Origin: an uncultured bacterium
Lineage (GTDB): Bacteria; Oederibacteriota; PGYV01; CAWJRG01
Assembly (NCBI GenBank): GCA_963845185.1
Contig: CAWJRG010000010.1
Coordinates: forward strand, 800,001-864,000
DNA: 64,000 nucleotides
Direction of reading: 5' to 3'
Below, in pieces: positions 1 through 64,000 of the stretch. Position 1 is the first letter of the stretch. Every line of letters begins with the position of its first letter. Both the position numbers and the translations under genes were made by a program. The notes beneath the pieces are model-generated. The model did not search any database. It worked only from the letters and a program-made list of their open reading frames with translations, and was not told the origin of the DNA.

Positions 1-2
1 AA

Positions 3-974
3 AAAATAAATGTTAAAAATGAACTCGCATATTTATCAAGCATGTTAATTGCTTTAACCGTCCCAATTCTTACTAATTCCTCGCTTGTGCTCACAGAGAT
101 ACCTGCCGCAATTATTATTTTATATTGTTTTTATGTTTTATATGAATATAAATTTTCCGATAATAACTTTAGTTTACTTCTTGTTTTTTTGGGTATTGCT
201 TTTTTACCGTGGCTGCATTCTAAACTTGTGTTATTTTCTGTGATATTCTATTTTTATTACTATGTTAATATTATAAGATATAAAGATTTTAAATTAAAAA
301 AGGAAATAACAAACAATTCAATAATTATAGTATCAGTATTGCTTTTTATCTATTTTTATTATTCAATTTATGGAAATTTTGCGCCTTTTGCACTTGTAAG
401 CATTTGCACTAGCAGTTCATTTTATTTTATATTCAGCTTACAACATGCAATAAAGGCTTTTTTTGCAATATTGTTTGACAGAAGCTATGGAATTTTTACA
501 TATAATATGTTTTATTTAATTATACTATGGGGAATAATGCTTTTCATAAAGCAAGGAAAAATAAGACAACTTATACCTTTTTTCTTAATTTTGCCTTATT
601 TTTTTATGTTTTTGTTGTGGAATGACTGGGGCGGTTCAATCACCCCAATGCGTCAAATGATACCTATACTTCCTGTGGCTTCCTTATACGCAGTATACTT
701 TTTACAAGAAAGCAATTTTATCAGAACGAGATTATTTAAATTTATTGTGGTATATTCTTTGTTTATTTCATATATTCTTATGGTTTTTCCCGTATTGAGA
801 TACATGAGCAGCAAAGAAAAAATATACCATTTTTTTGACAAATATAATTTACTGTGGTTTTTACCTTCCTTTTATGATAATATAGGTTTAAAACATTTTA
901 TAACAGTGATATATTTTATCATTATAATAGCGTTATTTTTTAAATACGTACCAAAGGAAAAAAATGAGAAATAA
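3..974 (+). CDS. Polytopic membrane protein, possibly GT-C-fold glycosyltransferase (5'-truncated by window edge)
   Basis: Frame is open from the window start; many hydrophobic helices; overlaps the GT2 gene downstream. Confidence 0.55.
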   Translation, partial: KINVKNELAYLSSMLIALTVPILTNSSLVLTEIPAAIIILYCFYVLYEYKFSDNNFSLLLVFLGIAFLPWLHSKLVLFSVIFYFYYYVNIIRYKDFKLKKEITNNSIIIVSVLLFIYFYYSIYGNFAPFALVSICTSSSFYFIFSLQHAIKAFFAILFDRSYGIFTYNMFYLIILWGIMLFIKQGKIRQLIPFFLILPYFFMFLLWNDWGGSITPMRQMIPILPVASLYAVYFLQESNFIRTRLFKFIVVYSLFISYILMVFPVLRYMSSKEKIYHFFDKYNLLWFLPSFYDNIGLKHFITVIYFIIIIALFFKYVPKEKNEK

Positions 975-1662
975 AATTTTATCGATAATTATACCTGTCT
1001 ATAATGAAGAAAACACAATCAGCCAGCTTGTGGAAAAAGTGCAAAAATTAAAATTATTAGGGATAAAAAAGCAAATAATTATCATAGATGACGGTTCAAC
1101 CGATTTAACCAAAGACAAATTAAAGAAAATAAAAAAAAGATATAAAGATGTGCTGATAATTATTAAAGAGAAAAACGAAGGCAAAGGTTCTGCCGTAAGA
1201 AAAGGTATTGAATATGTAAAAGGAGATTTTTCCATTATACAGGATGCGGACTTGGAATATGACCCCGAAGATTACAAAATACTCATAAAACCGATACTTC
1301 TTGGCAAGGCAGATGTTGTTTATGGCTCTAGATTTCTTGGGATTCACAGAGCTTTTTTATTCTGGCATTATGTAGCAAATAAAATGCTTAACTTTATAAC
1401 AAACGTACTTTATGACAGCATTTTAACCGATATGGAGACATGCTATAAAATTTTTAAAAGTGAAATACTGAAAGGGCTTAACCTGAAATCAAAAGGATTT
1501 GAAATCGAACCTGAAATAACCGCAAAAATTTTAAAAAGGAAATATAAAATATATGAAGTGCCTATAAGCTATTACGGCAGAAGCTATGATGAAGGGAAAA
1601 AAATAACTGTTATGGATGCGTTTAAAGCCGTGTTTATACTATTGAAATATAGGCTTTTTTAA
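964..1662 (+). CDS. GT2 glycosyltransferase (polyprenol-phosphate sugar synthase/DPM1-like)
   Basis: IIIPVYNE, IIDDGSTD, GKGSA, QDADLEYDP, DMETCYK motifs. Confidence 0.9.
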   Translation: MRNKILSIIIPVYNEENTISQLVEKVQKLKLLGIKKQIIIIDDGSTDLTKDKLKKIKKRYKDVLIIIKEKNEGKGSAVRKGIEYVKGDFSIIQDADLEYDPEDYKILIKPILLGKADVVYGSRFLGIHRAFLFWHYVANKMLNFITNVLYDSILTDMETCYKIFKSEILKGLNLKSKGFEIEPEITAKILKRKYKIYEVPISYYGRSYDEGKKITVMDAFKAVFILLKYRLF

Positions 1663-1767
1663 TTAATTTAACTTTGCAAATTTATAAGAGATCAGTTGAA
1701 ATAAGACGTTAGAAATGTAAAGAGCAACATGAAATTGGATATGCTTAAATTATAAATTTGAAATTAA

Positions 1768-2038
1768 TGCCATACCTAGGCGGGGAACCAGCGGTGCCCT
1801 GTACCGGCAATCCGCTTCAGCCGGGCCGAGAACTTATCCGAGGGTATGTTTTTCAGACAACTTAAAATTAATTTTTGGCGTTGAAGGCCGGGTCTGATGC
1901 ACTCATCGGCTCTTGAACCCCGTCAGGTCCGGAAGGAAGCAGCGGTAAAATATGTCCGAGAGGTGTCCTCAGGCAGCCTAGCCGGAGTCAAAATTTTTTT
2001 TGAGCCTGTAAGCATAATCGACGATAAGTGGTATGGCA
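1768..2038 (+). ncRNA. ffs: Signal recognition particle RNA, large (Alu-domain) bacterial type
   Basis: Helix-8 motif GTCAGGTCCGGAAGGAAGCAGC at ~1922-1943; terminal pairing TGCCATAC/GTATGGCA; 5' GCGGGGAACCAGCGGTGCCCTGTACC Alu-like segment; directly upstream of dnaX. Confidence 0.92.
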
Positions 2039-2160
2039 TTATTAAATTAATCCGGATGTATCTATTAGAAAGATGATAAAACCTGGTCTTACGAGACATT
2101 TTTGTATACTGTATTTTAAATAAGGGTATATTTTTGATTTATTACTGCAGGAGAAATTAT

Positions 2161-3816
2161 ATGGATAGTCAGTACACAGTCTTTACAAGAAAATGGCGGC
2201 CGCAAACATTCGATGATATAATAGGCCAGGACCAGGTTGTAATATCGTTAAAAAGGGCTATTGAATTAAACAGAATAATGCATGCCTATTTATTTTCAGG
2301 GCCGCGCGGCGTAGGAAAGACAACTACAGCCAGAGTGTTTGCCAAGGCGTTAAATTGCGAAAAAGGGCCTATTATTACGCCTTGCAACAAATGCGTAAAC
2401 TGCAATGAAATAAAAGACGGTGTATCGCTTGATGTCATTGAAATTGATGGTGCGTCTAATAGAGGGATTGAAAAAATAAGGGAACTAAGAGAGCATGTAG
2501 GGTATGTTGCAGCCAGAGGCAAGTACAAAATATATATAATTGATGAAGTACATATGCTTACAACTGAAGCTTTTAATGCTTTGCTTAAGACGCTTGAAGA
2601 GCCGCCAAAGCATGTCATATTTATTTTTGCAACAACAAATCCCCAAGCGTTACCTCAAACCATCCTTTCAAGGTGCCAACATTTTAAATTTAAAAGGATG
2701 CCAGTAAATATAATTATTTCCAATTTGCAGATGATTGCAAAAAATGAAAAAATAGAATACGAAGAACAGGCGCTTTATATAATAGCACGGGCGGCAGACG
2801 GGGCATTAAGGGACGCACAGCGCAGTTTTGACCAGGCAATCACTTATGCTGGGGGGAAAAAGATAACGGCCTCTATGGCAAGCGAAATGCTCGGTGAAAT
2901 AGAAATTGATTTAGTAAATAGTATTGTCGAGGCAATAATAGAAAAGGACATGAAAAAAGCCTTAGGTACCATTGAAAATATTTTTGATTCGGATTATGAT
3001 CTGAAAAATTTTATTAAGATTTTTATAGAAACAATCAGGAATCTGCTGATGATCAAGACAGTTGATACAAAAGATATTTTAATGCTTGGCGATGAAGAAT
3101 ACAAATTTCTAGTTAAATTAAGCGCTGGTATTGATAAAAAGTATATTTTGTACATATTGCAGAAATCTTTTGATATAGAACAGCTTATAATTAAAAGTTA
3201 TTTGCCCGACATAGCTCTTGAAGCCTTTATAATAGATATTATTTTGCGTCAGGAGGACAACAATACCCAGATTAGTGAAAATGTTTCTGAAAATGGACAA
3301 AAAACATCTTTAAAAAAGGTATTTGCTGAAACACAGAACAAGGAAGAAGCAAAGACCGAACTACCGGCCAATAAAGAAGCCGAGGCTGTAAATGCACCGA
3401 TTTTAATAGATGAAATAGAAGAACAGGCGAATATACAGCAATTAACAAAAGAAATAATTGAAAAAAGATGGGAAAACGTAATGGAGAGGGCAAAAAATAA
3501 AAAAGAAGATGAAGATTTTATACATGCTTTGACAACAGCAGGAATTGTTTCATATGAAGAACCCACGCTTTTCATGATAGGGGATACTAACCTATCAGCT
3601 GAGTTTCTGAAAAAAAATATGGAAAAAATTAAAATAATATTGAGACAAGAATTTAAAAAGGAAATAAAAATAGTTATTTACGAAAAGGAAGAATATAAAA
3701 ATAGGTACAAGTTGAAAAAAGAAATAACAGAAGAAGAAGCAAAAAACCACCCGGTAATAAGGAAGTTATCAAAGATATTTGATATTTCTTCTGTAGAAAT
3801 TAAAAAGACGAAGTAA
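2161..3816 (+). CDS. dnaX: DNA polymerase III subunit gamma/tau
   Basis: RKWRPQTF, GPRGVGKTT, EIDGASNRG, IIDEVHML, SRCQ; ATG 2161 preceded by AGGAG. Confidence 0.97.
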   Translation: MDSQYTVFTRKWRPQTFDDIIGQDQVVISLKRAIELNRIMHAYLFSGPRGVGKTTTARVFAKALNCEKGPIITPCNKCVNCNEIKDGVSLDVIEIDGASNRGIEKIRELREHVGYVAARGKYKIYIIDEVHMLTTEAFNALLKTLEEPPKHVIFIFATTNPQALPQTILSRCQHFKFKRMPVNIIISNLQMIAKNEKIEYEEQALYIIARAADGALRDAQRSFDQAITYAGGKKITASMASEMLGEIEIDLVNSIVEAIIEKDMKKALGTIENIFDSDYDLKNFIKIFIETIRNLLMIKTVDTKDILMLGDEEYKFLVKLSAGIDKKYILYILQKSFDIEQLIIKSYLPDIALEAFIIDIILRQEDNNTQISENVSENGQKTSLKKVFAETQNKEEAKTELPANKEAEAVNAPILIDEIEEQANIQQLTKEIIEKRWENVMERAKNKKEDEDFIHALTTAGIVSYEEPTLFMIGDTNLSAEFLKKNMEKIKIILRQEFKKEIKIVIYEKEEYKNRYKLKKEITEEEAKNHPVIRKLSKIFDISSVEIKKTK

Positions 3817-3827
3817 ATCAGGAGGCA

Positions 3828-4160
3828 GTGCAAATGAAAGGCATGGGAAATATGGGTGATATGCTTGGAAAGGCCAAACAATTGCAGAATAAAATGCTGC
3901 AAATGCAGGAAGAAATCAAGCAAAAAACCGTAGAATCATCTGTAAACAGCGGTGCAGTGACCGTTATGGCAAACGGGGCAAAACAAATTTTGAGTATAAA
4001 AATCGGAAAAGAGCTGTTGGCTTCGCAGGATGAAGAAATCCTCCAGGATTTACTGATAATGGCGGTCAATGAGGCGTTAAATAAAGCACAAGCCATGATG
4101 GAAGAGGAAATGAAAAAATTAACAGGAGGAATGGGGTTAAACCTTCCCAATTTATTTTAG
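3828..4160 (+). CDS. ybaB: YbaB/EbfC nucleoid-associated protein
   Basis: KAKQLQNKM, GAVTVMANG, LQDLLIMAVNEA; between dnaX and recR. Confidence 0.93.
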   Translation: MQMKGMGNMGDMLGKAKQLQNKMLQMQEEIKQKTVESSVNSGAVTVMANGAKQILSIKIGKELLASQDEEILQDLLIMAVNEALNKAQAMMEEEMKKLTGGMGLNLPNLF

Positions 4161-4165
4161 ATCCA

Positions 4166-4771
4166 ATGTATAATTATCCAAATTCACTGCTAAAATTAAT
4201 TAATGAGATATCAAAATTGCCGGGGATAGGACCTAAAATGGCCGAGCGTATATCGCTTTTTCTTTTGAAAAAAAGAGGCGAATATGTGAACGAATTGTCC
4301 GTCGCGCTTGGAGAAATAAAAAACATAAATTTTTGCAGAAATTGTTTTAATGTAGCGGACAAATCGGTTTGTTCGATATGCGATGATGGAACCAGGGATA
4401 AAGAATATATCTGTGTGGTCGAGGGACCAGAAGATATTGTAACAATTGAAAGAACCGGCAAATATAACGGATATTATCATACACTGCATGGACTTATTAA
4501 TCCATTAAATAATATAATGCCTGAAAACCTTAAAATTAATGAGCTTGTAGAAAGGTTAAAAAAACAAGATACCGTAAAAGAATTGATTCTTGCGATAAAT
4601 CACACTGTTGAAGGCGACGCCACGTCGTTATATATCAAAAGAGAAATACAGGAAGCCGGTTTAAATCTTAAAATAACAAGGCTGGCAAAAGGGCTGCCTA
4701 CAGGTTCTGATATAAGGTACGCCGACGAGATTACACTTGGGCAGGCAATACTGGAAAGAAAAGAAATTTAA
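4166..4771 (+). CDS. recR: Recombination mediator RecR
   Basis: KLPGIGPKMAER HhH, C4 zinc finger, ICVVE, TVEGDAT, GSDIRYAD. Confidence 0.97.
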   Translation: MYNYPNSLLKLINEISKLPGIGPKMAERISLFLLKKRGEYVNELSVALGEIKNINFCRNCFNVADKSVCSICDDGTRDKEYICVVEGPEDIVTIERTGKYNGYYHTLHGLINPLNNIMPENLKINELVERLKKQDTVKELILAINHTVEGDATSLYIKREIQEAGLNLKITRLAKGLPTGSDIRYADEITLGQAILERKEI

Positions 4772-4856
4772 TTCGCCTGCACAAAAAAATCAGGTAATAT
4801 ACGCTCACTTCACTCATAACTATAATCGGCGAGAACAGATGAAAGGCGGTAATTAA

Positions 4857-6686
4857 GTGGGTAAAAACAACGAATTAACCGTAAAAATAATTATAGTGGT
4901 TATTTCATTTTTACTTGCTTTTATGCTTTCGCTAAGACCGCTTGATAACTCGGATTATGGATTTCACCTGCGTACAGGACAGGATATAGTAAAAAACCAT
5001 CATTTTCCCATGACTGAAAATTATTCTTATACGGCAAAAGGTAATTTTAATCCCGCATATTCGTGGATATTTGACAGCATAAGCTATGTCTTTTATGAGG
5101 CGGGGAATATTAATGGGCTTATTTATTTACAAATTCTCCTGATTTTTATAATATTTTCAATTATTTTAACTCATTTATTTAAGACAGAATTACTGCGGCA
5201 AAATTTTTTATTATCAGTGCCTGTGGCACTAAATATTATATTGGCGTTTTCGTTTTTACTTATGCCGAGAATAATGATCCGGCCGCATCTTCTGGGATAT
5301 GTTTTTCTTTCGCTTTTTATTATTGTTATGGACAGGGTTGCGCATGAGCAAAAGGACATACATGATACAAAAAATTTTTTTAAAAACAATAATTTCTGGA
5401 TTGCAATTGTTATCTTTTTGTTCTGGATTAATAGCCATTCATCATTTGTCGAAGCATTTGTGTTTCTGGGTATCTGGATAATTTCAGAAATTATCAGTAA
5501 TATACTTGGAAATAAAAAAACAGAATTTACTAAATTTTTATTTTTTGCGCTTATTTTTGGTTTTTTGAGTTTTTTTACTCCGAATTTTAATAAAATTTTT
5601 GCGACGTTTGTTTCCGCGTCAAAATCTACTGAAGAATTTTATTCACTGTTTGAAATTTTTCCGGCTTGGGGATTGTTCTATACTGTAATTATATTTCTTT
5701 ATATCATACTTTTTATTAGGATAGCAGTTTATTATTTTCGAATAAAAGATTTTTACCGTTCTTTTTCGATAATTTTTTTTACAGCACTGGGCATTTATTC
5801 GATAAGGTTTTTAGGCGAAGCTGGCATTGTGGTAGGAATTATGTCTGTTCCTGCTGCAGTAGATATGGTAAAGCATGCTGAAAAAAAGCCAGAGATAAAA
5901 AGAATTTTATTAATTTTATTAATCTCACTTACCATTGCGCAATCTGGTCTTATACTAGAATATCATAAACCGGTTAGAATGGGCATGGATGAAACAAAAC
6001 TTCCGGTTTATTCTACGGCTTACTTAAATAAACTGGATTTAGACGGCAGGATGTTTAACTATTTAGGGTGGGGCGGTTATCTCATTTGGGAACTACAAAA
6101 ATACCCTGTATTTATAGATGGCAGAATGCAGGTTTATTCAAATAATTTTCTCAATAATTGTAGTAAAATGTTGCGAAAACCACCTATTTATTTTTATGAA
6201 CAATGCGCCAAGTACGGAATCTCTTTTGCCGTGGTTCCATACGCAACAAATTTTGGTGATATGATAGTAGATGATTTTTCAGACTATCTTTTTGACAAGA
6301 ATGAATGGGCACTTGTATATTTTGACAATAATTCACTAGTTTATTTAAAGCGGGGCTTCAGCAAAAAAAATGATGCTATTATTGCCAGAGATGAATATTC
6401 AATACTGGAACCAACAATATGGCAGCCTGCTTTGTTGTATAAATATTTAAACAATGTTACAACACGTCAAAAACTTATTAAAGATCTTCATGTGTTTGAT
6501 CAATATTTGGATAACAACAGTACAACTCAAAAACTTATTAATGAGCTTCAGCGTTCTGTTTCGGAATATCCTGACTGTGTTTATTCGCATTTTTGCCTTG
6601 CATATGTAAAGTTTAAAACCGGAGATTTTACTGGCGCAACCAGGGAACTGGATATAACCAGAAAATTAACCCACAATATTAGATAG
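4857..6686 (+). CDS. Polytopic membrane protein (GT-C-like N-terminus, TPR-like C-terminus), paralog 1
   Basis: DYGFHLRTG, RPHL, WINSHSSF, WGGYLIW, VFIDGR motifs; close paralog follows. Confidence 0.6.
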   Translation: MGKNNELTVKIIIVVISFLLAFMLSLRPLDNSDYGFHLRTGQDIVKNHHFPMTENYSYTAKGNFNPAYSWIFDSISYVFYEAGNINGLIYLQILLIFIIFSIILTHLFKTELLRQNFLLSVPVALNIILAFSFLLMPRIMIRPHLLGYVFLSLFIIVMDRVAHEQKDIHDTKNFFKNNNFWIAIVIFLFWINSHSSFVEAFVFLGIWIISEIISNILGNKKTEFTKFLFFALIFGFLSFFTPNFNKIFATFVSASKSTEEFYSLFEIFPAWGLFYTVIIFLYIILFIRIAVYYFRIKDFYRSFSIIFFTALGIYSIRFLGEAGIVVGIMSVPAAVDMVKHAEKKPEIKRILLILLISLTIAQSGLILEYHKPVRMGMDETKLPVYSTAYLNKLDLDGRMFNYLGWGGYLIWELQKYPVFIDGRMQVYSNNFLNNCSKMLRKPPIYFYEQCAKYGISFAVVPYATNFGDMIVDDFSDYLFDKNEWALVYFDNNSLVYLKRGFSKKNDAIIARDEYSILEPTIWQPALLYKYLNNVTTRQKLIKDLHVFDQYLDNNSTTQKLINELQRSVSEYPDCVYSHFCLAYVKFKTGDFTGATRELDITRKLTHNIR

Positions 6687-6945
6687 AGGAGTGATATCAG
6701 CAATTAAAAATATATAAAATGACAGTCTTTCCCAGATTAAATTTGGTTAATAATCCCGACAATGAATACGAAAGTTTAATCTTTTGCTACTGATATTTAG
6801 ATTGTATGATAAAATATTATAAATAATTTATATTTTTAGAAATTAGTAATTTAATTAAATATAATAAAAAGAAATATTGAAAACTTGAAACCCACAATGT
6901 TTCATTCAGTAAAGATAATAAATAAATTAAGAAGGAGATAATCAT

Positions 6946-8751
6946 TTGATTAAAAATAAGGAATTGATAATAAAAATAATGATAATTATTATTTCGTTCT
7001 TACTTGCTATATTATTTTCGTTTACGCCGGTTGACAATCCTGACTATGGCTTTCATTTAAGGACAGGACAGGATATAGTAAAAAACCATTTTTTCCCTTT
7101 AACTGAAAACTATTCCTACACGGCAAAAGGAAATTTCAACCCAGCATATTCATGGATTTTTGACAGCCTAAGTTATATTTTTTATGCATTTGGAAATATA
7201 AACGGGCTTATATATTTTCAGATAATATTGACATTTATTATATTTTTCTTAGTCCTGTTTAATTTTTTTAAAAAAGATCTTGTAAATAAGAATATATTTT
7301 TGTCCGGCCTCCTTGCTCTCAATATCTTATTTGCATTTTCGTTTTTACTTATGCCAAGGATAATGATAAGGCCGCATCTCTTTGGATATGTCTTTTTTAC
7401 AGTTTACCTACTTATTATGGATAATGCTGCCCATGACCAACAAGAAACCGGCTTTAAATTGTTACTAAAAAATAAGAATATAATCGCCGCAATTATTATA
7501 TTCCTATTCTGGGTAAACAGTCATTCGTCATTTGCTGAAGGTTATGCACTCTTAGTGATATGGATAATTTCGGTCGCATTAAGGGATTTTTCGCAAAAAG
7601 GAAAAAAATTAAATTTATTAGGCCTGATAGGGATAGCTATCATATTATTTGTCATATGTTTTTGTACCCCGAACCTGGGCAGGATATTCGCGCCGTTTGT
7701 GGGTTCTACAAAATATACTGAAGAATTCTTTTCTTTATTTGAGATCCTGCCTAAATCCGGATTTTTTTATATGTTCCTTATAATGTTTTACGTCATTATT
7801 TTTGCTGTAATAAGCCTGTATTACTTTAATAAAAAGAACTATTTCAGGTCGTTTGCTCTTGTTTTTTTTGCTGCACTTGGAGTTTATTCAGTTAGATTCC
7901 TTGGAGATGCAGGTATAGTAGCAGGAATCCTTACAGTACCGGCGGCAAAAGACTTGACAAATATCTGTGAAACAAAAAATAACTTGAAGCACGGGCTAAT
8001 AATAATCTTTGCCACGCTCGCGATAGCGCAGGGAGTGCTGATAATGCATTACCATAATCCGAATGGGATGGGCATGAATAAATCAAGTTTTCCTGTCAAT
8101 TCTGTCAAATATCTCAAACAGCAAGATATTGACGGACGCATGTTCAATTCATTTGAGTGGGGAGGATACCTTATCTGGGAGCTTCAAAAATATCCTGTAT
8201 TTGTAGATGGCAGAGTACAGGTTTATCCGGAAGAATTTATAAATAATTTCAGGATTAAGATCCTGCAAAAACCACCGCTTTATTTTTACGAACAGTGCCA
8301 AAAATACGGTATTTCCTTTGCCGTGGTGCCTTATGCATCAAACATTGGCAGAATGATAGCAAACGATTATTCTGGATATCTATTTAATAACAAAGACTGG
8401 GCGCTTGTATATTTTGACAATAATTCGCTGGTTTATATAAAGCGAGGCTTCAGTAAAAAGAATGACGCAATTATTACCAGAGATGAATATACGATGCTGC
8501 AGCCTACAATAATGGCCCCTCCTTTAATGGATAAATATTTAAACAATGATTCAAAGCGGCAAAAGCTTATTAAAGAGCTTCAGCGTTCCATTTCCGAATA
8601 TCCTGACTGCATTTATTCGCATTTTTGTTTGGCTTATATTAGATTTAAAACAGGGGATTTAACTGATGCAATAAAGGAATTGGAGACTACAAGAAAACTA
8701 TATCCAAATCCGCAAGTAGAAATACTATATCAACAATTGAAAAAGATGTAA
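6946..8751 (+). CDS. Polytopic membrane protein (GT-C-like N-terminus, TPR-like C-terminus), paralog 2
   Basis: Same motifs as 4857..6686; TTG start after AAGGAG. Confidence 0.6.
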   Translation: MIKNKELIIKIMIIIISFLLAILFSFTPVDNPDYGFHLRTGQDIVKNHFFPLTENYSYTAKGNFNPAYSWIFDSLSYIFYAFGNINGLIYFQIILTFIIFFLVLFNFFKKDLVNKNIFLSGLLALNILFAFSFLLMPRIMIRPHLFGYVFFTVYLLIMDNAAHDQQETGFKLLLKNKNIIAAIIIFLFWVNSHSSFAEGYALLVIWIISVALRDFSQKGKKLNLLGLIGIAIILFVICFCTPNLGRIFAPFVGSTKYTEEFFSLFEILPKSGFFYMFLIMFYVIIFAVISLYYFNKKNYFRSFALVFFAALGVYSVRFLGDAGIVAGILTVPAAKDLTNICETKNNLKHGLIIIFATLAIAQGVLIMHYHNPNGMGMNKSSFPVNSVKYLKQQDIDGRMFNSFEWGGYLIWELQKYPVFVDGRVQVYPEEFINNFRIKILQKPPLYFYEQCQKYGISFAVVPYASNIGRMIANDYSGYLFNNKDWALVYFDNNSLVYIKRGFSKKNDAIITRDEYTMLQPTIMAPPLMDKYLNNDSKRQKLIKELQRSISEYPDCIYSHFCLAYIRFKTGDLTDAIKELETTRKLYPNPQVEILYQQLKKM

Positions 8752-8761
8752 ATCAATAACC

Positions 8762-8928
8762 TAGTAGATTTAGTAGCGAACATATATGATTTATATTGAT
8801 TAGTGGAAAGTTTTAGTGAGTTATCCACAAAACATCCCCAATTTTCCACAAGTTATCAACAACAAAAAACAGCTTTATTTTTAATGGTTTTTATGGATTT
8901 TTACAATATATCTAGCAGGTTTTTCACA
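8762..8928. promoter_or_regulatory. DnaA-box cluster, candidate oriC or DnaA titration locus
   Basis: TTATCCACA 8821, TTTTCCACA 8842, TTATCAACA 8853, TTTTTCACA 8920; TAGTAG-ATT-TAGTAG trio-like repeat at 8762-8776 next to an AT-rich stretch. Confidence 0.6.
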
Positions 8929-8946
8929 AAGCACTTGTAAAATCAG

Positions 8947-9453
8947 TCAAATCTGTAGAATATTACATATTATTTCATTATCTTCAACTTCTAATAGGCC
9001 AATAGAATTATATTTTATTCCGCATGTCGCACTACCAGGATTAAAATATTTTATATTCTTAAATGTATCGTTATATGCAGAATGCGTATGCCCAAAAATT
9101 ATCATGTAGGGAAAATCTTTTGAAAAAGTTTTATATAATTTATCCTTGATTACATAAGGGGAACCGCTTCCATGAGATATACATACAATAAATTTATCAT
9201 TTATTTTTGTTGTTATTTCAAGGGAATAAGTAATTTCATGCGAGTCCATATTGCCCTTTACAGCATAAACAGGAGCTATTGTTTCAAGTTCGGTTATAAC
9301 ACCGTTATTAACAATATCCCCGCAATGTATAATAAAATTTGCACCTTTAAAATAATTGTATATTTCTTTAGGAAGGGATTTAGCTCTTGAAGGAATATGT
9401 GTATCTGAAATAACCCCTATTTTTTTGATTCCGACATTATTTATTGATGTCAT
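8947..9453 (-). CDS. YfcE/MJ0936-family metallophosphoesterase
   Basis: ISDTH, HCGD, KGNMD, SHG, FGHTH, NPGS. Confidence 0.9.
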   Translation of the reverse strand: MTSINNVGIKKIGVISDTHIPSRAKSLPKEIYNYFKGANFIIHCGDIVNNGVITELETIAPVYAVKGNMDSHEITYSLEITTKINDKFIVCISHGSGSPYVIKDKLYKTFSKDFPYMIIFGHTHSAYNDTFKNIKYFNPGSATCGIKYNSIGLLEVEDNEIICNILQI

Positions 9454-9832
9454 TCTTAAATTTGTTAACTTCAAGAAGTATTTTCGCAAGGTCGTCATTG
9501 CTTAATTTATCAAGGGCTTTTTCCAGTCTGTCTATTTTTGAATCAGATTTGTTTTCTTCACCGTGCAATTTATCAAGGCCGGAGGCTGTAACATATTTCT
9601 GCTGTAGATCACCCAACACCCTAAATAGAAGTTTTGTTTCGCCTACCGATAAATGACCTTTGGTTTTTTCCTGTAGGATTTTAAGCATGTTAATTATTTG
9701 CCTTGCATGAGGAAGGTTCTGAATTTTTTTGCCGCTTATAAAACGGGGAACTTCACCCAAAGACATTAAGGCTGTCTGTGAAAGAAGCAGTACAAGATTA
9801 ATGAAATCTAAATTATCCGTTTCCTCAGCCAT
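9437..9832 (-). CDS. DUF1844-like protein
   Basis: F..LVLLLSQTALMSLGE, ARQIINMLKILQEKTKGHL pattern. Confidence 0.7.
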   Translation of the reverse strand: MAEETDNLDFINLVLLLSQTALMSLGEVPRFISGKKIQNLPHARQIINMLKILQEKTKGHLSVGETKLLFRVLGDLQQKYVTASGLDKLHGEENKSDSKIDRLEKALDKLSNDDLAKILLEVNKFKNDINK

Positions 9833-9908
9833 TTTTGCTCCATTATTCAAATGAAATTCTTTTATTTATAAGCATCTAGTTAAAGAAAAATAATTAAGAT
9901 TAAATTAT

Positions 9909-10634
9909 TTAAAAAACTTTAAATTTTTTGAATTTTTTTACAAATAACTCCCAGTGGTCCTTAAAATCCCAGTAGCGCCCGGCAAAAGTAGTTGTGCCAT
10001 TAAGTATGCTTTTTTTAAAATCTTCTGCATTTTTGCCTTTAAAAAGAGTATATGCAGTTCCAATGCCATCGAGCGAATGTGAATCTGAACCCCCTGTAAC
10101 AGGTAATTTCCAGTATTTGTTATTTATTTTTCGAGCCTTTGCATCGGTAATCTTTCCTGCTATTGCGGGATTAATCAACTCGACAGCATCAAAATATATA
10201 AATTTATTTTTGCTTTTCAACACATCCTTAAAGCTGCCTTCGCCAACGCTGGTCGTAAGCCAGCTCAAAGGATGAGGTACTATACAAATACCGCCCTGCC
10301 TATGTATTTCCTCAATTGTCCTAAAAAGGCCGGTATATCTTTTTATCCTGTTTTTCATAAATAGACCGATTAGGTGCCCTTTCAAAGTGCTTACTTCCTC
10401 GCCGACTATTATCTGAATACGGTATTTTTTTTTCAGCGCATATTCTTGCGCAGTCAGACCGCCCTTTATCTGGTCATGATCGGTGATGGCTATTACATCA
10501 AGATCGGTATAATGTTCAACATAATCGACAATTTCCTGTACCGTGCACACAGCGTCGCCTATTGATGAATGTATATGATAATCAGCTTTACCCCAGCCTT
10601 TTAGTTTATTTGGTAATATTATTTTTTTAGTCAT
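9909..10634 (-). CDS. PHP-domain phosphoesterase
   Basis: DYHIHS, AITDHD, GEEVST..GH, PHP, GGSDSH. Confidence 0.9.
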   Translation of the reverse strand: MTKKIILPNKLKGWGKADYHIHSSIGDAVCTVQEIVDYVEHYTDLDVIAITDHDQIKGGLTAQEYALKKKYRIQIIVGEEVSTLKGHLIGLFMKNRIKRYTGLFRTIEEIHRQGGICIVPHPLSWLTTSVGEGSFKDVLKSKNKFIYFDAVELINPAIAGKITDAKARKINNKYWKLPVTGGSDSHSLDGIGTAYTLFKGKNAEDFKKSILNGTTTFAGRYWDFKDHWELFVKKFKKFKVF

Positions 10635-10637
10635 TAC

Positions 10638-11522
10638 TTATTGCTCCCACATGGGTCTAAACATATACCATTCTTCAGGATATTGTATAATTATTTTTTC
10701 TGCTTCTGTAAAAATTGCCTGCGTTATTGTCTGTAAATCATTTTCCCTGGAGCCAGTTAGTTTATAATCAAGTATAGCACTAGGAACCCCATAAAACCAG
10801 TCATTTTCACGCATAAGATAACCGACTATTATCTTGGCGCCTGTTTTCAAGGCAAGCCTAGCTGCGGCTGAAGCAACATAAGTCTTTTTTCCAAAAAAAT
10901 CTACCATAACCCTGCTTATATCGGTATTGGGCAGGGGCCGGTCAACGAGTACGTTTAATATACAGTTGTTTTCGAGACAGGAATAGGCATCCCTTAAGTT
11001 TTTATTAGGAAGTATCAAGTTAATGCCGTAATTTTTTCTCGATTCCTCTATAAATTTTGAATAACCGCCGCCAAGGTCATCAACGATTGCCCAAACAGGG
11101 ACTTTTTTATTAAAATAAGAGGCTATTGTTATGCCTGCAATATCCCAGTTTGAAAAATGTAATGTGGCAATAATAAGTCCTTTTTTAAAATTAAGCGCAT
11201 GTTCTATTTCAGCCACGCCTTTACCACGCATCTCAGGAATCCTGCCGGATTTTAGAATTTTATCTATATAAAGAAACTCCACGTTAAATTTGCCATAATT
11301 AGTAAAATTGTCATTCATCGTTTTATATATTTCCGCAGGGGTAGCCTGCCTGCCGAATTTTTTTTGTAAAATAACTGAATAATTATTAAATACATTTTTT
11401 CTTTTCACTCCCCATATAAAAAAAATGAATTTTGTGATCGCACCGGCAACTCCATAAAGGAATTTTATCGGAAAAATTGATATGAATTTTGAAAAAAGTT
11501 TTAAAAAGAGATACATTATCAT
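10638..11522 (-). CDS. LpxL/PatA-family lipid acyltransferase (second copy)
   Basis: HFSNWD (HxxxxD), LVDR, VDFFG, PEEWYMFRPMW. Confidence 0.85.
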   Translation of the reverse strand: MIMYLFLKLFSKFISIFPIKFLYGVAGAITKFIFFIWGVKRKNVFNNYSVILQKKFGRQATPAEIYKTMNDNFTNYGKFNVEFLYIDKILKSGRIPEMRGKGVAEIEHALNFKKGLIIATLHFSNWDIAGITIASYFNKKVPVWAIVDDLGGGYSKFIEESRKNYGINLILPNKNLRDAYSCLENNCILNVLVDRPLPNTDISRVMVDFFGKKTYVASAAARLALKTGAKIIVGYLMRENDWFYGVPSAILDYKLTGSRENDLQTITQAIFTEAEKIIIQYPEEWYMFRPMWEQ

Positions 11523-12649
11523 TCAGCGCTCCATATTTTCTTATAATATTGTATGTTCATTTTTGCTATTTTCTCCCAAGTGAAATTACGCGCCTTTATA
11601 ATGCCATTCGCGCCGATTTTTTTTCTTAATGATCTGTTGCTTATAAGAATATCAAGTTTATCGTAAAGGTCAGCTACATCCCTGCTTTTTGCAAGCAAAC
11701 CGTCTTTGTTATTGGAAACAACGTCATTATAACCAGGTATATCAAAAGCTACAACTGGGATACCGGTAGCCATAGCTTCAAGAAGAACTATTCCAAAGCT
11801 TTCCCCAAAAATTGCTGGTGAGCAAAAGATATCAGCACTTGAATAATAGCGGGGTAAATCTTTTATAGAAACAAAACCTTCGAAATGAACATCCTGTAAC
11901 TTGTTCTTCCCGACGAATTTTTTATAAAGGTTAAGTAAAGGACCTCGGCCAACGATTATCAGACGTATATTTTCATATTTAGTTAAAAGCTTTTTGTAAG
12001 ATTCTAGCAAATAAATAAGACCTTTTCTTTTTTCTATCCTTCCAACAAACAATATATTTATTTTTTTATCATCATACTTTTTAATTTTTTTATTTTTTCG
12101 TTTAAAACGTTTTATACTGACTCCGTTTGGTATTATTTCAACTTCGCCATTAAAATATTTAGCAATACTCCGTTTTGCGGAAGGAGAAACAGCTATTTTG
12201 CCGTGTAAACGTTTCCATAAAGGATATAAAAAACCTCTGCTTAATTTATAAAATAGGTTAGAATTAAAATTGGCATGAAAAGTAGCAATGTTTGTAGATT
12301 TTGAATATTTGATTATTTCATGCGATAAAAAAGGCACAAAAGGCTCCTGAAAATGTATGATATCAAAATTGTAATTATCCAGTATTTTTTTTGTTCTGCT
12401 TTTACCTATAAATAATATAATCCTTCCTGTAGAGCCATTGACAAAAAAAGGAACTCCTTTTCCTATTCGTATTACATCTTCTTCATCTATGCTATGTCCG
12501 CTGAAATGGCCTGTTATAATCTTAACAAAATATCCCATTTTCTTATATTCCTTTTTTAAATGATATACATATTCCTGTACACCTCCGGGTAAAGGGTAAT
12601 AATAAGGGGTAACTATCGCGATTTTTTTGAACAATTTCTTTTTAGTCAT
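11519..12649 (-). CDS. pimA: GT4 glycosyltransferase, PimA-like phosphatidylinositol alpha-mannosyltransferase
   Basis: PY..PLPGGVQ, NGS, HFQEP, ATFHA, IAVS, IPNGV, GESFGIVLLEAMA closely follow the PimA motif order; context with pgsA/ino1/PatA-like genes. Confidence 0.75.
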   Translation of the reverse strand: MTKKKLFKKIAIVTPYYYPLPGGVQEYVYHLKKEYKKMGYFVKIITGHFSGHSIDEEDVIRIGKGVPFFVNGSTGRIILFIGKSRTKKILDNYNFDIIHFQEPFVPFLSHEIIKYSKSTNIATFHANFNSNLFYKLSRGFLYPLWKRLHGKIAVSPSAKRSIAKYFNGEVEIIPNGVSIKRFKRKNKKIKKYDDKKINILFVGRIEKRKGLIYLLESYKKLLTKYENIRLIIVGRGPLLNLYKKFVGKNKLQDVHFEGFVSIKDLPRYYSSADIFCSPAIFGESFGIVLLEAMATGIPVVAFDIPGYNDVVSNNKDGLLAKSRDVADLYDKLDILISNRSLRKKIGANGIIKARNFTWEKIAKMNIQYYKKIWSAE

Positions 12650-13502
12650 ATTTTATCCATACTTTTTGAAGCATGCACCATTGCTCCGGGTATTGGTTTA
12701 TTATCTTTTCCATTTCAATAATGATTTCTTTTGACAGTTTTTCCACATTTTCCTGTGATTTTTCCAGCATTTCAAGATTAAGAATTTTTTTAGTATTAAT
12801 AGCCGGTATAAAATAAAATGGATTTTCTTGCCTAAGCATGCCGCCAAAAATAATAGGGCTTTTATGAGCAAGGGCAAGCTTCGCAGGTCCACTCGGTATA
12901 TAAGCTTTATTGCCGAAAAAATCAAGTATCAGGCCATTTTTATCGAGATCCCTGTCTGATAGAAGTACAAGTATTTCATTATGTTTTAAAGCGTTTAGCA
13001 TCGATTTTATATCATTTGATTCTATTACTTTCATACCAAAACGCTCGCGTGTTTCCTTAAACCAGCGAAAAGCGCCGGATGATAATTTTTCAACAACAAC
13101 ATTAGTCCTGCCTGGAAAAAGGCTGGCTAAAAAAGATCCGCCCAAGTCCCAATTGCCTATATGCGTACTTATCCCAATAAGTCCATGGCCATTTTCAAGT
13201 AATCCGCTTATAAAGTTAAAAGTTGCTTTAAATATATTTTGGTCTGATATTGCATTTAAAAGAATTTCTTTTTTGCAGAAAAGGTCAAAGTAGTAACGGC
13301 CGTAGTTTTTGTAAATCTCTGCCAAAATTTTATCCGGTACATCAGTGGCGTTTAAAACAAAACAAATATTCTTTTTTAAAGTATGTTTTTTAATTTTTGA
13401 AAAGAAAAAAAGGATTAATGCGATTTTCTCAAAAATAAAATATCCCGCCTTACGCGGGATATTCTTTAAAATAAATTCTGATATTTTAAAAATAAAATAC
13501 AT
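12642..13502 (-). CDS. LpxL/PatA-family lipid acyltransferase
   Basis: HIGNWD, LLSDRDL, DFFG...PSGPAKLA, PEQWCMLQKVW. Confidence 0.85.
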   Translation of the reverse strand: MYFIFKISEFILKNIPRKAGYFIFEKIALILFFFSKIKKHTLKKNICFVLNATDVPDKILAEIYKNYGRYYFDLFCKKEILLNAISDQNIFKATFNFISGLLENGHGLIGISTHIGNWDLGGSFLASLFPGRTNVVVEKLSSGAFRWFKETRERFGMKVIESNDIKSMLNALKHNEILVLLSDRDLDKNGLILDFFGNKAYIPSGPAKLALAHKSPIIFGGMLRQENPFYFIPAINTKKILNLEMLEKSQENVEKLSKEIIIEMEKIINQYPEQWCMLQKVWIKYD

Positions 13503-14594
13503 TTATTTTTTGTGTTTTTTTGTATTACCGTCAATAAATTCAGCAACCATTCTTTTTGCAGTCGTATCTGAATATTGTTTCGGAGGGGTCTTCATGAAAT
13601 AGGCACACGGGCCTTCAAGGATGCCACCGATTTTTCTATCCAATGCTATTTTTGCGCACCGAATAGCATCTATTATTACGCCTGCGCTGTTTGGCGAATC
13701 CCATACTTCAAGTTTAAGCTCCACATTTAAAGGAACATCGCCAAAATTTGTGCCCTCGAGCCTGATATAAGCCCATTTTCTGTCTTCCAGCCACGGGATA
13801 TGGTCGCTCGGGCCTACATGTACGTCGGTTTTTTCATTTATTTCATTCTGCAACTGGCTTAGGACAGAATTTGTTTTTGATATTTTTTTTGAATACAGCC
13901 TTTCTCTTTCAAGCATGTTCATAAAATCCATATTACCGCCAAAATTGATCTGATAGGTTCGCAATATTTTTACGCCCCTGTCGCCGAATAATTTTGTGAG
14001 AACCCTGTGAACTATAGTTGCGCCGACCTGTGATTTTATATCATCGCCTATGATAGGCACACCAGCATCCTTAAATCTCTGCGCTGATTCTTTATTAGAG
14101 GCAATAAATACAGGTATAGCATTAATAAATGCAACTTTTGACTTAAGAGCTTCTTCGGCATAATACCTTGTTGCTTTTTCAGAACCAACAGGAAGGTAAC
14201 TTATAAAAACATCTGTTTTTGTTTCTTTTAATACTGCGGCAATATCAACAGGTTTTTTTGGAGATTCAATGATAACCTGTCGATAATATTTTCCAAGGCC
14301 GTCAAATGTATGCCCGCGCAGTACTTTTACTCCAGTTTTTGGAATTTTTGCGAATTCAATGGTATTATTCGGGAAGCTTGCAAGAGCATCTTTTGTATCT
14401 TTACCAACTTTATTTATATCAACATCAAACGCGGCAACAAGCTCAATATCCTTTACCCTGTAACCGCCAAGGTTTGCATTCATAAGACCCGGAACAAATT
14501 CTTCATCTTTCACATTTTTATAGTATTCAAGACCCTGCACAAGAGAAGAAGCACAGTTGCCCGTCCCGGCAATTGCAATTCTTATTTTTCCCAT
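13503..14594 (-). CDS. ino1: myo-inositol-1-phosphate synthase
   Basis: [51 protein letters not shown] 14594 after AGGAGG. Confidence 0.96.
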
Positions 14595-14619
14595 CTTAGT
14601 AAAACCTCCTTTTAGCGCC

Positions 14620-15222
14620 TTAATCATTATTCAAATTTTTTGTTTTAACAAAAACCCACCAAACTCTCTGAATAACTGTTATAAAAGAAAAAAATCCTAT
14701 TACTAACATTGCTTCAAAAATTCTGTTAATCAGCAAGCCAATAATAAAAATTATTAACCTTTCGGGACGCGTAAAAACTCCCACTTCGCAGTCTATTTTT
14801 AAAGCACCTGCCCTTGAACGAGTGTAACTAATCAAGAAAGATAAAAACATCACTATGTATGAAAGGATAATACCATACCGCGAATCTAAATTTACATAAT
14901 GCATTAAAACCGCAAAATATAAGATTCCCTCTGATAATCTGTCAACCGTAGAATCAAGGAAACCGCCAAACTTGGTCTTTTTATTCATTTTGCGCGCAAG
15001 TACACCGTCCAGCATATCAAAAATACTACCCAAAAGCACTATAACAGCAGCTAAAATGAAATTGCCCTTAATAATATAAAAGGCGCCGACGCAAGTTATG
15101 ATAAAACCCAACCATGTAACGGCATTTGGAGTAAAGCCTGCCTTACTCAAAAGAACAATTATAGGCGCGAGAATTTTCTCGCTAAAACCTTTTAAATTAT
15201 CACGTAATTTTTGGTAAGCCAT
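14620..15222 (-). CDS. pgsA: CDP-alcohol phosphatidyltransferase, probable phosphatidylinositol-phosphate synthase
   Basis: [26 protein letters not shown] signature, SYTRSRA, RPER; adjacent to ino1. Confidence 0.85.
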
Positions 15223-15295
15223 TTTTAGGCAATAAATATCTCCTAAAACATTATAATCAAAAAGTGTTTAATTTATTAAGAAAACAACGAGGTCT

Positions 15296-15324
15296 GTTAT
15301 AACACCAATTATAATTTTTGTCAA
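15296..15324 (-). promoter_or_regulatory. Sigma70-type promoter of the pgsA-ino1 operon
   Basis: TTGACA-17 bp-TATAAC on the minus strand. Confidence 0.65.
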
Positions 15325-15344
15325 TAAAAATTCATTAGCCCAGA

Positions 15345-15532
15345 TTACTCCATCGTGGAACTCCTCGCAGATGCGATTAAGCCTTTGTATCTTCACTATT
15401 TAGGCGAGGTGGGGACCAGACACCGCAACTAATGCTGCTCTGATCATATTCCATGGCGCCGGGTATAGATTCATCCTTCTGAAAAGCAAAGGTTAAAAAC
15501 AGCTTCAACTGCGAGGGTCGGACATTGTAGAT
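15345..15532 (-). ncRNA. ssrS: Probable 6S RNA
   Basis: ~185-nt GC-richer intergenic rod: CCTCGCAG/CTGCGAGG, CCTTTG/CAAAGG, central bubble with CCCACC, apical CCGGCGCC/GGTGTCTGG stem. Confidence 0.55.
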
Positions 15533-15605
15533 AGTTGCAATTACGCCATTAAATTGTCATGACATATATAATTTAATGAGGATAATTAATTATTTTATGA
15601 GAGGG

Positions 15606-17132
15606 TTATTTTGGAGAGGTTTTTGTAATAAGTTTTAATTTAATTTCCGCACGCCGGTTTACAAAACGTTCTTCTTCGCTCTTGTTTGGTTTTAAAGGTT
15701 TTTTCTCGCCAAAACCCTTTAAAATAAATTTTGCGTCAATTAATTTATGCCTTACAACAAGATAATTTTTTACCGATTTTGCTCTCGCAGTCGATAATTC
15801 ATAATTTGACGGGTAACGTTTTGTATGAATAGGTATATTATCGGTATGGCCATCAACAGCAATATAAGAAAATTTATATTTTTTAATGATTTTTGAGATT
15901 TCATCAAGTACTGCAAAATATTCCTCTTTGATATTTGCGGAACCGCTGTCAAAATGAATAGTAGGATAAAATAAAATATAATTGCCTTTTTTTACGGCTT
16001 TAACTGCCAATTGGTTTTCGGGTATTACTTCTGGCGTTGCTTCCGGCTGCATGGTAACAACTGTTTCCGGCCTAGTAGGTATTGCAACCGCAGTAATTGA
16101 CGAGGCAACTGGGGATGACTTTACAGCGAAAACATTTTCAACGTTTTCTTTATGTATAGGTTGTGCAACAGGCGGAGCTGTTGGAACCGCAGTTGGCAAA
16201 GGATTTTCCAATACTCTATACAGCCAGGAAGGAGAAACACCGCCGCCGTTTGATATTCTCTGCTGATTTGAACCATCATTATTCATAGTCCATAATTCGG
16301 GCTGGTACTTATCGTTTCGTGCGCTTGAGAAAACGATAAGGTTTCCATCGTGAGAAAAACAAGGTGAATCGCTTCTGCCGTCAAATGTTAATTGAAGTTT
16401 CTGGGTTGCCCCTATATCAAGCGACCAAATATTAGAAACATCTTCATCCAGGACAGTAAATGCTATTTTATTTCCGGCAGGAGACCACGCCGGTGAAGCC
16501 GCAATTTTATTCAATAAATTTGTCAGGGGAGAATCCTGCAAACTGTAAAGATCCTTAATATATAAATTATAAGTATTCATTTTTTCAATCCTTGAAAAAA
16601 CAAGTTTATTGTCTTTTGAAAGAGCAGGGGATATGCAATCATGCGAAGCAGTTAAAGCTTCCTGATTATAGCCATCCCTGGTAATTTTCCACAATTCTTT
16701 GTTCCTTGAATAAATAATAAAAGACGAATCTGTGCTCCAAATAGGCGCATTATGTATGCCGAAATTCTGTATATCGCCCTCAACAGTATCTTCATCGAAG
16801 GTCAGCTGATAAGGCCTGCCTGTCTTAAAATCGCCGACCCAGAGGTTATAACTATTTTTGGTTTTAGCCCAATACGCGACATAAAACCCGTCGGGCGATG
16901 CAGAAGGGAACCATTTGCTGTTATTATCCGAAAATATTTCCTCACGCCCGGTACCGTCTGTATTTGACCAAAATAAATCGCCTTTATAAGTAAATAATAT
17001 TTTTTCCATATGCGGTATTGGCGTCATGGTTGGTACAGGAGTAGGCAGTGCTTTTTGCCTTTTCCTTTCACACGCGGGGAAAAGGCATAAAATAAGCAGT
17101 ATATTGATTATAATAATAAATTTATTTTTCAT
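15606..17132 (-). CDS. Lipoprotein: TolB-like beta-propeller, Pro/Thr linker, OmpA-like peptidoglycan-binding domain
   Basis: Lipobox LFPAC; SPDG/PAWSP PD40 repeats; IHFDSGSA, DGHTDN, NYELSTARA, NRRAEI. Confidence 0.85.
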   Translation of the reverse strand: MKNKFIIIINILLILCLFPACERKRQKALPTPVPTMTPIPHMEKILFTYKGDLFWSNTDGTGREEIFSDNNSKWFPSASPDGFYVAYWAKTKNSYNLWVGDFKTGRPYQLTFDEDTVEGDIQNFGIHNAPIWSTDSSFIIYSRNKELWKITRDGYNQEALTASHDCISPALSKDNKLVFSRIEKMNTYNLYIKDLYSLQDSPLTNLLNKIAASPAWSPAGNKIAFTVLDEDVSNIWSLDIGATQKLQLTFDGRSDSPCFSHDGNLIVFSSARNDKYQPELWTMNNDGSNQQRISNGGGVSPSWLYRVLENPLPTAVPTAPPVAQPIHKENVENVFAVKSSPVASSITAVAIPTRPETVVTMQPEATPEVIPENQLAVKAVKKGNYILFYPTIHFDSGSANIKEEYFAVLDEISKIIKKYKFSYIAVDGHTDNIPIHTKRYPSNYELSTARAKSVKNYLVVRHKLIDAKFILKGFGEKKPLKPNKSEEERFVNRRAEIKLKLITKTSPK

Positions 17133-18198
17133 CTGGACTACCTGAATCTTCTATAATGGAACTGTTTGTTTTTATTTCTGCAAGTACAGGGAAATAAGAT
17201 TTAAAATAATAAGTGAGGCGTATGCTTTCCTTTGTCGAATTAATATTTGTCTTATAAATATCATTGCCTTCAACATAAAGCATGTAATTTCCGTCAGGGA
17301 ACCAAAAAGGGCTAAACCCGCCGTTAAAAGTGATTTGTTTTTCTGAAGAACCGTCAATTTTGGTTATCCATATATTAGGGCCTTTGTTGACATCAGATAT
17401 ATAAGCAATATAATTTTGCTTAATATCTTTGCTGTTTCTGCTCCAGGTTATGTCATTATTAGGGTAATAAGTTTCCTTAATAAATTTATTGTCCAGGCCT
17501 ATATGCGTTATTGTGCATATTCCCCTGTTATTAAAATAGGCTATGTTGCTGTCGTCTCCCCAGTCAAAAGAAGGGGTTATTATATCGCTGGCTACTATTT
17601 TGTTCATATTTGTGCCGTCCGCCAGCATGCTCCACAAGCCGTTGTGAAGTTTTGTTTTTTCCCTTGAAAAGATAATTTTTTCGCCTTCAGGCGAAAGCCT
17701 GAACATGCTTACATCGTGTGTGCCTGTCAGCACAGACGGGGTTTCGCCGGTTTTGTCAATCGTCCAAATATCGCCTTTTTTCAAGAATATCACATTGTTT
17801 GAATCCTTTGACCAGCCTATCTGTCCACGGTTGTATAAATCTATAATTGTTATATTTTCTTTGTCGTTGGTAAGAGGCTTCTGTCCTGTGCCGTCAAAAT
17901 TCATCAGCCATAAATTAATAAACCCCGACCTGTCGGAATAAAAGGCTATTTTTGCCCCGTCAGGCGATATTGCAGGGCACCAGTTATTTTTTTCCTTTGT
18001 CAGAACGTTTTTATCCTCGCCGTTTACACTCATGCTGCCTATCTGCAGAAAATACTTGCTGTCTTCCATAACATAAAAAATGAGTGTTTTATAATTCGAA
18101 GCTTGTATTTTTTCGGTTTCCGGCTGGCCAAACAGAAAAAATGGAATAAGGAGGAAGGTGATAATTAAAAGAAAATTAAATTTTGATTTTATGTTCAT
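17122..18198 (-). CDS. Secreted TolB-like beta-propeller protein
   Basis: Signal peptide; PAISPDG.KIAFYSDRSG and other PD40 repeats. Confidence 0.8.
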   Translation of the reverse strand: MNIKSKFNFLLIITFLLIPFFLFGQPETEKIQASNYKTLIFYVMEDSKYFLQIGSMSVNGEDKNVLTKEKNNWCPAISPDGAKIAFYSDRSGFINLWLMNFDGTGQKPLTNDKENITIIDLYNRGQIGWSKDSNNVIFLKKGDIWTIDKTGETPSVLTGTHDVSMFRLSPEGEKIIFSREKTKLHNGLWSMLADGTNMNKIVASDIITPSFDWGDDSNIAYFNNRGICTITHIGLDNKFIKETYYPNNDITWSRNSKDIKQNYIAYISDVNKGPNIWITKIDGSSEKQITFNGGFSPFWFPDGNYMLYVEGNDIYKTNINSTKESIRLTYYFKSYFPVLAEIKTNSSIIEDSGSPDEK

Positions 18199-18537
18199 TT
18201 TCTCCTCATCGGCTTTTATACTAAAACATAACGTGCATATTTAATTCTATTTAAATCATAGTATATTCTATTCATTTATAAAGTCAAGAATTATTTGAAT
18301 TTGAAAGGTTTTATCGAATTTAAGACATTTATACAAAAAATTGACATAAAATCAGCAATTCAAAATACTGACAAATTTTCAATTTTACAAATATCCGTCA
18401 CAAACCCGGAATAAATCAGGCGTTGAGTAAAGGTAAATAATAAAAACAAATTTAAAAAATAAAAAATTTGTTGTATAATAACAAACAGATATAGGTGCTT
18501 TTCATATTGTACAAAACCTTATTTTTAGGAGAAAATA

Positions 18538-19470
18538 ATGGGAAAAAGATTATTAATTTTAACCATAATATCTTTTTTATTTTTATGCATTTCCTGCAAA
18601 CAGCTAAACAGAAATAATCCTACTGACCCGAAAAGCAGCACATATATAGGCATAACATATGACGGGCAATTATCCAATACGTCAGGCGCGACTATAAGGG
18701 CGATGAACATAAACAGCGGCTTAATAACCTTCGGAGCTTATACCACATACGCAAGCATAGGGGATTGTGTAATTGAAATACTTGGAAGCCAACAACTGGT
18801 ATACATAGGAACGACGGGCAATGTCATTGGGACTTTTGCCGATATAACAGACATGTGCAACGACGGAAGCGGGGATTTATTTGTAACAGACAACAAAAGT
18901 GCCGTGCAGATAATCGACCCTCAATATAACTTTCATTATTTTAATGTTACGGCAACAAGCGTGTCTACATTATATTTAGCATGTTATCAGAACAGCATTT
19001 ACCTTGCCAATACTTCGGACAAGACAATACAAATTTATGGCGGAGGTAGTCCCACAAACCTAGACATATACAACATGACTAATTCAGTTTCAGTGACGGT
19101 TACAGCCAACGGCTATTTTTCCCCGGGCAGGATATTTACTTCGGCAAATTATATCTTTGTCGTGAACAGTTTGAATAAAAAGGAAGTTTTAAAGTTAAGC
19201 CATGGATCTCTGGCAATGCAGGCAGACATAATATTCGGGGCGGATGTCATAGACGCGGCGCTATATTCAAACAATACAATCCAGCTTTTATCCGAGCAGG
19301 CTGTATATCAGATCAATGAAAACCTGTCGTTAGCCGGAGCGAAAGAATGGGGCAATTTTGGGCAGGGTGACGGGAGAGTCATTAACGGTCAGCTCATCGC
19401 TTATGATAACATAACAGGAAAAATTTACATACTTGACGGCACAGAAATAAAAATATTCGGGTCAAATTAA
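18538..19470 (+). CDS. Hypothetical lipoprotein (beta-rich, propeller-like)
   Basis: Lipobox CISC, RNNPTDP, AGGAG RBS. Confidence 0.6.
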   Translation: MGKRLLILTIISFLFLCISCKQLNRNNPTDPKSSTYIGITYDGQLSNTSGATIRAMNINSGLITFGAYTTYASIGDCVIEILGSQQLVYIGTTGNVIGTFADITDMCNDGSGDLFVTDNKSAVQIIDPQYNFHYFNVTATSVSTLYLACYQNSIYLANTSDKTIQIYGGGSPTNLDIYNMTNSVSVTVTANGYFSPGRIFTSANYIFVVNSLNKKEVLKLSHGSLAMQADIIFGADVIDAALYSNNTIQLLSEQAVYQINENLSLAGAKEWGNFGQGDGRVINGQLIAYDNITGKIYILDGTEIKIFGSN

Positions 19471-20400
19471 ATGAAAAAAAGCATATTAACAGGAAGTCTT
19501 TTCATGTTTTTTTTAATTTCACAATATTTATATCCTGCAACATACAGCGCCGCTCAGCCGGCAAACGCTGGCTATTACACTGCCACAACTAAAACCACAG
19601 CAGTGCAGTTTTATAAGACAGCACCAGGCACTGTTCCCCAGCAAACTCCGGCAAATCAAAGTGCCGGCGGGTATGCAGCGCCGGCAACAAACACTACACA
19701 GGCCGCGTATGCACCCACTCAGCTCACAATGACTCCGGAACAAAAAGACGAACTCAGGGCTGAATATATGATTAAGGGCGACGAGCTTTTTAGGGCATAT
19801 AAGTACGATGAGGCAATAAGATATTATTACGCTGCAGTCAAAGTGCAGGACAATTATATGCGCGGCTGGAAACAAATGGCGTTTTGTTATTACCTACTTA
19901 AAAAACATCAGTACGCCTACTCGGCCTTTAAAAAAGTGCTTTCATTTGACCCGAACGACAAGGATGCAAAGGAATTCATGGATTATTACAATTCCATGAT
20001 TACAAAAGGCCAGAAAAAGCCGATAAAAAGGGAAATGTCCGATTCCTCATGGAGATCGGCAGTACTGCCCGGATGGGGTCAGATCTATAATAACCAGGTG
20101 TTAAAAGGACTTCTTTTTGGAAGCGGGTTTTTGATATCTGCAGGGCTTACTGTTTATGACATAGTTGATGAAAGGTCAAAATTCGACAAGTATGAAACGG
20201 CAAACGAGAACCTTGATATAGCATATAGCGCAGCGCAGGATGCCTATAACATGGCCTTGACCTTCGGCATTGCCACGGCTCTTATATGGATCGGCGGCAT
20301 GGTTGACGCGGCCTTAAATTATAACTGCGAGGAAGCAAGGTCAGTGGATGTGACACTTAAAAACAACACAATTTTTCTTTGCGAGACAATCCGGTTTTAA
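19471..20400 (+). CDS. Secreted TPR protein with DUF5683-like C-terminus
   Basis: TPR-like helices; RSAVLPGWGQIYN motif followed by hydrophobic helices. Confidence 0.65.
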   Translation: MKKSILTGSLFMFFLISQYLYPATYSAAQPANAGYYTATTKTTAVQFYKTAPGTVPQQTPANQSAGGYAAPATNTTQAAYAPTQLTMTPEQKDELRAEYMIKGDELFRAYKYDEAIRYYYAAVKVQDNYMRGWKQMAFCYYLLKKHQYAYSAFKKVLSFDPNDKDAKEFMDYYNSMITKGQKKPIKREMSDSSWRSAVLPGWGQIYNNQVLKGLLFGSGFLISAGLTVYDIVDERSKFDKYETANENLDIAYSAAQDAYNMALTFGIATALIWIGGMVDAALNYNCEEARSVDVTLKNNTIFLCETIRF

Positions 20401-20401
20401 T

Positions 20402-21559
20402 TTAAAATCTCCCGTAAACAAGTCCCTTGCCCACGTGTTTTTTTAAAAAATTCAATATATCCCTGTGTATTTTTATTTTTTCACCTTTATAATATTTGGA
20501 GCCCGGGAAAGCAATTAGTTTATGCGCGTGTATTTTTATGCCCTGCGCGACAAACCGTTCCATCATTTTCAATGTAGTGTCAATATCCTCCTGGTTTTCA
20601 AAAGGGAACCCGAAAATAAAATCAACATTTGTCTTAAACCCGCTTTTTCTGGCGAGCGAGACCGCTTTTTCAACATCAGCGCTTGTATGCTGCCTGCCTG
20701 TCAGCTTTAAAATCCTGTCTGAACCGGATTGCGCGCCTATTATTATATTGTCGTTGTTGCAGTATTTTCTCAGCAGCAGAATGGTGTCTTCATTTACAAA
20801 TTCCGGCCTGATTTCTGAAGGGAACGAGCCGAGATAAAGCTTTCCCCTGGTTTTTAATGTTTTATTCAGGGTTTTTACAAGGTTTTCAAGAGCTTGATAA
20901 TTTATCGTTTTGCCATCTGGCGAGCCGTATGAGAGTGCGTTTGGCGAGATAAACCTGATGTCGTTAAGCTTGTATTTAAGCATGAACTCAACGTGTCTTA
21001 CTATATCCTCAATGCTGCGGTGCCGCGGCTTTGTTCCGGCGAGTTTTGATGTCTGGCAAAAAGAACAGGCAAAAGGGCATCCCCGCGTTATTTCTATGTA
21101 TAATATCATATTCGGATTTTTAAAAGGGAACGCCGGGTATTTGTTCAGGTCAACAGGGATTCCTTTAATGACACGGGAGACAATATCCGCTGCAGAGTCA
21201 AGGTTTTTGATTAATGCCGGCAATGATTCTTCGCCTTCGCCGCAGATAATATAATCGGCTTTATTGTTAAGGCAGTCCTGCGGGTCGCACGATGCATGCG
21301 GTCCGCCTGCGATTATAACGGCATTATTGAAATTATTTTTGATTTTTTTTATTTCGGAAAATGCTTTTTCTTTTCCTTTGGTTGAAAAAGAATAAATAAA
21401 AACCGGATTTTCATGATTAACCAGCTCCCTGATTTTTTCCACGGAAAACTCATTTAATATGGCGGTTTTTTTATCGTCAAAATATTTGTCTGTTTCAAGC
21501 GCACCCATCAGGGCTGAAATGCTGCTTTTATTGTATTTTGTTAGGCGGTAAATTATCAT
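20402..21559 (-). CDS. B12-binding-domain radical SAM protein (TIGR04013-like)
   Basis: AGGPHAS, GEGE, EITRGCPFACSFC, SPNALSYG, GSFPSEIRPE. Confidence 0.88.
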   Translation of the reverse strand: MIIYRLTKYNKSSISALMGALETDKYFDDKKTAILNEFSVEKIRELVNHENPVFIYSFSTKGKEKAFSEIKKIKNNFNNAVIIAGGPHASCDPQDCLNNKADYIICGEGEESLPALIKNLDSAADIVSRVIKGIPVDLNKYPAFPFKNPNMILYIEITRGCPFACSFCQTSKLAGTKPRHRSIEDIVRHVEFMLKYKLNDIRFISPNALSYGSPDGKTINYQALENLVKTLNKTLKTRGKLYLGSFPSEIRPEFVNEDTILLLRKYCNNDNIIIGAQSGSDRILKLTGRQHTSADVEKAVSLARKSGFKTNVDFIFGFPFENQEDIDTTLKMMERFVAQGIKIHAHKLIAFPGSKYYKGEKIKIHRDILNFLKKHVGKGLVYGRF

Positions 21560-21606
21560 GGTAAATTCATTATATCCCAGGCGCTTTATATTTAGCAAGT
21601 CAGAAA

Positions 21607-21743
21607 AAAGTTGGTTATAATCCCTCTCCCTTGACGGGAGAGGGTAGGGTGAGGGTGAAGTAGCGGCAAAAGAGCATTAACACATGAGTGGACAGTTGCT
21701 ACGTCACCCCCATCCCAGCCTTACCCCGTTGAGGGGTAAAGGA
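21607..21743. repeat. Inverted pair of CCCTCTCCC-type REP-like palindromes (copy 1)
   Basis: CCCTCTCCCTTGACGGGAGAGGG..GGGTGAGGGTG followed by an inverted counterpart; similar element at 41081-41276. Confidence 0.75.
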
Positions 21744-21841
21744 TATTGTTAAAACCGATGTGGAAACTGCATGTTAGTAATAAACTCGATTTTTGCTTGT
21801 TTTTGAAGTATAATAATTCAAAATTCCATGAAAGGAGAAAA

Positions 21842-22609
21842 ATGCAGAACAACGATATTTCAATGTGGAAAAAAACATACAACGTGCACGTTTATGAATC
21901 CGACCAGAGGGCAAGGGCAAAACTGACATCCCTGTGCAATTATTTTCAGAACAGCGCTTGGGAGCATTACAATGCCATTAACATGCAGCGGGGCCCGTTT
22001 TTGACTATAAAGCAGATATGGCTCATGACAAGGATGGAAATAGAGTTCAGCAGGTTCCCGCAATGGGACGAGGATATAGAAGCTGTCACCTGGTCCCGCG
22101 GCATTGACAGGATGCTTGCTTTCAGGGATTTTAAAATGATAGGAGAGAAAGGCGATGAGATAGCGCGGGGCACGACAACATGGGTGGTGATTGACATAGA
22201 GACAGGGAAAATACAGCGTCTGGATGAAATGTCGAAAAAATGGCCGTCTTTGCCCGATAACAAAGCAATAGGGAAGTCTGCGGACAAGATTGAAACCCTG
22301 CAAAAACCGGTATATGGCACGGCATTTAAGGCAAAATACAGCGACCTTGACGTCAATATGCATGTAAACAACGTAAAGTATATTGAGTGGGCCCTTGACT
22401 CTTATCCGCTGGAAATAATTGATACAAGGGAAATTAAAAGAATACAGGTTAATTTCGAGGGTGAAACAAAACTGGGCGATGAAGTGGCAGTAGGCTCAGA
22501 AAAAATTTCTGACACCCCGCTTATATTTTTAAATAATGTCGTCAGGAAAAAAGATGATAAAGAAGTTTGCAGGATAAAAATAGAGTGGGGTGAAACGCTT
22601 GTCAAATAA
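21842..22609 (+). CDS. Acyl-ACP thioesterase (FatA/B-like)
   Basis: YESD, PQWDE, YSDLDVNMHVNNVKYIEW. Confidence 0.9.
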   Translation: MQNNDISMWKKTYNVHVYESDQRARAKLTSLCNYFQNSAWEHYNAINMQRGPFLTIKQIWLMTRMEIEFSRFPQWDEDIEAVTWSRGIDRMLAFRDFKMIGEKGDEIARGTTTWVVIDIETGKIQRLDEMSKKWPSLPDNKAIGKSADKIETLQKPVYGTAFKAKYSDLDVNMHVNNVKYIEWALDSYPLEIIDTREIKRIQVNFEGETKLGDEVAVGSEKISDTPLIFLNNVVRKKDDKEVCRIKIEWGETLVK

Positions 22610-22754
22610 GAATTTATATTGATCATTTGTATTTTTTATCCTTTGTTTTGATGGTAATAGCCAAAAACTACAAAAACAGATACAAAAAGAATTGACAAAA
22701 AAATAAAAGGCAGGTATAATTGTCAAGTATCAATAATTTAAGAGGAGGGAACAT

Positions 22755-25067
22755 ATGAAAAATAGCCTTTTAATATTTTTGGTTCTATTTATCGTCATTT
22801 TAATAAGCATTTGCGGATGCAAAAAGCTCAAACCACCTACGTTTCCTGCTGCGGCTTTGGCCACTAGCACGCCAAATATAGCAGCAACAATGCAGGCGCA
22901 GGCAACACAAACCGCAATTTACCTTGAGACAGCGGGCATTTCTGCCCAGCAATCAGCAACAGCCCAAGCGCAGCAAACAGCAACAACACAGGCGCAGGCA
23001 ACACAAACCGCAATCTACCTTGAGACAGCAGGATTTTCTGCGCAGCAATCAGCAACAGCTCAGGCACAGCAGACAACAACTGCCCAGGCTCAGCAGACAT
23101 TAACAGCGCAGGCGCAAGAGACAGCAACTGTTCAGGTGCAGCAGACAGCAACAGCCCAGGCGCAGCAAACATTAACAGCCCAGGCGCAGCAAACATTAAC
23201 AGCCCAGGCGCAACAGACAGAAATAGCCCAGGCGCAGCAGACATTAACAGCTCAGGTACAGCAGACAGCAACAGCCCAGGCACAGCAAACGGCAATTGCC
23301 ATGGCGCAAGAGACAGCAACAGCCCAGGCACAAGAGACAGTGACAGCCCAGGCACAGCAGACAGCCCAGGCACAGGTACAGGCAACTGCGCAGGCACAGG
23401 CAACACAAACCGCGGCTGCATTGCAGACAGCCGGGTTGTCAGCGCAGGAGACTGCGACAGCAGAGGCAGCGGCAACGGCAACAGCTGTGGAGCAGATGGC
23501 CACCTTGGTTGCGGCGGCTCAAAAGACAGCGGATGCGGAACTGACGGCCACGGCAATAGCAATAGCCACTTTTGGCACGGCTACATATACGCCGAATGCC
23601 ACGGAAACGGCAGCGGCGCAGATTGCGACAGCTGAAGCGGCAATTACACTCACATATCTCGCTACAGCGGGCCAGACTGCCCAGGTAGCGGCGACAGAGA
23701 CCGCGACAGCCGCAAATGCAAACGCTACAGCAACCGCCGCGGCTGTTAATACAGCGGAAGCTATGAGAACAGTCGTTACAATATCGCCGTCAAATACTCC
23801 GACTATAAATCTTACTCCAAGCCTCACTCCAACCCTGACTCTTACCCCTACAGCGGGTATTCCGCCTGCGCCTTATACAATATATGCTTATGTATCGTTT
23901 TATGACTTTGACTCCTACGGGACTAATGTATACGGAACTGTTTATATGTATGACGCAAACTATAATACGGTACAAAAAGTAAGCGCAACATTAAAAGATA
24001 TTACAAAAGCATCCCAGGTCAGTTTAACCAATAACGGCAGCGGCTATTGCTACGCCTATTATTATGATGCCAATCCGTCAGGCGACACGTTTGAAGTGGA
24101 TGTTTATTTTAACGGGGTAACTTATACATCACAGGCAGCTATGCCGGCGATCCCCCAGTTGAGTGCAGACGGCAACACGGTTTCATGGCAGTCCGGCATT
24201 ACCAGCGGCAATGTGTATGTTGACGATCCGGCAGGGAATCAGACCCTTGGGCAGAGCATTTCCGGCACCAGCATGGATATCTCTTCGGCTTACACGCCCG
24301 GAGTTTACGGGGAATACTATGTAGGAGTAAATTTATCAAACGCAGGGACATTTACAGGAGGCGCATCGGCATCCAGCAGTTTCAGCGTCAAACACAACAC
24401 AGCCTGGGACGTGGATGTAACATCGGGATCCATAACTGTCATGCCCACGTCCACGCCTGCACCGACAGTCACCGGTATAACAATAGAGGCGATTATAATG
24501 GAAAATGACCTGGAGGGAGGCCTGTCTGCCCAGGACATGGTATATATTATGGACGCAAGTTACAACCCTATAACAGACGCCGGTGTAATAATAAAGGACC
24601 TTACAAAATCCTCGCAGACTACGGTATATTACAATGCAACAAATAATTATTACCAAGTTATTGGGGCTGATTATACAGCCGGAGATACATATGAAGTGGA
24701 TGTGTGCGTGAGCGGAATAACTTATACTGCACAAGCTTCTGCGCCAAGTATCGCAAGCGGGAATTTAAGCACGGACGCCAATACGGTTTCGTGGACTAGC
24801 AACGGAAACTATAATGAGGTAGATGTTGACGACTCAAGCGGCAACCAATTATTTTATCAAACTAACCTGCCTGGAAACAGCGTGGATATTTCATCATATG
24901 ACGCTGCAGTAGGGGATTATTCAGTAAACCTCTGGCTGGGCAATGCATATAGCAATAATTCATCGTTTAGTGGATTAGCCTACGATTCGGCTGTATTTGC
25001 CGGAGTGGGTATGGGCGTGATAGGCATTATATATGAAGCCAGCTGGGATGTGTCTGTCACTTACTAA
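22755..25067 (+). CDS. Large surface lipoprotein with Ala/Gln/Thr repeat stalk and two tandem beta-rich modules
   Basis: Lipobox ICGC; AQQTATAQ repeats; TPT linker; duplicated ~190-aa module. Confidence 0.75.
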   Translation: MKNSLLIFLVLFIVILISICGCKKLKPPTFPAAALATSTPNIAATMQAQATQTAIYLETAGISAQQSATAQAQQTATTQAQATQTAIYLETAGFSAQQSATAQAQQTTTAQAQQTLTAQAQETATVQVQQTATAQAQQTLTAQAQQTLTAQAQQTEIAQAQQTLTAQVQQTATAQAQQTAIAMAQETATAQAQETVTAQAQQTAQAQVQATAQAQATQTAAALQTAGLSAQETATAEAAATATAVEQMATLVAAAQKTADAELTATAIAIATFGTATYTPNATETAAAQIATAEAAITLTYLATAGQTAQVAATETATAANANATATAAAVNTAEAMRTVVTISPSNTPTINLTPSLTPTLTLTPTAGIPPAPYTIYAYVSFYDFDSYGTNVYGTVYMYDANYNTVQKVSATLKDITKASQVSLTNNGSGYCYAYYYDANPSGDTFEVDVYFNGVTYTSQAAMPAIPQLSADGNTVSWQSGITSGNVYVDDPAGNQTLGQSISGTSMDISSAYTPGVYGEYYVGVNLSNAGTFTGGASASSSFSVKHNTAWDVDVTSGSITVMPTSTPAPTVTGITIEAIIMENDLEGGLSAQDMVYIMDASYNPITDAGVIIKDLTKSSQTTVYYNATNNYYQVIGADYTAGDTYEVDVCVSGITYTAQASAPSIASGNLSTDANTVSWTSNGNYNEVDVDDSSGNQLFYQTNLPGNSVDISSYDAAVGDYSVNLWLGNAYSNNSSFSGLAYDSAVFAGVGMGVIGIIYEASWDVSVTY
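22893..23420 (+). repeat. Coding tandem repeats: two 96-bp units then ~24-bp units
   Basis: CAGGCGCAGGCAACACAAACCGCAAT at ~22893 and ~22989; repeated GCCCAGGCGCAGCAAACATTAACA-like units. Confidence 0.85.
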
Positions 25068-25085
25068 TCCTATATTTTAAAAGCC

Positions 25086-26174
25086 TTAGAAAGGTAAATC
25101 AAGCTGGTTTTTATCCTCTGTTTTTACAGGCAAAGGCGGGCTTTCGTTGAAATTATGCATTGAGACGCCGAGCAGCCTGATTTTCTTTTTCCCTGCATCG
25201 GTTTTTAAGAGAAGTTTTTCAATATATCCCATTATTGTCGCGCCTGACTGCACGGGCTTTTCCACGGTTATGCTCCTTGTTATCTGCTGGAAGTCAAAAT
25301 ATTTTATTTTCAGGGTTATTGTTTTTCCTTTTTTATCGGTTTCCTTTAAAAGCTTTTCCACCTCAAAGCACAATTCTTCGAGTATTTCCCTGATTTTTTC
25401 CGTGTTGGTTATGTCCTCTGGCAGGGTTGTTTCCCTGCCTATTGATTTCCTTTCCCAGTTCGGCTCGACAGGCGAGTCGTCAATGCCGCGCGCTAAATTA
25501 TAAAACCACTCGCCTGATTTGCCGAAGTGTTCTGTAAGTTCTTCCATGGATTTTTTCTTTAAATCCAGCCCAGTCCTAACGCCTATCTTATGCATTTCTT
25601 TTTCAGTGACCTTGCCCACGCCGTGAAAGCTTCCTATTGCCAGCTTGGAAATGAATACGTCGGCATCTTTGGGCGCGACCACGGTCAGGCCGTCCGGCTT
25701 TTTAAATCCTGACGCGATTTTTGCCAGGAACTTATTGTATGAAACGCCTGCAGAGGCAGTGAGCCGTGTTTTTTCATATATTTTTTGTTTTATCTGTTTT
25801 GCTATTTCAGTGGCGGATGATATTCCTTTTTCATTTTCCGTGACGTCAAGATAAGCTTCGTCGAGCGAGGCAGGCTCAACAAGGCCGGTGTATTCATGGA
25901 AGATTTCATTTATCTGGTTGGAAACTTCTTCATATTTGTCAAAATTCGGATGCACAAGGATTGCCTGAGGGCATAGTTGCATGGCCTTTGCAGAGGACAT
26001 GGCAGAGCGCACGCCGAACTTACGCGCCGCATAAGAGCATGCAGCTACTACGCCGCGCTCTTTTATTGTGCCGCCGACAATTACGGGCTTTCCTCGCAAT
26101 GCAGGGTCATCCCTCTGCTCTACTGACGCGTAAAACGCGTCCATATCTATGTGGATGATTTTTCTTGGTTTCAT
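25086..26174 (-). CDS. dinB: DNA polymerase IV
   Basis: IHIDMDAFYASVEQ, SYAARKFGVRSAM, SLDEAYLD, KPDGL, IRLLGV. Confidence 0.96.
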   Translation of the reverse strand: MKPRKIIHIDMDAFYASVEQRDDPALRGKPVIVGGTIKERGVVAACSYAARKFGVRSAMSSAKAMQLCPQAILVHPNFDKYEEVSNQINEIFHEYTGLVEPASLDEAYLDVTENEKGISSATEIAKQIKQKIYEKTRLTASAGVSYNKFLAKIASGFKKPDGLTVVAPKDADVFISKLAIGSFHGVGKVTEKEMHKIGVRTGLDLKKKSMEELTEHFGKSGEWFYNLARGIDDSPVEPNWERKSIGRETTLPEDITNTEKIREILEELCFEVEKLLKETDKKGKTITLKIKYFDFQQITRSITVEKPVQSGATIMGYIEKLLLKTDAGKKKIRLLGVSMHNFNESPPLPVKTEDKNQLDLPF

Positions 26175-26219
26175 GGTAAAATAAGTATACAATTTCATTT
26201 TTTGAAAAGGAAGAAAATT

Positions 26220-27554
26220 ATGAAAAGGATTTTGCTCATCAACCCGTGGATTTACGATTTCAAGAGCCATGATTTCTGGATAAAGCCTTTCGGGCTATTA
26301 AGGATAGCGTCGCTGCTCAAAGACAAGGGATTTAAAGTTGACTTGATTGACTGCATGGACAGGCAGGACGAGAGCATTCCTGATGAGTTCAGGCAGAGCG
26401 ATGAATACGGCAAGGGCAGGTTTTATAGCGAAATTATAGCGGAAAAGCCGAAACCATATAATAAGGTCCCGAGAAATTATAAAAGATACGGCATTACTCC
26501 TGATGCCTTCAACAAAAAACTTGAAAAGCTGGAAAAGCCAGATTTGGTTCTTGTGACTTCGAGCATGACTTATACTTATGAAGGCGTATACCATGCCATA
26601 AGCCTGCTGAAAGAAAATTTTTCCGGCGTCCATATAATACTCGGCGGGATTTACGCAACCCTATGTTTTGACCACGCCAGGGAAAAGTCAGGCGCCAACA
26701 CAGTATGGAAAGGCGACATAAATAATTATTTTTTAATGTCGCTGAACAGACTCACAGGAGTGTCGTTTGACCCCATGGAAGAAAATGATTTTAACGAGTT
26801 TATCCCTGATTATTCGTTTTATCCGCATACGCCGTATGTTGTCATGCGTCTCACAAAAGGCTGCCCTTACACCTGCACGTACTGCGCCATAAAGGAACTT
26901 TGCGAGGGGTTTTACCAGCGCAAGCCCGGAAATATACTGAAGGAATTCGAGTCGTACCATAACCGCGGCATTAAAAATATAGCGTTTTACGACGACGCCT
27001 TATTTTACAAGAACCATTTCATAAAACAGATTTTGCGGGAGCTGGTTAGCAGGAAATACGGTTTTAACCTGCACACGCCAAACGGCCTGCATGCCGCCTA
27101 CATTGACGGCGAGCTCGCTGTGCTCATGAAACAGGCGGGCTTTGTGGATGTGCGGGTCTCGCTCGAGACAAGCGATTACAGCATGCAGAAAACAACCGGC
27201 GGCAAAGTGTCAAATGATTTGTTTGAGCAGGCAATAAAAAATTTACGGGACGCAGGCTATAAAGATGACGATATAGGGATTTACCTGCTCGCCGGCATGC
27301 CCGGGCAGGACCTGGACTCAATATTAAAAGACGTTGATTACGTGAAACAATTTGATTTAAAGGTAAAAATAGCCAATTATTCGCCAATGACTGCAACGGC
27401 GGATTTTGCGAAATTCAGGTCCGACGTAAAGGCCGGCCTCCAGAAAGAGCCTCTCATGCAGAATGAGTTTTACTTCTTATCAATCAACACCGATTTTAAC
27501 TGGAAAATGTACCAGCAGGTAAAAGAGGAAATACAGGATAAAGACGAGGATTGA
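26220..27554 (+). CDS. B12-binding-domain radical SAM protein
   Basis: LLINPW.DF, GGIYATL, KGCPYTCTYC, FYDDA, TPNGL. Confidence 0.88.
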   Translation: MKRILLINPWIYDFKSHDFWIKPFGLLRIASLLKDKGFKVDLIDCMDRQDESIPDEFRQSDEYGKGRFYSEIIAEKPKPYNKVPRNYKRYGITPDAFNKKLEKLEKPDLVLVTSSMTYTYEGVYHAISLLKENFSGVHIILGGIYATLCFDHAREKSGANTVWKGDINNYFLMSLNRLTGVSFDPMEENDFNEFIPDYSFYPHTPYVVMRLTKGCPYTCTYCAIKELCEGFYQRKPGNILKEFESYHNRGIKNIAFYDDALFYKNHFIKQILRELVSRKYGFNLHTPNGLHAAYIDGELAVLMKQAGFVDVRVSLETSDYSMQKTTGGKVSNDLFEQAIKNLRDAGYKDDDIGIYLLAGMPGQDLDSILKDVDYVKQFDLKVKIANYSPMTATADFAKFRSDVKAGLQKEPLMQNEFYFLSINTDFNWKMYQQVKEEIQDKDED

Positions 27555-27707
27555 ATATTTAGCTATATTTATAAAGCTTTTTTCAACAAAATCAACTTTT
27601 CTGCAACTATTTGCATAAAAGTATTGACTTTTTTGCAAAGCAATGAACAAAAGTTGAGTGCAAACCCTATTAATGTGGCATACCAAGCCATGCCTCAAAT
27701 ACAATTC

Positions 27708-27761
27708 TTGACAATTAAATGATTTTTAGCTATAATATATTTAGTTTTGGTAATTACCAAA
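27708..27761 (+). promoter_or_regulatory. Consensus sigma70 promoter plus palindromic operator of abiE module 1
   Basis: TTGACA(27708)-17-TATAAT(27731); perfect 16-bp palindrome TTTGGTAATTACCAAA at 27746-27761. Confidence 0.8.
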
Positions 27762-27787
27762 TTATGGCAATAGAAGGAACTAAAAAA

Positions 27788-28576
27788 ATGGATAAAAAAG
27801 ACATGGGCTATAAAAGTATTTCAAAAGATGAGCTTGAGCTTATTTCCCGGGCTGAATTTACAGGGGAAAAGGTACTGACCGGAGAGTACGCGGCCACGGT
27901 ATTCGGTGATAAGAAAAAGGCAGCCAAAACACTTTATCGCCTCGCTAAAAAAGGCCGCCTGATACAGATACAGCGCGGCAAGTATTTTATTGTGCCTATA
28001 CGGGCGCCTAAACAGCTCTGGATGCCGAATGAATTTATAGCCGCCAAATACTGGATGGAAGGGACGCCTTATTACATAGGATATTTTACCATGTACAATT
28101 ACTGGGGTTTCACCGAGCAGATTCCGCAGATACTTTTTGTTTTAAACACCGCGAAGTCTTTGGAAAAAACAATAGGAGTGTTAAGGTTCAAAGCTGTTAA
28201 AATAAGCCAGGACAAGTACTACGGCATACAGGAGCTGGAAATTGACGGTGAAAAAGTAAATATCAGCGATAAAGAGCGTACACTTGTAGATTTTGTTTAT
28301 AACCCGCTTGGTTCATTTGACAATCTTAAAGAAGTGCTTATATCAAACGCGCCGGATATAGACATGGAAAAATTCGCGGAATATCTTATTAAATACCCTG
28401 AAATAGCGGTGCGTAAACGGGCGGGATATATACTGGAAAAAGCGGGAGCAGAATCCCGGTTCATGAAAAAAATAAAAAAGACGTTTGACCCGGACGCGTC
28501 AAAGGTTGTTTTAAATCCGTTCAATAAATCAGGAAAAGGAAAAACAGACAGGAATTGGGGGTTAATCATAAATTAA
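27788..28576 (+). CDS. Type IV TA antitoxin / transcriptional regulator, AbiEi family
   Basis: wHTH LYRLAKKG..RGKY, YYIGY, EQIP, SDKERTLVD, KRAGYILE, W.LIIN. Confidence 0.85.
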   Translation: MDKKDMGYKSISKDELELISRAEFTGEKVLTGEYAATVFGDKKKAAKTLYRLAKKGRLIQIQRGKYFIVPIRAPKQLWMPNEFIAAKYWMEGTPYYIGYFTMYNYWGFTEQIPQILFVLNTAKSLEKTIGVLRFKAVKISQDKYYGIQELEIDGEKVNISDKERTLVDFVYNPLGSFDNLKEVLISNAPDIDMEKFAEYLIKYPEIAVRKRAGYILEKAGAESRFMKKIKKTFDPDASKVVLNPFNKSGKGKTDRNWGLIIN

Positions 28577-29441
28577 AAGGATTGAAGGGGAAAGTTTAAA
28601 AGAATTATGCGGCGCGCTTGCCGGGCAGCACGGGTTCAGGCCGGCAGTCATTGAGAAGGATTATTACCTGACCATGTTGCTGAGTCATATAGGGGAAATA
28701 GCGGGCAACAGCCTGGTTCTTAAAGGCGGTACACTGCTTAACAAAATGTACCTAAACTATTACAGGATGAGCGAAGACCTGGATTTTTCTTATGCCGGCA
28801 AAGAAGATATTGATTCAAGAGGCAAAAGGTCAAAAGCCATGGCTCCGCTTAAAAAGGAAATGGCTGATTTTTTAGTCGGCCTCGGCATGCGGCTGGAACA
28901 ACAGGAAAGCAGGGGCTTTAACAACTCGACCCAGTATGTTTTCGTGGCGCTGTATGATTCAGTATTCATCGGTAAAAATGAGAAAATTAAAATCGAAATA
29001 TCATTAAGGGCGCGTGTGTATGATACGCCCGTACTGATGGAAGTAAAACATTTTTACAAGGATATATTTACCGGCGAGGACCTGATACCCGGCGGCAAAG
29101 TGCTGTCGCTCTCGTACAACGAAGCTGTTGCCGAAAAACTTAAGGCGTCCATAACAAGGCAAAACCCGGCTATAAGGGATTTTTATGATTTGAAACATAT
29201 TTATGATGCTGGTTTTGACTTTGGGAATGACTCATTTATCAGGTTATTTCAAATTAAGTTAAGCGATGAAAAATATTCCGGTAATTACACGGTTAATTTT
29301 GGTATGGATGATGGTGAAATAGAGCTTTTGAGAAAGCAGATAGAAGTGGATTTGAAACCTGTGATACGGAATGAAGAAGATTTTAATCTTGATGCTGTTT
29401 TTAAGACATTCAATCCGATCTTGAGCGGTTTGACAAAATAA
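28572..29441 (+). CDS. Type IV TA toxin, AbiEii/AbiGii nucleotidyltransferase (expected ATG reads ATT)
   Basis: IEKDYYLT, LKGGTLLNK, RMSEDLDF, AEKL, RDFYDL; conserved N-terminus extends upstream of the first ATG (28674) to ATT 28572. Confidence 0.8.
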   Translation: MKRIEGESLKELCGALAGQHGFRPAVIEKDYYLTMLLSHIGEIAGNSLVLKGGTLLNKMYLNYYRMSEDLDFSYAGKEDIDSRGKRSKAMAPLKKEMADFLVGLGMRLEQQESRGFNNSTQYVFVALYDSVFIGKNEKIKIEISLRARVYDTPVLMEVKHFYKDIFTGEDLIPGGKVLSLSYNEAVAEKLKASITRQNPAIRDFYDLKHIYDAGFDFGNDSFIRLFQIKLSDEKYSGNYTVNFGMDDGEIELLRKQIEVDLKPVIRNEEDFNLDAVFKTFNPILSGLTK

Positions 29442-29465
29442 ACGCTATCTTAACAGGAGTGAATA

Positions 29466-29618
29466 GACTTTGTAAAATTCAGGCCGGACATAAAAGCAGC
29501 GCTTCAAACAGAACCACTCACACAGAATGAGTTTTATTTTCTTTCAATCAATACCGATTTTAACTGGAAAATGTACCAGCAGGTAAAAGAGGAAATACAG
29601 GAGGAAGACGAGGAGTGA
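29466..29618 (+). pseudogene. Diverged duplicate of the last 153 bp of the radical SAM gene (27402..27554)
   Basis: DFVKFRPDIKAALQ...EEDEE* versus DFAKFRSDVKAGLQ...DKDED*; 50-bp identical core. Confidence 0.9.
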
Positions 29619-29664
29619 CCATACTTCCCCCTTTAATAAAGGGGGACAAAGGGGGATTTAAGTC

Positions 29665-29800
29665 ATGACGCAAATACAATTCTTGGCAGTTGAGTGATTT
29701 TCAGCTATAATATATTTAGTTTCGGTAATTATCAAATTATGAGAATAGAAGAAACTAAAAAATGGATAGAAAAGATAAGAGATATAAAGGTATTTCAAAA
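29665..29800 (+). repeat. Diverged duplicate of the abiE promoter/operator and first 13 antitoxin codons
   Basis: Aligns with 27690..27826; TTGGCA-17-TATAAT; MDRKDKRYKGISK versus MDKKDMGYKSISK. Confidence 0.85.
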
Positions 29801-29840
29801 AGGAGTATAATTAAGAAAACTAAGGACAAAGGAGACGGTT

Positions 29841-30860
29841 ATGAAAAAACTTTTACCAGTAATAATCTTATTATTTTGTTTTAGTATTTTTGTTTATTCG
29901 AATGACGAAGATAAGTATTTTTCAGACGGTAAAACTGCATTTGATGCAGAAAAATATGATGAGGCAATCAAAGACTTTGACAAAGTAATATCTATTGATC
30001 CCAAAAATGCCGAGGCTTACGCATACCGCGGCAGGGCAAGAAGCGATATAGACCCAAAGAGCGCTATTGAAGATTGTAGCAAAGCAATAGAACTTAATCC
30101 GTCACTTTCAAAAGCATATTATGGTCGTGGAAATGCTAAAGATAACTCAGGTGACCATGAAGGAGCGATTCAGGATTATAACAAGGCAATCGAGCTTAAT
30201 CCAAAAGATGCGGCGTTGTACAATGGCCGCGGGCTTGCTAAGGCTCAATTAGGCGACTATACAGGAGCTATTAAGGATTGCAACAAAGCAATAGAGCTTG
30301 ACCCAAAGGATACGGATTCGTATTACAACCGCGGTGTTGCTAAAGATTATTTAAAAGATTTTAAAGCCGCTATTAATGATTATACTATGGCAATAGAGCT
30401 TGACCCGAAGTATGCGCTGGCTTATTACGGTCGAGGGCTTGCTAGAGCTAAATTAGGCGACTATACAGGAGCAATTAAGGATTGCAACAAAGCAATAGAG
30501 CTTGACCCGAAGTATGCGCTGGCTTATTGCTATCGCGGTGTTGCTAAAGAAGCTTTAGACGATAATATAGGAGCAATTAAGGATTTTAATAAGGCGATAG
30601 AACTCAATCCTAAATTCGCAGAAGCTTATGGTGTTCGCGGGGAAACCAAATATAAATTAGGCGACTATACCGGTGCTATCAAGGATTTTAATAAGGCGAT
30701 AGAGCTTAACCCAAAGGATGCAGAAGCTTATTACGACCGCGGGCTTGTTAAAAAAGACTCAGGCAATGTAAAAGGTGCACTTGAAGATTTAAGTGAAGCT
30801 GGAGAATTAGGATATGATAAAGCTTATGACATAATCAAAAAAATTCAAAATGAAAAGTAA
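29841..30860 (+). CDS. Secreted TPR-repeat protein
   Basis: Signal peptide; ~8-9 34-aa repeats AYY.RG.AK..LGDY.GAIKD.NKAIELDP. Confidence 0.92.
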   Translation: MKKLLPVIILLFCFSIFVYSNDEDKYFSDGKTAFDAEKYDEAIKDFDKVISIDPKNAEAYAYRGRARSDIDPKSAIEDCSKAIELNPSLSKAYYGRGNAKDNSGDHEGAIQDYNKAIELNPKDAALYNGRGLAKAQLGDYTGAIKDCNKAIELDPKDTDSYYNRGVAKDYLKDFKAAINDYTMAIELDPKYALAYYGRGLARAKLGDYTGAIKDCNKAIELDPKYALAYCYRGVAKEALDDNIGAIKDFNKAIELNPKFAEAYGVRGETKYKLGDYTGAIKDFNKAIELNPKDAEAYYDRGLVKKDSGNVKGALEDLSEAGELGYDKAYDIIKKIQNEK

Positions 30861-30914
30861 GGCTAAAAATAAACCTATTGAAAAACTAGAAATAAAAAAC
30901 AACAAGGAGGCTTT

Positions 30915-31325
30915 ATGAAAATTGTTAAAAATCCTTTCCTTGCAGGGGTATTATCATTTTTTGTTTATGGTCTCGGGCAAATGTATGTTGGTGATGTTAA
31001 AAAGGGACTTAGAAAATTTTTTACGTTTTATATTACCTGTTTTATTATTGGTATTGTAATGGCTTTTCTTTGTGCTGCTATACCGGGGGGAAGTTCAAGT
31101 TCAGTTTATATTACGGTCGTTTTTTTGATTATAGAAATCATTGCCGGTATTGTCATTGTTATTAATTGGATAAAAAATATAAGAGAAGCATATAAAATGG
31201 CAGAACAAAATAATGCAGCTATTGGCAATGAGATTACTGAAGATACAAAAAAATGTCCGTATTGTGCCGAAATAATAAAAAAAGAAGCAAAAATTTGTCG
31301 TTTTTGTGGTAAAGAACAGGCTTAA
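30915..31325 (+). CDS. TM2-like membrane protein with C-terminal zinc ribbon
   Basis: KNPFLAGVLSFF..GLGQMYVG; KKCPYCAE...CRFCG. Confidence 0.75.
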   Translation: MKIVKNPFLAGVLSFFVYGLGQMYVGDVKKGLRKFFTFYITCFIIGIVMAFLCAAIPGGSSSSVYITVVFLIIEIIAGIVIVINWIKNIREAYKMAEQNNAAIGNEITEDTKKCPYCAEIIKKEAKICRFCGKEQA

Positions 31326-31396
31326 AATTACCGTAGATTAAACTGTTTTTAAAACAAGATGTTTGTATAACATTTAAATATTGGAGGCAATTATGA

Positions 31397-33300
31397 GTGC
31401 GCCGAGAAAAGCGTATCGGTTCGCGCTGGTGAAAGTCCAGCCTGGGCAAAGGTCAGCCGCCAGCCCAATACCAAATTCCACAAATAGTGAGGCAACGAGC
31501 TAAATGAAGCTGGAAGGCGGGAGACATCGGGATACAACGCAAGTGAAGGTATTGAGCCCCGAAATCGCCAACGTGTCGGAGGCCGACATTTTTCATAAAA
31601 GAGCAGGCAGCAGTCCCACAATCATAAAAAGGCGAGAGAGTGGGAATCCGACGGGGTCTAAGTCCGTGTCAAGATGTCAAGGAGCAGATATGAACTCGGG
31701 AGAGCCGGGACACCCTCAAAACGAGAGTATGCGGCGACAAATCCTAAAAGATAAGGAGCCGCAAAAGATGTTCCGGCAGTCTGACTATCCCATAGTATCG
31801 ATGAAGTCTACGAAAGTAGATGGAGAAAGGGGATAGAGGGAATGCGTATGGACATAAGGGAGACAACCGCCACACACAGAGGTGGAGACGGAATGGCAAC
31901 AAAACTTATGACCATAACAATGCGGGCAAAGGAAAATCCAAAATTGAGATTTACATCGCTGATACACCTGCTCAATGAGGAGTTTCTAATGGAGTGCTTT
32001 GGGGAGTTAAAACAGGACAAAGCCCCGGGCATTGACGGAGTAAGGATAGAGGAATATGAAGTCAACAAAGAGGCAAATATCAAGGATTTAATCAATAGGA
32101 TGAAGGCGTGGAGATACATACCGCAACCAACAAGGCGCGTCTACATCCCCAAGACAAACGGAGACAAGAGGCCGCTGGGAATACCTGCCGTCGAGGATAA
32201 GATAATCCAGATGGGGGTAAAGAAAATTCTTGAGTCAATCTTTGAGGTAGACTTCAGCGAAGTATCTTACGGGTTCAGGCCTGACAGAAATTGTCATCAG
32301 GCATTGAAAATTCTGGATAAGGAAGTAATGACAAAGCCAGTCAACGCAGTAGTGGATATGGACATTGAGAAGTTTTTCGATACCATAAACCACAAATGGC
32401 TAATGAAATGCCTTACGCAAAGGATTGCCGATACAAACCTGATAAGGTTAATCGGCAGGATATTAAATGCAGGGATTATGGAAGAAGGTAAGTTTATCGA
32501 AACGGATAAAGGGACGCCGCAGGGCGGAATACTAAGCCCATTACTGGCGAACATCTACCTACACTACATATTAGACCTGTGGTTCGAAAGGCATGTCAAG
32601 AGACAGCTCAAAGGATACGCCAGTCTGATACGTTATGCCGATGACTTTGTTGTGCTGTTCCAATATGACAGCGAAGCAAAGGAGTTTGGCGAAATGTTAA
32701 GACAGAGGCTTGATAAGTTTGGCCTCAAAATCGCCAAAGATAAATCGAGAATAATCGTATTCGGGCGCCACGCCTGGTATAAGTCCAAAGATACAGGCGG
32801 GAAAATTCCGACCTTTGATTTCCTCGGGTTTACTCATTACTGCGACAAAACCAGAAAGGGCGGCTTCAAATTAGGCCGAAGGACGGCAAGTACAAAATTC
32901 AAACAGAAGATGAAGGCGACGAACTTCTGGCTAAAGAGCGTAAGAAATCTTGTGGAATTAAAACAGTGGTGGCAGGCATTAGGAAGAAAGTTAACGGGCC
33001 ACTACAATTATTACGGGATAAGCGGTAATATGCCCCAAATAACAAAATTCTACTGGAGAAATCGTGCGCTCGCCTATAAATGGATAAACAGGCGAAGCCA
33101 GAAAAGAAGTTACAACTGGGAACAGTTTTGCCGCTTTCTAAGATACAACCCATTGCCGGAACCCAGGATATATCATTTAACCTATTCGCTGTCATCGTAT
33201 TAGGAAGTATTCCCGTGGAGCCGAATGACCGAAACGGTCACGTTCGGTTCTGAGAGGGGCATTAAGTAACCAAAGGAGGTTATAAAAGATGTCTACTCAC
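31397..33300 (+). mobile_element. Group II intron
   Basis: 5' GTGCG at 31397; domain V GAGCCGAATGACCGAAACGGTCACGTTCGGTTC at ~33218-33250; domain VI ending CTACTCAC at 33300; internal RT ORF. Confidence 0.93.
31893..33203 (+). CDS. ltrA: Group II intron reverse transcriptase/maturase, no endonuclease domain
   Basis: KAPGIDG, RPLGIP, SYGFRP, GTPQGGILSPLLANIYLH, RYADD, FDFLGF, GHYNYY. Confidence 0.95.
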   Translation: MATKLMTITMRAKENPKLRFTSLIHLLNEEFLMECFGELKQDKAPGIDGVRIEEYEVNKEANIKDLINRMKAWRYIPQPTRRVYIPKTNGDKRPLGIPAVEDKIIQMGVKKILESIFEVDFSEVSYGFRPDRNCHQALKILDKEVMTKPVNAVVDMDIEKFFDTINHKWLMKCLTQRIADTNLIRLIGRILNAGIMEEGKFIETDKGTPQGGILSPLLANIYLHYILDLWFERHVKRQLKGYASLIRYADDFVVLFQYDSEAKEFGEMLRQRLDKFGLKIAKDKSRIIVFGRHAWYKSKDTGGKIPTFDFLGFTHYCDKTRKGGFKLGRRTASTKFKQKMKATNFWLKSVRNLVELKQWWQALGRKLTGHYNYYGISGNMPQITKFYWRNRALAYKWINRRSQKRSYNWEQFCRFLRYNPLPEPRIYHLTYSLSSY

Positions 33301-33963
33301 AAAAAATATTTTTTTGCATTATTTTTGATTACGGGTCTATTTAGTAATGTATTTACAACGCAATGCCCCGGTTATAAAAATATTTGTTGGGGTTCTTCAG
33401 AAAAAGTAGTTAGAACTGCTTTAAATGCTAAATTTAGAGAACCATTAAACAGTTCTAGTGTTTATGATGGGGGGTGCCTATTTTTAAGTTATGAAGATTT
33501 TGATGGTGTTATTTTCAAAATGCTTGATATAGATACGAGCGAACCTTATTCATTCGATCCATATGTAGTAAATACACTTGACATATACGTACCAAATAGT
33601 TCATTTAAAAGATATAATGTAAAAGAAAACGATTTGGTTGTTTTCTTTAAGGGTAGATTTTTTTGTTATGAAACTTATGTGGGTGAATATGAAACTGTTG
33701 AAGAAGCCTTAATAAAAAAATACGGGCAAGAGATTAAGCCTTGGAAGGATTTTGAGGAAAAAAAGTATTATAATGTATCTGTAAGAATAATTGATGGAAC
33801 AAGAATTCTTAATATTAATGGAATTGTTTTTTATTTTGATGATAAGGTACTCAATGAAATTAAACAGATTGTTGATAAAAAATTGATGAAACAAAAGAAA
33901 CAACAAAATGAAAAAGACAAACAAAATAATTTAGAGGAAAAAAATAAATTAGATAATTTATAA
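33289..33963 (+). CDS. Hypothetical secreted protein (intron 3' exon; start supplied by the intron)
   Basis: KKYFFALFLITGLFS signal peptide; very low GC. Confidence 0.6.
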   Translation: MSTHKKYFFALFLITGLFSNVFTTQCPGYKNICWGSSEKVVRTALNAKFREPLNSSSVYDGGCLFLSYEDFDGVIFKMLDIDTSEPYSFDPYVVNTLDIYVPNSSFKRYNVKENDLVVFFKGRFFCYETYVGEYETVEEALIKKYGQEIKPWKDFEEKKYYNVSVRIIDGTRILNINGIVFYFDDKVLNEIKQIVDKKLMKQKKQQNEKDKQNNLEEKNKLDNL

Positions 33964-33964
33964 A

Positions 33965-34660
33965 ATGGAGTTAAAAGTAGTGAATATAATTGAAATTATT
34001 AAAGATACAGACAGGGATATTATAGAATGTTATCGGAACTCTAAGTCGGGAAGCTATGCGGCATCCAAAAAATACCTAATTTTTCCACCTTATCGTAACA
34101 ACAAAATACGCGTTTCGGAACAGGAGGCACGATTTTTATTTGTAAATAACTTAGAAAAAAATCAGGTCTATTACTCTGTGGAAAATCCCACGGAAAACGC
34201 GCATAATTTTAGTTCTAAAATCGGAAATAGCCGCAGTGCTGAAAGTGATGTAATGATTTGGGAAATAAAGAAAGGAAAACCAAGTAAACAATTAAATGTT
34301 GAATTTAAGGCAAAAGGCGTATCAGATAAAAGAAAAGACACGAAGTTTATTTTAAAAGACTTTAAAAAAATTCTATCCGAACCATGTGGCGGATTATGGT
34401 TTCATCTCCTTGAATCTGTAGATAGTAAAACAATTACTAAACTTTTTAACGTATTCCAAACGACATTAGAAAAGATAGGGGAAAAGCAATACAAAAAGAA
34501 AATTATTTTTAATATTTGTATTTTAAAGCAAGGGATATCTTTAATTAAGGAATTGGATTTAAGTATTGATTTAAGTATTGAGGATTTTTTTAATTTTGAT
34601 TATTCAATTAAAAAAGATAAAGTAAAAATTAGTAATTCGAACGAGTGGATTAGCATTTAA
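33965..34660 (+). CDS. Hypothetical protein, possible PD-(D/E)xK nuclease fold
   Basis: SEQE..., SVENPT, ESDVMIW, NVEFKA pattern. Confidence 0.45.
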   Translation: MELKVVNIIEIIKDTDRDIIECYRNSKSGSYAASKKYLIFPPYRNNKIRVSEQEARFLFVNNLEKNQVYYSVENPTENAHNFSSKIGNSRSAESDVMIWEIKKGKPSKQLNVEFKAKGVSDKRKDTKFILKDFKKILSEPCGGLWFHLLESVDSKTITKLFNVFQTTLEKIGEKQYKKKIIFNICILKQGISLIKELDLSIDLSIEDFFNFDYSIKKDKVKISNSNEWISI

Positions 34661-34685
34661 TTTTTTTATCAAGTAAACTGCTTTT

Positions 34686-34826
34686 AATCCCACTCCACGA
34701 AAATGTCCGCGTTTGTAGAAGCGGAATTTGATAGTCGCTTCGTGGACGTCGCAAATTATCCCTTTCACTTAGTTGTTTCAGGGACGTCGTAAACTTTATG
34801 ATAGTACTCCTGTTATAGTGCTCCAG
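34686..34826. repeat. Palindromic dispersed element (intergenic copy)
   Basis: TCCACGAA/TTCGTGGA and TCCGC/GCGGA stems; shares AATCCCACTCCRCGAAAAT and GCAAATTA with 52891-52986. Confidence 0.65.
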
Positions 34827-34927
34827 CCCCGGCTCGCGCTAAAATTGCGTAAAATTTGTCAGCAATAGTAGAGAATTGACAATGCCGTAAATAGGGGATA
34901 TACTTTTATTTGTTACGGAGGTAAGTT

Positions 34928-37087
34928 ATGCAAAAACTATTGTACCCTGAGGTGATATGCGCTGCGAGGCTCTTCGGTTTGTTGATGATTTTCCTTTTAG
35001 TGTTTTCCCTGATAGACGTTGCGATCGCGGCCGAAAATGAAAACAAAACCGGTATGCAGACCTATCATAACCCGATTCTTTCCGGTTTTCACCCTGACCC
35101 AAGCATCTGCCGGGCAGGCGACGATTTTTACCTGACCAATTCCACCTTTGAGATGTTTCCCGGCCTTCCCATCTATCACAGCCGGGACCTGGTTCATTGG
35201 GAACAAATAGGCAATGCCCTCACGCGGCCCAGCCAGCTTCCCTTGAAGGGCGCTACTGATTTCGGAGGGCTCTACGCGCCCACGTTACGCTATTGGAATG
35301 GCCTTTTTTACCTTACCTGCGACAACATGACCCACGGCGGAAATTTCATAGTCACGGCCAAGGACCCTGCCGGGCCATGGTCCGAGTCAATGTGGATGGA
35401 TGATTTCCACATGGATGGTTCGATGTTCTTCGACGACGACAATAAAGCTTATTACACCGCGCATTTCGGCGATGCGAAAGGCGGGATCGGCCAGGCTGAG
35501 TTCGACCCAATCACGGGAAAGCTGACCACACCCATGAAGGTGATTTATAACGACCTCAATGAAGACTGGAACGAGGGGCCCCATCTTTACAAGATTAATG
35601 GCCTCTACTACCTGATGCTGGCCGAGGGCGGTACCGGGACCGGCCACACGGAATTCATCGCGCGGTCCAAGTCAGCCTGGGGGCCTTTCGAGCCTTGCCC
35701 TTACAACCCCATACTCACGGAGCGGGACGACCTCAAAAGCCCTATCCAGTGCACGGGCCACGGCGACCTGGTTGAAGCGCCTGACGGAACATGGTGGATG
35801 GTGTTCCTTGGAACCAGGCCCCAGAACGGAACTTCGGTGCTGGGCCGTGAGACGTTCCTGGCGCCGGTACAATGGACAAAGGATGGATGGCCGGTAGTGA
35901 ACGGTAACCATCATGTGGCAGTGGAAATGCAGGCGCCAAATCTCAAGCCTTTTTCAGTACAAGAAACTCCGGTGAAGTGGCTCTTCAACGTCTCGAAGCT
36001 GGGCCCTGAGTGGATACACGTACGCAATATTGACCCTTTATATTTTTCGCTCTCTGAACACAAGGGTTATTTAAGGATCAAGGCAGTCAAGGACAGCCTG
36101 GATAACAAGGAGGACACACCGGCTTTTGTTGGACAGCGGCAGCCTTCCTTCCGATTTTTGGCACGCACTGCCATGGTGTTCAAGCCCGGGCAGGATGGGG
36201 AAGAAGCCGGACTTTGCGTAAGGGCAAATGACTTTAACTATTATGAAATTGGCCTCGCTAAATCCGGCGGCAAGCTGCAGATTTTCGTTAAGAACCGTGT
36301 GAAAGCCAAAAATTACAAGGTCGCAAGCCAGCTTTTTACAGGCAGCAAGGTCCTGCTGCAGATTACAGGCGACGAAAGCCAGTACCAGTTTGCCTGGTCC
36401 AAGGACGGAAAAACATGGAACACCATCGCAGCCTCGGCTGCGGATGACCTTTCGCGTGAAAAAGCAGGCGGCTTTACAGGCACAGCAATCGGTCTTTACG
36501 CCAGTGCCAACGGCAAGGATTCAGGCTCTTTCGCTGATTTCTCATGGTTCGAGATGATCCCGGACGCCGTGACCTCTCCCCAGGCTTTGTCGCCACGGCC
36601 AACACCGACGGCCTTGCCGGCCTCGGATACCTGGCGTATCCGGACCGGGGGCAAGGCCATGACTGACAAATCTGGAACGGCCTGGGCCGCAGATATTGGA
36701 TATGACGGAGGCGAGACTGCAATAACCGGAGAACCTATCCAGGGGGCTGTTGACCCGGCTCTTTACCAGACCGAACGATGGGGAAATGATTTCACCTATG
36801 CTTTCCAGGTTTTACCCGGGGAATACCGTGTCACCCTCAAGTTCACCGAAGTGTATCTGACAAAGCCCGGGGACCGGGTTTTTGACGTCTTTATCAACGG
36901 CCAGAAGGTGCTTGCTAACTTTGACATCATCAAGGAAGCCGGGGTTTTCGGCAAGGCAGTAGACCGGAGCTTTGATGGGATTGAACCCGATGACGGGCAA
37001 ATCCGCATTCGTTTCGTTTCCTCGGTCCAAAACGCGAAGGTCTGCGCCATCGAGGTTATCAGGACAGACAATAAGTCAAAAAAATAG
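34928..37087 (+). CDS. GH43 beta-xylosidase/arabinofuranosidase with C-terminal malectin domain
   Basis: NPILSGFHPDPSI, YAPTLRY, EGPHLYK, GHGDLV, LGRETFL; LYQTERWG, RVFDVFING; upstream TTGACA-17-TATACT. Confidence 0.92.
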   Translation: MQKLLYPEVICAARLFGLLMIFLLVFSLIDVAIAAENENKTGMQTYHNPILSGFHPDPSICRAGDDFYLTNSTFEMFPGLPIYHSRDLVHWEQIGNALTRPSQLPLKGATDFGGLYAPTLRYWNGLFYLTCDNMTHGGNFIVTAKDPAGPWSESMWMDDFHMDGSMFFDDDNKAYYTAHFGDAKGGIGQAEFDPITGKLTTPMKVIYNDLNEDWNEGPHLYKINGLYYLMLAEGGTGTGHTEFIARSKSAWGPFEPCPYNPILTERDDLKSPIQCTGHGDLVEAPDGTWWMVFLGTRPQNGTSVLGRETFLAPVQWTKDGWPVVNGNHHVAVEMQAPNLKPFSVQETPVKWLFNVSKLGPEWIHVRNIDPLYFSLSEHKGYLRIKAVKDSLDNKEDTPAFVGQRQPSFRFLARTAMVFKPGQDGEEAGLCVRANDFNYYEIGLAKSGGKLQIFVKNRVKAKNYKVASQLFTGSKVLLQITGDESQYQFAWSKDGKTWNTIAASAADDLSREKAGGFTGTAIGLYASANGKDSGSFADFSWFEMIPDAVTSPQALSPRPTPTALPASDTWRIRTGGKAMTDKSGTAWAADIGYDGGETAITGEPIQGAVDPALYQTERWGNDFTYAFQVLPGEYRVTLKFTEVYLTKPGDRVFDVFINGQKVLANFDIIKEAGVFGKAVDRSFDGIEPDDGQIRIRFVSSVQNAKVCAIEVIRTDNKSKK

Positions 37088-37223
37088 GGGAACGAGGCGA
37101 TTTCAGTAATGGGCCACCAGTAATCCATTCGAAAATAACTTATAAAGCCTCTTGACAAATTAATATTATATTGTTATGCTTATGGTAAATAAATTTACGC
37201 AAATTCCAGATAAAGGAAAAATC

Positions 37224-38024
37224 GTGAATAATCTTACCAAAGCAGGATATATAACAGAGCGGGAAAGGGAAGTGATAGGCAGGCTTTCATATGAAAAGGC
37301 CGATGTCATTTCACGGCAGAAATTTGACGAATATTTTGCTAAATACCCCAAAAACGTGAGGTCCAAGCTTGTTTACAAGCTTGTAAAAAAAGGCATTTTA
37401 TCCCCTATAAAAAAAGGATTGTATATATATTCGCCTATAGAATCCGGCCCAAACGGCAGAAATATAAATGAGTATCTTATCCCAGGATTTTTGATACCTG
37501 ACGGGAATTATTATATAGGCTATAACAATATGTTCAATTATTATAAATTTACGGATCAGATAACGCAGGTTGTTTACGTTTTAAATACAAGCATACAGAG
37601 TGAAAGAATTATTGGAGGTATAAGGTATAAGCTTCTAAAAATACCAAAAGACAGAATGTACGGGATTGCGGAGATTGAAATAATGGGGGCAAAGGTAAGG
37701 GTAAGCGACATGGAAAGGACCCTGGTGGATCTTATCTATTATCCTGATCCTGTCGGCGGGTTAAAAGCGGCATACGATATAGTAACGGACAGGTTAAAAA
37801 ACGGAAAAGCAAACCTTAAAAAGTTTATTGATTACTTGTGCCTTTTTCCGTCAGCCTACGTAAAAAAACGCGCGGGATATATACTCGAAAGCGCGGGAAT
37901 AAAAACAGGTAGGCTGATAAAAGCAGTAAATCCGGGTTCGATTATGAAATTATATGACAATGAGATTAGAAAAGGCAGGATTGATAAGAAGTGGGGGATT
38001 ATAGTAAATGATACACGGGGATAA
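37224..38024 (+). CDS. Type IV TA antitoxin, AbiEi family (module 2)
   Basis: Paralog of 27788 (YYIGY, TDQI, SDMERTLVD, KRAGYILE); GTG start after AAAGGA; promoter TTGACA(37152)-17-TATGCT. Confidence 0.85.
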   Translation: MNNLTKAGYITEREREVIGRLSYEKADVISRQKFDEYFAKYPKNVRSKLVYKLVKKGILSPIKKGLYIYSPIESGPNGRNINEYLIPGFLIPDGNYYIGYNNMFNYYKFTDQITQVVYVLNTSIQSERIIGGIRYKLLKIPKDRMYGIAEIEIMGAKVRVSDMERTLVDLIYYPDPVGGLKAAYDIVTDRLKNGKANLKKFIDYLCLFPSAYVKKRAGYILESAGIKTGRLIKAVNPGSIMKLYDNEIRKGRIDKKWGIIVNDTRG

Positions 38025-38890
38025 AACAGAGTTCAGGCAAATTCTCGAAAGGTCTTCGGCGGCAACAGGATTTCCATTGCACCTTATGGAGAAAGACTAT
38101 TACCTCACGATACTTTTGGGCGGGGTAAATAGGGAACTTGATGGAAAGCTTGTTTTCAAAGGGGGCACATGCCTGAATAAGATATATTTTGAGTATTTCA
38201 GGCTTAGCGAAGACCTGGATTTTACCATGCTCCTGCCGGAAAGAAAAAACCGGCAGGGCAACAAGAAGCAAAATTATGGACGGGGTGAAAAGAAATATTA
38301 AAAGATACGCTGAAAGTTTTGGCTTAAGGCTTGATGAGACAGAAAAGGCGGGCAGGAACGAAAACAAACAGTACATTTATTTTATTGAATATGATTCGAT
38401 TATAACCGAAACAAAGGACAGCATAAAATTTGAGATTGGGTTAAGGGCAAATCCGTATCTACCTCCAAATAAAATGAAAATAAAGCATCTTTTCAAAAAT
38501 CCTTACACGGGAGAGTATTTGTTTGAACCCGGCGAAATTCAGTGCCTGTCCCTTGCTGAAATAGCCGCAGAAAAGGTCAGGGCCGCGACAACGAGAAAGG
38601 TAATAGCTCCCAGGGATTTTTTTGACCTGCATTATTTTATAAAAAATGGTTTTGATTTTAATGCGGAAGAGTTTTTAAGGCTTGTTGAAAAAAAACTTGC
38701 TGAAGACGGTTTTGATCTAAAGGGAAGGGAAAGTTACAGAAACCTTTCGCGTTCTGAAACTGAAATCAAGGCAATGAAATCAAGGCTTGAAAAAGAACTT
38801 TATCCGGTGCTAACGGCTGAAGCAGCAAAAGAATTTGATATTGAGGCTGTTTTGAAATATTTCAATGAACTGTACAGTAAGCATGCTTAA
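38008..38890 (+). pseudogene. AbiEii toxin (module 2) split by a +1 frameshift near 38237-38250
   Basis: MEKDYYLT, FKGGTCLNK, RLSEDLDF in one frame; AEKV, PRDFFDL in another; may be a sequencing error. Confidence 0.75.
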
Positions 38891-38963
38891 AACGGCGCAG
38901 GTAACTGCTTAAACAATAAATGTCATCATATTAGAAGACTCTATACATGCATTGAGGAGAAAA

Positions 38964-39714
38964 ATGGGCGCGCACAGGTTTTTTGTAAATAAGATATCAG
39001 AAGGCAGGGCTGAAATCCTCGGCGAGGATTACAACCATATAATCAATGTACTGCGCCTGAAAAAAGGGGATGCAATCAATGTTTTTAACTATGAAGCAGG
39101 CGAATATTCATCCATAATAGAATCAATTGATTCAAAGAACAGGATGATAAATGTTGCTATTGAAAACCAGGTCAAGGCAAGGGAGAAAAAAAACGTAAAG
39201 ATAGGCGCGATAATTTCAATTATAAAAAGGGAAAACATGGAATTTATCATTGAAAAACTTACTGAACTAGGAATTAATATTATAATACCTCTGATAACAA
39301 AGCGAACAGTTGTGAAAATTAAAGAAGAGGAAAAAAAGCAGAAAAGGTGGGAGTCAATAATCTATTCCGCTGTCAAGCAATGCGGCAGGATATCAAAGCC
39401 CAGAGCTTGCGGCTACCGTGGAAGGCGTGGAAAATATCAGTCTCAATGAAAAAGCAGTAAAATTTTTTGTGTGGGAAAAAGAGGAAAAGAATTTTCTAAT
39501 AGATGAGGCTGTAAAAATAAAACAGGACATAAATGAGGTTTATTTTTTGACTGGGCCAGAGGGCGGATTTGACGATTCAGAGGCAAAGATTATCATGGAC
39601 AAAGGCTTTGTGCCTGTGAGCATAGGCGACACTATTTTAAGGGCAGAGACCGCTGCCATAGTTTCAGCCGGGGTATTAATACAGGCATTAAGGAGAAGCG
39701 CATGGAAGACATAA
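38964..39714 (+). CDS. rsmE: 16S rRNA m3U1498 methyltransferase, apparent +1 frameshift at ~39400
   Basis: HIINVLRL, EKLTELG, KQCGR in one frame; GPEGGF, ILRAETA in the next; removing one C from CCC at 39399-39401 restores the frame. Confidence 0.88.
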
Positions 39715-41027
39715 AAGATACTGTTTTGGGCATATTGAGCAGGAAAAAATTAAAGGGCGACGTTTATATAGAGGAAAACAGGCAAAGTGAAATAGCCATT
39801 GAGGACGGAAAAATAGAAAAGACAGTCGAAGCCGACTCTTTCGGCGCCGGAGTCAGGCTGGTTAAAGACAAAAAAATGAGTTTCGGGTTTTTTACCACAA
39901 AAGAAAAAAACGAGATAGAAAATTTAATAGAGAGGCTTGAAAAGCAGGCGCTTATAGAAGGCTATGAAAACTATTCGCTGGCAGGTTATAACCGCTATAA
40001 CAATGTGGCGCTGTTTGACGAGAAAATTTTGCATATAAAGCCAGAGGAAAAAGCTGATATGCTTTTTAACATGGAAAAATCCATAAAGGCTTATTCAGGA
40101 CAGATAAAATATGTCCGCGATACCATGTACACGGACAATAATTTAAAAATAAGCTATGTAAACACCGAAGGCGCGGCCGCTTCGTACGAGAAAACAATTT
40201 TTAATGTTTATACGTCGGTTGTGGCATCTGACGGTACGCAGGACGAGGTAGTTGATGGCACGGAAAGCGCGTGCTTTTTAAGGGATATTAAAACAGAAGA
40301 ACTGGCAAAAGATGTGAGCCAGAGGGCAGTGAACCTGCTTGGCGGCAAATCCCTGAAATCAGGCCTTTACAATATCATATTATCCCCTTATGTGACTTCG
40401 CAGCTGCTGTATTTCATATCAAGAATGTTTTTTTCAAGTAATGTGAGAAAAGGCAAGTCTTTGCTGGGTTTCAGCAAGGAAGGCGACAAGATAGCTTCTG
40501 ACAAGGTTTCAATAGCAGACGACGCGCTTCTTCCAAATCATATAGGCGGGTTTCCGGCAGATGCAGAAGGCACGCCGGGTGTGGACAAGACCCTCGTGGA
40601 AAAAGGTATCTTAAAAACTATTTTGTACGACAGGTTCAACGCCCAGCTTATGGGCAAGGCAAGCACAGGTAACTGCGTCAGGGAAAGTTTCAAATCCCTG
40701 CCTGACGTTGGAACAGGCAATTTTTACATAAAGCAGGGAAAGGCAATGAAAGACCTTGTAATGACAAAGGAAAAAGGGATATTCGTAAACTCATTCATGG
40801 GTATGCATACCATAGACACGGTGTCAGGCAATTTTTCGCTCGGAATGGACGGCTGGATTTCGAATGCCGGCGAAGCAGTAAAGCCTGTAAAGGACGTGCT
40901 CATGACAGGCAATATCAAGACCCTGCTTTCAAACGTGGCAGAAGTGTGCGACGACTTGAAATTTTATTATAATTTTGGCTCGCCTACCATTATAATCAAG
41001 GACGTGCAGATAGCAGGGAGAGAGTAA
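39702..41027 (+). CDS. pmbA: TldD/PmbA family protein (PmbA-like)
   Basis: GAGVRL, DAEGTP, LVEKGIL, STGN, SGNFSLG, SPTI; no HExxGH. Confidence 0.85.
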   Translation: MEDIKDTVLGILSRKKLKGDVYIEENRQSEIAIEDGKIEKTVEADSFGAGVRLVKDKKMSFGFFTTKEKNEIENLIERLEKQALIEGYENYSLAGYNRYNNVALFDEKILHIKPEEKADMLFNMEKSIKAYSGQIKYVRDTMYTDNNLKISYVNTEGAAASYEKTIFNVYTSVVASDGTQDEVVDGTESACFLRDIKTEELAKDVSQRAVNLLGGKSLKSGLYNIILSPYVTSQLLYFISRMFFSSNVRKGKSLLGFSKEGDKIASDKVSIADDALLPNHIGGFPADAEGTPGVDKTLVEKGILKTILYDRFNAQLMGKASTGNCVRESFKSLPDVGTGNFYIKQGKAMKDLVMTKEKGIFVNSFMGMHTIDTVSGNFSLGMDGWISNAGEAVKPVKDVLMTGNIKTLLSNVAEVCDDLKFYYNFGSPTIIIKDVQIAGRE

Positions 41028-41080
41028 GTTAGTATTAACAAATCCATTGACATCCACTGACTACCTTATTGATTACCAAC

Positions 41081-41276
41081 AAAGTTGGTGGTATCCTCTC
41101 CCTCAACGGGAGAGGAAAAAGGTGAGGGTGAAGCAGCAGCAACAACCAAATAAATTAAGCTAAAAGATAGAATGCAAAAAAAAAAATTTTAGGAATCTGA
41201 AGTTAGGCGTGAAGTAATCATGGAGTCAGCCGCTACCCCACCCTCATCCCAACCTTCCCCCGTCGAGGGGGAAGGA
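41081..41276. repeat. Inverted pair of CCCTCTCCC-type REP-like palindromes (copy 2)
   Basis: CCTCTCCCTCAACGGGAGAGG..GGTGAGGGTG ... CACCCTCATCCCAACCTTCCCCCGTCGAGGGGGAAGG between convergent genes. Confidence 0.75.
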
Positions 41277-41289
41277 GCAGTTTTTTGAT

Positions 41290-41703
41290 TTAGTATTCCT
41301 GCACCTGGCCGAATTTCCTTAGCAACTCTTTTTTCACCATGCCTTTTTCCGGCTCGCTGTAAACCACAATACTGAACATGCCTGCAATGTATACAGGCTG
41401 CCCGCCCGGCGCATTTTTATTCTTTTGCTTTTCTTTTTCAAGGCTGTCAGTGATTTTTTCCATAAAAAGGCCGTTGCCGTAATGGTTTATTTTGATGCTT
41501 ATGCCGCTGCCGGTTGCAAGCACTTCCTCGAGCATCGGGTCTGCCTGGGTGACTTTAATTGTGTCAATCTGCAGGCCGGATGCTTTTAATTCCTGCGCAA
41601 GCTTGTAGGCAGGGCCTGAATATTTTGCCATATATTTTAAGCCATATAACCCGAGTGCAACAATAATAACGAAAATTACGAATATAAACGTTGATTTTTT
41701 CAT
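41290..41703 (-). CDS. Hypothetical membrane-anchored protein
   Basis: N-terminal hydrophobic helix; AAGGAGG RBS. Confidence 0.65.
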   Translation of the reverse strand: MKKSTFIFVIFVIIVALGLYGLKYMAKYSGPAYKLAQELKASGLQIDTIKVTQADPMLEEVLATGSGISIKINHYGNGLFMEKITDSLEKEKQKNKNAPGGQPVYIAGMFSIVVYSEPEKGMVKKELLRKFGQVQEY

Positions 41704-41809
41704 GTGACACGCCTCCTTATGATTTATTTATCCATATTTTACCATTGTTACTATTCAATACAAGAAAAATTACTGGATAAAGGAAGCATTATGATATATT
41801 ATTATCATT

Positions 41810-42649
41810 ATGAAGACAAAATCAAGAAAGCAAATTACAGGCATTATAGGTTATCCGCTGTCGCATACATTGTCGCCTCTTATGCACAACGCCGGGTTTA
41901 AAAAATTCGGGCTTAACTGGGAATACAAAGTTTTTGAGACAAAGCCCGAAGATGTAAAAAAATTCATTGGCAAAATCAGGGAGCAGCCTATAAAAGGCAT
42001 AAATGTTACGATACCTCACAAGCACTCTGTGATGCCTTTTCTTGACAGGATAGACAAAGCCGCGAAAACAATAGGCGCGGTAAATACCATTGTGAATAAA
42101 AATGGTTTCCTGATTGGCCATAACACCGATTACCTTGGTTTTATCGCATCGCTGAAAAAACACAGGGTAAATCTGAAAAATAAAAATGTTGTCATGCTCG
42201 GCGCGGGCGGCGCCGCGCACGCGGTCGGCTATGCAATAAATTTATCCAGGCCAAAAAGTTTCTACATATATAATATCGACACACCCATGATAAAGCGGCT
42301 TGTTAAAAAGTTAAAACTGAAAAATGTGAAAACAGGGGACATAATCAAAACCAAAGAAAAAGATAAGATATTGGCGAATGCGGATTTTATTGTAAACGCC
42401 ACGTCAGTGGGCATGCACGACAGTAATGTGCCGTATAAATTAGGGACACTGAAAAAGGGCTGCGTTGTTTATGATTTGATTTATAATCCCCCGCTTACCA
42501 AGTTTTTAAAGCACGCGAGGAGCAGGGGCGCGAGGATAATCAACGGCCTTGACATGCTGATTTATCAGGGCATAGAAGCATTTTGTTTGTGGACAGGCAA
42601 AAAACTCGGATATGATTTGTTCAAAAATGCAATCAAAAGGAAAAGTTAG
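41810..42649 (+). CDS. aroE: Shikimate dehydrogenase
   Basis: HTLSPLMHN, NVTIPHK, GAVNT, NTD, GAGGAA, DLIYNP, GLDMLIYQG. Confidence 0.96.
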   Translation: MKTKSRKQITGIIGYPLSHTLSPLMHNAGFKKFGLNWEYKVFETKPEDVKKFIGKIREQPIKGINVTIPHKHSVMPFLDRIDKAAKTIGAVNTIVNKNGFLIGHNTDYLGFIASLKKHRVNLKNKNVVMLGAGGAAHAVGYAINLSRPKSFYIYNIDTPMIKRLVKKLKLKNVKTGDIIKTKEKDKILANADFIVNATSVGMHDSNVPYKLGTLKKGCVVYDLIYNPPLTKFLKHARSRGARIINGLDMLIYQGIEAFCLWTGKKLGYDLFKNAIKRKS

Positions 42650-42652
42650 AAA

Positions 42653-43384
42653 TCAGCCAAACCCGTCAAAATTCAAGGATATTCCAAGTTTAACTGAAAA
42701 ACCCGGATAATCAACAGGAACTATTACATTCTGCGAGCCGTCTTTCAAAGTGCCTCCGCATGCCCTGTATGAAACTTCACCCATAAAGCCGAAATTATTG
42801 CTGAACCAGTAATTAAAGCCTGCATTAAAGTTAATGCCTGCAAAACTCCCGGAGGGCGCGAGGTTGACAGTGCCGGTATTACTGCCGGAACTGCTGAAAT
42901 AACTTATATTGGAATAGTTGTTCATGCCGATATAAACGCCTATGTCAGCAGCAATATAACACTGGAAAGCGTTTAGCGTGAAACTGTCAAAAAAGTATTT
43001 GCGCGCGCCAATGCCCAGGTAATGAAGGCTGTAATCCTCTTTTGCAGTAACGGAAACATTCTGGCTATTGGGATAATAGAAAGTGCTTGAATCGGTGAAA
43101 TTAATATAGTCTTTTTTTAAGTAAATCGCCCAGGTAACGGGGTCGGTGTACATCAGCATGACCGCGTTTGCGCCCAGGGAGGGCGATAAAAAAACGTATT
43201 CATTGCCGTTTGACGAAAAAGCCTTGACGCTCTCGGTTTCATAAATGTTATTCGCACCGAAGATTTCAAGGAAAATTTTTGTAACTTCAGTATCGGAAAA
43301 TACATTTGGCACTGCAAAAAGGGAAAGCATCGTCAAAAAAAATGCAACCCGTATTTTTTTCCTGAATGTGTCAGAGACTGTCAT
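42653..43384 (-). CDS. Probable outer-membrane beta-barrel protein
   Basis: Signal peptide; amphipathic aromatic strands; C-terminal GFSVKLGISLNF. Confidence 0.55.
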   Translation of the reverse strand: MTVSDTFRKKIRVAFFLTMLSLFAVPNVFSDTEVTKIFLEIFGANNIYETESVKAFSSNGNEYVFLSPSLGANAVMLMYTDPVTWAIYLKKDYINFTDSSTFYYPNSQNVSVTAKEDYSLHYLGIGARKYFFDSFTLNAFQCYIAADIGVYIGMNNYSNISYFSSSGSNTGTVNLAPSGSFAGINFNAGFNYWFSNNFGFMGEVSYRACGGTLKDGSQNVIVPVDYPGFSVKLGISLNFDGFG

Positions 43385-43550
43385 TTGTCCTCCCTAAATT
43401 TATTAACATAATGATATATTAATTTTAATATGGTGTAAATACAAAATTAGCCGGCTGTCACATGGGCTGCGTATTATTCTTGACACTGCCTTTATTAGTG
43501 CTATAATTTCCCGAAATTTACACTAATCTTAACAGCAGGGGTGAAAAACA

Positions 43551-44633
43551 ATGGTTGACGACAGAAAAAAAGCACTTGAACTTGCCATATCACAGATAGA
43601 AAAACAATTCGGAAAAGGCGTCATTATGAGGCTCGGCAAGGCGTCTATAGCGAAAGTAGAGGCGGTTCCGACAGGCGCGCTGTCACTTGACCTGGCGCTA
43701 GGGGTCGGAGGCATACCTCGCGGCAGGATAGTAGAAATATTCGGGCCTGAATCGTCAGGCAAAACAACCCTGGCGCTTAACATAGTTTCCATAGTGCAGA
43801 AACAGGGCGGCACAGCCGCGTACGTGGATGCGGAAAATGCCATGGATGCGGAATACGCGAAAAGAATCGGCGTGAATATAGACGAGCTGCTTATTTCCCA
43901 GCCTGACAACGGGGAACAGGCGCTTGAAATAGTGGAAACTTTAGTGAGAAGCAGCGCCGTGGACGTGATAGTAGTTGATTCCGTGGCAGCGCTTGTGCCG
44001 AGGGCGGAAATAGAGGGAGAAATGGGCGACGCGCACATGGCGCTCCAGGCGAGGCTCATGTCGCAGGCAATGAGGAAGCTGACAAGCATAATTAACAAGT
44101 CAGGGTCAATAGTTATTTTCATCAACCAGCTCAGGGAAAAACTCGGCGTAATGTTCGGGAACCCAGAAACAACGCCGGGCGGCAGGGCGCTGAAATTTTA
44201 CGCGTCAATCAGGATTGATATAAGAAGAATAGAGACCATAAAAAAAGGCGACGTGCACATGGGGAACAGGGTTAAGGCAAAAGTAGTGAAAAACAAAGTT
44301 GCCCCGCCTTTCAGGGAGGCTATCTTCGACATTATATTCGGCAAGGGAATATTGAGGGAGCCGGCAACGCTTGAGGCCGCGGAGAACATGGGGGTCCTTG
44401 AAAAAAGCGGCTCATGGTATTTATATGGAGACAAAAAAATCGGCCAGGGCAGGGACTCGGCAATAACATACCTTACTGAAAACCCGAATGTGCTTGAAGA
44501 AATAGAATTAAAAACCAGGGAAAAATTCTTTGCGCAGATGAAGGTTGAAAACAGCGGCAAACAGGAGCCGCTCCCGGAAGAAAAACCCGCGAAAGAAAAA
44601 GAAACAAAAGCCAAGGCAAAAAAAGAGGACTGA
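43551..44633 (+). CDS. recA: Recombinase RecA
   Basis: [30 protein letters not shown]; promoter TTGACA(43480)-16-TATAAT. Confidence 0.99.
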
Positions 44634-44665
44634 ATCTGCGCCCATAAAGCGGAGGTAAAAACCGC

Positions 44666-46951
44666 ATGAATAAAACACTCAAAATCCTTTTAATCGTAGT
44701 CATCTCAATCCTGGTACTGATGGCAATCGCAATAGCGTCAATACCCTTATTTTTCCCGCCTGAAAAAATGAAAGCCATGCTTATCACCGAGATGTCCAAT
44801 TTGACCGGCAGGCAGGTGGCGGTAAAAAAACTGCAGTTCAATATTTTCAAGGGCATAGAGCTGGACGGCGTGACGATAAAGGAACGCGACGGGGAGAATA
44901 ATTTTATCAAGGATGACACAATACTCCTTAAATACAACCTTTTCGCGCTGCTCGTGAGGCAGCTCGTCATATACAAATTTGAGCTGGTTTCGCCTTACGT
45001 GGAAATAATAAAGGACAGGAAAGGGATTTTTAATTTTCAGGATATCATAGACAAAAACCAGAAACCCGCTGCCGGAGCAAAAAATGTTCCGGTATCAAAG
45101 TCAAAATCCAGGAAAAAACATCAGCAGCAGCCAACGCCTGTGCCGCAGCCGACGGCGCAGCCTGCAGGCAATGAAGCAGGAAATAAACCGGATTTTATAA
45201 AAAATATAATAATAACCAGCGCAGGGGTAAAAAACGGGAATTTTTCCTACCAGGATTTTTCAGCAGCAGCCCCTTTGTCCTTAAAAGTGGACAGTTTTAA
45301 TTTTGACATGGACAATATAATATTGACCGCGGTAAAGCCGGCTACGGTTGATTTAAACTGCAATGTCATTTACAATAAACTGGCGATACCCGTGCTTGTC
45401 AAGTCAAGCCTTGTATTCGACATGAAGGAAAAAGGGGTAAAATTAAACATATCAACGGCTAAAATAGCAGGCATAAACACGCAGGGCGAGCTGGTAATAA
45501 CGGACTTTAAAAATGCCGGCGGCGAACTGGTCACCACGCTTAATACGGCAGAGGTAATACAATACCTGCCGGCAGAAATGAAGGCGCAGTTAAAGGGCGC
45601 GACTGCAAACATAGAAATATCAAACAACGCGTGGTTCAGGTACCTGGCAGACGGCAAAAAGTTGTCCTTTAAGAACACGGTTTCAATAGACAGGGGCGAA
45701 GTTACATACAACGAAAAAAAGATTCTTGAAAACCTTAAGGGCAAGATATCAGTAACCGACAAATATGATTTAAAAAGCAATTTTACGTTTTTACTTGCCG
45801 GCTCAAGCGTAAAACTCGACACTGAAGGTTACGGGCTGAATAAAATCAAATCAAGCAGGATATACGTGAATATTTATTCTCCGAAGTTTGCGACTGAATA
45901 CCTGCTTGCCCTGTTCCCGCAAAAAGAAAAGGCAAAATCAGGGGCAAATACAGGCGGCAATGAAGCAAGCATAACAAAGGCAGGCTCACTGGCAGCATCT
46001 GCGAAAAAATCAAGGCAAAAAAGTGCTGGCACAAAGCAGCTTGGAGCAATGCCTGAAGTCCATATCAGCCTTAAAGCCGACGCCATAACCTATAAAACAG
46101 TCGAGGCGGGAAAGACAACGTCAAACATAAAATTTATAAACGGCAAACTTTCGTCTGACACATCAATATCCGCCTACAACGGAACTATATACAACAGCCT
46201 GACAGCTGACATAAACAAGGAAAAATACTCGACAAATGTCGAGATGAAAAACGTGCTCATAAACAAACTGATTGACGACGCCATTTCCGTGCTGCCGAAA
46301 AAGGACCCGAACAAGAAAACCCTGCTTGACGACCTGAAGAGCAAGGTTTACGGAAATTTCAGCACAAAGGTGAATTTTTCCGGGGACACCTTTATTGACG
46401 TGCCGCATACGATAAAAGGAGACGGGAATTTTGCCGTCAAAGACGGCAAGCTGGCTGCCCTTGACTCGGGTAAGGACCTTTATGCCAAGACAAAAATAGA
46501 GGCATTCAGGAATGACATGCCGTTTGATTTCCTCGGGGCGGACTTTAACATGAGCAAGGGAGTAATTAACATAAAAAATTTCAGGATGTACAGCGGCGCA
46601 AACGGGGAAAAGGGCGATATGAGGGCAAAGGGAGATGGGTATGTTACCGTGGATACAAAGCTTGATTTTACAATGCTTGTCGACCTGAACCCGCGCGTGG
46701 CAAAACAGGTGGAAGACGTGTTTGCGCAGAACCTGGGCATAAGGGATATAAGCTACGCGTATTCTTCCGACGGCTGGATGCCTTTTGATTTCAGGGTTTA
46801 CGGCACGGTGGAAAATAAAAGGTATGATTTCAACCAGAAAAGAATGTTTGATAATATAAAGAAAAGCATGGGCAAGAAACTTCAAAATCAAGGCACACAA
46901 TATTTCCAGGACAAGTCAAAAGACCTGCTTAAGAACCTTTTCGGCAAATGA
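44666..46951 (+). CDS. AsmA family protein
   Basis: N-terminal anchor, LTGRQV, G.FNFQD, C-terminal beta-taco-like segment. Confidence 0.8.
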   Translation: MNKTLKILLIVVISILVLMAIAIASIPLFFPPEKMKAMLITEMSNLTGRQVAVKKLQFNIFKGIELDGVTIKERDGENNFIKDDTILLKYNLFALLVRQLVIYKFELVSPYVEIIKDRKGIFNFQDIIDKNQKPAAGAKNVPVSKSKSRKKHQQQPTPVPQPTAQPAGNEAGNKPDFIKNIIITSAGVKNGNFSYQDFSAAAPLSLKVDSFNFDMDNIILTAVKPATVDLNCNVIYNKLAIPVLVKSSLVFDMKEKGVKLNISTAKIAGINTQGELVITDFKNAGGELVTTLNTAEVIQYLPAEMKAQLKGATANIEISNNAWFRYLADGKKLSFKNTVSIDRGEVTYNEKKILENLKGKISVTDKYDLKSNFTFLLAGSSVKLDTEGYGLNKIKSSRIYVNIYSPKFATEYLLALFPQKEKAKSGANTGGNEASITKAGSLAASAKKSRQKSAGTKQLGAMPEVHISLKADAITYKTVEAGKTTSNIKFINGKLSSDTSISAYNGTIYNSLTADINKEKYSTNVEMKNVLINKLIDDAISVLPKKDPNKKTLLDDLKSKVYGNFSTKVNFSGDTFIDVPHTIKGDGNFAVKDGKLAALDSGKDLYAKTKIEAFRNDMPFDFLGADFNMSKGVINIKNFRMYSGANGEKGDMRAKGDGYVTVDTKLDFTMLVDLNPRVAKQVEDVFAQNLGIRDISYAYSSDGWMPFDFRVYGTVENKRYDFNQKRMFDNIKKSMGKKLQNQGTQYFQDKSKDLLKNLFGK

Positions 46952-46957
46952 GATAAA

Positions 46958-48007
46958 ATGAAGAAATATACCGCAGTCTTTCTATTTATTATTTTATTGT
47001 TTAGCACAGGATGCGTGCCGGCGGGCCAGCACAAGGTGAAAAAAACTCCAAAACCAAAGGAAGCTGTTGCCGCATTTACCGGGGATATAATGATGGGCAG
47101 GAGGATGGAGCCCTTTCTTGAGAAATACGGAGTTGATTATCCTTTTAAATTTGTCGATTGCGAGCTCAGCGGGTGCGATATTGTTTTCGGCAACTGCGAG
47201 GGGCCCATTGTTTACAAGGAAAAAACCAAGGACCTGCAGAAGACCCCCGGCAAAGAGCTGTATTTATTTATGGAAGAAAGCTGCGCCGGTGCAATAAAGA
47301 ATGCCGGGTACAACGTATTATCGCTTGCAAACAACCATACGCTTGATTACAAGGAAGATGCGTTATTGCAGACAATGGAAATACTTGATAAAAACGAAAT
47401 AAAATACACCGGAATATACAAAGGCAATTTAAGCAGGGCAAACGAGCCCCTGATAATGAAAGTAAACGGCATGAAAATCGGTTTTTTATGCTATTCGCAG
47501 GTGTCGCCGAAAAGTTTTTTCGCCCGCGGAAAAAGTTTCGGGATAATGCCGGCTGACATAAGCATAATAAGAAAAGACATAAAGGCAGCCAAACCAAAGG
47601 TTGATTTGCTGGTAATTTACCTTCACTGGGGAAAGGAAGGCCAGGGCGTGTTAAAATACCAGTATGCGCAGGCAAGGCAGATAATTGATGAAGGGGCAGA
47701 CCTTATCATAGGCTCGCATACGCACCTTTTCCAGGATATAGAGCTTTATAACGGGAAATATATTTTTTACGGCCTCGGCAATTTCGTGTTCGACCAGGAC
47801 AGCGAAAAAACAAAATACAGCGGCATAGTGAAGGTGAAAATCGAAAAGGGCAAAATTTCCGGGGTAAAGGTGGTGCCGGTTTACCTTAACAACTACAGGC
47901 CGGAAATAATAACGGACAGGGAAAAATTAAATACATTCTGGGATAAAGTAAACCTTATCAATATCGAAGCCAAAGACATAACTGAAGATTATTCAGGGAA
48001 GCTGTAA
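46958..48007 (+). CDS. CapA/PGA_cap family metallophosphatase lipoprotein
   Basis: GDIMMGR, GNCEG, LANNHTLDY, HWG, GSHTH, YGLGNFVF. Confidence 0.9.
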   Translation: MKKYTAVFLFIILLFSTGCVPAGQHKVKKTPKPKEAVAAFTGDIMMGRRMEPFLEKYGVDYPFKFVDCELSGCDIVFGNCEGPIVYKEKTKDLQKTPGKELYLFMEESCAGAIKNAGYNVLSLANNHTLDYKEDALLQTMEILDKNEIKYTGIYKGNLSRANEPLIMKVNGMKIGFLCYSQVSPKSFFARGKSFGIMPADISIIRKDIKAAKPKVDLLVIYLHWGKEGQGVLKYQYAQARQIIDEGADLIIGSHTHLFQDIELYNGKYIFYGLGNFVFDQDSEKTKYSGIVKVKIEKGKISGVKVVPVYLNNYRPEIITDREKLNTFWDKVNLINIEAKDITEDYSGKL

Positions 48008-48025
48008 GAGGAGGCAGGATACTAA

Positions 48026-48668
48026 ATGAACGGGAATATTTTAAAATCAATACACTGGATTCACCACGCCAGTTTCAGGATAGAAGCCGGCGGCAAGGTG
48101 ATTTATATAGACCCGTTTAAATTAAAGGAAACAATGCCGGCAGATTATATATTCGTGACGCATGCGCATTTCGACCATTTTTCCTTAAACGACATCGACA
48201 GCATATTAAAGGAAGGGACCGTCATAATATGTCCGGATGCGGTTGCGAAGGAGTTAAAAGGGTATAATTTTAAGAAACTTAAACCCGGGGATAAGCTTGA
48301 GCTTGAAGGGATAAAATGCGAAGCGACACCCGCTTATAATATAGAAAAGAATTTTCACCAGAAAAACAACGATAACATGGGTTTTATTATCGAGATAGAA
48401 GGGGCCAGGATATACAACTCTGGCGATACGGATTATATACCTGAAATGAACGATTTGCAGGATATAACAGTTGCGCTTGTGCCTGTGGCAGGGACTTATA
48501 CAATGAACCCGAAAGAAGCTGCAGCGGCAGTAAATGCTTTTAAGCCGCAAATAGCAGTACCAATGCATTTCGGCCAGCTTGTTGTAGGCGACATGCAGAA
48601 CGCGGGAAGAGTTCAAAAAGCTTGTTAAAGAGCCAATAAAAGTAGAGATAATGAAAGAGGAAGGGTAA
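48026..48668 (+). CDS. MBL-fold metallo-hydrolase, apparent +1 frameshift at ~48604
   Basis: YIDPF, THAHFDH, SGDT, PMHFG; removing one G from GCGGG gives the C-terminus NAEEFKKLVKEPIKVEIMKEEG*. Confidence 0.85.
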
Positions 48669-48771
48669 ATAAGTACGGGAACCGGGAATCGGGTTAGGTG
48701 CGGCGCGCTCGCTTCAAGTCCTTGGTTGCCGATAAAGTGGGTATTTTGGATTATATAGTAAGATAGAAAAT

Positions 48772-48848
48772 TGGTGGGCCCTGTAGGACTTGAACCTACG
48801 GCCAATAGATTATGAGTCTACTGCTCTGACCAACTGAGCTAAGGGCCC
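48772..48848 (-). tRNA. tRNA with CAT anticodon, probably tRNA-Ile2 (lysidine)
   Basis: GGGCCCTTAGCTCAGTTGGTCAGAGCAGTAGACTCATAATCTATTGGCCGTAGGTTCAAGTCCTACAGGGCCCACCA; ileX-like; own TTGACA-16-TATAAT promoter. Confidence 0.93.
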
Positions 48849-48912
48849 GCGGATAACAATTATATTTTTAATGGCGGATTTGTCAAGGAAATTCTAGGAA
48901 ACAGGAGGGAGC

Positions 48913-49467
48913 ATGCTTACAGACGATCAAAAAAAAATTTTTTTAAGGATTGCAAGGCAAACAATTGAGAACTACATAAAAAACGAGAGAATTTCTACAG
49001 TGCAGACAGATGACCCTGCTTTTACCCAGAACGGCGGTGCTTTTGTCACCATACACAGCCACGGCCAGCTGCGCGGCTGCATAGGCATGATAGAAGCATT
49101 AAAGCCGCTGTATGAGACTGTGATAGAGATGGCAATCGAATCTGCCACAGGAGACCCAAGGTTTATGCCTCTGAATGAAAACGAATTAAAGGAAATAGAT
49201 TTGGAAATATCAGCCCTTTCGCCAAAGAGAAGAATAAAAAGCATAGATGAAATCGAGCTCGGCAAGCACGGTGTGATTGTAAAAAACGGATATCACAGCG
49301 GGGTCTTCCTGCCGCAGGTCGCGACTGAAACAGGCTGGTCAAAGGAAGAATTCATGAGAAACCTGTGCGCAGGGAAAGCAGGATTACCACCTGACGCTTA
49401 TAAAGATAAAAGCACTGAAATATATATTTTTGATGCTGAAGTTTTCGGGGAAAAAGAATTCAAATAG
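48913..49467 (+). CDS. amrA: AMMECR1 / AmmeMemoRadiSam protein A
   Basis: GAFVT, LRGCIG, DPRF, EISALS, GVFLPQVA, KAGL. Confidence 0.92.
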   Translation: MLTDDQKKIFLRIARQTIENYIKNERISTVQTDDPAFTQNGGAFVTIHSHGQLRGCIGMIEALKPLYETVIEMAIESATGDPRFMPLNENELKEIDLEISALSPKRRIKSIDEIELGKHGVIVKNGYHSGVFLPQVATETGWSKEEFMRNLCAGKAGLPPDAYKDKSTEIYIFDAEVFGEKEFK

Positions 49468-49481
49468 ATTGTTCTGCTAGG

Positions 49482-49510
49482 GCAGAGACGACCCGTCGGG
49501 TCGTCTCTAC
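49482..49510. repeat. GTAG-type REP palindrome
   Basis: GCAGAGACGACCCGTCGGGTCGTCTCTAC; second copy at 62702. Confidence 0.8.
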
Positions 49511-49554
49511 TTTAATATCATTTATATGATTAAATAACAAACGGGGTTTGTAAA

Positions 49555-51243
49555 ATGCTGCGACCGCAAAGCAATACTTTCAGGCACACCATAGAGATAA
49601 AAGGCCCATGGACTATTAGGTTCGGCAAAAAAGAACGGCCAAGGTCCATACCTGTTCCTGCAAGCTGGAACGAAATATTTCCGGACAAGCGCGACTATCT
49701 TGGGCCTGCAACATATATCACGCGTTTCCAGGTGCCTGCGGAATACAAAAATAAAAAAATTCTCCTCAGGTTTAATTCGGTCAATTACTTTGCAAGTGTA
49801 TATTTAAACAATAAAAAACTCGGCTCGCACGAGGGTGGCAATCTACCTTTTGAGTTTGAGCTGCCAAAAAAAATTCTGAAAAAAAATAACCTTCTTTCTG
49901 TCGTTGTTGATGGCCAGCTTGCACCGGACCGTGTGCCGCCCGGTAACATACCGTACAACCCGAAAGATGCATTCGCGAATACCGCTTACCCTGCCGCGGC
50001 ATTTGATTTTTTCCCTTTTTGCGGCATACACCGCAAAGTATATTTGTGCGCAGTACCGCAGCAGGCCATAAAAGATATTACAATTACGACAGATATCAAA
50101 AACAAAAGCGGCATTGTCCATGTCAGGATAGAGCGTGATTTTGATGCAGACGCTTCGGCTAGTGTCAGCATCGGCACCATATCAAGGCAGGCAAAGTTTA
50201 AAGGCAGGTATGCCGACTTCCATATTATAATACCGCGCGCAAAATTCTGGTCGTCCGGCTCGCCTTTTCTTTACAGGCTAAATTCGAAAATCATCAAAAA
50301 TAAAAAAATAATAGACAGTTTCAGCACGTTTTTTGGCATAAGGACTGTCTCAGTAAAAGGCAGCAGGATATTTTTAAACAACAAGCCGATATTTTTAAAA
50401 GGCGTTGCTAGGCATGAGGATTTTCCCAGTACCGGCCGCGGGTATAACCCGTACTGGGTGGCAAAGGATTTCAGGCTTTTAAAATGGCTTGGCGCGAATT
50501 CTTTCCGCACCAGCCACTACCCCTACGCTGAGGAGCAGCTCGATTTGGCCGATAAACTGGGGTTCATGGTCATTGACGAGACTCCGGCAGTGGGCCTGTT
50601 TTTTAAAAATCCCGGCATGGAAAAGCGGGAAAAACTCTGTAAACAATATATAAGGGAAATGATTGACAGGGACAAGAATCATGCTTCGGTAGTAGTGTGG
50701 AGCCTTGCCAATGAGCCGCAAACACACAGGCCCGCGGCAAAGCCGTTTTTTAAAAGGCTGGCTACTCTTGCAAGGTCGCTCGACAAGACAAGGCCTGTTA
50801 CGCTCGTGAGTTTCATGGGAGCGTATGAAAAGTCTTTTGAGTTCCTTGATGTTGTTTGCGTGAACAGATACATGGGATGGTATTCTGAGCAGGGGCAGTT
50901 GTCTGTTGCCCTGCCAAAATTATCAAAGGATTTGGATTTGATTTATAAAACATTCCATAAGCCAGTAATACTTACGGAATTTGGAGCCGACGCCTTGCCT
51001 GGCAGGCGGTCGCCAATAAATCCCGACATGTTCAGCGAGGATTACCAGAAAGCAATAATAGAAGGCTATTTGAAAATCGCGGCATCAAAGCCGTATATGG
51101 CAGGCACGCATGTATGGAACATGTGCGACTTCAAGACAGGCCAGGCAATACACAGGCCGGGAGGGATGAACTGGAAAGGCGTTTTCACGCGCGACAGGAA
51201 ACCCAAGCTCGCCGCGTATTTACTGAGAAAATACTGGAAGTAA
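49555..51243 (+). CDS. GH2 beta-glucuronidase-like hydrolase
   Basis: VPASWN, FDFFPFCGIHR, RHED, NSFRTSHYPY, WSLANEP, TEFGAD, NWKG. Confidence 0.9.
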   Translation: MLRPQSNTFRHTIEIKGPWTIRFGKKERPRSIPVPASWNEIFPDKRDYLGPATYITRFQVPAEYKNKKILLRFNSVNYFASVYLNNKKLGSHEGGNLPFEFELPKKILKKNNLLSVVVDGQLAPDRVPPGNIPYNPKDAFANTAYPAAAFDFFPFCGIHRKVYLCAVPQQAIKDITITTDIKNKSGIVHVRIERDFDADASASVSIGTISRQAKFKGRYADFHIIIPRAKFWSSGSPFLYRLNSKIIKNKKIIDSFSTFFGIRTVSVKGSRIFLNNKPIFLKGVARHEDFPSTGRGYNPYWVAKDFRLLKWLGANSFRTSHYPYAEEQLDLADKLGFMVIDETPAVGLFFKNPGMEKREKLCKQYIREMIDRDKNHASVVVWSLANEPQTHRPAAKPFFKRLATLARSLDKTRPVTLVSFMGAYEKSFEFLDVVCVNRYMGWYSEQGQLSVALPKLSKDLDLIYKTFHKPVILTEFGADALPGRRSPINPDMFSEDYQKAIIEGYLKIAASKPYMAGTHVWNMCDFKTGQAIHRPGGMNWKGVFTRDRKPKLAAYLLRKYWK

Positions 51244-51249
51244 TGCTTT

Positions 51250-51831
51250 ATGAAGGAGGTTAAGGTGAAAGGTAAACAAAACGACATAAAGTATTCATAT
51301 GATAATTTGACTTATGACGATATGAAGAAGAATGAAAACATTAAAAATAAGACCATATTGCAAATTATTAATAAAAGGATGGATTTTTTTTATTATAAAT
51401 ATTGTTTTTATAGTATGCGAGCATATCGAATTTTTACGACTGTTTCAGCAATCGTAATAGCTTTAAATGTAGTATTTATTGCTCGTTTTTTTTATGCAAT
51501 GAATGGCAAACATTGGGGTTTAGTGTTTTTGTTTTTGACAGCTATATATTCTTTTTTAGGTTTTATTATTTTAGGTATAATATACAGGTTAGTTTATGGG
51601 AAAAAAGAATTTTTTTGTGCTTACTGTGGAACGGTTAATAAAGGAACTTGTTATTGTACTAAATGTAACAGGCGAATTGATATAAATGGGTTTGAGTTTA
51701 AAAGAATAATATTAAGATGCCCAAAATGTTTTGAAGTAATTGTAAGAGATGAAGAAATAAATGCTTGTCCTGGCTGCGAATATAAATTTTATAAGCCGAA
51801 AAAGCAATTAACGGGTGAAAAAATTGGCTAA
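51250..51831 (+). CDS. Hypothetical membrane protein with C-terminal zinc ribbons
   Basis: Two TM helices, four CxxC pairs; lower GC than neighbours. Confidence 0.6.
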   Translation: MKEVKVKGKQNDIKYSYDNLTYDDMKKNENIKNKTILQIINKRMDFFYYKYCFYSMRAYRIFTTVSAIVIALNVVFIARFFYAMNGKHWGLVFLFLTAIYSFLGFIILGIIYRLVYGKKEFFCAYCGTVNKGTCYCTKCNRRIDINGFEFKRIILRCPKCFEVIVRDEEINACPGCEYKFYKPKKQLTGEKIG

Positions 51832-52828
51832 ATGCGTACCAAAAGCAGCAATACTGTGCGATTCGATTGAAAATATTCAAAATGTTTTCGGACAGGGCAG
51901 GCTTGAAAAATTAAAAAGCCTTGTAAATATTTTTCCGAAAATTATTTCAGGAAAAGATTTTGATAAATATAAAAACAGCATAAAAGAAATCGAATATATA
52001 TTTTCCACATGGGGTATGCCGCAACTGAAAGAAAGCCAGATTGACGAGCTAAGCAGGCTTAAGGCAATATTTTATGCCGCAGGATCAGTAAAATATTTTG
52101 CGGAACCATACCTTAAAAGAGGCATCAAGGTAATCAGCGCATGGGCTGAAAACGCAAAACCAACTGCCGCATTTGCGCTTGGACAGGTGCTTCTGTCGTG
52201 CAAAGGCTATTTCAGGCATGTCAGGGAATACAGAATAAAAAAATCCGGCATATGGAGCATCACCAAAGCCGGATTTTATGGATGCAAAGTAGGGATAATA
52301 GGTGCAGGAAAAGTTGGCCGCAGGCTCATTGAGTTGCTGAAACCCTTCGGTGTGGAAATCCTTGTTGCTGACCCGTATCTTTCTGTACAGCAGGCCAAAC
52401 TGCTTGGAGCGCGTAAGGCTTCGCTTGAAAAAATATTTAAGGAGTGCCGTGTAGTCTCAAATCACTTGCCCGATATCAAGAAAACAAAAGGAGCCTTAAA
52501 CGCTAGGCTGTTTTCTTCCATGATGAAAAACGCGACATTTATCAATACAGGCCGCGGGGCACAGGTAAATGAGCATGACCTTGTACGTGTATTAAAGAAA
52601 CGCAAAGACCTGGCTGCTTTGCTGGATGTGACAGACCATGAACCTCCAAAAAACAATTCTGCGCTGTTTAAACTGCCGAATGTTATTTTAAGCCCTCACA
52701 TAGCAGGCGCCTATGGCAAAGAACAGGTGCTGCTTGTTGATTGCGTTATTGAGGAATTTAAGTCATTCTTGCGTGGAAAAAGGCTCAAATACGAAGTTAC
52801 TTTGGGAATGCTGGGAAAAATGGGATGA
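51815..52828 (+). CDS. D-isomer-specific 2-hydroxyacid dehydrogenase
   Basis: YAAGSVK, GAGKVG, FINTGRG, LDVTDHEP, SPHIAG. Confidence 0.92.
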   Translation: MKKLAKCVPKAAILCDSIENIQNVFGQGRLEKLKSLVNIFPKIISGKDFDKYKNSIKEIEYIFSTWGMPQLKESQIDELSRLKAIFYAAGSVKYFAEPYLKRGIKVISAWAENAKPTAAFALGQVLLSCKGYFRHVREYRIKKSGIWSITKAGFYGCKVGIIGAGKVGRRLIELLKPFGVEILVADPYLSVQQAKLLGARKASLEKIFKECRVVSNHLPDIKKTKGALNARLFSSMMKNATFINTGRGAQVNEHDLVRVLKKRKDLAALLDVTDHEPPKNNSALFKLPNVILSPHIAGAYGKEQVLLVDCVIEEFKSFLRGKRLKYEVTLGMLGKMG

Positions 52829-53577
52829 TATATTTCTTTGCCGACAATCATTATAATACAAGAGCAGGTTTTTACCTTTATGATAAAATCAATCCCACTC
52901 CGCGAAAATCCCCAGCTGATAGAGCTGGGATTAATAGCGCTCCGGGGAGGGAGCAAATTAGAAAATTTTTTAAAGGTGGCTCCACAAATGATTTTCCAAT
53001 AAAATTTTTTGAAGACGATATTTCAGTACTTGCGGGAAAAGAATTCCTGCGGAACTGCAGTCTTCTGATTGTCAATCTGATTTGCGGTACAGGAAGCCTG
53101 GGAATGCCGGGTGAGGAAATAGAGGTTCCTTTGAAAGAATACTGCATGAGAGGAAGGCCTTTATTTCTTGTACATGCAGGCAGCGCAGCGTTCTGGCATT
53201 GGGAATGGTGGAGAAAACTTACAGGTTTGCGCTGGGTAAGGGAAAATAACCCGGAAGGAAAAGAGCCTTCAGTGCATCCTGTAAAGGATTTTTTAGTAGT
53301 CCCAGCCAAGAGCAGTCACACGATTGTAAAAGAATTAAAAAGTTTTGAATTGAAAAATGATGAAATATACACAAAACTTGAAAAGACACAGCCAGTTGAT
53401 GTGCTTATGGAAACAACCATAGATGAAGGTACTTTTCCTATGGCCTTTGTTTCAAAGAATGAGTGGGGTGGCAAGGTGTTGGGATTTTTACCAGGGCACA
53501 AGCCGGAGTCTTTTGAGAATAAAGAACTGATACACGACGTAAAGACAATAATAAAATACGCTTTGGAAGAAAAATAA
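52825..53577 (+). CDS. ThuA-like (class I GATase-fold) protein with apparent 32-aa insertion
   Basis: LVHAG, SVHP, DEIY, GFLPGH. Confidence 0.7.
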   Translation: MIYFFADNHYNTRAGFYLYDKINPTPRKSPADRAGINSAPGREQIRKFFKGGSTNDFPIKFFEDDISVLAGKEFLRNCSLLIVNLICGTGSLGMPGEEIEVPLKEYCMRGRPLFLVHAGSAAFWHWEWWRKLTGLRWVRENNPEGKEPSVHPVKDFLVVPAKSSHTIVKELKSFELKNDEIYTKLEKTQPVDVLMETTIDEGTFPMAFVSKNEWGGKVLGFLPGHKPESFENKELIHDVKTIIKYALEEK

Positions 53578-53578
53578 G

Positions 53579-53746
53579 GTACCGCTTGTCTGGGTAGTTT
53601 ATTTATTAAATGATTAATGGAAACTGCCAGTCAAATAGTCCACAGGACTATTTGACTGGCTTGAGCCTCGGACTTGAACGGGTACAATATCTCGTAATGT
53701 TTTGTCTGCGCTATGAAGCTTGACAAAACAAACGATCTATTGGAGG
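53579..53746 (+). ncRNA. Unassigned structured leader motif, copy 1
   Basis: Two hairpins ending at the SD of the YbjQ gene; shares GCCTCGGACTTGAACGGGT and GTAAT with copies 2 and 3. Confidence 0.55.
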
Positions 53747-53752
53747 CAGAAA

Positions 53753-54079
53753 ATGAAACAAGGCATGATTGTAACGACAGCATTTGAGATTCCGGGAAAA
53801 GAGATAGTTGAAAGCAAAGGGCTTGTGAGGGGAATAATAGTCAGGTCGCCCACAATAGTACAGGGGATATTCGGAGGTTTGAAAACCATAATAGGCGGCA
53901 AAATAGGCGCATACACTGAAATGTGCGAGCAGGCCAGGGAGCAGGCATACGAGGCAATGGAAGAACACGCCGCGGCAATAGGCGCCAATGCAGTTATAGG
54001 CTGCCGTTATGACGCTTCTGAAGTTGCAGTTGGAGCAACCGAAGTGCTTTGCTACGGCACGGCAGTGGTTGTAAGATAA
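53753..54079 (+). CDS. YbjQ/UPF0145 family protein
   Basis: IVTT..IPG, GLVRG, IIGG, GANAVIG.RYD, EVLCYGTAV. Confidence 0.93.
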   Translation: MKQGMIVTTAFEIPGKEIVESKGLVRGIIVRSPTIVQGIFGGLKTIIGGKIGAYTEMCEQAREQAYEAMEEHAAAIGANAVIGCRYDASEVAVGATEVLCYGTAVVVR

Positions 54080-54107
54080 ACAGACACCATACGAACTGAT
54101 TTTGTGT

Positions 54108-54136
54108 TTGACAAAGCAATTTTGAAAGCATATTAT
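54108..54136 (+). promoter_or_regulatory. Sigma70-type promoter giving a ~255-nt leader
   Basis: TTGACA(54108)-17-TATTAT(54131). Confidence 0.65.
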
Positions 54137-54193
54137 TTTATGTACCTACGAAGAATAGTAGATTCGAAGCAATAAAAAAACAAATTATGCCCA

Positions 54194-54393
54194 GCACCTC
54201 TTGACCTCGGCCTTATGGCCTCGGACTGGAGCGGGTACAAGATAGTGTAATATTTTGTCAGCGCCTGTTGACGGCTTGGCCAAGTGGACACCGCTTGTCT
54301 TCGGCCTGATGGCCTCAGACTTGAACGGGTGTATGTCGATGTAATTTTCGACTGCACCCAGCGGGTTTGTCTCAAAAACATCGACATAGGAGG
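54194..54393 (+). ncRNA. Unassigned structured leader motif, tandem copies 2 and 3
   Basis: 94-nt period; covarying stems; last stem abuts AGGAGG. Confidence 0.55.
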
Positions 54394-54398
54394 AATTC

Positions 54399-55094
54399 AT
54401 GAAGAAAATATTATTAGTGTCAGTTTTATGCATGTTTGCGGTGTCAGTGGCTCTTGCACAGCCAAAGAAAACTACAAACGGGGATATGTTTTCCTATATC
54501 CCGTACAAGAGCGCTACATGGAAGCAAAAAACCACGGTTGAGAACGACGCAGGCGTCAATACAATAGAACAGTCTGTGTGGTTCAAAGACAAAAAGATGC
54601 GGACAGAAGGTACGTATCTGGACAAGGGAACAGGCAAGGAAGGGGACCAGATAATAATTGTCACGGATAAATACATGTACGTAATAATTCCCGAAAAAAA
54701 ACAGGGCCTTCAATATTCCATGGACAGCGCGAATAATCCGGAAAAAGAACAGCAAAGCGTGGATAAATTCAGAAAAAACGCGAAGAAGACAGGGTCTGAA
54801 AAAATAAACGGTGTGGAATATGACATTTATAAATATTCATTTAATACCAAAAACGGCGCAAATAAAATTTATGCGGAGATTACAGAATGGCGGAACCAGA
54901 CAGACGGATTTCCGATGAAAACCGAAAGCTGGATGAAAATCACCGGAGAACAAACAGGGACAATGAAGACAATAACCGAAATAAGCGATTTAAAGATAAA
55001 TGCCGCGGTTCCAGACTCCAAATTCGTGCCTGACAGCGATATTCAAATAGGGGATATGGACGAGATGCTGAAGAAGACTGGGCAGAATAAATAG
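54399..55094 (+). CDS. Secreted protein, DUF4412/LolA-like fold
   Basis: Signal peptide; KMRTE, KTGSEKING, GFPMK, VPDSKF. Confidence 0.6.
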   Translation: MKKILLVSVLCMFAVSVALAQPKKTTNGDMFSYIPYKSATWKQKTTVENDAGVNTIEQSVWFKDKKMRTEGTYLDKGTGKEGDQIIIVTDKYMYVIIPEKKQGLQYSMDSANNPEKEQQSVDKFRKNAKKTGSEKINGVEYDIYKYSFNTKNGANKIYAEITEWRNQTDGFPMKTESWMKITGEQTGTMKTITEISDLKINAAVPDSKFVPDSDIQIGDMDEMLKKTGQNK

Positions 55095-55148
55095 ATATAA
55101 AGCAACAGAGTTATTTTTTAAATATAAACAATTCGGAAGAGGTAACAA

Positions 55149-56177
55149 ATGGGAAGCGTAAAAGAAGTGAAAGTTTTAAAATCTGCGGAAAAAGACAAGG
55201 AAGGCGAAGGAGAATTCATATTTTCAGACAGGTATTCGGTTTTTGACTGGGGAGAAATGCCTGACCATATTGACAAAAAAGGAGCTGCCTTATGCGTGCT
55301 TTCGGCTTTTTTCTTTGATATTCTTGATAAAAAAGGCGTAAGAACGCATTTTTTAGGGCTTGTTGAAGATGGAAAAGCAAAAAAGTTCGCAGAATTAAAA
55401 TCATATTCAAACAAAATGCGCGTCAAGCTGGTGAGGGTGCTAAAACCGGCTTACGACAGTCAAAAGAATTCCTATGATTACTCGGTTTACAACGGCGAAA
55501 AAGACAATTACCTTATTCCTCTCGAAGTGATTTACAGGAATAAGCTGGGAGATGGTTCAAGCGTTTTTAAAAGACTCAAATCCGGGGCAATCACATATAA
55601 GGATATGGGGCTTGACCATGAGCCAAAGCCGGGAGAAGTTCTTGTTGAACCCATAATAGATGTTTCAACCAAGCTTGAGCATATCGACAGGTACCTTGGG
55701 TGGGAGGAAGCAGCGGCAATTTCAGGCCTTTCGCCGGAAGGCATAAAGAAAGTAAAAGACCTTACCCTGCTGATAAACGGCGTCATAAGCGAGTATACTA
55801 AAAAATACGGAATAGAAAACGAGGATGGAAAATTCGAGTTTGCCATAGACAGGGAAGAAAACACCATGCTTATAGACGTGCTCGGGACGCCGGATGAATG
55901 CAGGTTCTCATATAAAGGTTTCCACATAAGCAAGGAATTCGCAAGGCGCTGGTACAGGAAAACAGAATGGTTTAACGAGGTTGAAAAGGCAAAAAAGGAA
56001 AGGGGCCGCGACTGGAAAAAGTTTGTAAAAATAAAGCCGGAGCCGTTGCCGGATGAGATGAAAATCCTCCTGTCGCACATGTACCTCGCAGTTACAAATG
56101 AAATAACAGGCAGGAGATTTTTTGATGTGCCCGAGCTTCCAAAAATCATAGAGGAGTTGAAAAAATATGACACCTGA
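55149..56177 (+). CDS. purC: SAICAR synthetase (long form)
   Basis: MGSVK, FSDRYSVFDWG, IPLEVIYR, STKLE, DGKFEF, GTPDECR, SKE. Confidence 0.93.
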   Translation: MGSVKEVKVLKSAEKDKEGEGEFIFSDRYSVFDWGEMPDHIDKKGAALCVLSAFFFDILDKKGVRTHFLGLVEDGKAKKFAELKSYSNKMRVKLVRVLKPAYDSQKNSYDYSVYNGEKDNYLIPLEVIYRNKLGDGSSVFKRLKSGAITYKDMGLDHEPKPGEVLVEPIIDVSTKLEHIDRYLGWEEAAAISGLSPEGIKKVKDLTLLINGVISEYTKKYGIENEDGKFEFAIDREENTMLIDVLGTPDECRFSYKGFHISKEFARRWYRKTEWFNEVEKAKKERGRDWKKFVKIKPEPLPDEMKILLSHMYLAVTNEITGRRFFDVPELPKIIEELKKYDT

Positions 56178-56772
56178 AAATGTCCTGGCATACCGCCTGA
56201 GGGTGTTGAACAAAACAAAACAATATTATTACGGGGATACTTTGCTTGATGTGGGCTGCGGTGACGGCCTGGATGATGAGCTTATGCTGAAATATTTCAA
56301 AAGAATAGAGGGAATAGACATAAATGAAAATCCGGCGTGGAACGAGCACAGGAGGGAAAACCTTATATTGAAGAAAGCAGATGCGGAAAACCTGGATTAC
56401 CCGGACAATAGCTTTGATACTGTCATAGAAAAAGACGTACTGCACCACGTGTCTGACCCGGAAAAAGCCTTAAAAGAAATGACAAGAATAGCAAAGAAAA
56501 GAATAATACTAATAGAGGCAAACCGGTATAACCCGCTTTTTTACATTTTTTTGACTTTAATGTGGAAACACAACCATTTCAGACAGAAAAGATTCAAAGA
56601 ACTTGTAAAGTCAAGCGGCCTGCAGTCGGAAATTATGCATTTTTCCGCAAGAGTATGCCCAATAAACAACAGCGGATTTATAAAGTTTTTTGACAAACTG
56701 GAAGATCTTATTGAGAAATTCCCGCCTTATACGCCCATAATAGAATACAACCTGGCAATAATAACAAAATAA
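56167..56772 (+). CDS. Class I SAM-dependent methyltransferase
   Basis: LLDVGCGDG, DAENLDYPDNSFD, VLHHV. Confidence 0.9.
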   Translation: MTPENVLAYRLRVLNKTKQYYYGDTLLDVGCGDGLDDELMLKYFKRIEGIDINENPAWNEHRRENLILKKADAENLDYPDNSFDTVIEKDVLHHVSDPEKALKEMTRIAKKRIILIEANRYNPLFYIFLTLMWKHNHFRQKRFKELVKSSGLQSEIMHFSARVCPINNSGFIKFFDKLEDLIEKFPPYTPIIEYNLAIITK

Positions 56773-57827
56773 TGCTTACCAGGATTGATAATGTTTTAAA
56801 AACAATAACAAAAAACCAAGCATTTTATATTTCCAACGCCTCAGATATTTTTTACCTTACAGGTTTTTCGGGGACTTTTGCCAGGATAATTGTAAAAGAA
56901 AAAAAAGCACATTTTATAACCGATTACAGATATGAAAAAGTCGTTGAAAAAACAGGCATTGAAAAAAAATTCAACGTAATAATAACAAAAGACCATGTAA
57001 AAGATACTAGGCTGCTTTTATCAGAGAGCAAAAAAGTTTATATGAGCAAAAAGACGCAGCTTGAGGAATATTTTTCAGTCAAGGACGGCATGGGTAAAGA
57101 AATAGAGTTCAGCAGCCTTATAAGCGATTTGAGGATGATAAAGGATAACGAGGAAGTAGAGCTCATAAAAAATGCGGTAAAAATAATCGAAGCAGGAATT
57201 AAATATATAACTTCCATTATAAGGGAAGGCATGAGCGAAAAAGACCTTGCAACAGAACTTGAATATTTTATAAAGAAAAACGGAGCTGAATCAATGTCTT
57301 TCCCGCCAATCATAGCCTTCGGGCAAAACTCAAATAGCCCGCATCATATAACTTCCATGAAAAAGCTGAAAAAAGGCGATGTAATCCTGATGGATACTGG
57401 CGTAAAATACAATGGTTATTGTTCTGACTTGACAAGGGTGGCAGGCTTCGGTATAATCAAATCTCGCCTAAAAGAGGTGGAAAAAAACTATAATCTTGTG
57501 CAGGAAGCCAAAAAAATAAGCCTTGATTCCTACAGGATAGGCATTTTCATAAATAAAGCCGAGCAAAAAGCAAGGGAATTCCTTAAGAAATGCGGGCTTG
57601 AGCGGTTTTTTACCCATTCGCTCGGACATTCCCTTGGAATAGATATACATGAATTACCGGCATGCAATTTAAAGGAAAATACCAGATTCAAAAAAGGACT
57701 GGTTTTGACCTGCGAGCCCGGAATATATTTAAAAAATTACGGTATAAGAATAGAAGATGATTACCTGATAACCAGTGCAGGGCCGGAAAAGCTCGGCAGG
57801 ATGAAAGATGATCTTATTGTGATTTAA
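56772..57827 (+). CDS. Xaa-Pro peptidase, M24B family
   Basis: YLTGFSG, PHH, DTG..YCSDLTR, HSLGHSLG..IHE, EPGIY, RIEDD. Confidence 0.92.
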   Translation: MLTRIDNVLKTITKNQAFYISNASDIFYLTGFSGTFARIIVKEKKAHFITDYRYEKVVEKTGIEKKFNVIITKDHVKDTRLLLSESKKVYMSKKTQLEEYFSVKDGMGKEIEFSSLISDLRMIKDNEEVELIKNAVKIIEAGIKYITSIIREGMSEKDLATELEYFIKKNGAESMSFPPIIAFGQNSNSPHHITSMKKLKKGDVILMDTGVKYNGYCSDLTRVAGFGIIKSRLKEVEKNYNLVQEAKKISLDSYRIGIFINKAEQKAREFLKKCGLERFFTHSLGHSLGIDIHELPACNLKENTRFKKGLVLTCEPGIYLKNYGIRIEDDYLITSAGPEKLGRMKDDLIVI

Positions 57828-57890
57828 CGATTTGACAATAAAATAGTTTAACAAACAAATGCAAAAATAATATCAAGGAGGCAAAGTTTT

Positions 57891-58454
57891 ATGTCTTTAG
57901 CAACAGATTTAAGGCCAGGTGCCATTATAAAACACGAGGGCATAATTTACGAGATAATATATTACCACCATGTCCAGAGGCCCAGGCTGGCGCCGCTGGT
58001 GCGTTTAAAAATGAAAAACATTAAACTTGGCACAGTTACAGAAAGGACTTTCAGCCCTGATGATAAAATGGAAGACGTGGCAGTTGAAGAAAGAAAACTC
58101 CAGTTTCAGTACAGGCAGGGAGATTCGCTTCATTTTATGGATACGGATTCTTATGAACAATACGAGTTTAACGAAAAGCAGATAGGCGAGCAGAGCCATT
58201 ACCTGAAAGAGGAAATGACAATATCCATGATGATATATGAAGGAGAAATCCTCGGCGTTGTTGTTCCGAACAAGGTGGATTTAAAAGTAGCGCAGGCGCC
58301 ACCTGCGGTAAAAGGCGATACGGTGAGCAACGCAACAAAAACAGCGGTGCTGGAAACAGGAACACAGGTACAGGTGCCGCTTTTTATAAAAGAAGGTGAT
58401 ACCGTCAGAGTCGACACAAGGACAGGAGAGTATGTGGAAAGGGTAAGCAATTGA
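57891..58454 (+). CDS. efp: Elongation factor P
   Basis: DLRPG, FMD..SYEQ, VKGDT, K.A.LETG, VPLFI, DTRTGEYVER. Confidence 0.95.
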   Translation: MSLATDLRPGAIIKHEGIIYEIIYYHHVQRPRLAPLVRLKMKNIKLGTVTERTFSPDDKMEDVAVEERKLQFQYRQGDSLHFMDTDSYEQYEFNEKQIGEQSHYLKEEMTISMMIYEGEILGVVVPNKVDLKVAQAPPAVKGDTVSNATKTAVLETGTQVQVPLFIKEGDTVRVDTRTGEYVERVSN

Positions 58455-58534
58455 CAAATCCGGGTGAAAATCCCGTAAAATATAACCGGCTTGATGAAAA
58501 AATAAAGCAATAAATTAAAAAGGCGGTGTAAAAA

Positions 58535-59050
58535 ATGCCAAAACAAGAAAAAGAACCCAAAGTGGATATAGATCTTATAAATCAGGTGCTGAAAATAATG
58601 GAAAAAGGAGACCTGGTTGAGCTCCTTGTCGAACAGGATAATTTTAAAATACAGCTGAAGAAAAGCGGGGCAAATATCATGCATTCAACGCCAACAATTT
58701 TTACAACATCGGCACCTGCAAATTTTCAGGCATCCGCAGGGCCTGTACAGTCAGCGGCAAGCACAGGGCCAGCTGCAGAAGCGGCAAAGCCTGTTGAAGA
58801 AGACCCGAATGTTCATACGGTGAAATCGCCAATGGTAGGGACTTTTTACAGGGCTCCGTCTCCTGACGCGGCGCCGTTTGTCAATATCGGCGACAATGTT
58901 TCGCCAGGCCAGACTCTGTGCATAATCGAAGCAATGAAAATAATGAACGAAATTAAATCAGAAATAAAAGGCAAGGTAAAGGAAGTCAGGGTTGAAAACG
59001 GACAGGCTGTTGAATTTAACCAGCCAATTATATTAATAGAAAAGACATAA
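58535..59050 (+). CDS. accB: Biotin carboxyl carrier protein
   Basis: SPMVGTFYRAP, IIEAMKIMNEI. Confidence 0.97.
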   Translation: MPKQEKEPKVDIDLINQVLKIMEKGDLVELLVEQDNFKIQLKKSGANIMHSTPTIFTTSAPANFQASAGPVQSAASTGPAAEAAKPVEEDPNVHTVKSPMVGTFYRAPSPDAAPFVNIGDNVSPGQTLCIIEAMKIMNEIKSEIKGKVKEVRVENGQAVEFNQPIILIEKT

Positions 59051-59068
59051 ACTGCAAAGGATGGCACA

Positions 59069-60415
59069 ATGTTTAAAAGGATTTTAATAGCAAACAGAGG
59101 CGAAATAGCGCTGCGAGTTATCCGCGCATGCAAGGAAATGGGCATTGAAACGGTTGCCGTATTTTCGGAAGCCGACGAAAATTCCCTTCACGTGCGTTAC
59201 GCTGACCACGCAATATGCATAGGCCCGGCCCAGGCAAAGGAAAGTTACCTTAATATGCCGGCCATCATTTCCGCGGCCGAAGTTACGGATTCAGAGGCAA
59301 TACACCCGGGTTACGGTTTTTTGGCTGAAAACGCCCATTTTGCTGAAATATGCGCGGAGTGCAATATAAAATTTATCGGGCCATATCCCGACGCCATTAA
59401 GGCAATGGGAGACAAGGCGCGCGCAATACAGACAGCCATCGCAAACAAAGTCCCTACTGTGCCGGGCAGCGGAAGAGTTTTAAAAGACGAGAACGACGCC
59501 GTGGAAATAGCAAAAAAGATAGGGTTCCCTGTCATGATAAAAGCATCTGCAGGAGGCGGCGGCAGGGGCATGAGGATTGCCCATACCGAGCTTTCGCTGC
59601 GCAACCTGTTTAACGTCGCCAGGCAGGAGGCGCAGACTGCTTTTAACGACCCGGCGGTTTACCTCGAAAAATATGTCGAGGAACCAAGGCATATTGAGAT
59701 ACAGATAATGGCCGATGAATACGGCAATTGCATCGCCCTGGGCGAAAGGGACTGCACTATCCAGCGGAGGCACCAGAAGCTCCTTGAAGAAACACCCTCG
59801 CCCATGCTCAACGAAAAATTAAGGCATGAGATGGGACTGCTTGCGGTGAAAATAGCAAAGGCAGTGAAATACGTAGGAGCCGGCACCATAGAATTTATCA
59901 TGGACAAAAACAGGGAATATTATTTCATGGAAATGAACACAAGGATTCAGGTCGAGCACCCGGTTACCGAGGAAGTCACAGGTTTTGACCTTATTAAAGA
60001 GCAGATAAAGGTCGCGTCCGGCAGGAGGCTTTCGTTTCCGCCAAAGGAACTCAAGCTGAGGGGACACGCCATAGAATGCAGGATAAACGCAGAAGACCCT
60101 GATAATAATTTCATACCATCGCCGGGCACAATTACGGAATATAACGTACCTGGCGGTGCAGGCATAAGGATAGACACGCATGTTTACAGGGGATATAAGA
60201 TACCGCCGTATTATGATTCAATGATGGCAAAAATAATAGCAAAAGGAAAAGACAGGGAAGAAGCAATAGAAAGAATGCAAAGGGCGCTTGATGAATTTGT
60301 AATAGAGGGAGTGAAAACAACCATACCGCTGCACAAAAGAATACTGGACAACGAGAATTTCCTCAGGAACAATTATTCCACATTATTTATAGAAAAACTG
60401 GAAAAGGAAAAATGA
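59069..60415 (+). CDS. accC: Biotin carboxylase
   Basis: ANRGEIA, HPGYGFLAEN, GGGGRGM, EMNTRIQVEH, YYDSM. Confidence 0.98.
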   Translation: MFKRILIANRGEIALRVIRACKEMGIETVAVFSEADENSLHVRYADHAICIGPAQAKESYLNMPAIISAAEVTDSEAIHPGYGFLAENAHFAEICAECNIKFIGPYPDAIKAMGDKARAIQTAIANKVPTVPGSGRVLKDENDAVEIAKKIGFPVMIKASAGGGGRGMRIAHTELSLRNLFNVARQEAQTAFNDPAVYLEKYVEEPRHIEIQIMADEYGNCIALGERDCTIQRRHQKLLEETPSPMLNEKLRHEMGLLAVKIAKAVKYVGAGTIEFIMDKNREYYFMEMNTRIQVEHPVTEEVTGFDLIKEQIKVASGRRLSFPPKELKLRGHAIECRINAEDPDNNFIPSPGTITEYNVPGGAGIRIDTHVYRGYKIPPYYDSMMAKIIAKGKDREEAIERMQRALDEFVIEGVKTTIPLHKRILDNENFLRNNYSTLFIEKLEKEK

Positions 60416-60428
60416 TTTGAGGTGATTT

Positions 60429-60791
60429 ATGACGGCAAACATAAATGAAGCGGGCGACATAAAAATTTCAGACGACGCGGTAGCGATGATAGCGGCAATT
60501 GCCGCAAAAAAAGTGGAAGGCGTTATAGGCCTGGATTCAGGCCCGGTGGGCGGCATAGCCGAGGCGCTGGGAATGCAGAACATGACAAAGGGCATAAAAG
60601 TAAGCATGGGAAAAGACAGCGTATCGCTTGATGTTAACCTAGTTGTTTTATTCGGCAAGGAAATATCGGACGTGGGCGCCGAGGTCCAGGAAAAAGTAAA
60701 AGAGGCTATTGAAAATATGACGGGCCTAATAGTCGATAAAATCAACGTTAACATAAACAGCGTCAGATTTGCCAAAGAAAAAAGCCTGTAA
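60429..60791 (+). CDS. Asp23/Gls24 family protein (YqhY-like)
   Basis: IKISDDAVAMIA, VQEKVKEAIENMTGL, INVNI. Confidence 0.9.
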   Translation: MTANINEAGDIKISDDAVAMIAAIAAKKVEGVIGLDSGPVGGIAEALGMQNMTKGIKVSMGKDSVSLDVNLVVLFGKEISDVGAEVQEKVKEAIENMTGLIVDKINVNINSVRFAKEKSL

Positions 60792-60810
60792 TAACTAAAG
60801 GAGGACTTAC

Positions 60811-61368
60811 ATGAGAATATTCAACAGGATAATAATCATTATAAACACCGCGTTGTTCTTTATTGTCGGCGCGTTCGGCGTTTCCATAAGCGTAAACCAG
60901 ACAGCCAGTAAATGGTCGCTTGGCTTAATAGAAACGTTTGCCCAGTATTTAAACTCCTCGATAGCGGCCAGGATAATTATTCTTCTTTTCAGCCTGTTCC
61001 TGCTTTTTGTGGCGTTATTCACGACAATCGGCAATATAGAAACCAGAAGGCAGGAAAGGACAGTTGTGCTCGAGTCGCCGCTAGGGGATATTATGGTGTC
61101 TTTGTCGGCAATAGAGGATTTCTCAAAAGTCATTAAAAACCAGATTGACGGCGTAAAGGACATAAAAGGAAAGGTTTTTGCAAAAAGAAAAAGGATGGAT
61201 GTGAGGGCAAAAGTTGTTTTATATTCGGACAGGCCGGTTGCCGAAGTGACACAGGAAGTGCAGGAAGCGATAATAAATTACATCAAGAATACGCTTGGAA
61301 TTGAAGCGGAAATCAAACCCACGATATTAGTCAGTAAGGTTGCGTATAAATCCAAGGAAGAAAAATAA
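60811..61368 (+). CDS. amaP: Alkaline shock response membrane anchor AmaP-like
   Basis: Two TM helices, G.I.VS..AIE; position after asp23. Confidence 0.7.
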   Translation: MRIFNRIIIIINTALFFIVGAFGVSISVNQTASKWSLGLIETFAQYLNSSIAARIIILLFSLFLLFVALFTTIGNIETRRQERTVVLESPLGDIMVSLSAIEDFSKVIKNQIDGVKDIKGKVFAKRKRMDVRAKVVLYSDRPVAEVTQEVQEAIINYIKNTLGIEAEIKPTILVSKVAYKSKEEK

Positions 61369-61370
61369 TA

Positions 61371-61601
61371 ATGAAGGAAATCCTGAGGATTGTTATCCAG
61401 AATATAGGAAAGATAATTGGCGCGGTAGTTGCCTTTTTTATTGCGCTGATGATAGCGATATTCGGGTTTTTAAAAACTATATTCATAGTCCTCTGCGTGC
61501 TTTTAGGGTATTACCTCGGCACGCTTTTTGACGACGGATTATCCTTCAAGAAAACAATAAAAGACATCATGAACCTTTTCAGGCTGGATCAATGGCATTA
61601 A
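61371..61601 (+). CDS. DUF2273 small membrane protein
   Basis: GKIIG...FGFLKTIFI...GYYLG. Confidence 0.8.
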   Translation: MKEILRIVIQNIGKIIGAVVAFFIALMIAIFGFLKTIFIVLCVLLGYYLGTLFDDGLSFKKTIKDIMNLFRLDQWH

Positions 61602-62029
61602 AAAAAAACAAGAAAACAATATATACGGTAATTGACGCAAATATAAACAGGGCAAAAGAGGGGCTGCGCGTAATTGAGGACATTACAAGGTTTATATTTG
61701 CGAAAAAAAACCTTTCAAAAGACCTGAAAAACCTTAGGCACGCTGTTGACCTGGCCGTAAAAAAAATATCCCTTGATTATAAAGACATGATTTTAAGCAG
61801 GGACAGCGAAGGCGATGTCGGCAGGAGGACATTTGTCAAAAGCGAATTTATGCGGCAGGACCCGCAGGAAATATTAATATCAAATTTTAAGCGCGTAGAG
61901 GAATCCATGCGGGTTCTGGAAGAAATAGTAAAACTCATAGACAAAAAAGCCGCGGCAAGGTTCAAGGATTTGAGGTACAGGGCTTATGTGCTTGAAAAAA
62001 AAGCCGTGCTGGGCTGCAGGCTTAAATAG
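61592..62029 (+). CDS. Stand-alone ThiD2-like domain (N-terminal domain of long ThiE)
   Basis: IDANINRAKEGLRVIED, RDSEGDVG, NFKRVEESMRVLEE, RYRAYVLEK. Confidence 0.82.
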   Translation: MALKKNKKTIYTVIDANINRAKEGLRVIEDITRFIFAKKNLSKDLKNLRHAVDLAVKKISLDYKDMILSRDSEGDVGRRTFVKSEFMRQDPQEILISNFKRVEESMRVLEEIVKLIDKKAAARFKDLRYRAYVLEKKAVLGCRLK

Positions 62030-62048
62030 GGATAAGGCCGGTGCGGCA

Positions 62049-62678
62049 ATGAAAAAAATTGATTATTCCCTTTATGCCATTATTGACCTGGATTATTTGA
62101 AAGCCGCCGGTAAAAATTATAAAAAATCAGTTGTTTCGGTTTTTCGGGGCGGGGCCACGGTAGTCCAGATAAGATCCAAAAACACGGAAGACAATGAATT
62201 CTATGGAGCGGCTTTATACGCGAAAAAAATGTCGCGGAAATACAAAATACCTCTTATAATCAACGACAGGGTTGATATAGCTTATTGCGTGGATGCGGAT
62301 GGAGTGCATATAGGCTTCAATGACATGCCGCTTTCTGAAACAAGAAAAATAATGAAAAAAGGAAAAATAATAGGGCTGTCGGCAAAAAATGAAAAAGAGG
62401 CGATTGTTGCAGACAAAAAAATGATTGATTATATCGGGCTCGGGCCAGTGTTCAGGACGGCAATAAAAAACACGAAACCATTGGGACTGAAAAAATTAAA
62501 AAGGATTTTAAAGAATCTGAAGAAAGACATAGTGGCAATAGGCGGAATAAAAGAAAGCAATATAGAAAGTTTAAAAAAAGTAGGCGTAAAAAACTTCGCT
62601 ATTATTTCAGATATTTTATCAGCAAAAAATATTTATAATAAAACAAAAAGGATCAAGGATATAATTAGGAGAAGCTAA
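62049..62678 (+). CDS. thiE: Thiamine-phosphate synthase
   Basis: VQIRSK, IINDRVD, GVHIG, GPVFRT, AIGGI. Confidence 0.93.
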   Translation: MKKIDYSLYAIIDLDYLKAAGKNYKKSVVSVFRGGATVVQIRSKNTEDNEFYGAALYAKKMSRKYKIPLIINDRVDIAYCVDADGVHIGFNDMPLSETRKIMKKGKIIGLSAKNEKEAIVADKKMIDYIGLGPVFRTAIKNTKPLGLKKLKRILKNLKKDIVAIGGIKESNIESLKKVGVKNFAIISDILSAKNIYNKTKRIKDIIRRS

Positions 62679-62701
62679 TAATATAAAAATACAAAATAAG
62701 A

Positions 62702-62729
62702 TAGAGACGACCCGGCGGGTCGTTTCTAC
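62702..62729. repeat. GTAG-type REP palindrome
   Basis: TAGAGACGACCCGGCGGGTCGTTTCTAC. Confidence 0.8.
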
Positions 62730-62756
62730 AGATAATTGCAATAACGGAGTTTAAAT

Positions 62757-64000
62757 ATGACGCAGTTGGAAGCGGCAAAAAAGGGAATTATAACAGGTGA
62801 AATGAAAAAAGTCGCAGCTGATGAAAGAATAAGCATTAAGGAACTGGCTGCTTTAATAGCCAGGGGTGAAGTCATAATACCTGTAAATATAAAACATAAA
62901 AAAGTAAAGCCTATAGGCATAGGCAAAAACATGAAAATTAAAATTAATGCCAATATAGGGAGTTCGCAGGATGTTTGTGATACCAAGCTTGAGCTGAAAA
63001 AACTTAAAACAGCTGTTGACAGCGGCGCGGACACGGTGATGGACCTGTCAACCGGAGGGAATTTAAAAAAAATACGAAAGGCGATTTTAAACGCGTCATC
63101 CGTGCCTATCGGCACCGTGCCTATTTATGAAATAATTACAAATGCTGCAAAAGCGAAAAAGGCGTTTGAAAAAATAACGGCCGATGATATTTTTAAAACA
63201 ATACAGGAACAGGCTGAGCAGGGCGTTGATTTTATCACGGTGCATTGTGGTGTTACGCGCGAAACAGTAAAAGCCCTGATTGCCGGTAAAAGGATACTAG
63301 GTATGGTGAGCAGGGGGGGCACTTTCCTTGCCAGCTGGATAATGAAAAACAAGACAGAAAACCCGCTTTATGAATACTTTGACCGGCTTCTTGATATTGC
63401 CTATAAATACGACATGACTTTGTCTTTGGGCGACGGCATGAGGCCGGGATGCCTTGCAGACGCCACAGACAAACCGCAAATTAAGGAACTTAAGACACTC
63501 GGAGAAATGGCGAAGCGTGCGTACAAAAGGAATGTGCAGGTAATGATAGAAGGCCCGGGGCATGTCCCGATAAATCAGATAATAAAAAACATGAAACTGC
63601 AGAAAAAATACTGCAATAACGCCCCGTTTTATGTCCTGGGGCCTTTGGTGACAGACATAGCGCCTGGTTATGACCATATAACCTCGGCAATAGGAGGCGC
63701 AATAGCCGCGGCCAACGGCGCTGATTTTTTATGCTACGTCACCCCGGCAGAACATTTGAAGCTGCCTGACATAGAGGATGTGAGGGAAGGGGTCATAGCG
63801 TCAAAGATTGCTGCGCATGCGGCTGATATAGCCAGGGGCATACCCGGCGCCCGCGACCGTGACGATGAAATGGCAAGGGCAAGGAGGAACTTAAACTGGG
63901 AAAAGCAGGCGATGCTTTCAATAAACCCGCTTAAAGCAAAAAAAATGAGGGAATCGTCAAGGCCGAAAATGGAGGATGTCTGCACAATGTGCGGGGAGTT
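62757..64000 (+). CDS. thiC: Phosphomethylpyrimidine synthase (3'-truncated; missing from the ORF track)
   Basis: Manual translation: MTQLEAAKKG, KINANIG, MDLSTGG, SRGG, GDGMRPG, EGPGH, GYDHI, CYVTPAEH, CTMCG. Confidence 0.96.
   Translation, partial: MTQLEAAKKGIITGEMKKVAADERISIKELAALIARGEVIIPVNIKHKKVKPIGIGKNMKIKINANIGSSQDVCDTKLELKKLKTAVDSGADTVMDLSTGGNLKKIRKAILNASSVPIGTVPIYEIITNAAKAKKAFEKITADDIFKTIQEQAEQGVDFITVHCGVTRETVKALIAGKRILGMVSRGGTFLASWIMKNKTENPLYEYFDRLLDIAYKYDMTLSLGDGMRPGCLADATDKPQIKELKTLGEMAKRAYKRNVQVMIEGPGHVPINQIIKNMKLQKKYCNNAPFYVLGPLVTDIAPGYDHITSAIGGAIAAANGADFLCYVTPAEHLKLPDIEDVREGVIASKIAAHAADIARGIPGARDRDDEMARARRNLNWEKQAMLSINPLKAKKMRESSRPKMEDVCTMCGE

Follow-up and report, generated by a model that had tools for sequence, protein, structure and literature searches.

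A putative PIM-like inositol glycolipid operon in an LPS-bearing bacterium, with a PHP phosphoesterase as candidate PIP phosphatase

Do six closely packed genes in the 64,000-nucleotide stretch of bacterial DNA analysed here (the window) encode one pathway to a PIM-like lipid, and does one of them supply the phosphatase that acts on phosphatidylinositol phosphate (PIP)? PIP synthases give PIP, and the enzyme that dephosphorylates it was called as yet unidentified in 2015 (available text of PMC4634129); a 2026 preprint refers to the mycobacterial PIP phosphatase as "long-sought" (10.64898/2026.07.15.738315, available text). An earlier note on this DNA had stated that neither this phosphatase nor the second PIM acyltransferase of mycobacteria is firmly identified, which agrees with the available portions of PMC4634129, PMC9246714, PMC9490103, PMC13223929 and the same preprint. 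We propose, with a probability of roughly 0.55, that the six genes form one pathway to an acylated, PIM-like phosphatidylinositol glycoside in an LPS-bearing host of the Goldbacteria type, with a PHP-family protein as the phosphatase. The PHP family offers a testable candidate for the long-missing PIP phosphatase, linked to inositol-lipid genes across several phyla.

Table 1. Genes of the minus-strand run and the region upstream of it, with positions in the window.
Feature	Position	Strand	Length	Domains and remarks
PIPS, PIP-synthase-type CDP-alcohol phosphatidyltransferase	14620..15222	-	200 aa	CDP-OH_P_transf; multi-pass membrane protein
MIPS/Ino1, myo-inositol-3-phosphate (L-Ino1P) synthase	13503..14627	-	374 aa	Inos-1-P_synth
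AT1, PatA-like acyltransferase	12642..13502	-	286 aa	Lip_A_acyltrans
PimA-like GT4 glycosyltransferase	11519..12649	-	376 aa	Glycos_transf_1 + Glyco_transf_4
AT2, second LpxL/PatA-family acyltransferase	10638..11522	-	294 aa	Lip_A_acyltrans
PHP/PHP_C metal-dependent phosphoesterase, candidate PIP phosphatase	9909..10634	-	241 aa	PHP + PHP_C
Upstream intergenic region, presumed operon promoter region	15223..15605	.	383 nt	

The run extends from 15222 to 9909, and all of its reading frames are co-directional in the ORF listing of the window (Table 1). PIPS and MIPS overlap by 8 nt, MIPS directly abuts AT1, AT1 and GT4 overlap by 8 nt and GT4 and AT2 by 4 nt; AT2 and PHP are separated by 3 nt. 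The only sizeable gap adjoining the six genes is the upstream intergenic region, beyond which the next gene lies at 15606. Because the genes overlap, we infer that they are co-transcribed from a single promoter. A sigma-70-like sequence matching 10 of 12 positions lies upstream of PIPS (15279-15250, minus strand), but the scan returned 31 promoter-like sites where shuffled sequences would lead one to expect 30.4, which is chance level in this AT-rich DNA. The earlier description of six closely packed genes of the claimed families was exact in its coordinates and agreed with both Pfam and NCBIfam, although none of the six proteins reaches a curated NCBIfam equivalog cut-off; the single promoter that it placed before them gained nothing from the scan. 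The gene order is repeated in L003, and the coordinates in G009 and G019 give the same order. With its genes present in 21 of the 24 genomes of the window's taxonomic order, the arrangement is not a product of chance.

PIPS carries the CDP-alcohol phosphatidyltransferase domain (PF01066, 67.7 bits), hydrophobic segments detected by hydropathy, and the signature D-x2-DG-x2-AR...G-x3-D-x3-D. In NCBIfam it came closest to archaetidylinositol-phosphate synthase, with 151 bits for a cut-off of 180, and to PIPSynth, with 143 bits for a cut-off of 170; the BT1523-type PIPS model gave 105 bits (cut-off 350) and the pgsA model only 31.6. The best solved relative was M. tuberculosis PgsA1 (6h53, 80.7 bits). 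Equivalents of MtPIPS S132, P153 and R155 and of a second inositol-phosphate-binding arginine are kept, with K135 replaced by R (residue roles from the available text of PMC4634129). Identity as a PGP or DIPP synthase was rejected, as the PIP/AIP models were far ahead and the host has its own pgsA elsewhere. The earlier assignment to the PIP-synthase type is upheld by the model scores, by the residues and by this separate pgsA, which scores above its cut-off. MIPS (PF01658, 119.7 bits) aligned over its full length to TIGR03450 at 543 bits, under the cut-off of 638, and shares 58-79% identity with the MIPS genes of related clusters.

The GT4 protein (PF00534 and PF13439) matched the PimA structures 2gej and 4n9w at 160 bits over residues 8-372 (E 8e-46). 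The next-best solved GT4 reached 62.6 bits and PimB' 48.7, so that by score over its full length the enzyme groups with PimA, as the earlier note had supposed. Nine of the ten essential PimA residues are kept (Y9, Q18, N63, R68, H118, R196, E199, R201 and E274; list from PMC9202250), while Y62 is replaced by V. The PimA guanine and ribose contacts D252, D253 and K256 are missing, a pattern found across the clade. We take Q18, N63 and R68 to be acceptor-side residues of PimA. In the host genome, neither TIGR01479 (ManC) nor TIGR01472 (Gmd) found a match above its cut-off. Given this result and the replaced guanine contacts, mannose is not established as the sugar that the GT4 would transfer.

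Both acyltransferases belong to PF03279 (AT1 118.6 bits, AT2 101.5 bits). For AT1, the best NCBIfam model was the PIM acyltransferase NF005919 (135 bits, cut-off 209), followed by PRK08419 (86 bits), and among solved structures PatA scored 69 bits against 29 for LpxM. AT1 keeps the catalytic H126 of PatA in an H-x4-D motif, has D in place of PatA E200 (residue roles from PMC4792965) and lacks a strongly hydrophobic segment by hydropathy. AT2 has the same motif, a D at the E200 position and a hydrophobic N-terminus (residues 1-39). It scored 95 bits with PRK08419 and 81 with PatA, both under the cut-offs, and 57 against PatA and 45 against LpxM among solved structures. A PatA-like rather than LpxL-like identity, which the earlier note had given to both, therefore fits AT1, while AT2 is ambiguous between the two models. 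The acyltransferases of Chloroflexota clusters scored best with PatA in 13 of 13 sampled; the acyltransferase tree, in which composition bias was flagged, gave no clear orthology with these Chloroflexota pairs.

Close homologues carry the names Candidatus Goldbacteria or Goldiibacteriota, and the host genome encodes LpxC and an lptB-lptA-lptC-lpxL-kdsC-kdsD cluster, in keeping with the earlier description of a non-actinobacterial diderm. The LpxL-type gene of this cluster (PRK08419 150 bits, PatA model 58) is likely the host's lipid A acyltransferase. A pgsA gene (161 bits, above cut-off) lies elsewhere in the genome with pgpA directly beside it, 560 kb away from the operon, and an IMPase-family gene is also present. 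Since LpxC, the LpxL of the LPS cluster and pgsA-pgpA are all separate, the operon appears to serve neither lipid A nor PG synthesis.

Homology and gene context are the basis of every step of the pathway that we propose. MIPS would cyclise glucose-6-phosphate to L-myo-inositol-1-phosphate, which PIPS would join to CDP-diacylglycerol to form PIP. The PHP phosphoesterase may then remove the terminal inositol phosphate to leave PI, or may act just after glycosylation. The PimA-like GT4 would add one hexose to the inositol ring, at O-2 by analogy with PimA. AT1, predicted to be peripheral, would acylate the sugar, and the membrane-anchored AT2 may add a further acyl chain at an unspecified position. 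That the operon makes an inositol glycolipid is probable, and the family scores of PIPS, GT4 and AT1, together with the PHP linkage described below, support the earlier PIM-like reading as a whole.

Whether the PHP protein is the phosphatase is a separate matter. PF02811 and PF13263 each pass their cut-off in this protein, which has no transmembrane segment. All 18 homologues compared keep the metal-ligand positions HxH, H-D, E, H and DxH without change, and the AlphaFold2 model has a pLDDT of 91.9, so that the protein looks catalytically competent. Its best structural matches were TM0559, BVU_3505, RNase AM, PsfC and Cv1693, at sequence identities of 12-23%. The NCBIfam model for 3',5'-bisphosphonucleotide phosphatase, which we take to be the activity of Cv1693, gave 36 bits. 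No fusion of a PHP domain to any pathway enzyme was found, and the basic C-terminal helix is not confined to linked PHP proteins.

Within the window's order, the PHP gene and the PimA-like GT4 occur in the same 21 of 24 genomes, the other three having neither, and PHP, GT4 and the acyltransferase pair are present or absent together. We surveyed public genomes through the best 80 PHP loci of 495 confirmed relatives, mostly from Chloroflexota but also from Dormibacteria. At least one inositol-lipid gene lay within 7 kb on the same strand in 69 of these 80 loci (GT4 in 61, PIPS in 53, MIPS in 41, at least one acyltransferase in 56). In the subset with long flanks (n=41), GT4 was found in 33 and PIPS in 34; 20 loci had all four gene types and five had none. 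Of the 50 Chloroflexota genomes ranked highest by PHP E-value, 41 have PIPS no more than 5 kb away on that contig (hand count; 40/49 without the unpublished genome G141). The cluster is thus not peculiar to the host and is widespread in Chloroflexota. Linkage is kept through at least five gene orders, including MIPS-PHP-GT4-PIPS without acyltransferases. Ktedonobacter racemifer has a bare PHP-PIPS pair flanked by unrelated genes, with GT4, AT and MIPS elsewhere.

Mapped on a tree built from 85 PHP sequences, the 'linked' label required four changes against 14.1 in shuffles (0/500 as low), and 63 of the 70 linked rows fell in one group. PHP relatives unlinked to inositol genes, from 11 of the 80 loci and from the sister family f22 of the same phylum, lie in other clades. 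In f22, PIPS-MIPS sits within an LPS gene cluster that has no PimA-like GT4. The strong linkage makes the PHP protein a strong but unproven PIP phosphatase candidate, and gives the earlier suggestion of this candidate function strong comparative support. Adjacency to GT4 is about as frequent as to PIPS, so linkage alone cannot tell which phosphorylated intermediate the protein uses, or whether its substrate is a lipid. We put the chances that the protein acts on PIP or glycosyl-PIP at about even.

It is rather unlikely, but worth weighing, that a PIM-like glycolipid is made with a PgpA-family or other enzyme as PIP phosphatase. The PHP protein would then have an accessory job, such as hydrolysis of free inositol phosphate, pAp or nucleoside diphosphate, or headgroup turnover as a phosphodiesterase. 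Its nearest solved relatives, which either cleave phosphoesters of nucleotides or RNA (RNase AM, Cv1693) or are uncharacterised, fit such a job, as do the accessory nucleotide hydrolase-like genes that the mycobacterial pgsA1-patA-pimA operon presumably includes. For an accessory nucleotide hydrolase, however, the bare pair in Ktedonobacter and the five gene orders would be unexpected, and an enzyme acting as an inositol monophosphatase would draw on the very substrate that PIPS needs. BT_1525, the PIP phosphatase of Bacteroides, belongs to the PgpA family (available text of PMC9246714), and therefore the host's PgpA could serve instead, although its place beside the distant pgsA suggests a role in PG synthesis. 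For mycobacteria, the non-homologous EphE has been proposed (available text of 10.64898/2026.07.15.738315).

The six genes might also be neighbours from two pathways, PIPS and MIPS making plain PI or an inositol-phosphate headgroup while GT4 and the acyltransferases modify lipid A, LPS core or a glycosyl-diacylglycerol. In favour of this, the host is a diderm with LPS, AT2 scores slightly better with the lipid A lauroyl acyltransferase model than with PatA, f22 has its PIPS-MIPS in an LPS cluster, and sequence cannot reveal the donor or acceptor specificity of a GT4. We nevertheless judge this improbable: PimA is about 100 bits ahead of other solved GT4s with N63, R68 and Q18 kept, the LPS cluster has its own LpxL, and PHP, GT4 and the AT pair come and go together in the window's order. 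Chloroflexota, which to our knowledge generally lack LPS, show the same GT4-plus-AT set with PIPS and MIPS, their sampled acyltransferases all being closest to PatA. A CDP-alcohol transferase making PGP or a soluble osmolyte of the di-myo-inositol phosphate type, with the PHP protein dephosphorylating that product, is very improbable. DIPP synthases likewise use inositol phosphate and require a phosphatase, and PIPS weakly matches the DIPP-synthase model (53 bits) and AF2299 (50 bits). Yet the DIPPS cut-off is 580, PIPS has no cytidylyltransferase domain in Pfam, the models for PIP/AIP synthase are ahead by about 100 bits, a true pgsA lies elsewhere and the operon neighbours are lipid-modifying enzymes.

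The preferred reading, a single PIM-like pathway, has its closest counterpart in the actinobacterial PIM pathway (pgsA1-patA-pimA and ino1), which uses the same families: PIP synthase, PimA-type GT4, PatA-type acyltransferase and MIPS. GT4, AT1 and PIPS of the window are each best matched by the solved mycobacterial enzyme, and catalytic and substrate residues are largely kept. The differences are that the host belongs to another phylum and is a diderm with LPS, that ino1 lies inside the operon, that the operon has no PimB'-like second GT4 and two acyltransferases instead of one, and that a PHP/PHP_C phosphoesterase is included; in the control genome of C. glutamicum, PHP_C was not matched. 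The proteins also fall under equivalog cut-offs, and the GT4 lacks the guanine contacts of PimA. Another diderm outside the actinobacteria, Bacteroides thetaiotaomicron, likewise groups MIPS, PIP synthase and a dedicated PIP phosphatase in BT_1522-BT_1526 (Heaver et al. 2022, PMC9246714). According to the available text of that paper, BT_1525 is PgpA-like and the products of the pathway are PI and inositol sphingolipids, made without a PimA/PatA-type glycosylation-acylation module, whereas the clustered phosphoesterase of the window, itself a candidate, is of the unrelated PHP family, with PgpA beside pgsA.

The window PHP protein has its fold and metal-ligand motifs in common with the TrpH/YciV group (RNase AM 7ug9/9etk, Cv1693 2yb1, TM0559 2anu and BVU_3505 3e38). 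Cv1693-type enzymes, as we understand them, strip a phosphomonoester from a substrate with a second phosphate, which is formally similar to PIP. We know of no member of this group that acts on a lipid; what marks out the clade of the window protein is that its genes are linked to those for inositol lipids. EphE, an alpha/beta-hydrolase unrelated to PHP in fold and family, is a candidate for the same step, and both candidacies are indirect: that of EphE is based on the phenotype of a mutant and on a prediction that it interacts with PimA, direct biochemical evidence being lacking according to the available text of the preprint (10.64898/2026.07.15.738315), and that of the PHP protein on a gene neighbourhood conserved across phyla. 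The operon would encode a variant of the known PIM-type pathway, and the linkage of PHP to inositol-lipid genes is the main new result.

Six co-directional open reading frames (ORFs) lie on the minus strand at exactly the coordinates that the earlier note had given for a putative inositol glycolipid operon. In gene order, their Pfam and NCBIfam matches are a CDP-alcohol phosphatidyltransferase (PIPS, of the phosphatidylinositol phosphate (PIP) synthase type), an inositol-1-phosphate synthase (MIPS), a Lip_A_acyltrans protein (AT1), a glycosyltransferase with the Pfam domains Glycos_transf_1 and Glyco_transf_4 (GT4), a second Lip_A_acyltrans protein (AT2), and a protein with PHP and PHP_C domains, the sole hydrolase in the operon. 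The first four junctions overlap by 8, 0, 8, and 4 nt, the last is a 3-nt gap, and a 383-nt gap lies ahead of PIPS, the first gene. Because the genes overlap, we infer that they are expressed as one transcript. A consensus promoter scan returned 31 promoter-like sites against 30.4 expected, which is uninformative in AT-rich DNA and speaks neither for nor against the single promoter postulated earlier; a terminator scan returned 4 terminator-like sites against 4.9 expected.

Just upstream of the operon lie two adjoining TolB-like beta-propeller (PD40 repeat) proteins, the first of which (508 aa) seems to begin like a lipoprotein and carries an OmpA peptidoglycan-binding domain at its C-terminus. 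On the other side, 58 nt beyond the PHP gene and on its strand, come two genes that overlap each other, one for a DUF1844 protein and one for a YfcE-family metallophosphodiesterase; both may be co-transcribed with the operon. They were rejected as operon members because they have no counterparts within 9 kb in L003, a locus from a named Goldbacteria metagenome-assembled genome (MAG). The window also holds group II intron domains (Rfam) on either side of an ORF that presumably encodes the intron-encoded protein, a single tRNA gene, and an SRP RNA of the large bacterial type (146 bits).

Coordinates of the operon genes and of other features in the window.
Feature	Position	Strand	Length
PIPS ORF	14620-15222	-	200 aa
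MIPS ORF	13503-14627	-	374 aa
AT1 ORF	12642-13502	-	286 aa
GT4 ORF	11519-12649	-	376 aa
AT2 ORF	10638-11522	-	294 aa
PHP ORF	9909-10634	-	241 aa
DUF1844 gene	9437-9850	-	
YfcE-type phosphodiesterase gene	8947-9498	-	
Two TolB-like proteins	15606-18198	-	
Group II intron, whole span	31432-33302	+	
Group II intron domains D1-D4	31432-31666	+	
ORF between the intron domains	31842-33203		453 aa
Group II intron catalytic domain	33216-33302	+	
Large-type bacterial SRP RNA	1771-2035	+	
tRNA gene	48775-48848	-	

The CDP-alcohol transferase matches PF01066 with 67.7 bits and carries the signature D-x2-DG-x2-AR...G-x3-D-x3-D, which aligns to the motif of Mycobacterium tuberculosis PgsA1, including D93; PgsA1 is also its best solved relative (80.7 bits). 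R155 of this protein lies in an R-P-E-R motif and corresponds to R155 in the inositol-phosphate pocket of the M. tuberculosis enzyme (MtPIPS); R186 lies in a Q-R-V motif and corresponds to the second pocket arginine of the Renibacterium protein. S132 and P153 of MtPIPS are conserved too, and R stands in place of K135 (residue roles according to PMC4634129). The best NCBIfam models are NF040950 for archaeal archaetidylinositol phosphate (AIP) synthase, with 151 bits against a cut-off of 180, and NF045883 for PIP synthase, with 143 against 170. Because all curated cut-offs were missed, we regard the protein as a divergent member of the PIP-synthase type, its product being predicted from sequence similarity. 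As the earlier note had supposed, it is neither a PGP synthase nor a DIPP synthase. The pgsA model TIGR00560 gives 31.6 bits against a cut-off of 109, and the genome has a true pgsA (161 bits, above the cut-off) at another place, 560 kb from the operon; the bifunctional DIPP synthase model NF041135, whose cut-off is 580 bits, gives 53, and there is no extra domain. A PgpA-family gene (C10:242325-242741) sits directly beside this pgsA. The two adjoin at G000:C10:242325-243479 in the host genome, G000 (locus L101, 2805-3989), as a phosphatidylglycerol synthase-phosphatase pair that parallels the pair proposed here for PIPS and PHP in phosphatidylinositol (PI) synthesis. MIPS matches PF01658 above the cut-off (119.7 bits) and aligns over all 355 positions of TIGR03450 (1-355), with 543 bits, below the equivalog cut-off of 638.

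The affinities of the glycosyltransferase and the acyltransferases were judged by scores against solved structures and curated models. By this measure GT4 groups with PimA, as claimed: the M. smegmatis PimA structures 2gej and 4n9w match its residues 8-372 with 160 bits (E 8e-46), against 62.6 bits for the next solved GT4 enzyme, about 49 for the MshA type, and 48.7 for PimB'. Nine of ten residues reported as essential in PimA (PMC9202250) are kept, namely Y9, Q18, N63, R68, H118, R196, E199, R201, and E274, while Y62 is replaced by V; R68, H118, R196, R201, K202, E274, and E282 are invariant in 11 aligned GT4s from such clusters. GT4 has S, I, and L at the PimA guanine and ribose contacts D252, D253, and K256, and their replacement is clade-wide, being common to all 11 aligned cluster proteins. 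Model searches of the host genome gave at best 20.5 bits for a TIGR01479-type ManC (this pyrophosphorylase type only) and at most 63.7 bits for the Gmd model TIGR01472, against a cut-off of 415. Because the guanine contacts are replaced and the ManC and Gmd models found no match above cut-off, we term the predicted product a PI glycoside, not a mannoside.

AT1 proved PatA-like, as proposed. Its best model is NF005919, for an acyltransferase of the mycobacterial PI mannosides (PIMs), at 135 bits (below the cut-off of 209; next model 86), and among solved structures it matches PatA with 69 bits against 29 for LpxM. It keeps the catalytic H126 of PatA in an H-x4-D motif and has Asp in place of E200, a block at which the PatA family has Glu or Asp (PMC4792965, also for residue roles). 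AT2 has the catalytic His in an H-x4-D motif and Asp at the E200 position, and hydropathy indicates a hydrophobic N-terminus in AT2 and none in AT1. Its structural matches are 57 bits for PatA and 45 for LpxM; its best model is PRK08419 (lipid A lauroyl acyltransferase), with 95 bits against 81 for PatA. For neither acyltransferase does an LpxL model reach its cut-off, and AT2 is ambiguous between PatA and LpxL. A third Lip_A_acyltrans paralogue (PRK08419 150 bits, PatA model 58 bits) sits in the kdsD-kdsC-lpxL-lptCAB cluster, on a different contig from the operon, and by its sequence and setting is likely the lipid A enzyme of this organism.

In an acyltransferase tree (FastTree, 113 rows; HSPs below 180 aa and ORFs below 220 aa dropped), Goldbacteria AT1, AT2, and LPS-cluster LpxLs group against all Chloroflexota acyltransferases, with a support of 95 and a warning of composition bias. 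Pairwise scores had paired AT2 with the first and AT1 with the second Chloroflexota acyltransferase; this correspondence was set aside, as the tree, flagged for that bias, did not confirm it. All 13 sampled acyltransferases from Chloroflexota and Dormibacteria clusters match the PatA model best, with scores of 68-178 bits that all stay below the cut-off of 209. Judged by these scores, two, sometimes three, PatA-like genes per cluster are therefore the rule and not a peculiarity of the window.

The host genome (3.5 Mb, 99% complete), of which the window is G000:C10:800001-864000, encodes LpxC and a kdsD-kdsC-lpxL-lptC-lptA-lptB cluster, and we therefore consider its description as a non-actinobacterial diderm correct. 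The nearest relatives of the window's proteins carry the labels Candidatus Goldbacteria or Goldiibacteriota.

Bacterial PI synthesis runs through PIP, and PIP synthases need a phosphatase partner. The PHP protein matches PF02811 (30.5 bits) and PF13263 (40.6 bits), both above cut-off, and looks catalytically competent from its sequence; H20, H22, H53, D54, E80, H121, D184, and H186 are invariant in 18 PHP homologues of 32-71% identity. An AlphaFold2 model built on the homologue alignment (mean pLDDT 91.9) is nearest to the uncharacterised structure TM0559 (Foldseek, TM 0.62-0.72), and further matches, at 12-23% identity, are BVU_3505, RNase AM, PsfC, BAD_1165, and Cv1693, in agreement with a profile search. 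Because none of these structural matches is a lipid phosphatase, the fold confirms the PHP superfamily, not the substrate. Hydropathy gave no transmembrane segment, and Pfam gave no match to PgpA (PF04608), the domain of PIP phosphatases of the BT_1525 type. In the ESM Atlas the protein matched Chloroflexota and Dormibacterota clusters labelled only as PHP or 'hypothetical'. Among 14 control genomes, PHP_C (PF13263) matches eight, including the archaea M. jannaschii, H. volcanii, S. acidocaldarius, and M. acetivorans, and gave no match in C. glutamicum.

Two lines of evidence considered for the PHP protein were rejected. The charge of a basic, amphipathic C-terminal helix, considered as a membrane-binding signature, does not discriminate: over the final 35 residues the median net charge is +6 in 70 PHP proteins linked to inositol-lipid genes and +4 in 15 unlinked ones, and the hydrophobic moments are equal. 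Apparent fusions of an acyltransferase with PHP, in frames of 554-693 aa from GC-rich Chloroflexota, were discarded because six translated extensions are rich in Arg, Pro, and Ala and look out-of-frame. The two genes are in different frames in all four loci examined (71-75% GC), and no PHP fusions were found among longer proteins at E <= 1e-20, which is weak evidence. Frames of 378-693 aa reach upstream of PHP in several Chloroflexota (loci L033, L050, L059, L065, L067, and L072; genomes G137, G149, G182, G191, and G227); they appear out-of-frame, and gene callers could take them for fusions.

In 24 genomes of the same order, the host included, the PHP profile is strong (at least 288 bits) in 21, and a PimA-like GT4 (E <= 1e-150) occurs in those same 21. 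PIPS is present in 20 of the 24; it was not found in G010 and G015 (270 contigs each), and the PHP match of G015 begins at base 1 of a contig. In most genomes some 2 kb separates the two acyltransferase genes. Two genomes (G001 and G008) have neither PHP, GT4, PIPS, nor the acyltransferase pair, and one (G006, 82% complete) has only PIPS of these. The gene order of the window recurs in L003 and, by coordinates, in G009 and G019. A sister family of the same phylum (f22) has PIPS in 29 and PHP in 22 of 31 genomes; we dropped this co-occurrence as support because the PHP gene there adjoins a two-component system and belongs to a separate, unlinked clade. None of these 31 genomes has a PimA-like GT4 at E <= 1e-40. 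In this family a PIPS-MIPS pair lies directly downstream of kdsD-kdsC-lpxL-lptC-lptA-lptB (L096, G074:C5:119000-138500; also L098 and L100), and it is unusual to find inositol phospholipid genes within a cluster for LPS synthesis and export.

A PHP profile search of public species genomes yielded 495 confirmed relatives; the analysis used the 80 best loci among them. These best 80 of 495 are mostly from Chloroflexota (Anaerolineae, Dehalococcoidia, Ktedonobacteria, Limnocylindria, Thermoflexus, Tepidiformales), with one Dormibacteria locus and a few MAGs labelled as other phyla, which nest among Chloroflexota in the tree. Genes within 7 kb on the same strand were counted as linked, also in a subset of 41 loci with at least 5 kb of upstream and 3 kb of downstream sequence.

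Genes linked to PHP in the best 80 of 495 loci and in the long-flank subset.
Genes near PHP	Best 80 of 495 loci	Long-flank loci
At least one inositol-lipid gene	69/80	36/41
PimA-like GT4	61/80	33/41
PIPS	53/80	34/41
MIPS	41/80	25/41
At least one PatA-like acyltransferase	56/80	25/41
At least two acyltransferases	40/80	20/41
All four gene types		20/41
No inositol-lipid gene	11/80	5/41

Around this linkage, at least five orders of the genes are seen. The Goldbacteria order is PIPS-MIPS-AT1-GT4-AT2-PHP, the commonest is MIPS-AT-AT-PHP-GT4-PIPS, and others are PIPS-MIPS-AT-AT-PHP-GT4 (for example L103-L106), MIPS-PHP-GT4-PIPS without acyltransferases (L017, L027, L031, L032, and L039), and PHP-PIPS alone in Ktedonobacteraceae (L053, L055, and L069). 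The neighbours of the PHP-PIPS pair in Ktedonobacter racemifer are not lipid genes; they encode a regulator, a luciferase-like monooxygenase, and an NYN-domain protein. In an even sample of 151 Chloroflexota genomes (tallies here include the unpublished G141 and G248), PIPS occurs in 141 and a PHP-profile match (E <= 1e-25) in 136; because the near-universal PIPS makes presence and absence uninformative, adjacency was counted instead. By hand count, PIPS lies within 5 kb of PHP on the same contig in 41 of the 50 genomes with the best E-values (40 of 49 without G141). Of the remaining nine, seven have PIPS on a different contig and two lack it at the threshold used.

On a PHP tree of 85 rows (IQ-TREE quick mode; HSPs below 150 aa dropped), the label 'linked' requires 4 changes, against a mean of 14.1 for shuffled labels, and none of 500 shuffles was as low. 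There are 70 linked rows, and 63 of them fall into one group (SH-aLRT 89); the seven from Ktedonobacteria make up a separate clade with good support, and unlinked proteins fall mostly in separate clades. The window PHP pairs with L003 (support 100) within the large linked group, whose backbone is weakly supported. Any transfer between Chloroflexota and Goldbacteria may have gone either way. In Roseiflexaceae-type Chloroflexota, two tandem PHP/PHP_C paralogues (L078 8200-9618 and L081 8216-9642), unlinked to inositol-lipid genes, form a clade of their own.

Taken as a pathway, the six genes would follow the logic of early PIM synthesis, in which MIPS and PIPS act before a dephosphorylation, a PimA-type glycosylation, and a PatA-type acylation. 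On the sequence evidence, the operon probably directs the synthesis of an inositol glycolipid. For the dephosphorylation, the PHP protein is the candidate, acting on PIP or on glycosyl-PIP, and we put the probability of this reading at roughly one half. In its favour, PHP still neighbours PIPS at loci where no other gene of the pathway remains, and the PgpA homologue of the host pairs with pgsA, not with PIPS. One weakness is that PHP adjoins GT4 about as often as PIPS; others are that PHP paralogues without the linkage occur and that all six proteins fall short of the curated NCBIfam equivalog cut-offs. A more tentative reading, to which we give slightly less than even odds, is that in Chloroflexota, Dormibacterota, and Goldbacteria a distinct clade of PHP/PHP_C metallophosphoesterases serves bacterial PI synthesis as its dedicated PIP phosphatase. 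Archaea need an equivalent phosphatase for AIP, and it is conceivable that archaeal PHP_C proteins have this role.

The PIP phosphatase was called 'as-yet-unidentified' in 2015 (PMC4634129), and the first was assigned in 2022, in Bacteroides only, to the PgpA-like BT_1525 (PMC9246714). The mycobacterial enzyme was still 'long-sought' in July 2026, when EphE was proposed, with 'direct biochemical evidence ... lacking' (10.64898/2026.07.15.738315). As a small soluble protein that neighbours PIPS across phyla and gene orders, PHP offers a concrete and easily expressed candidate. The second, sometimes third, conserved PatA-like acyltransferase likewise provides a handle on multi-acylation. The mycobacterial inositol acyltransferase, still called unknown (PMC13223929), has been argued to be probably periplasmic and unrelated to PatA (PMC9490103). 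If PHP is the phosphatase, the hydroxyl that it frees on inositol might be acylated by one of the two paired enzymes of the PatA type; that AT2 does so is an attractive speculation.

The predicted range of PIM-like lipids would widen from Actinobacteria to most sampled Chloroflexota, Dormibacteria, and an LPS-bearing Goldbacteria lineage. Acylated PI glycosides of this kind would then be a widespread envelope component well beyond Actinobacteria, one LPS diderm included, and as Goldbacteria have LPS too, this raises the question of where the PI glycoside sits in a classical diderm envelope. The literature search, made in a library with few subscription journals, turned up no paper that connects PHP-family proteins with PIP or reports this cluster from Chloroflexota or Goldbacteria. 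The Goldbacteria genome paper PMC7031533 does not use the words inositol, lipid, lipopolysaccharide, or outer membrane. The type of pathway is already known; what appears new is the PHP candidate, the paired acyltransferases, and the occurrence in an LPS diderm and in Chloroflexota. If the assignment is correct, the PHP clade would represent a further, non-homologous solution to PIP dephosphorylation, besides the Bacteroides enzyme of the PgpA type and EphE, the one proposed for mycobacteria.
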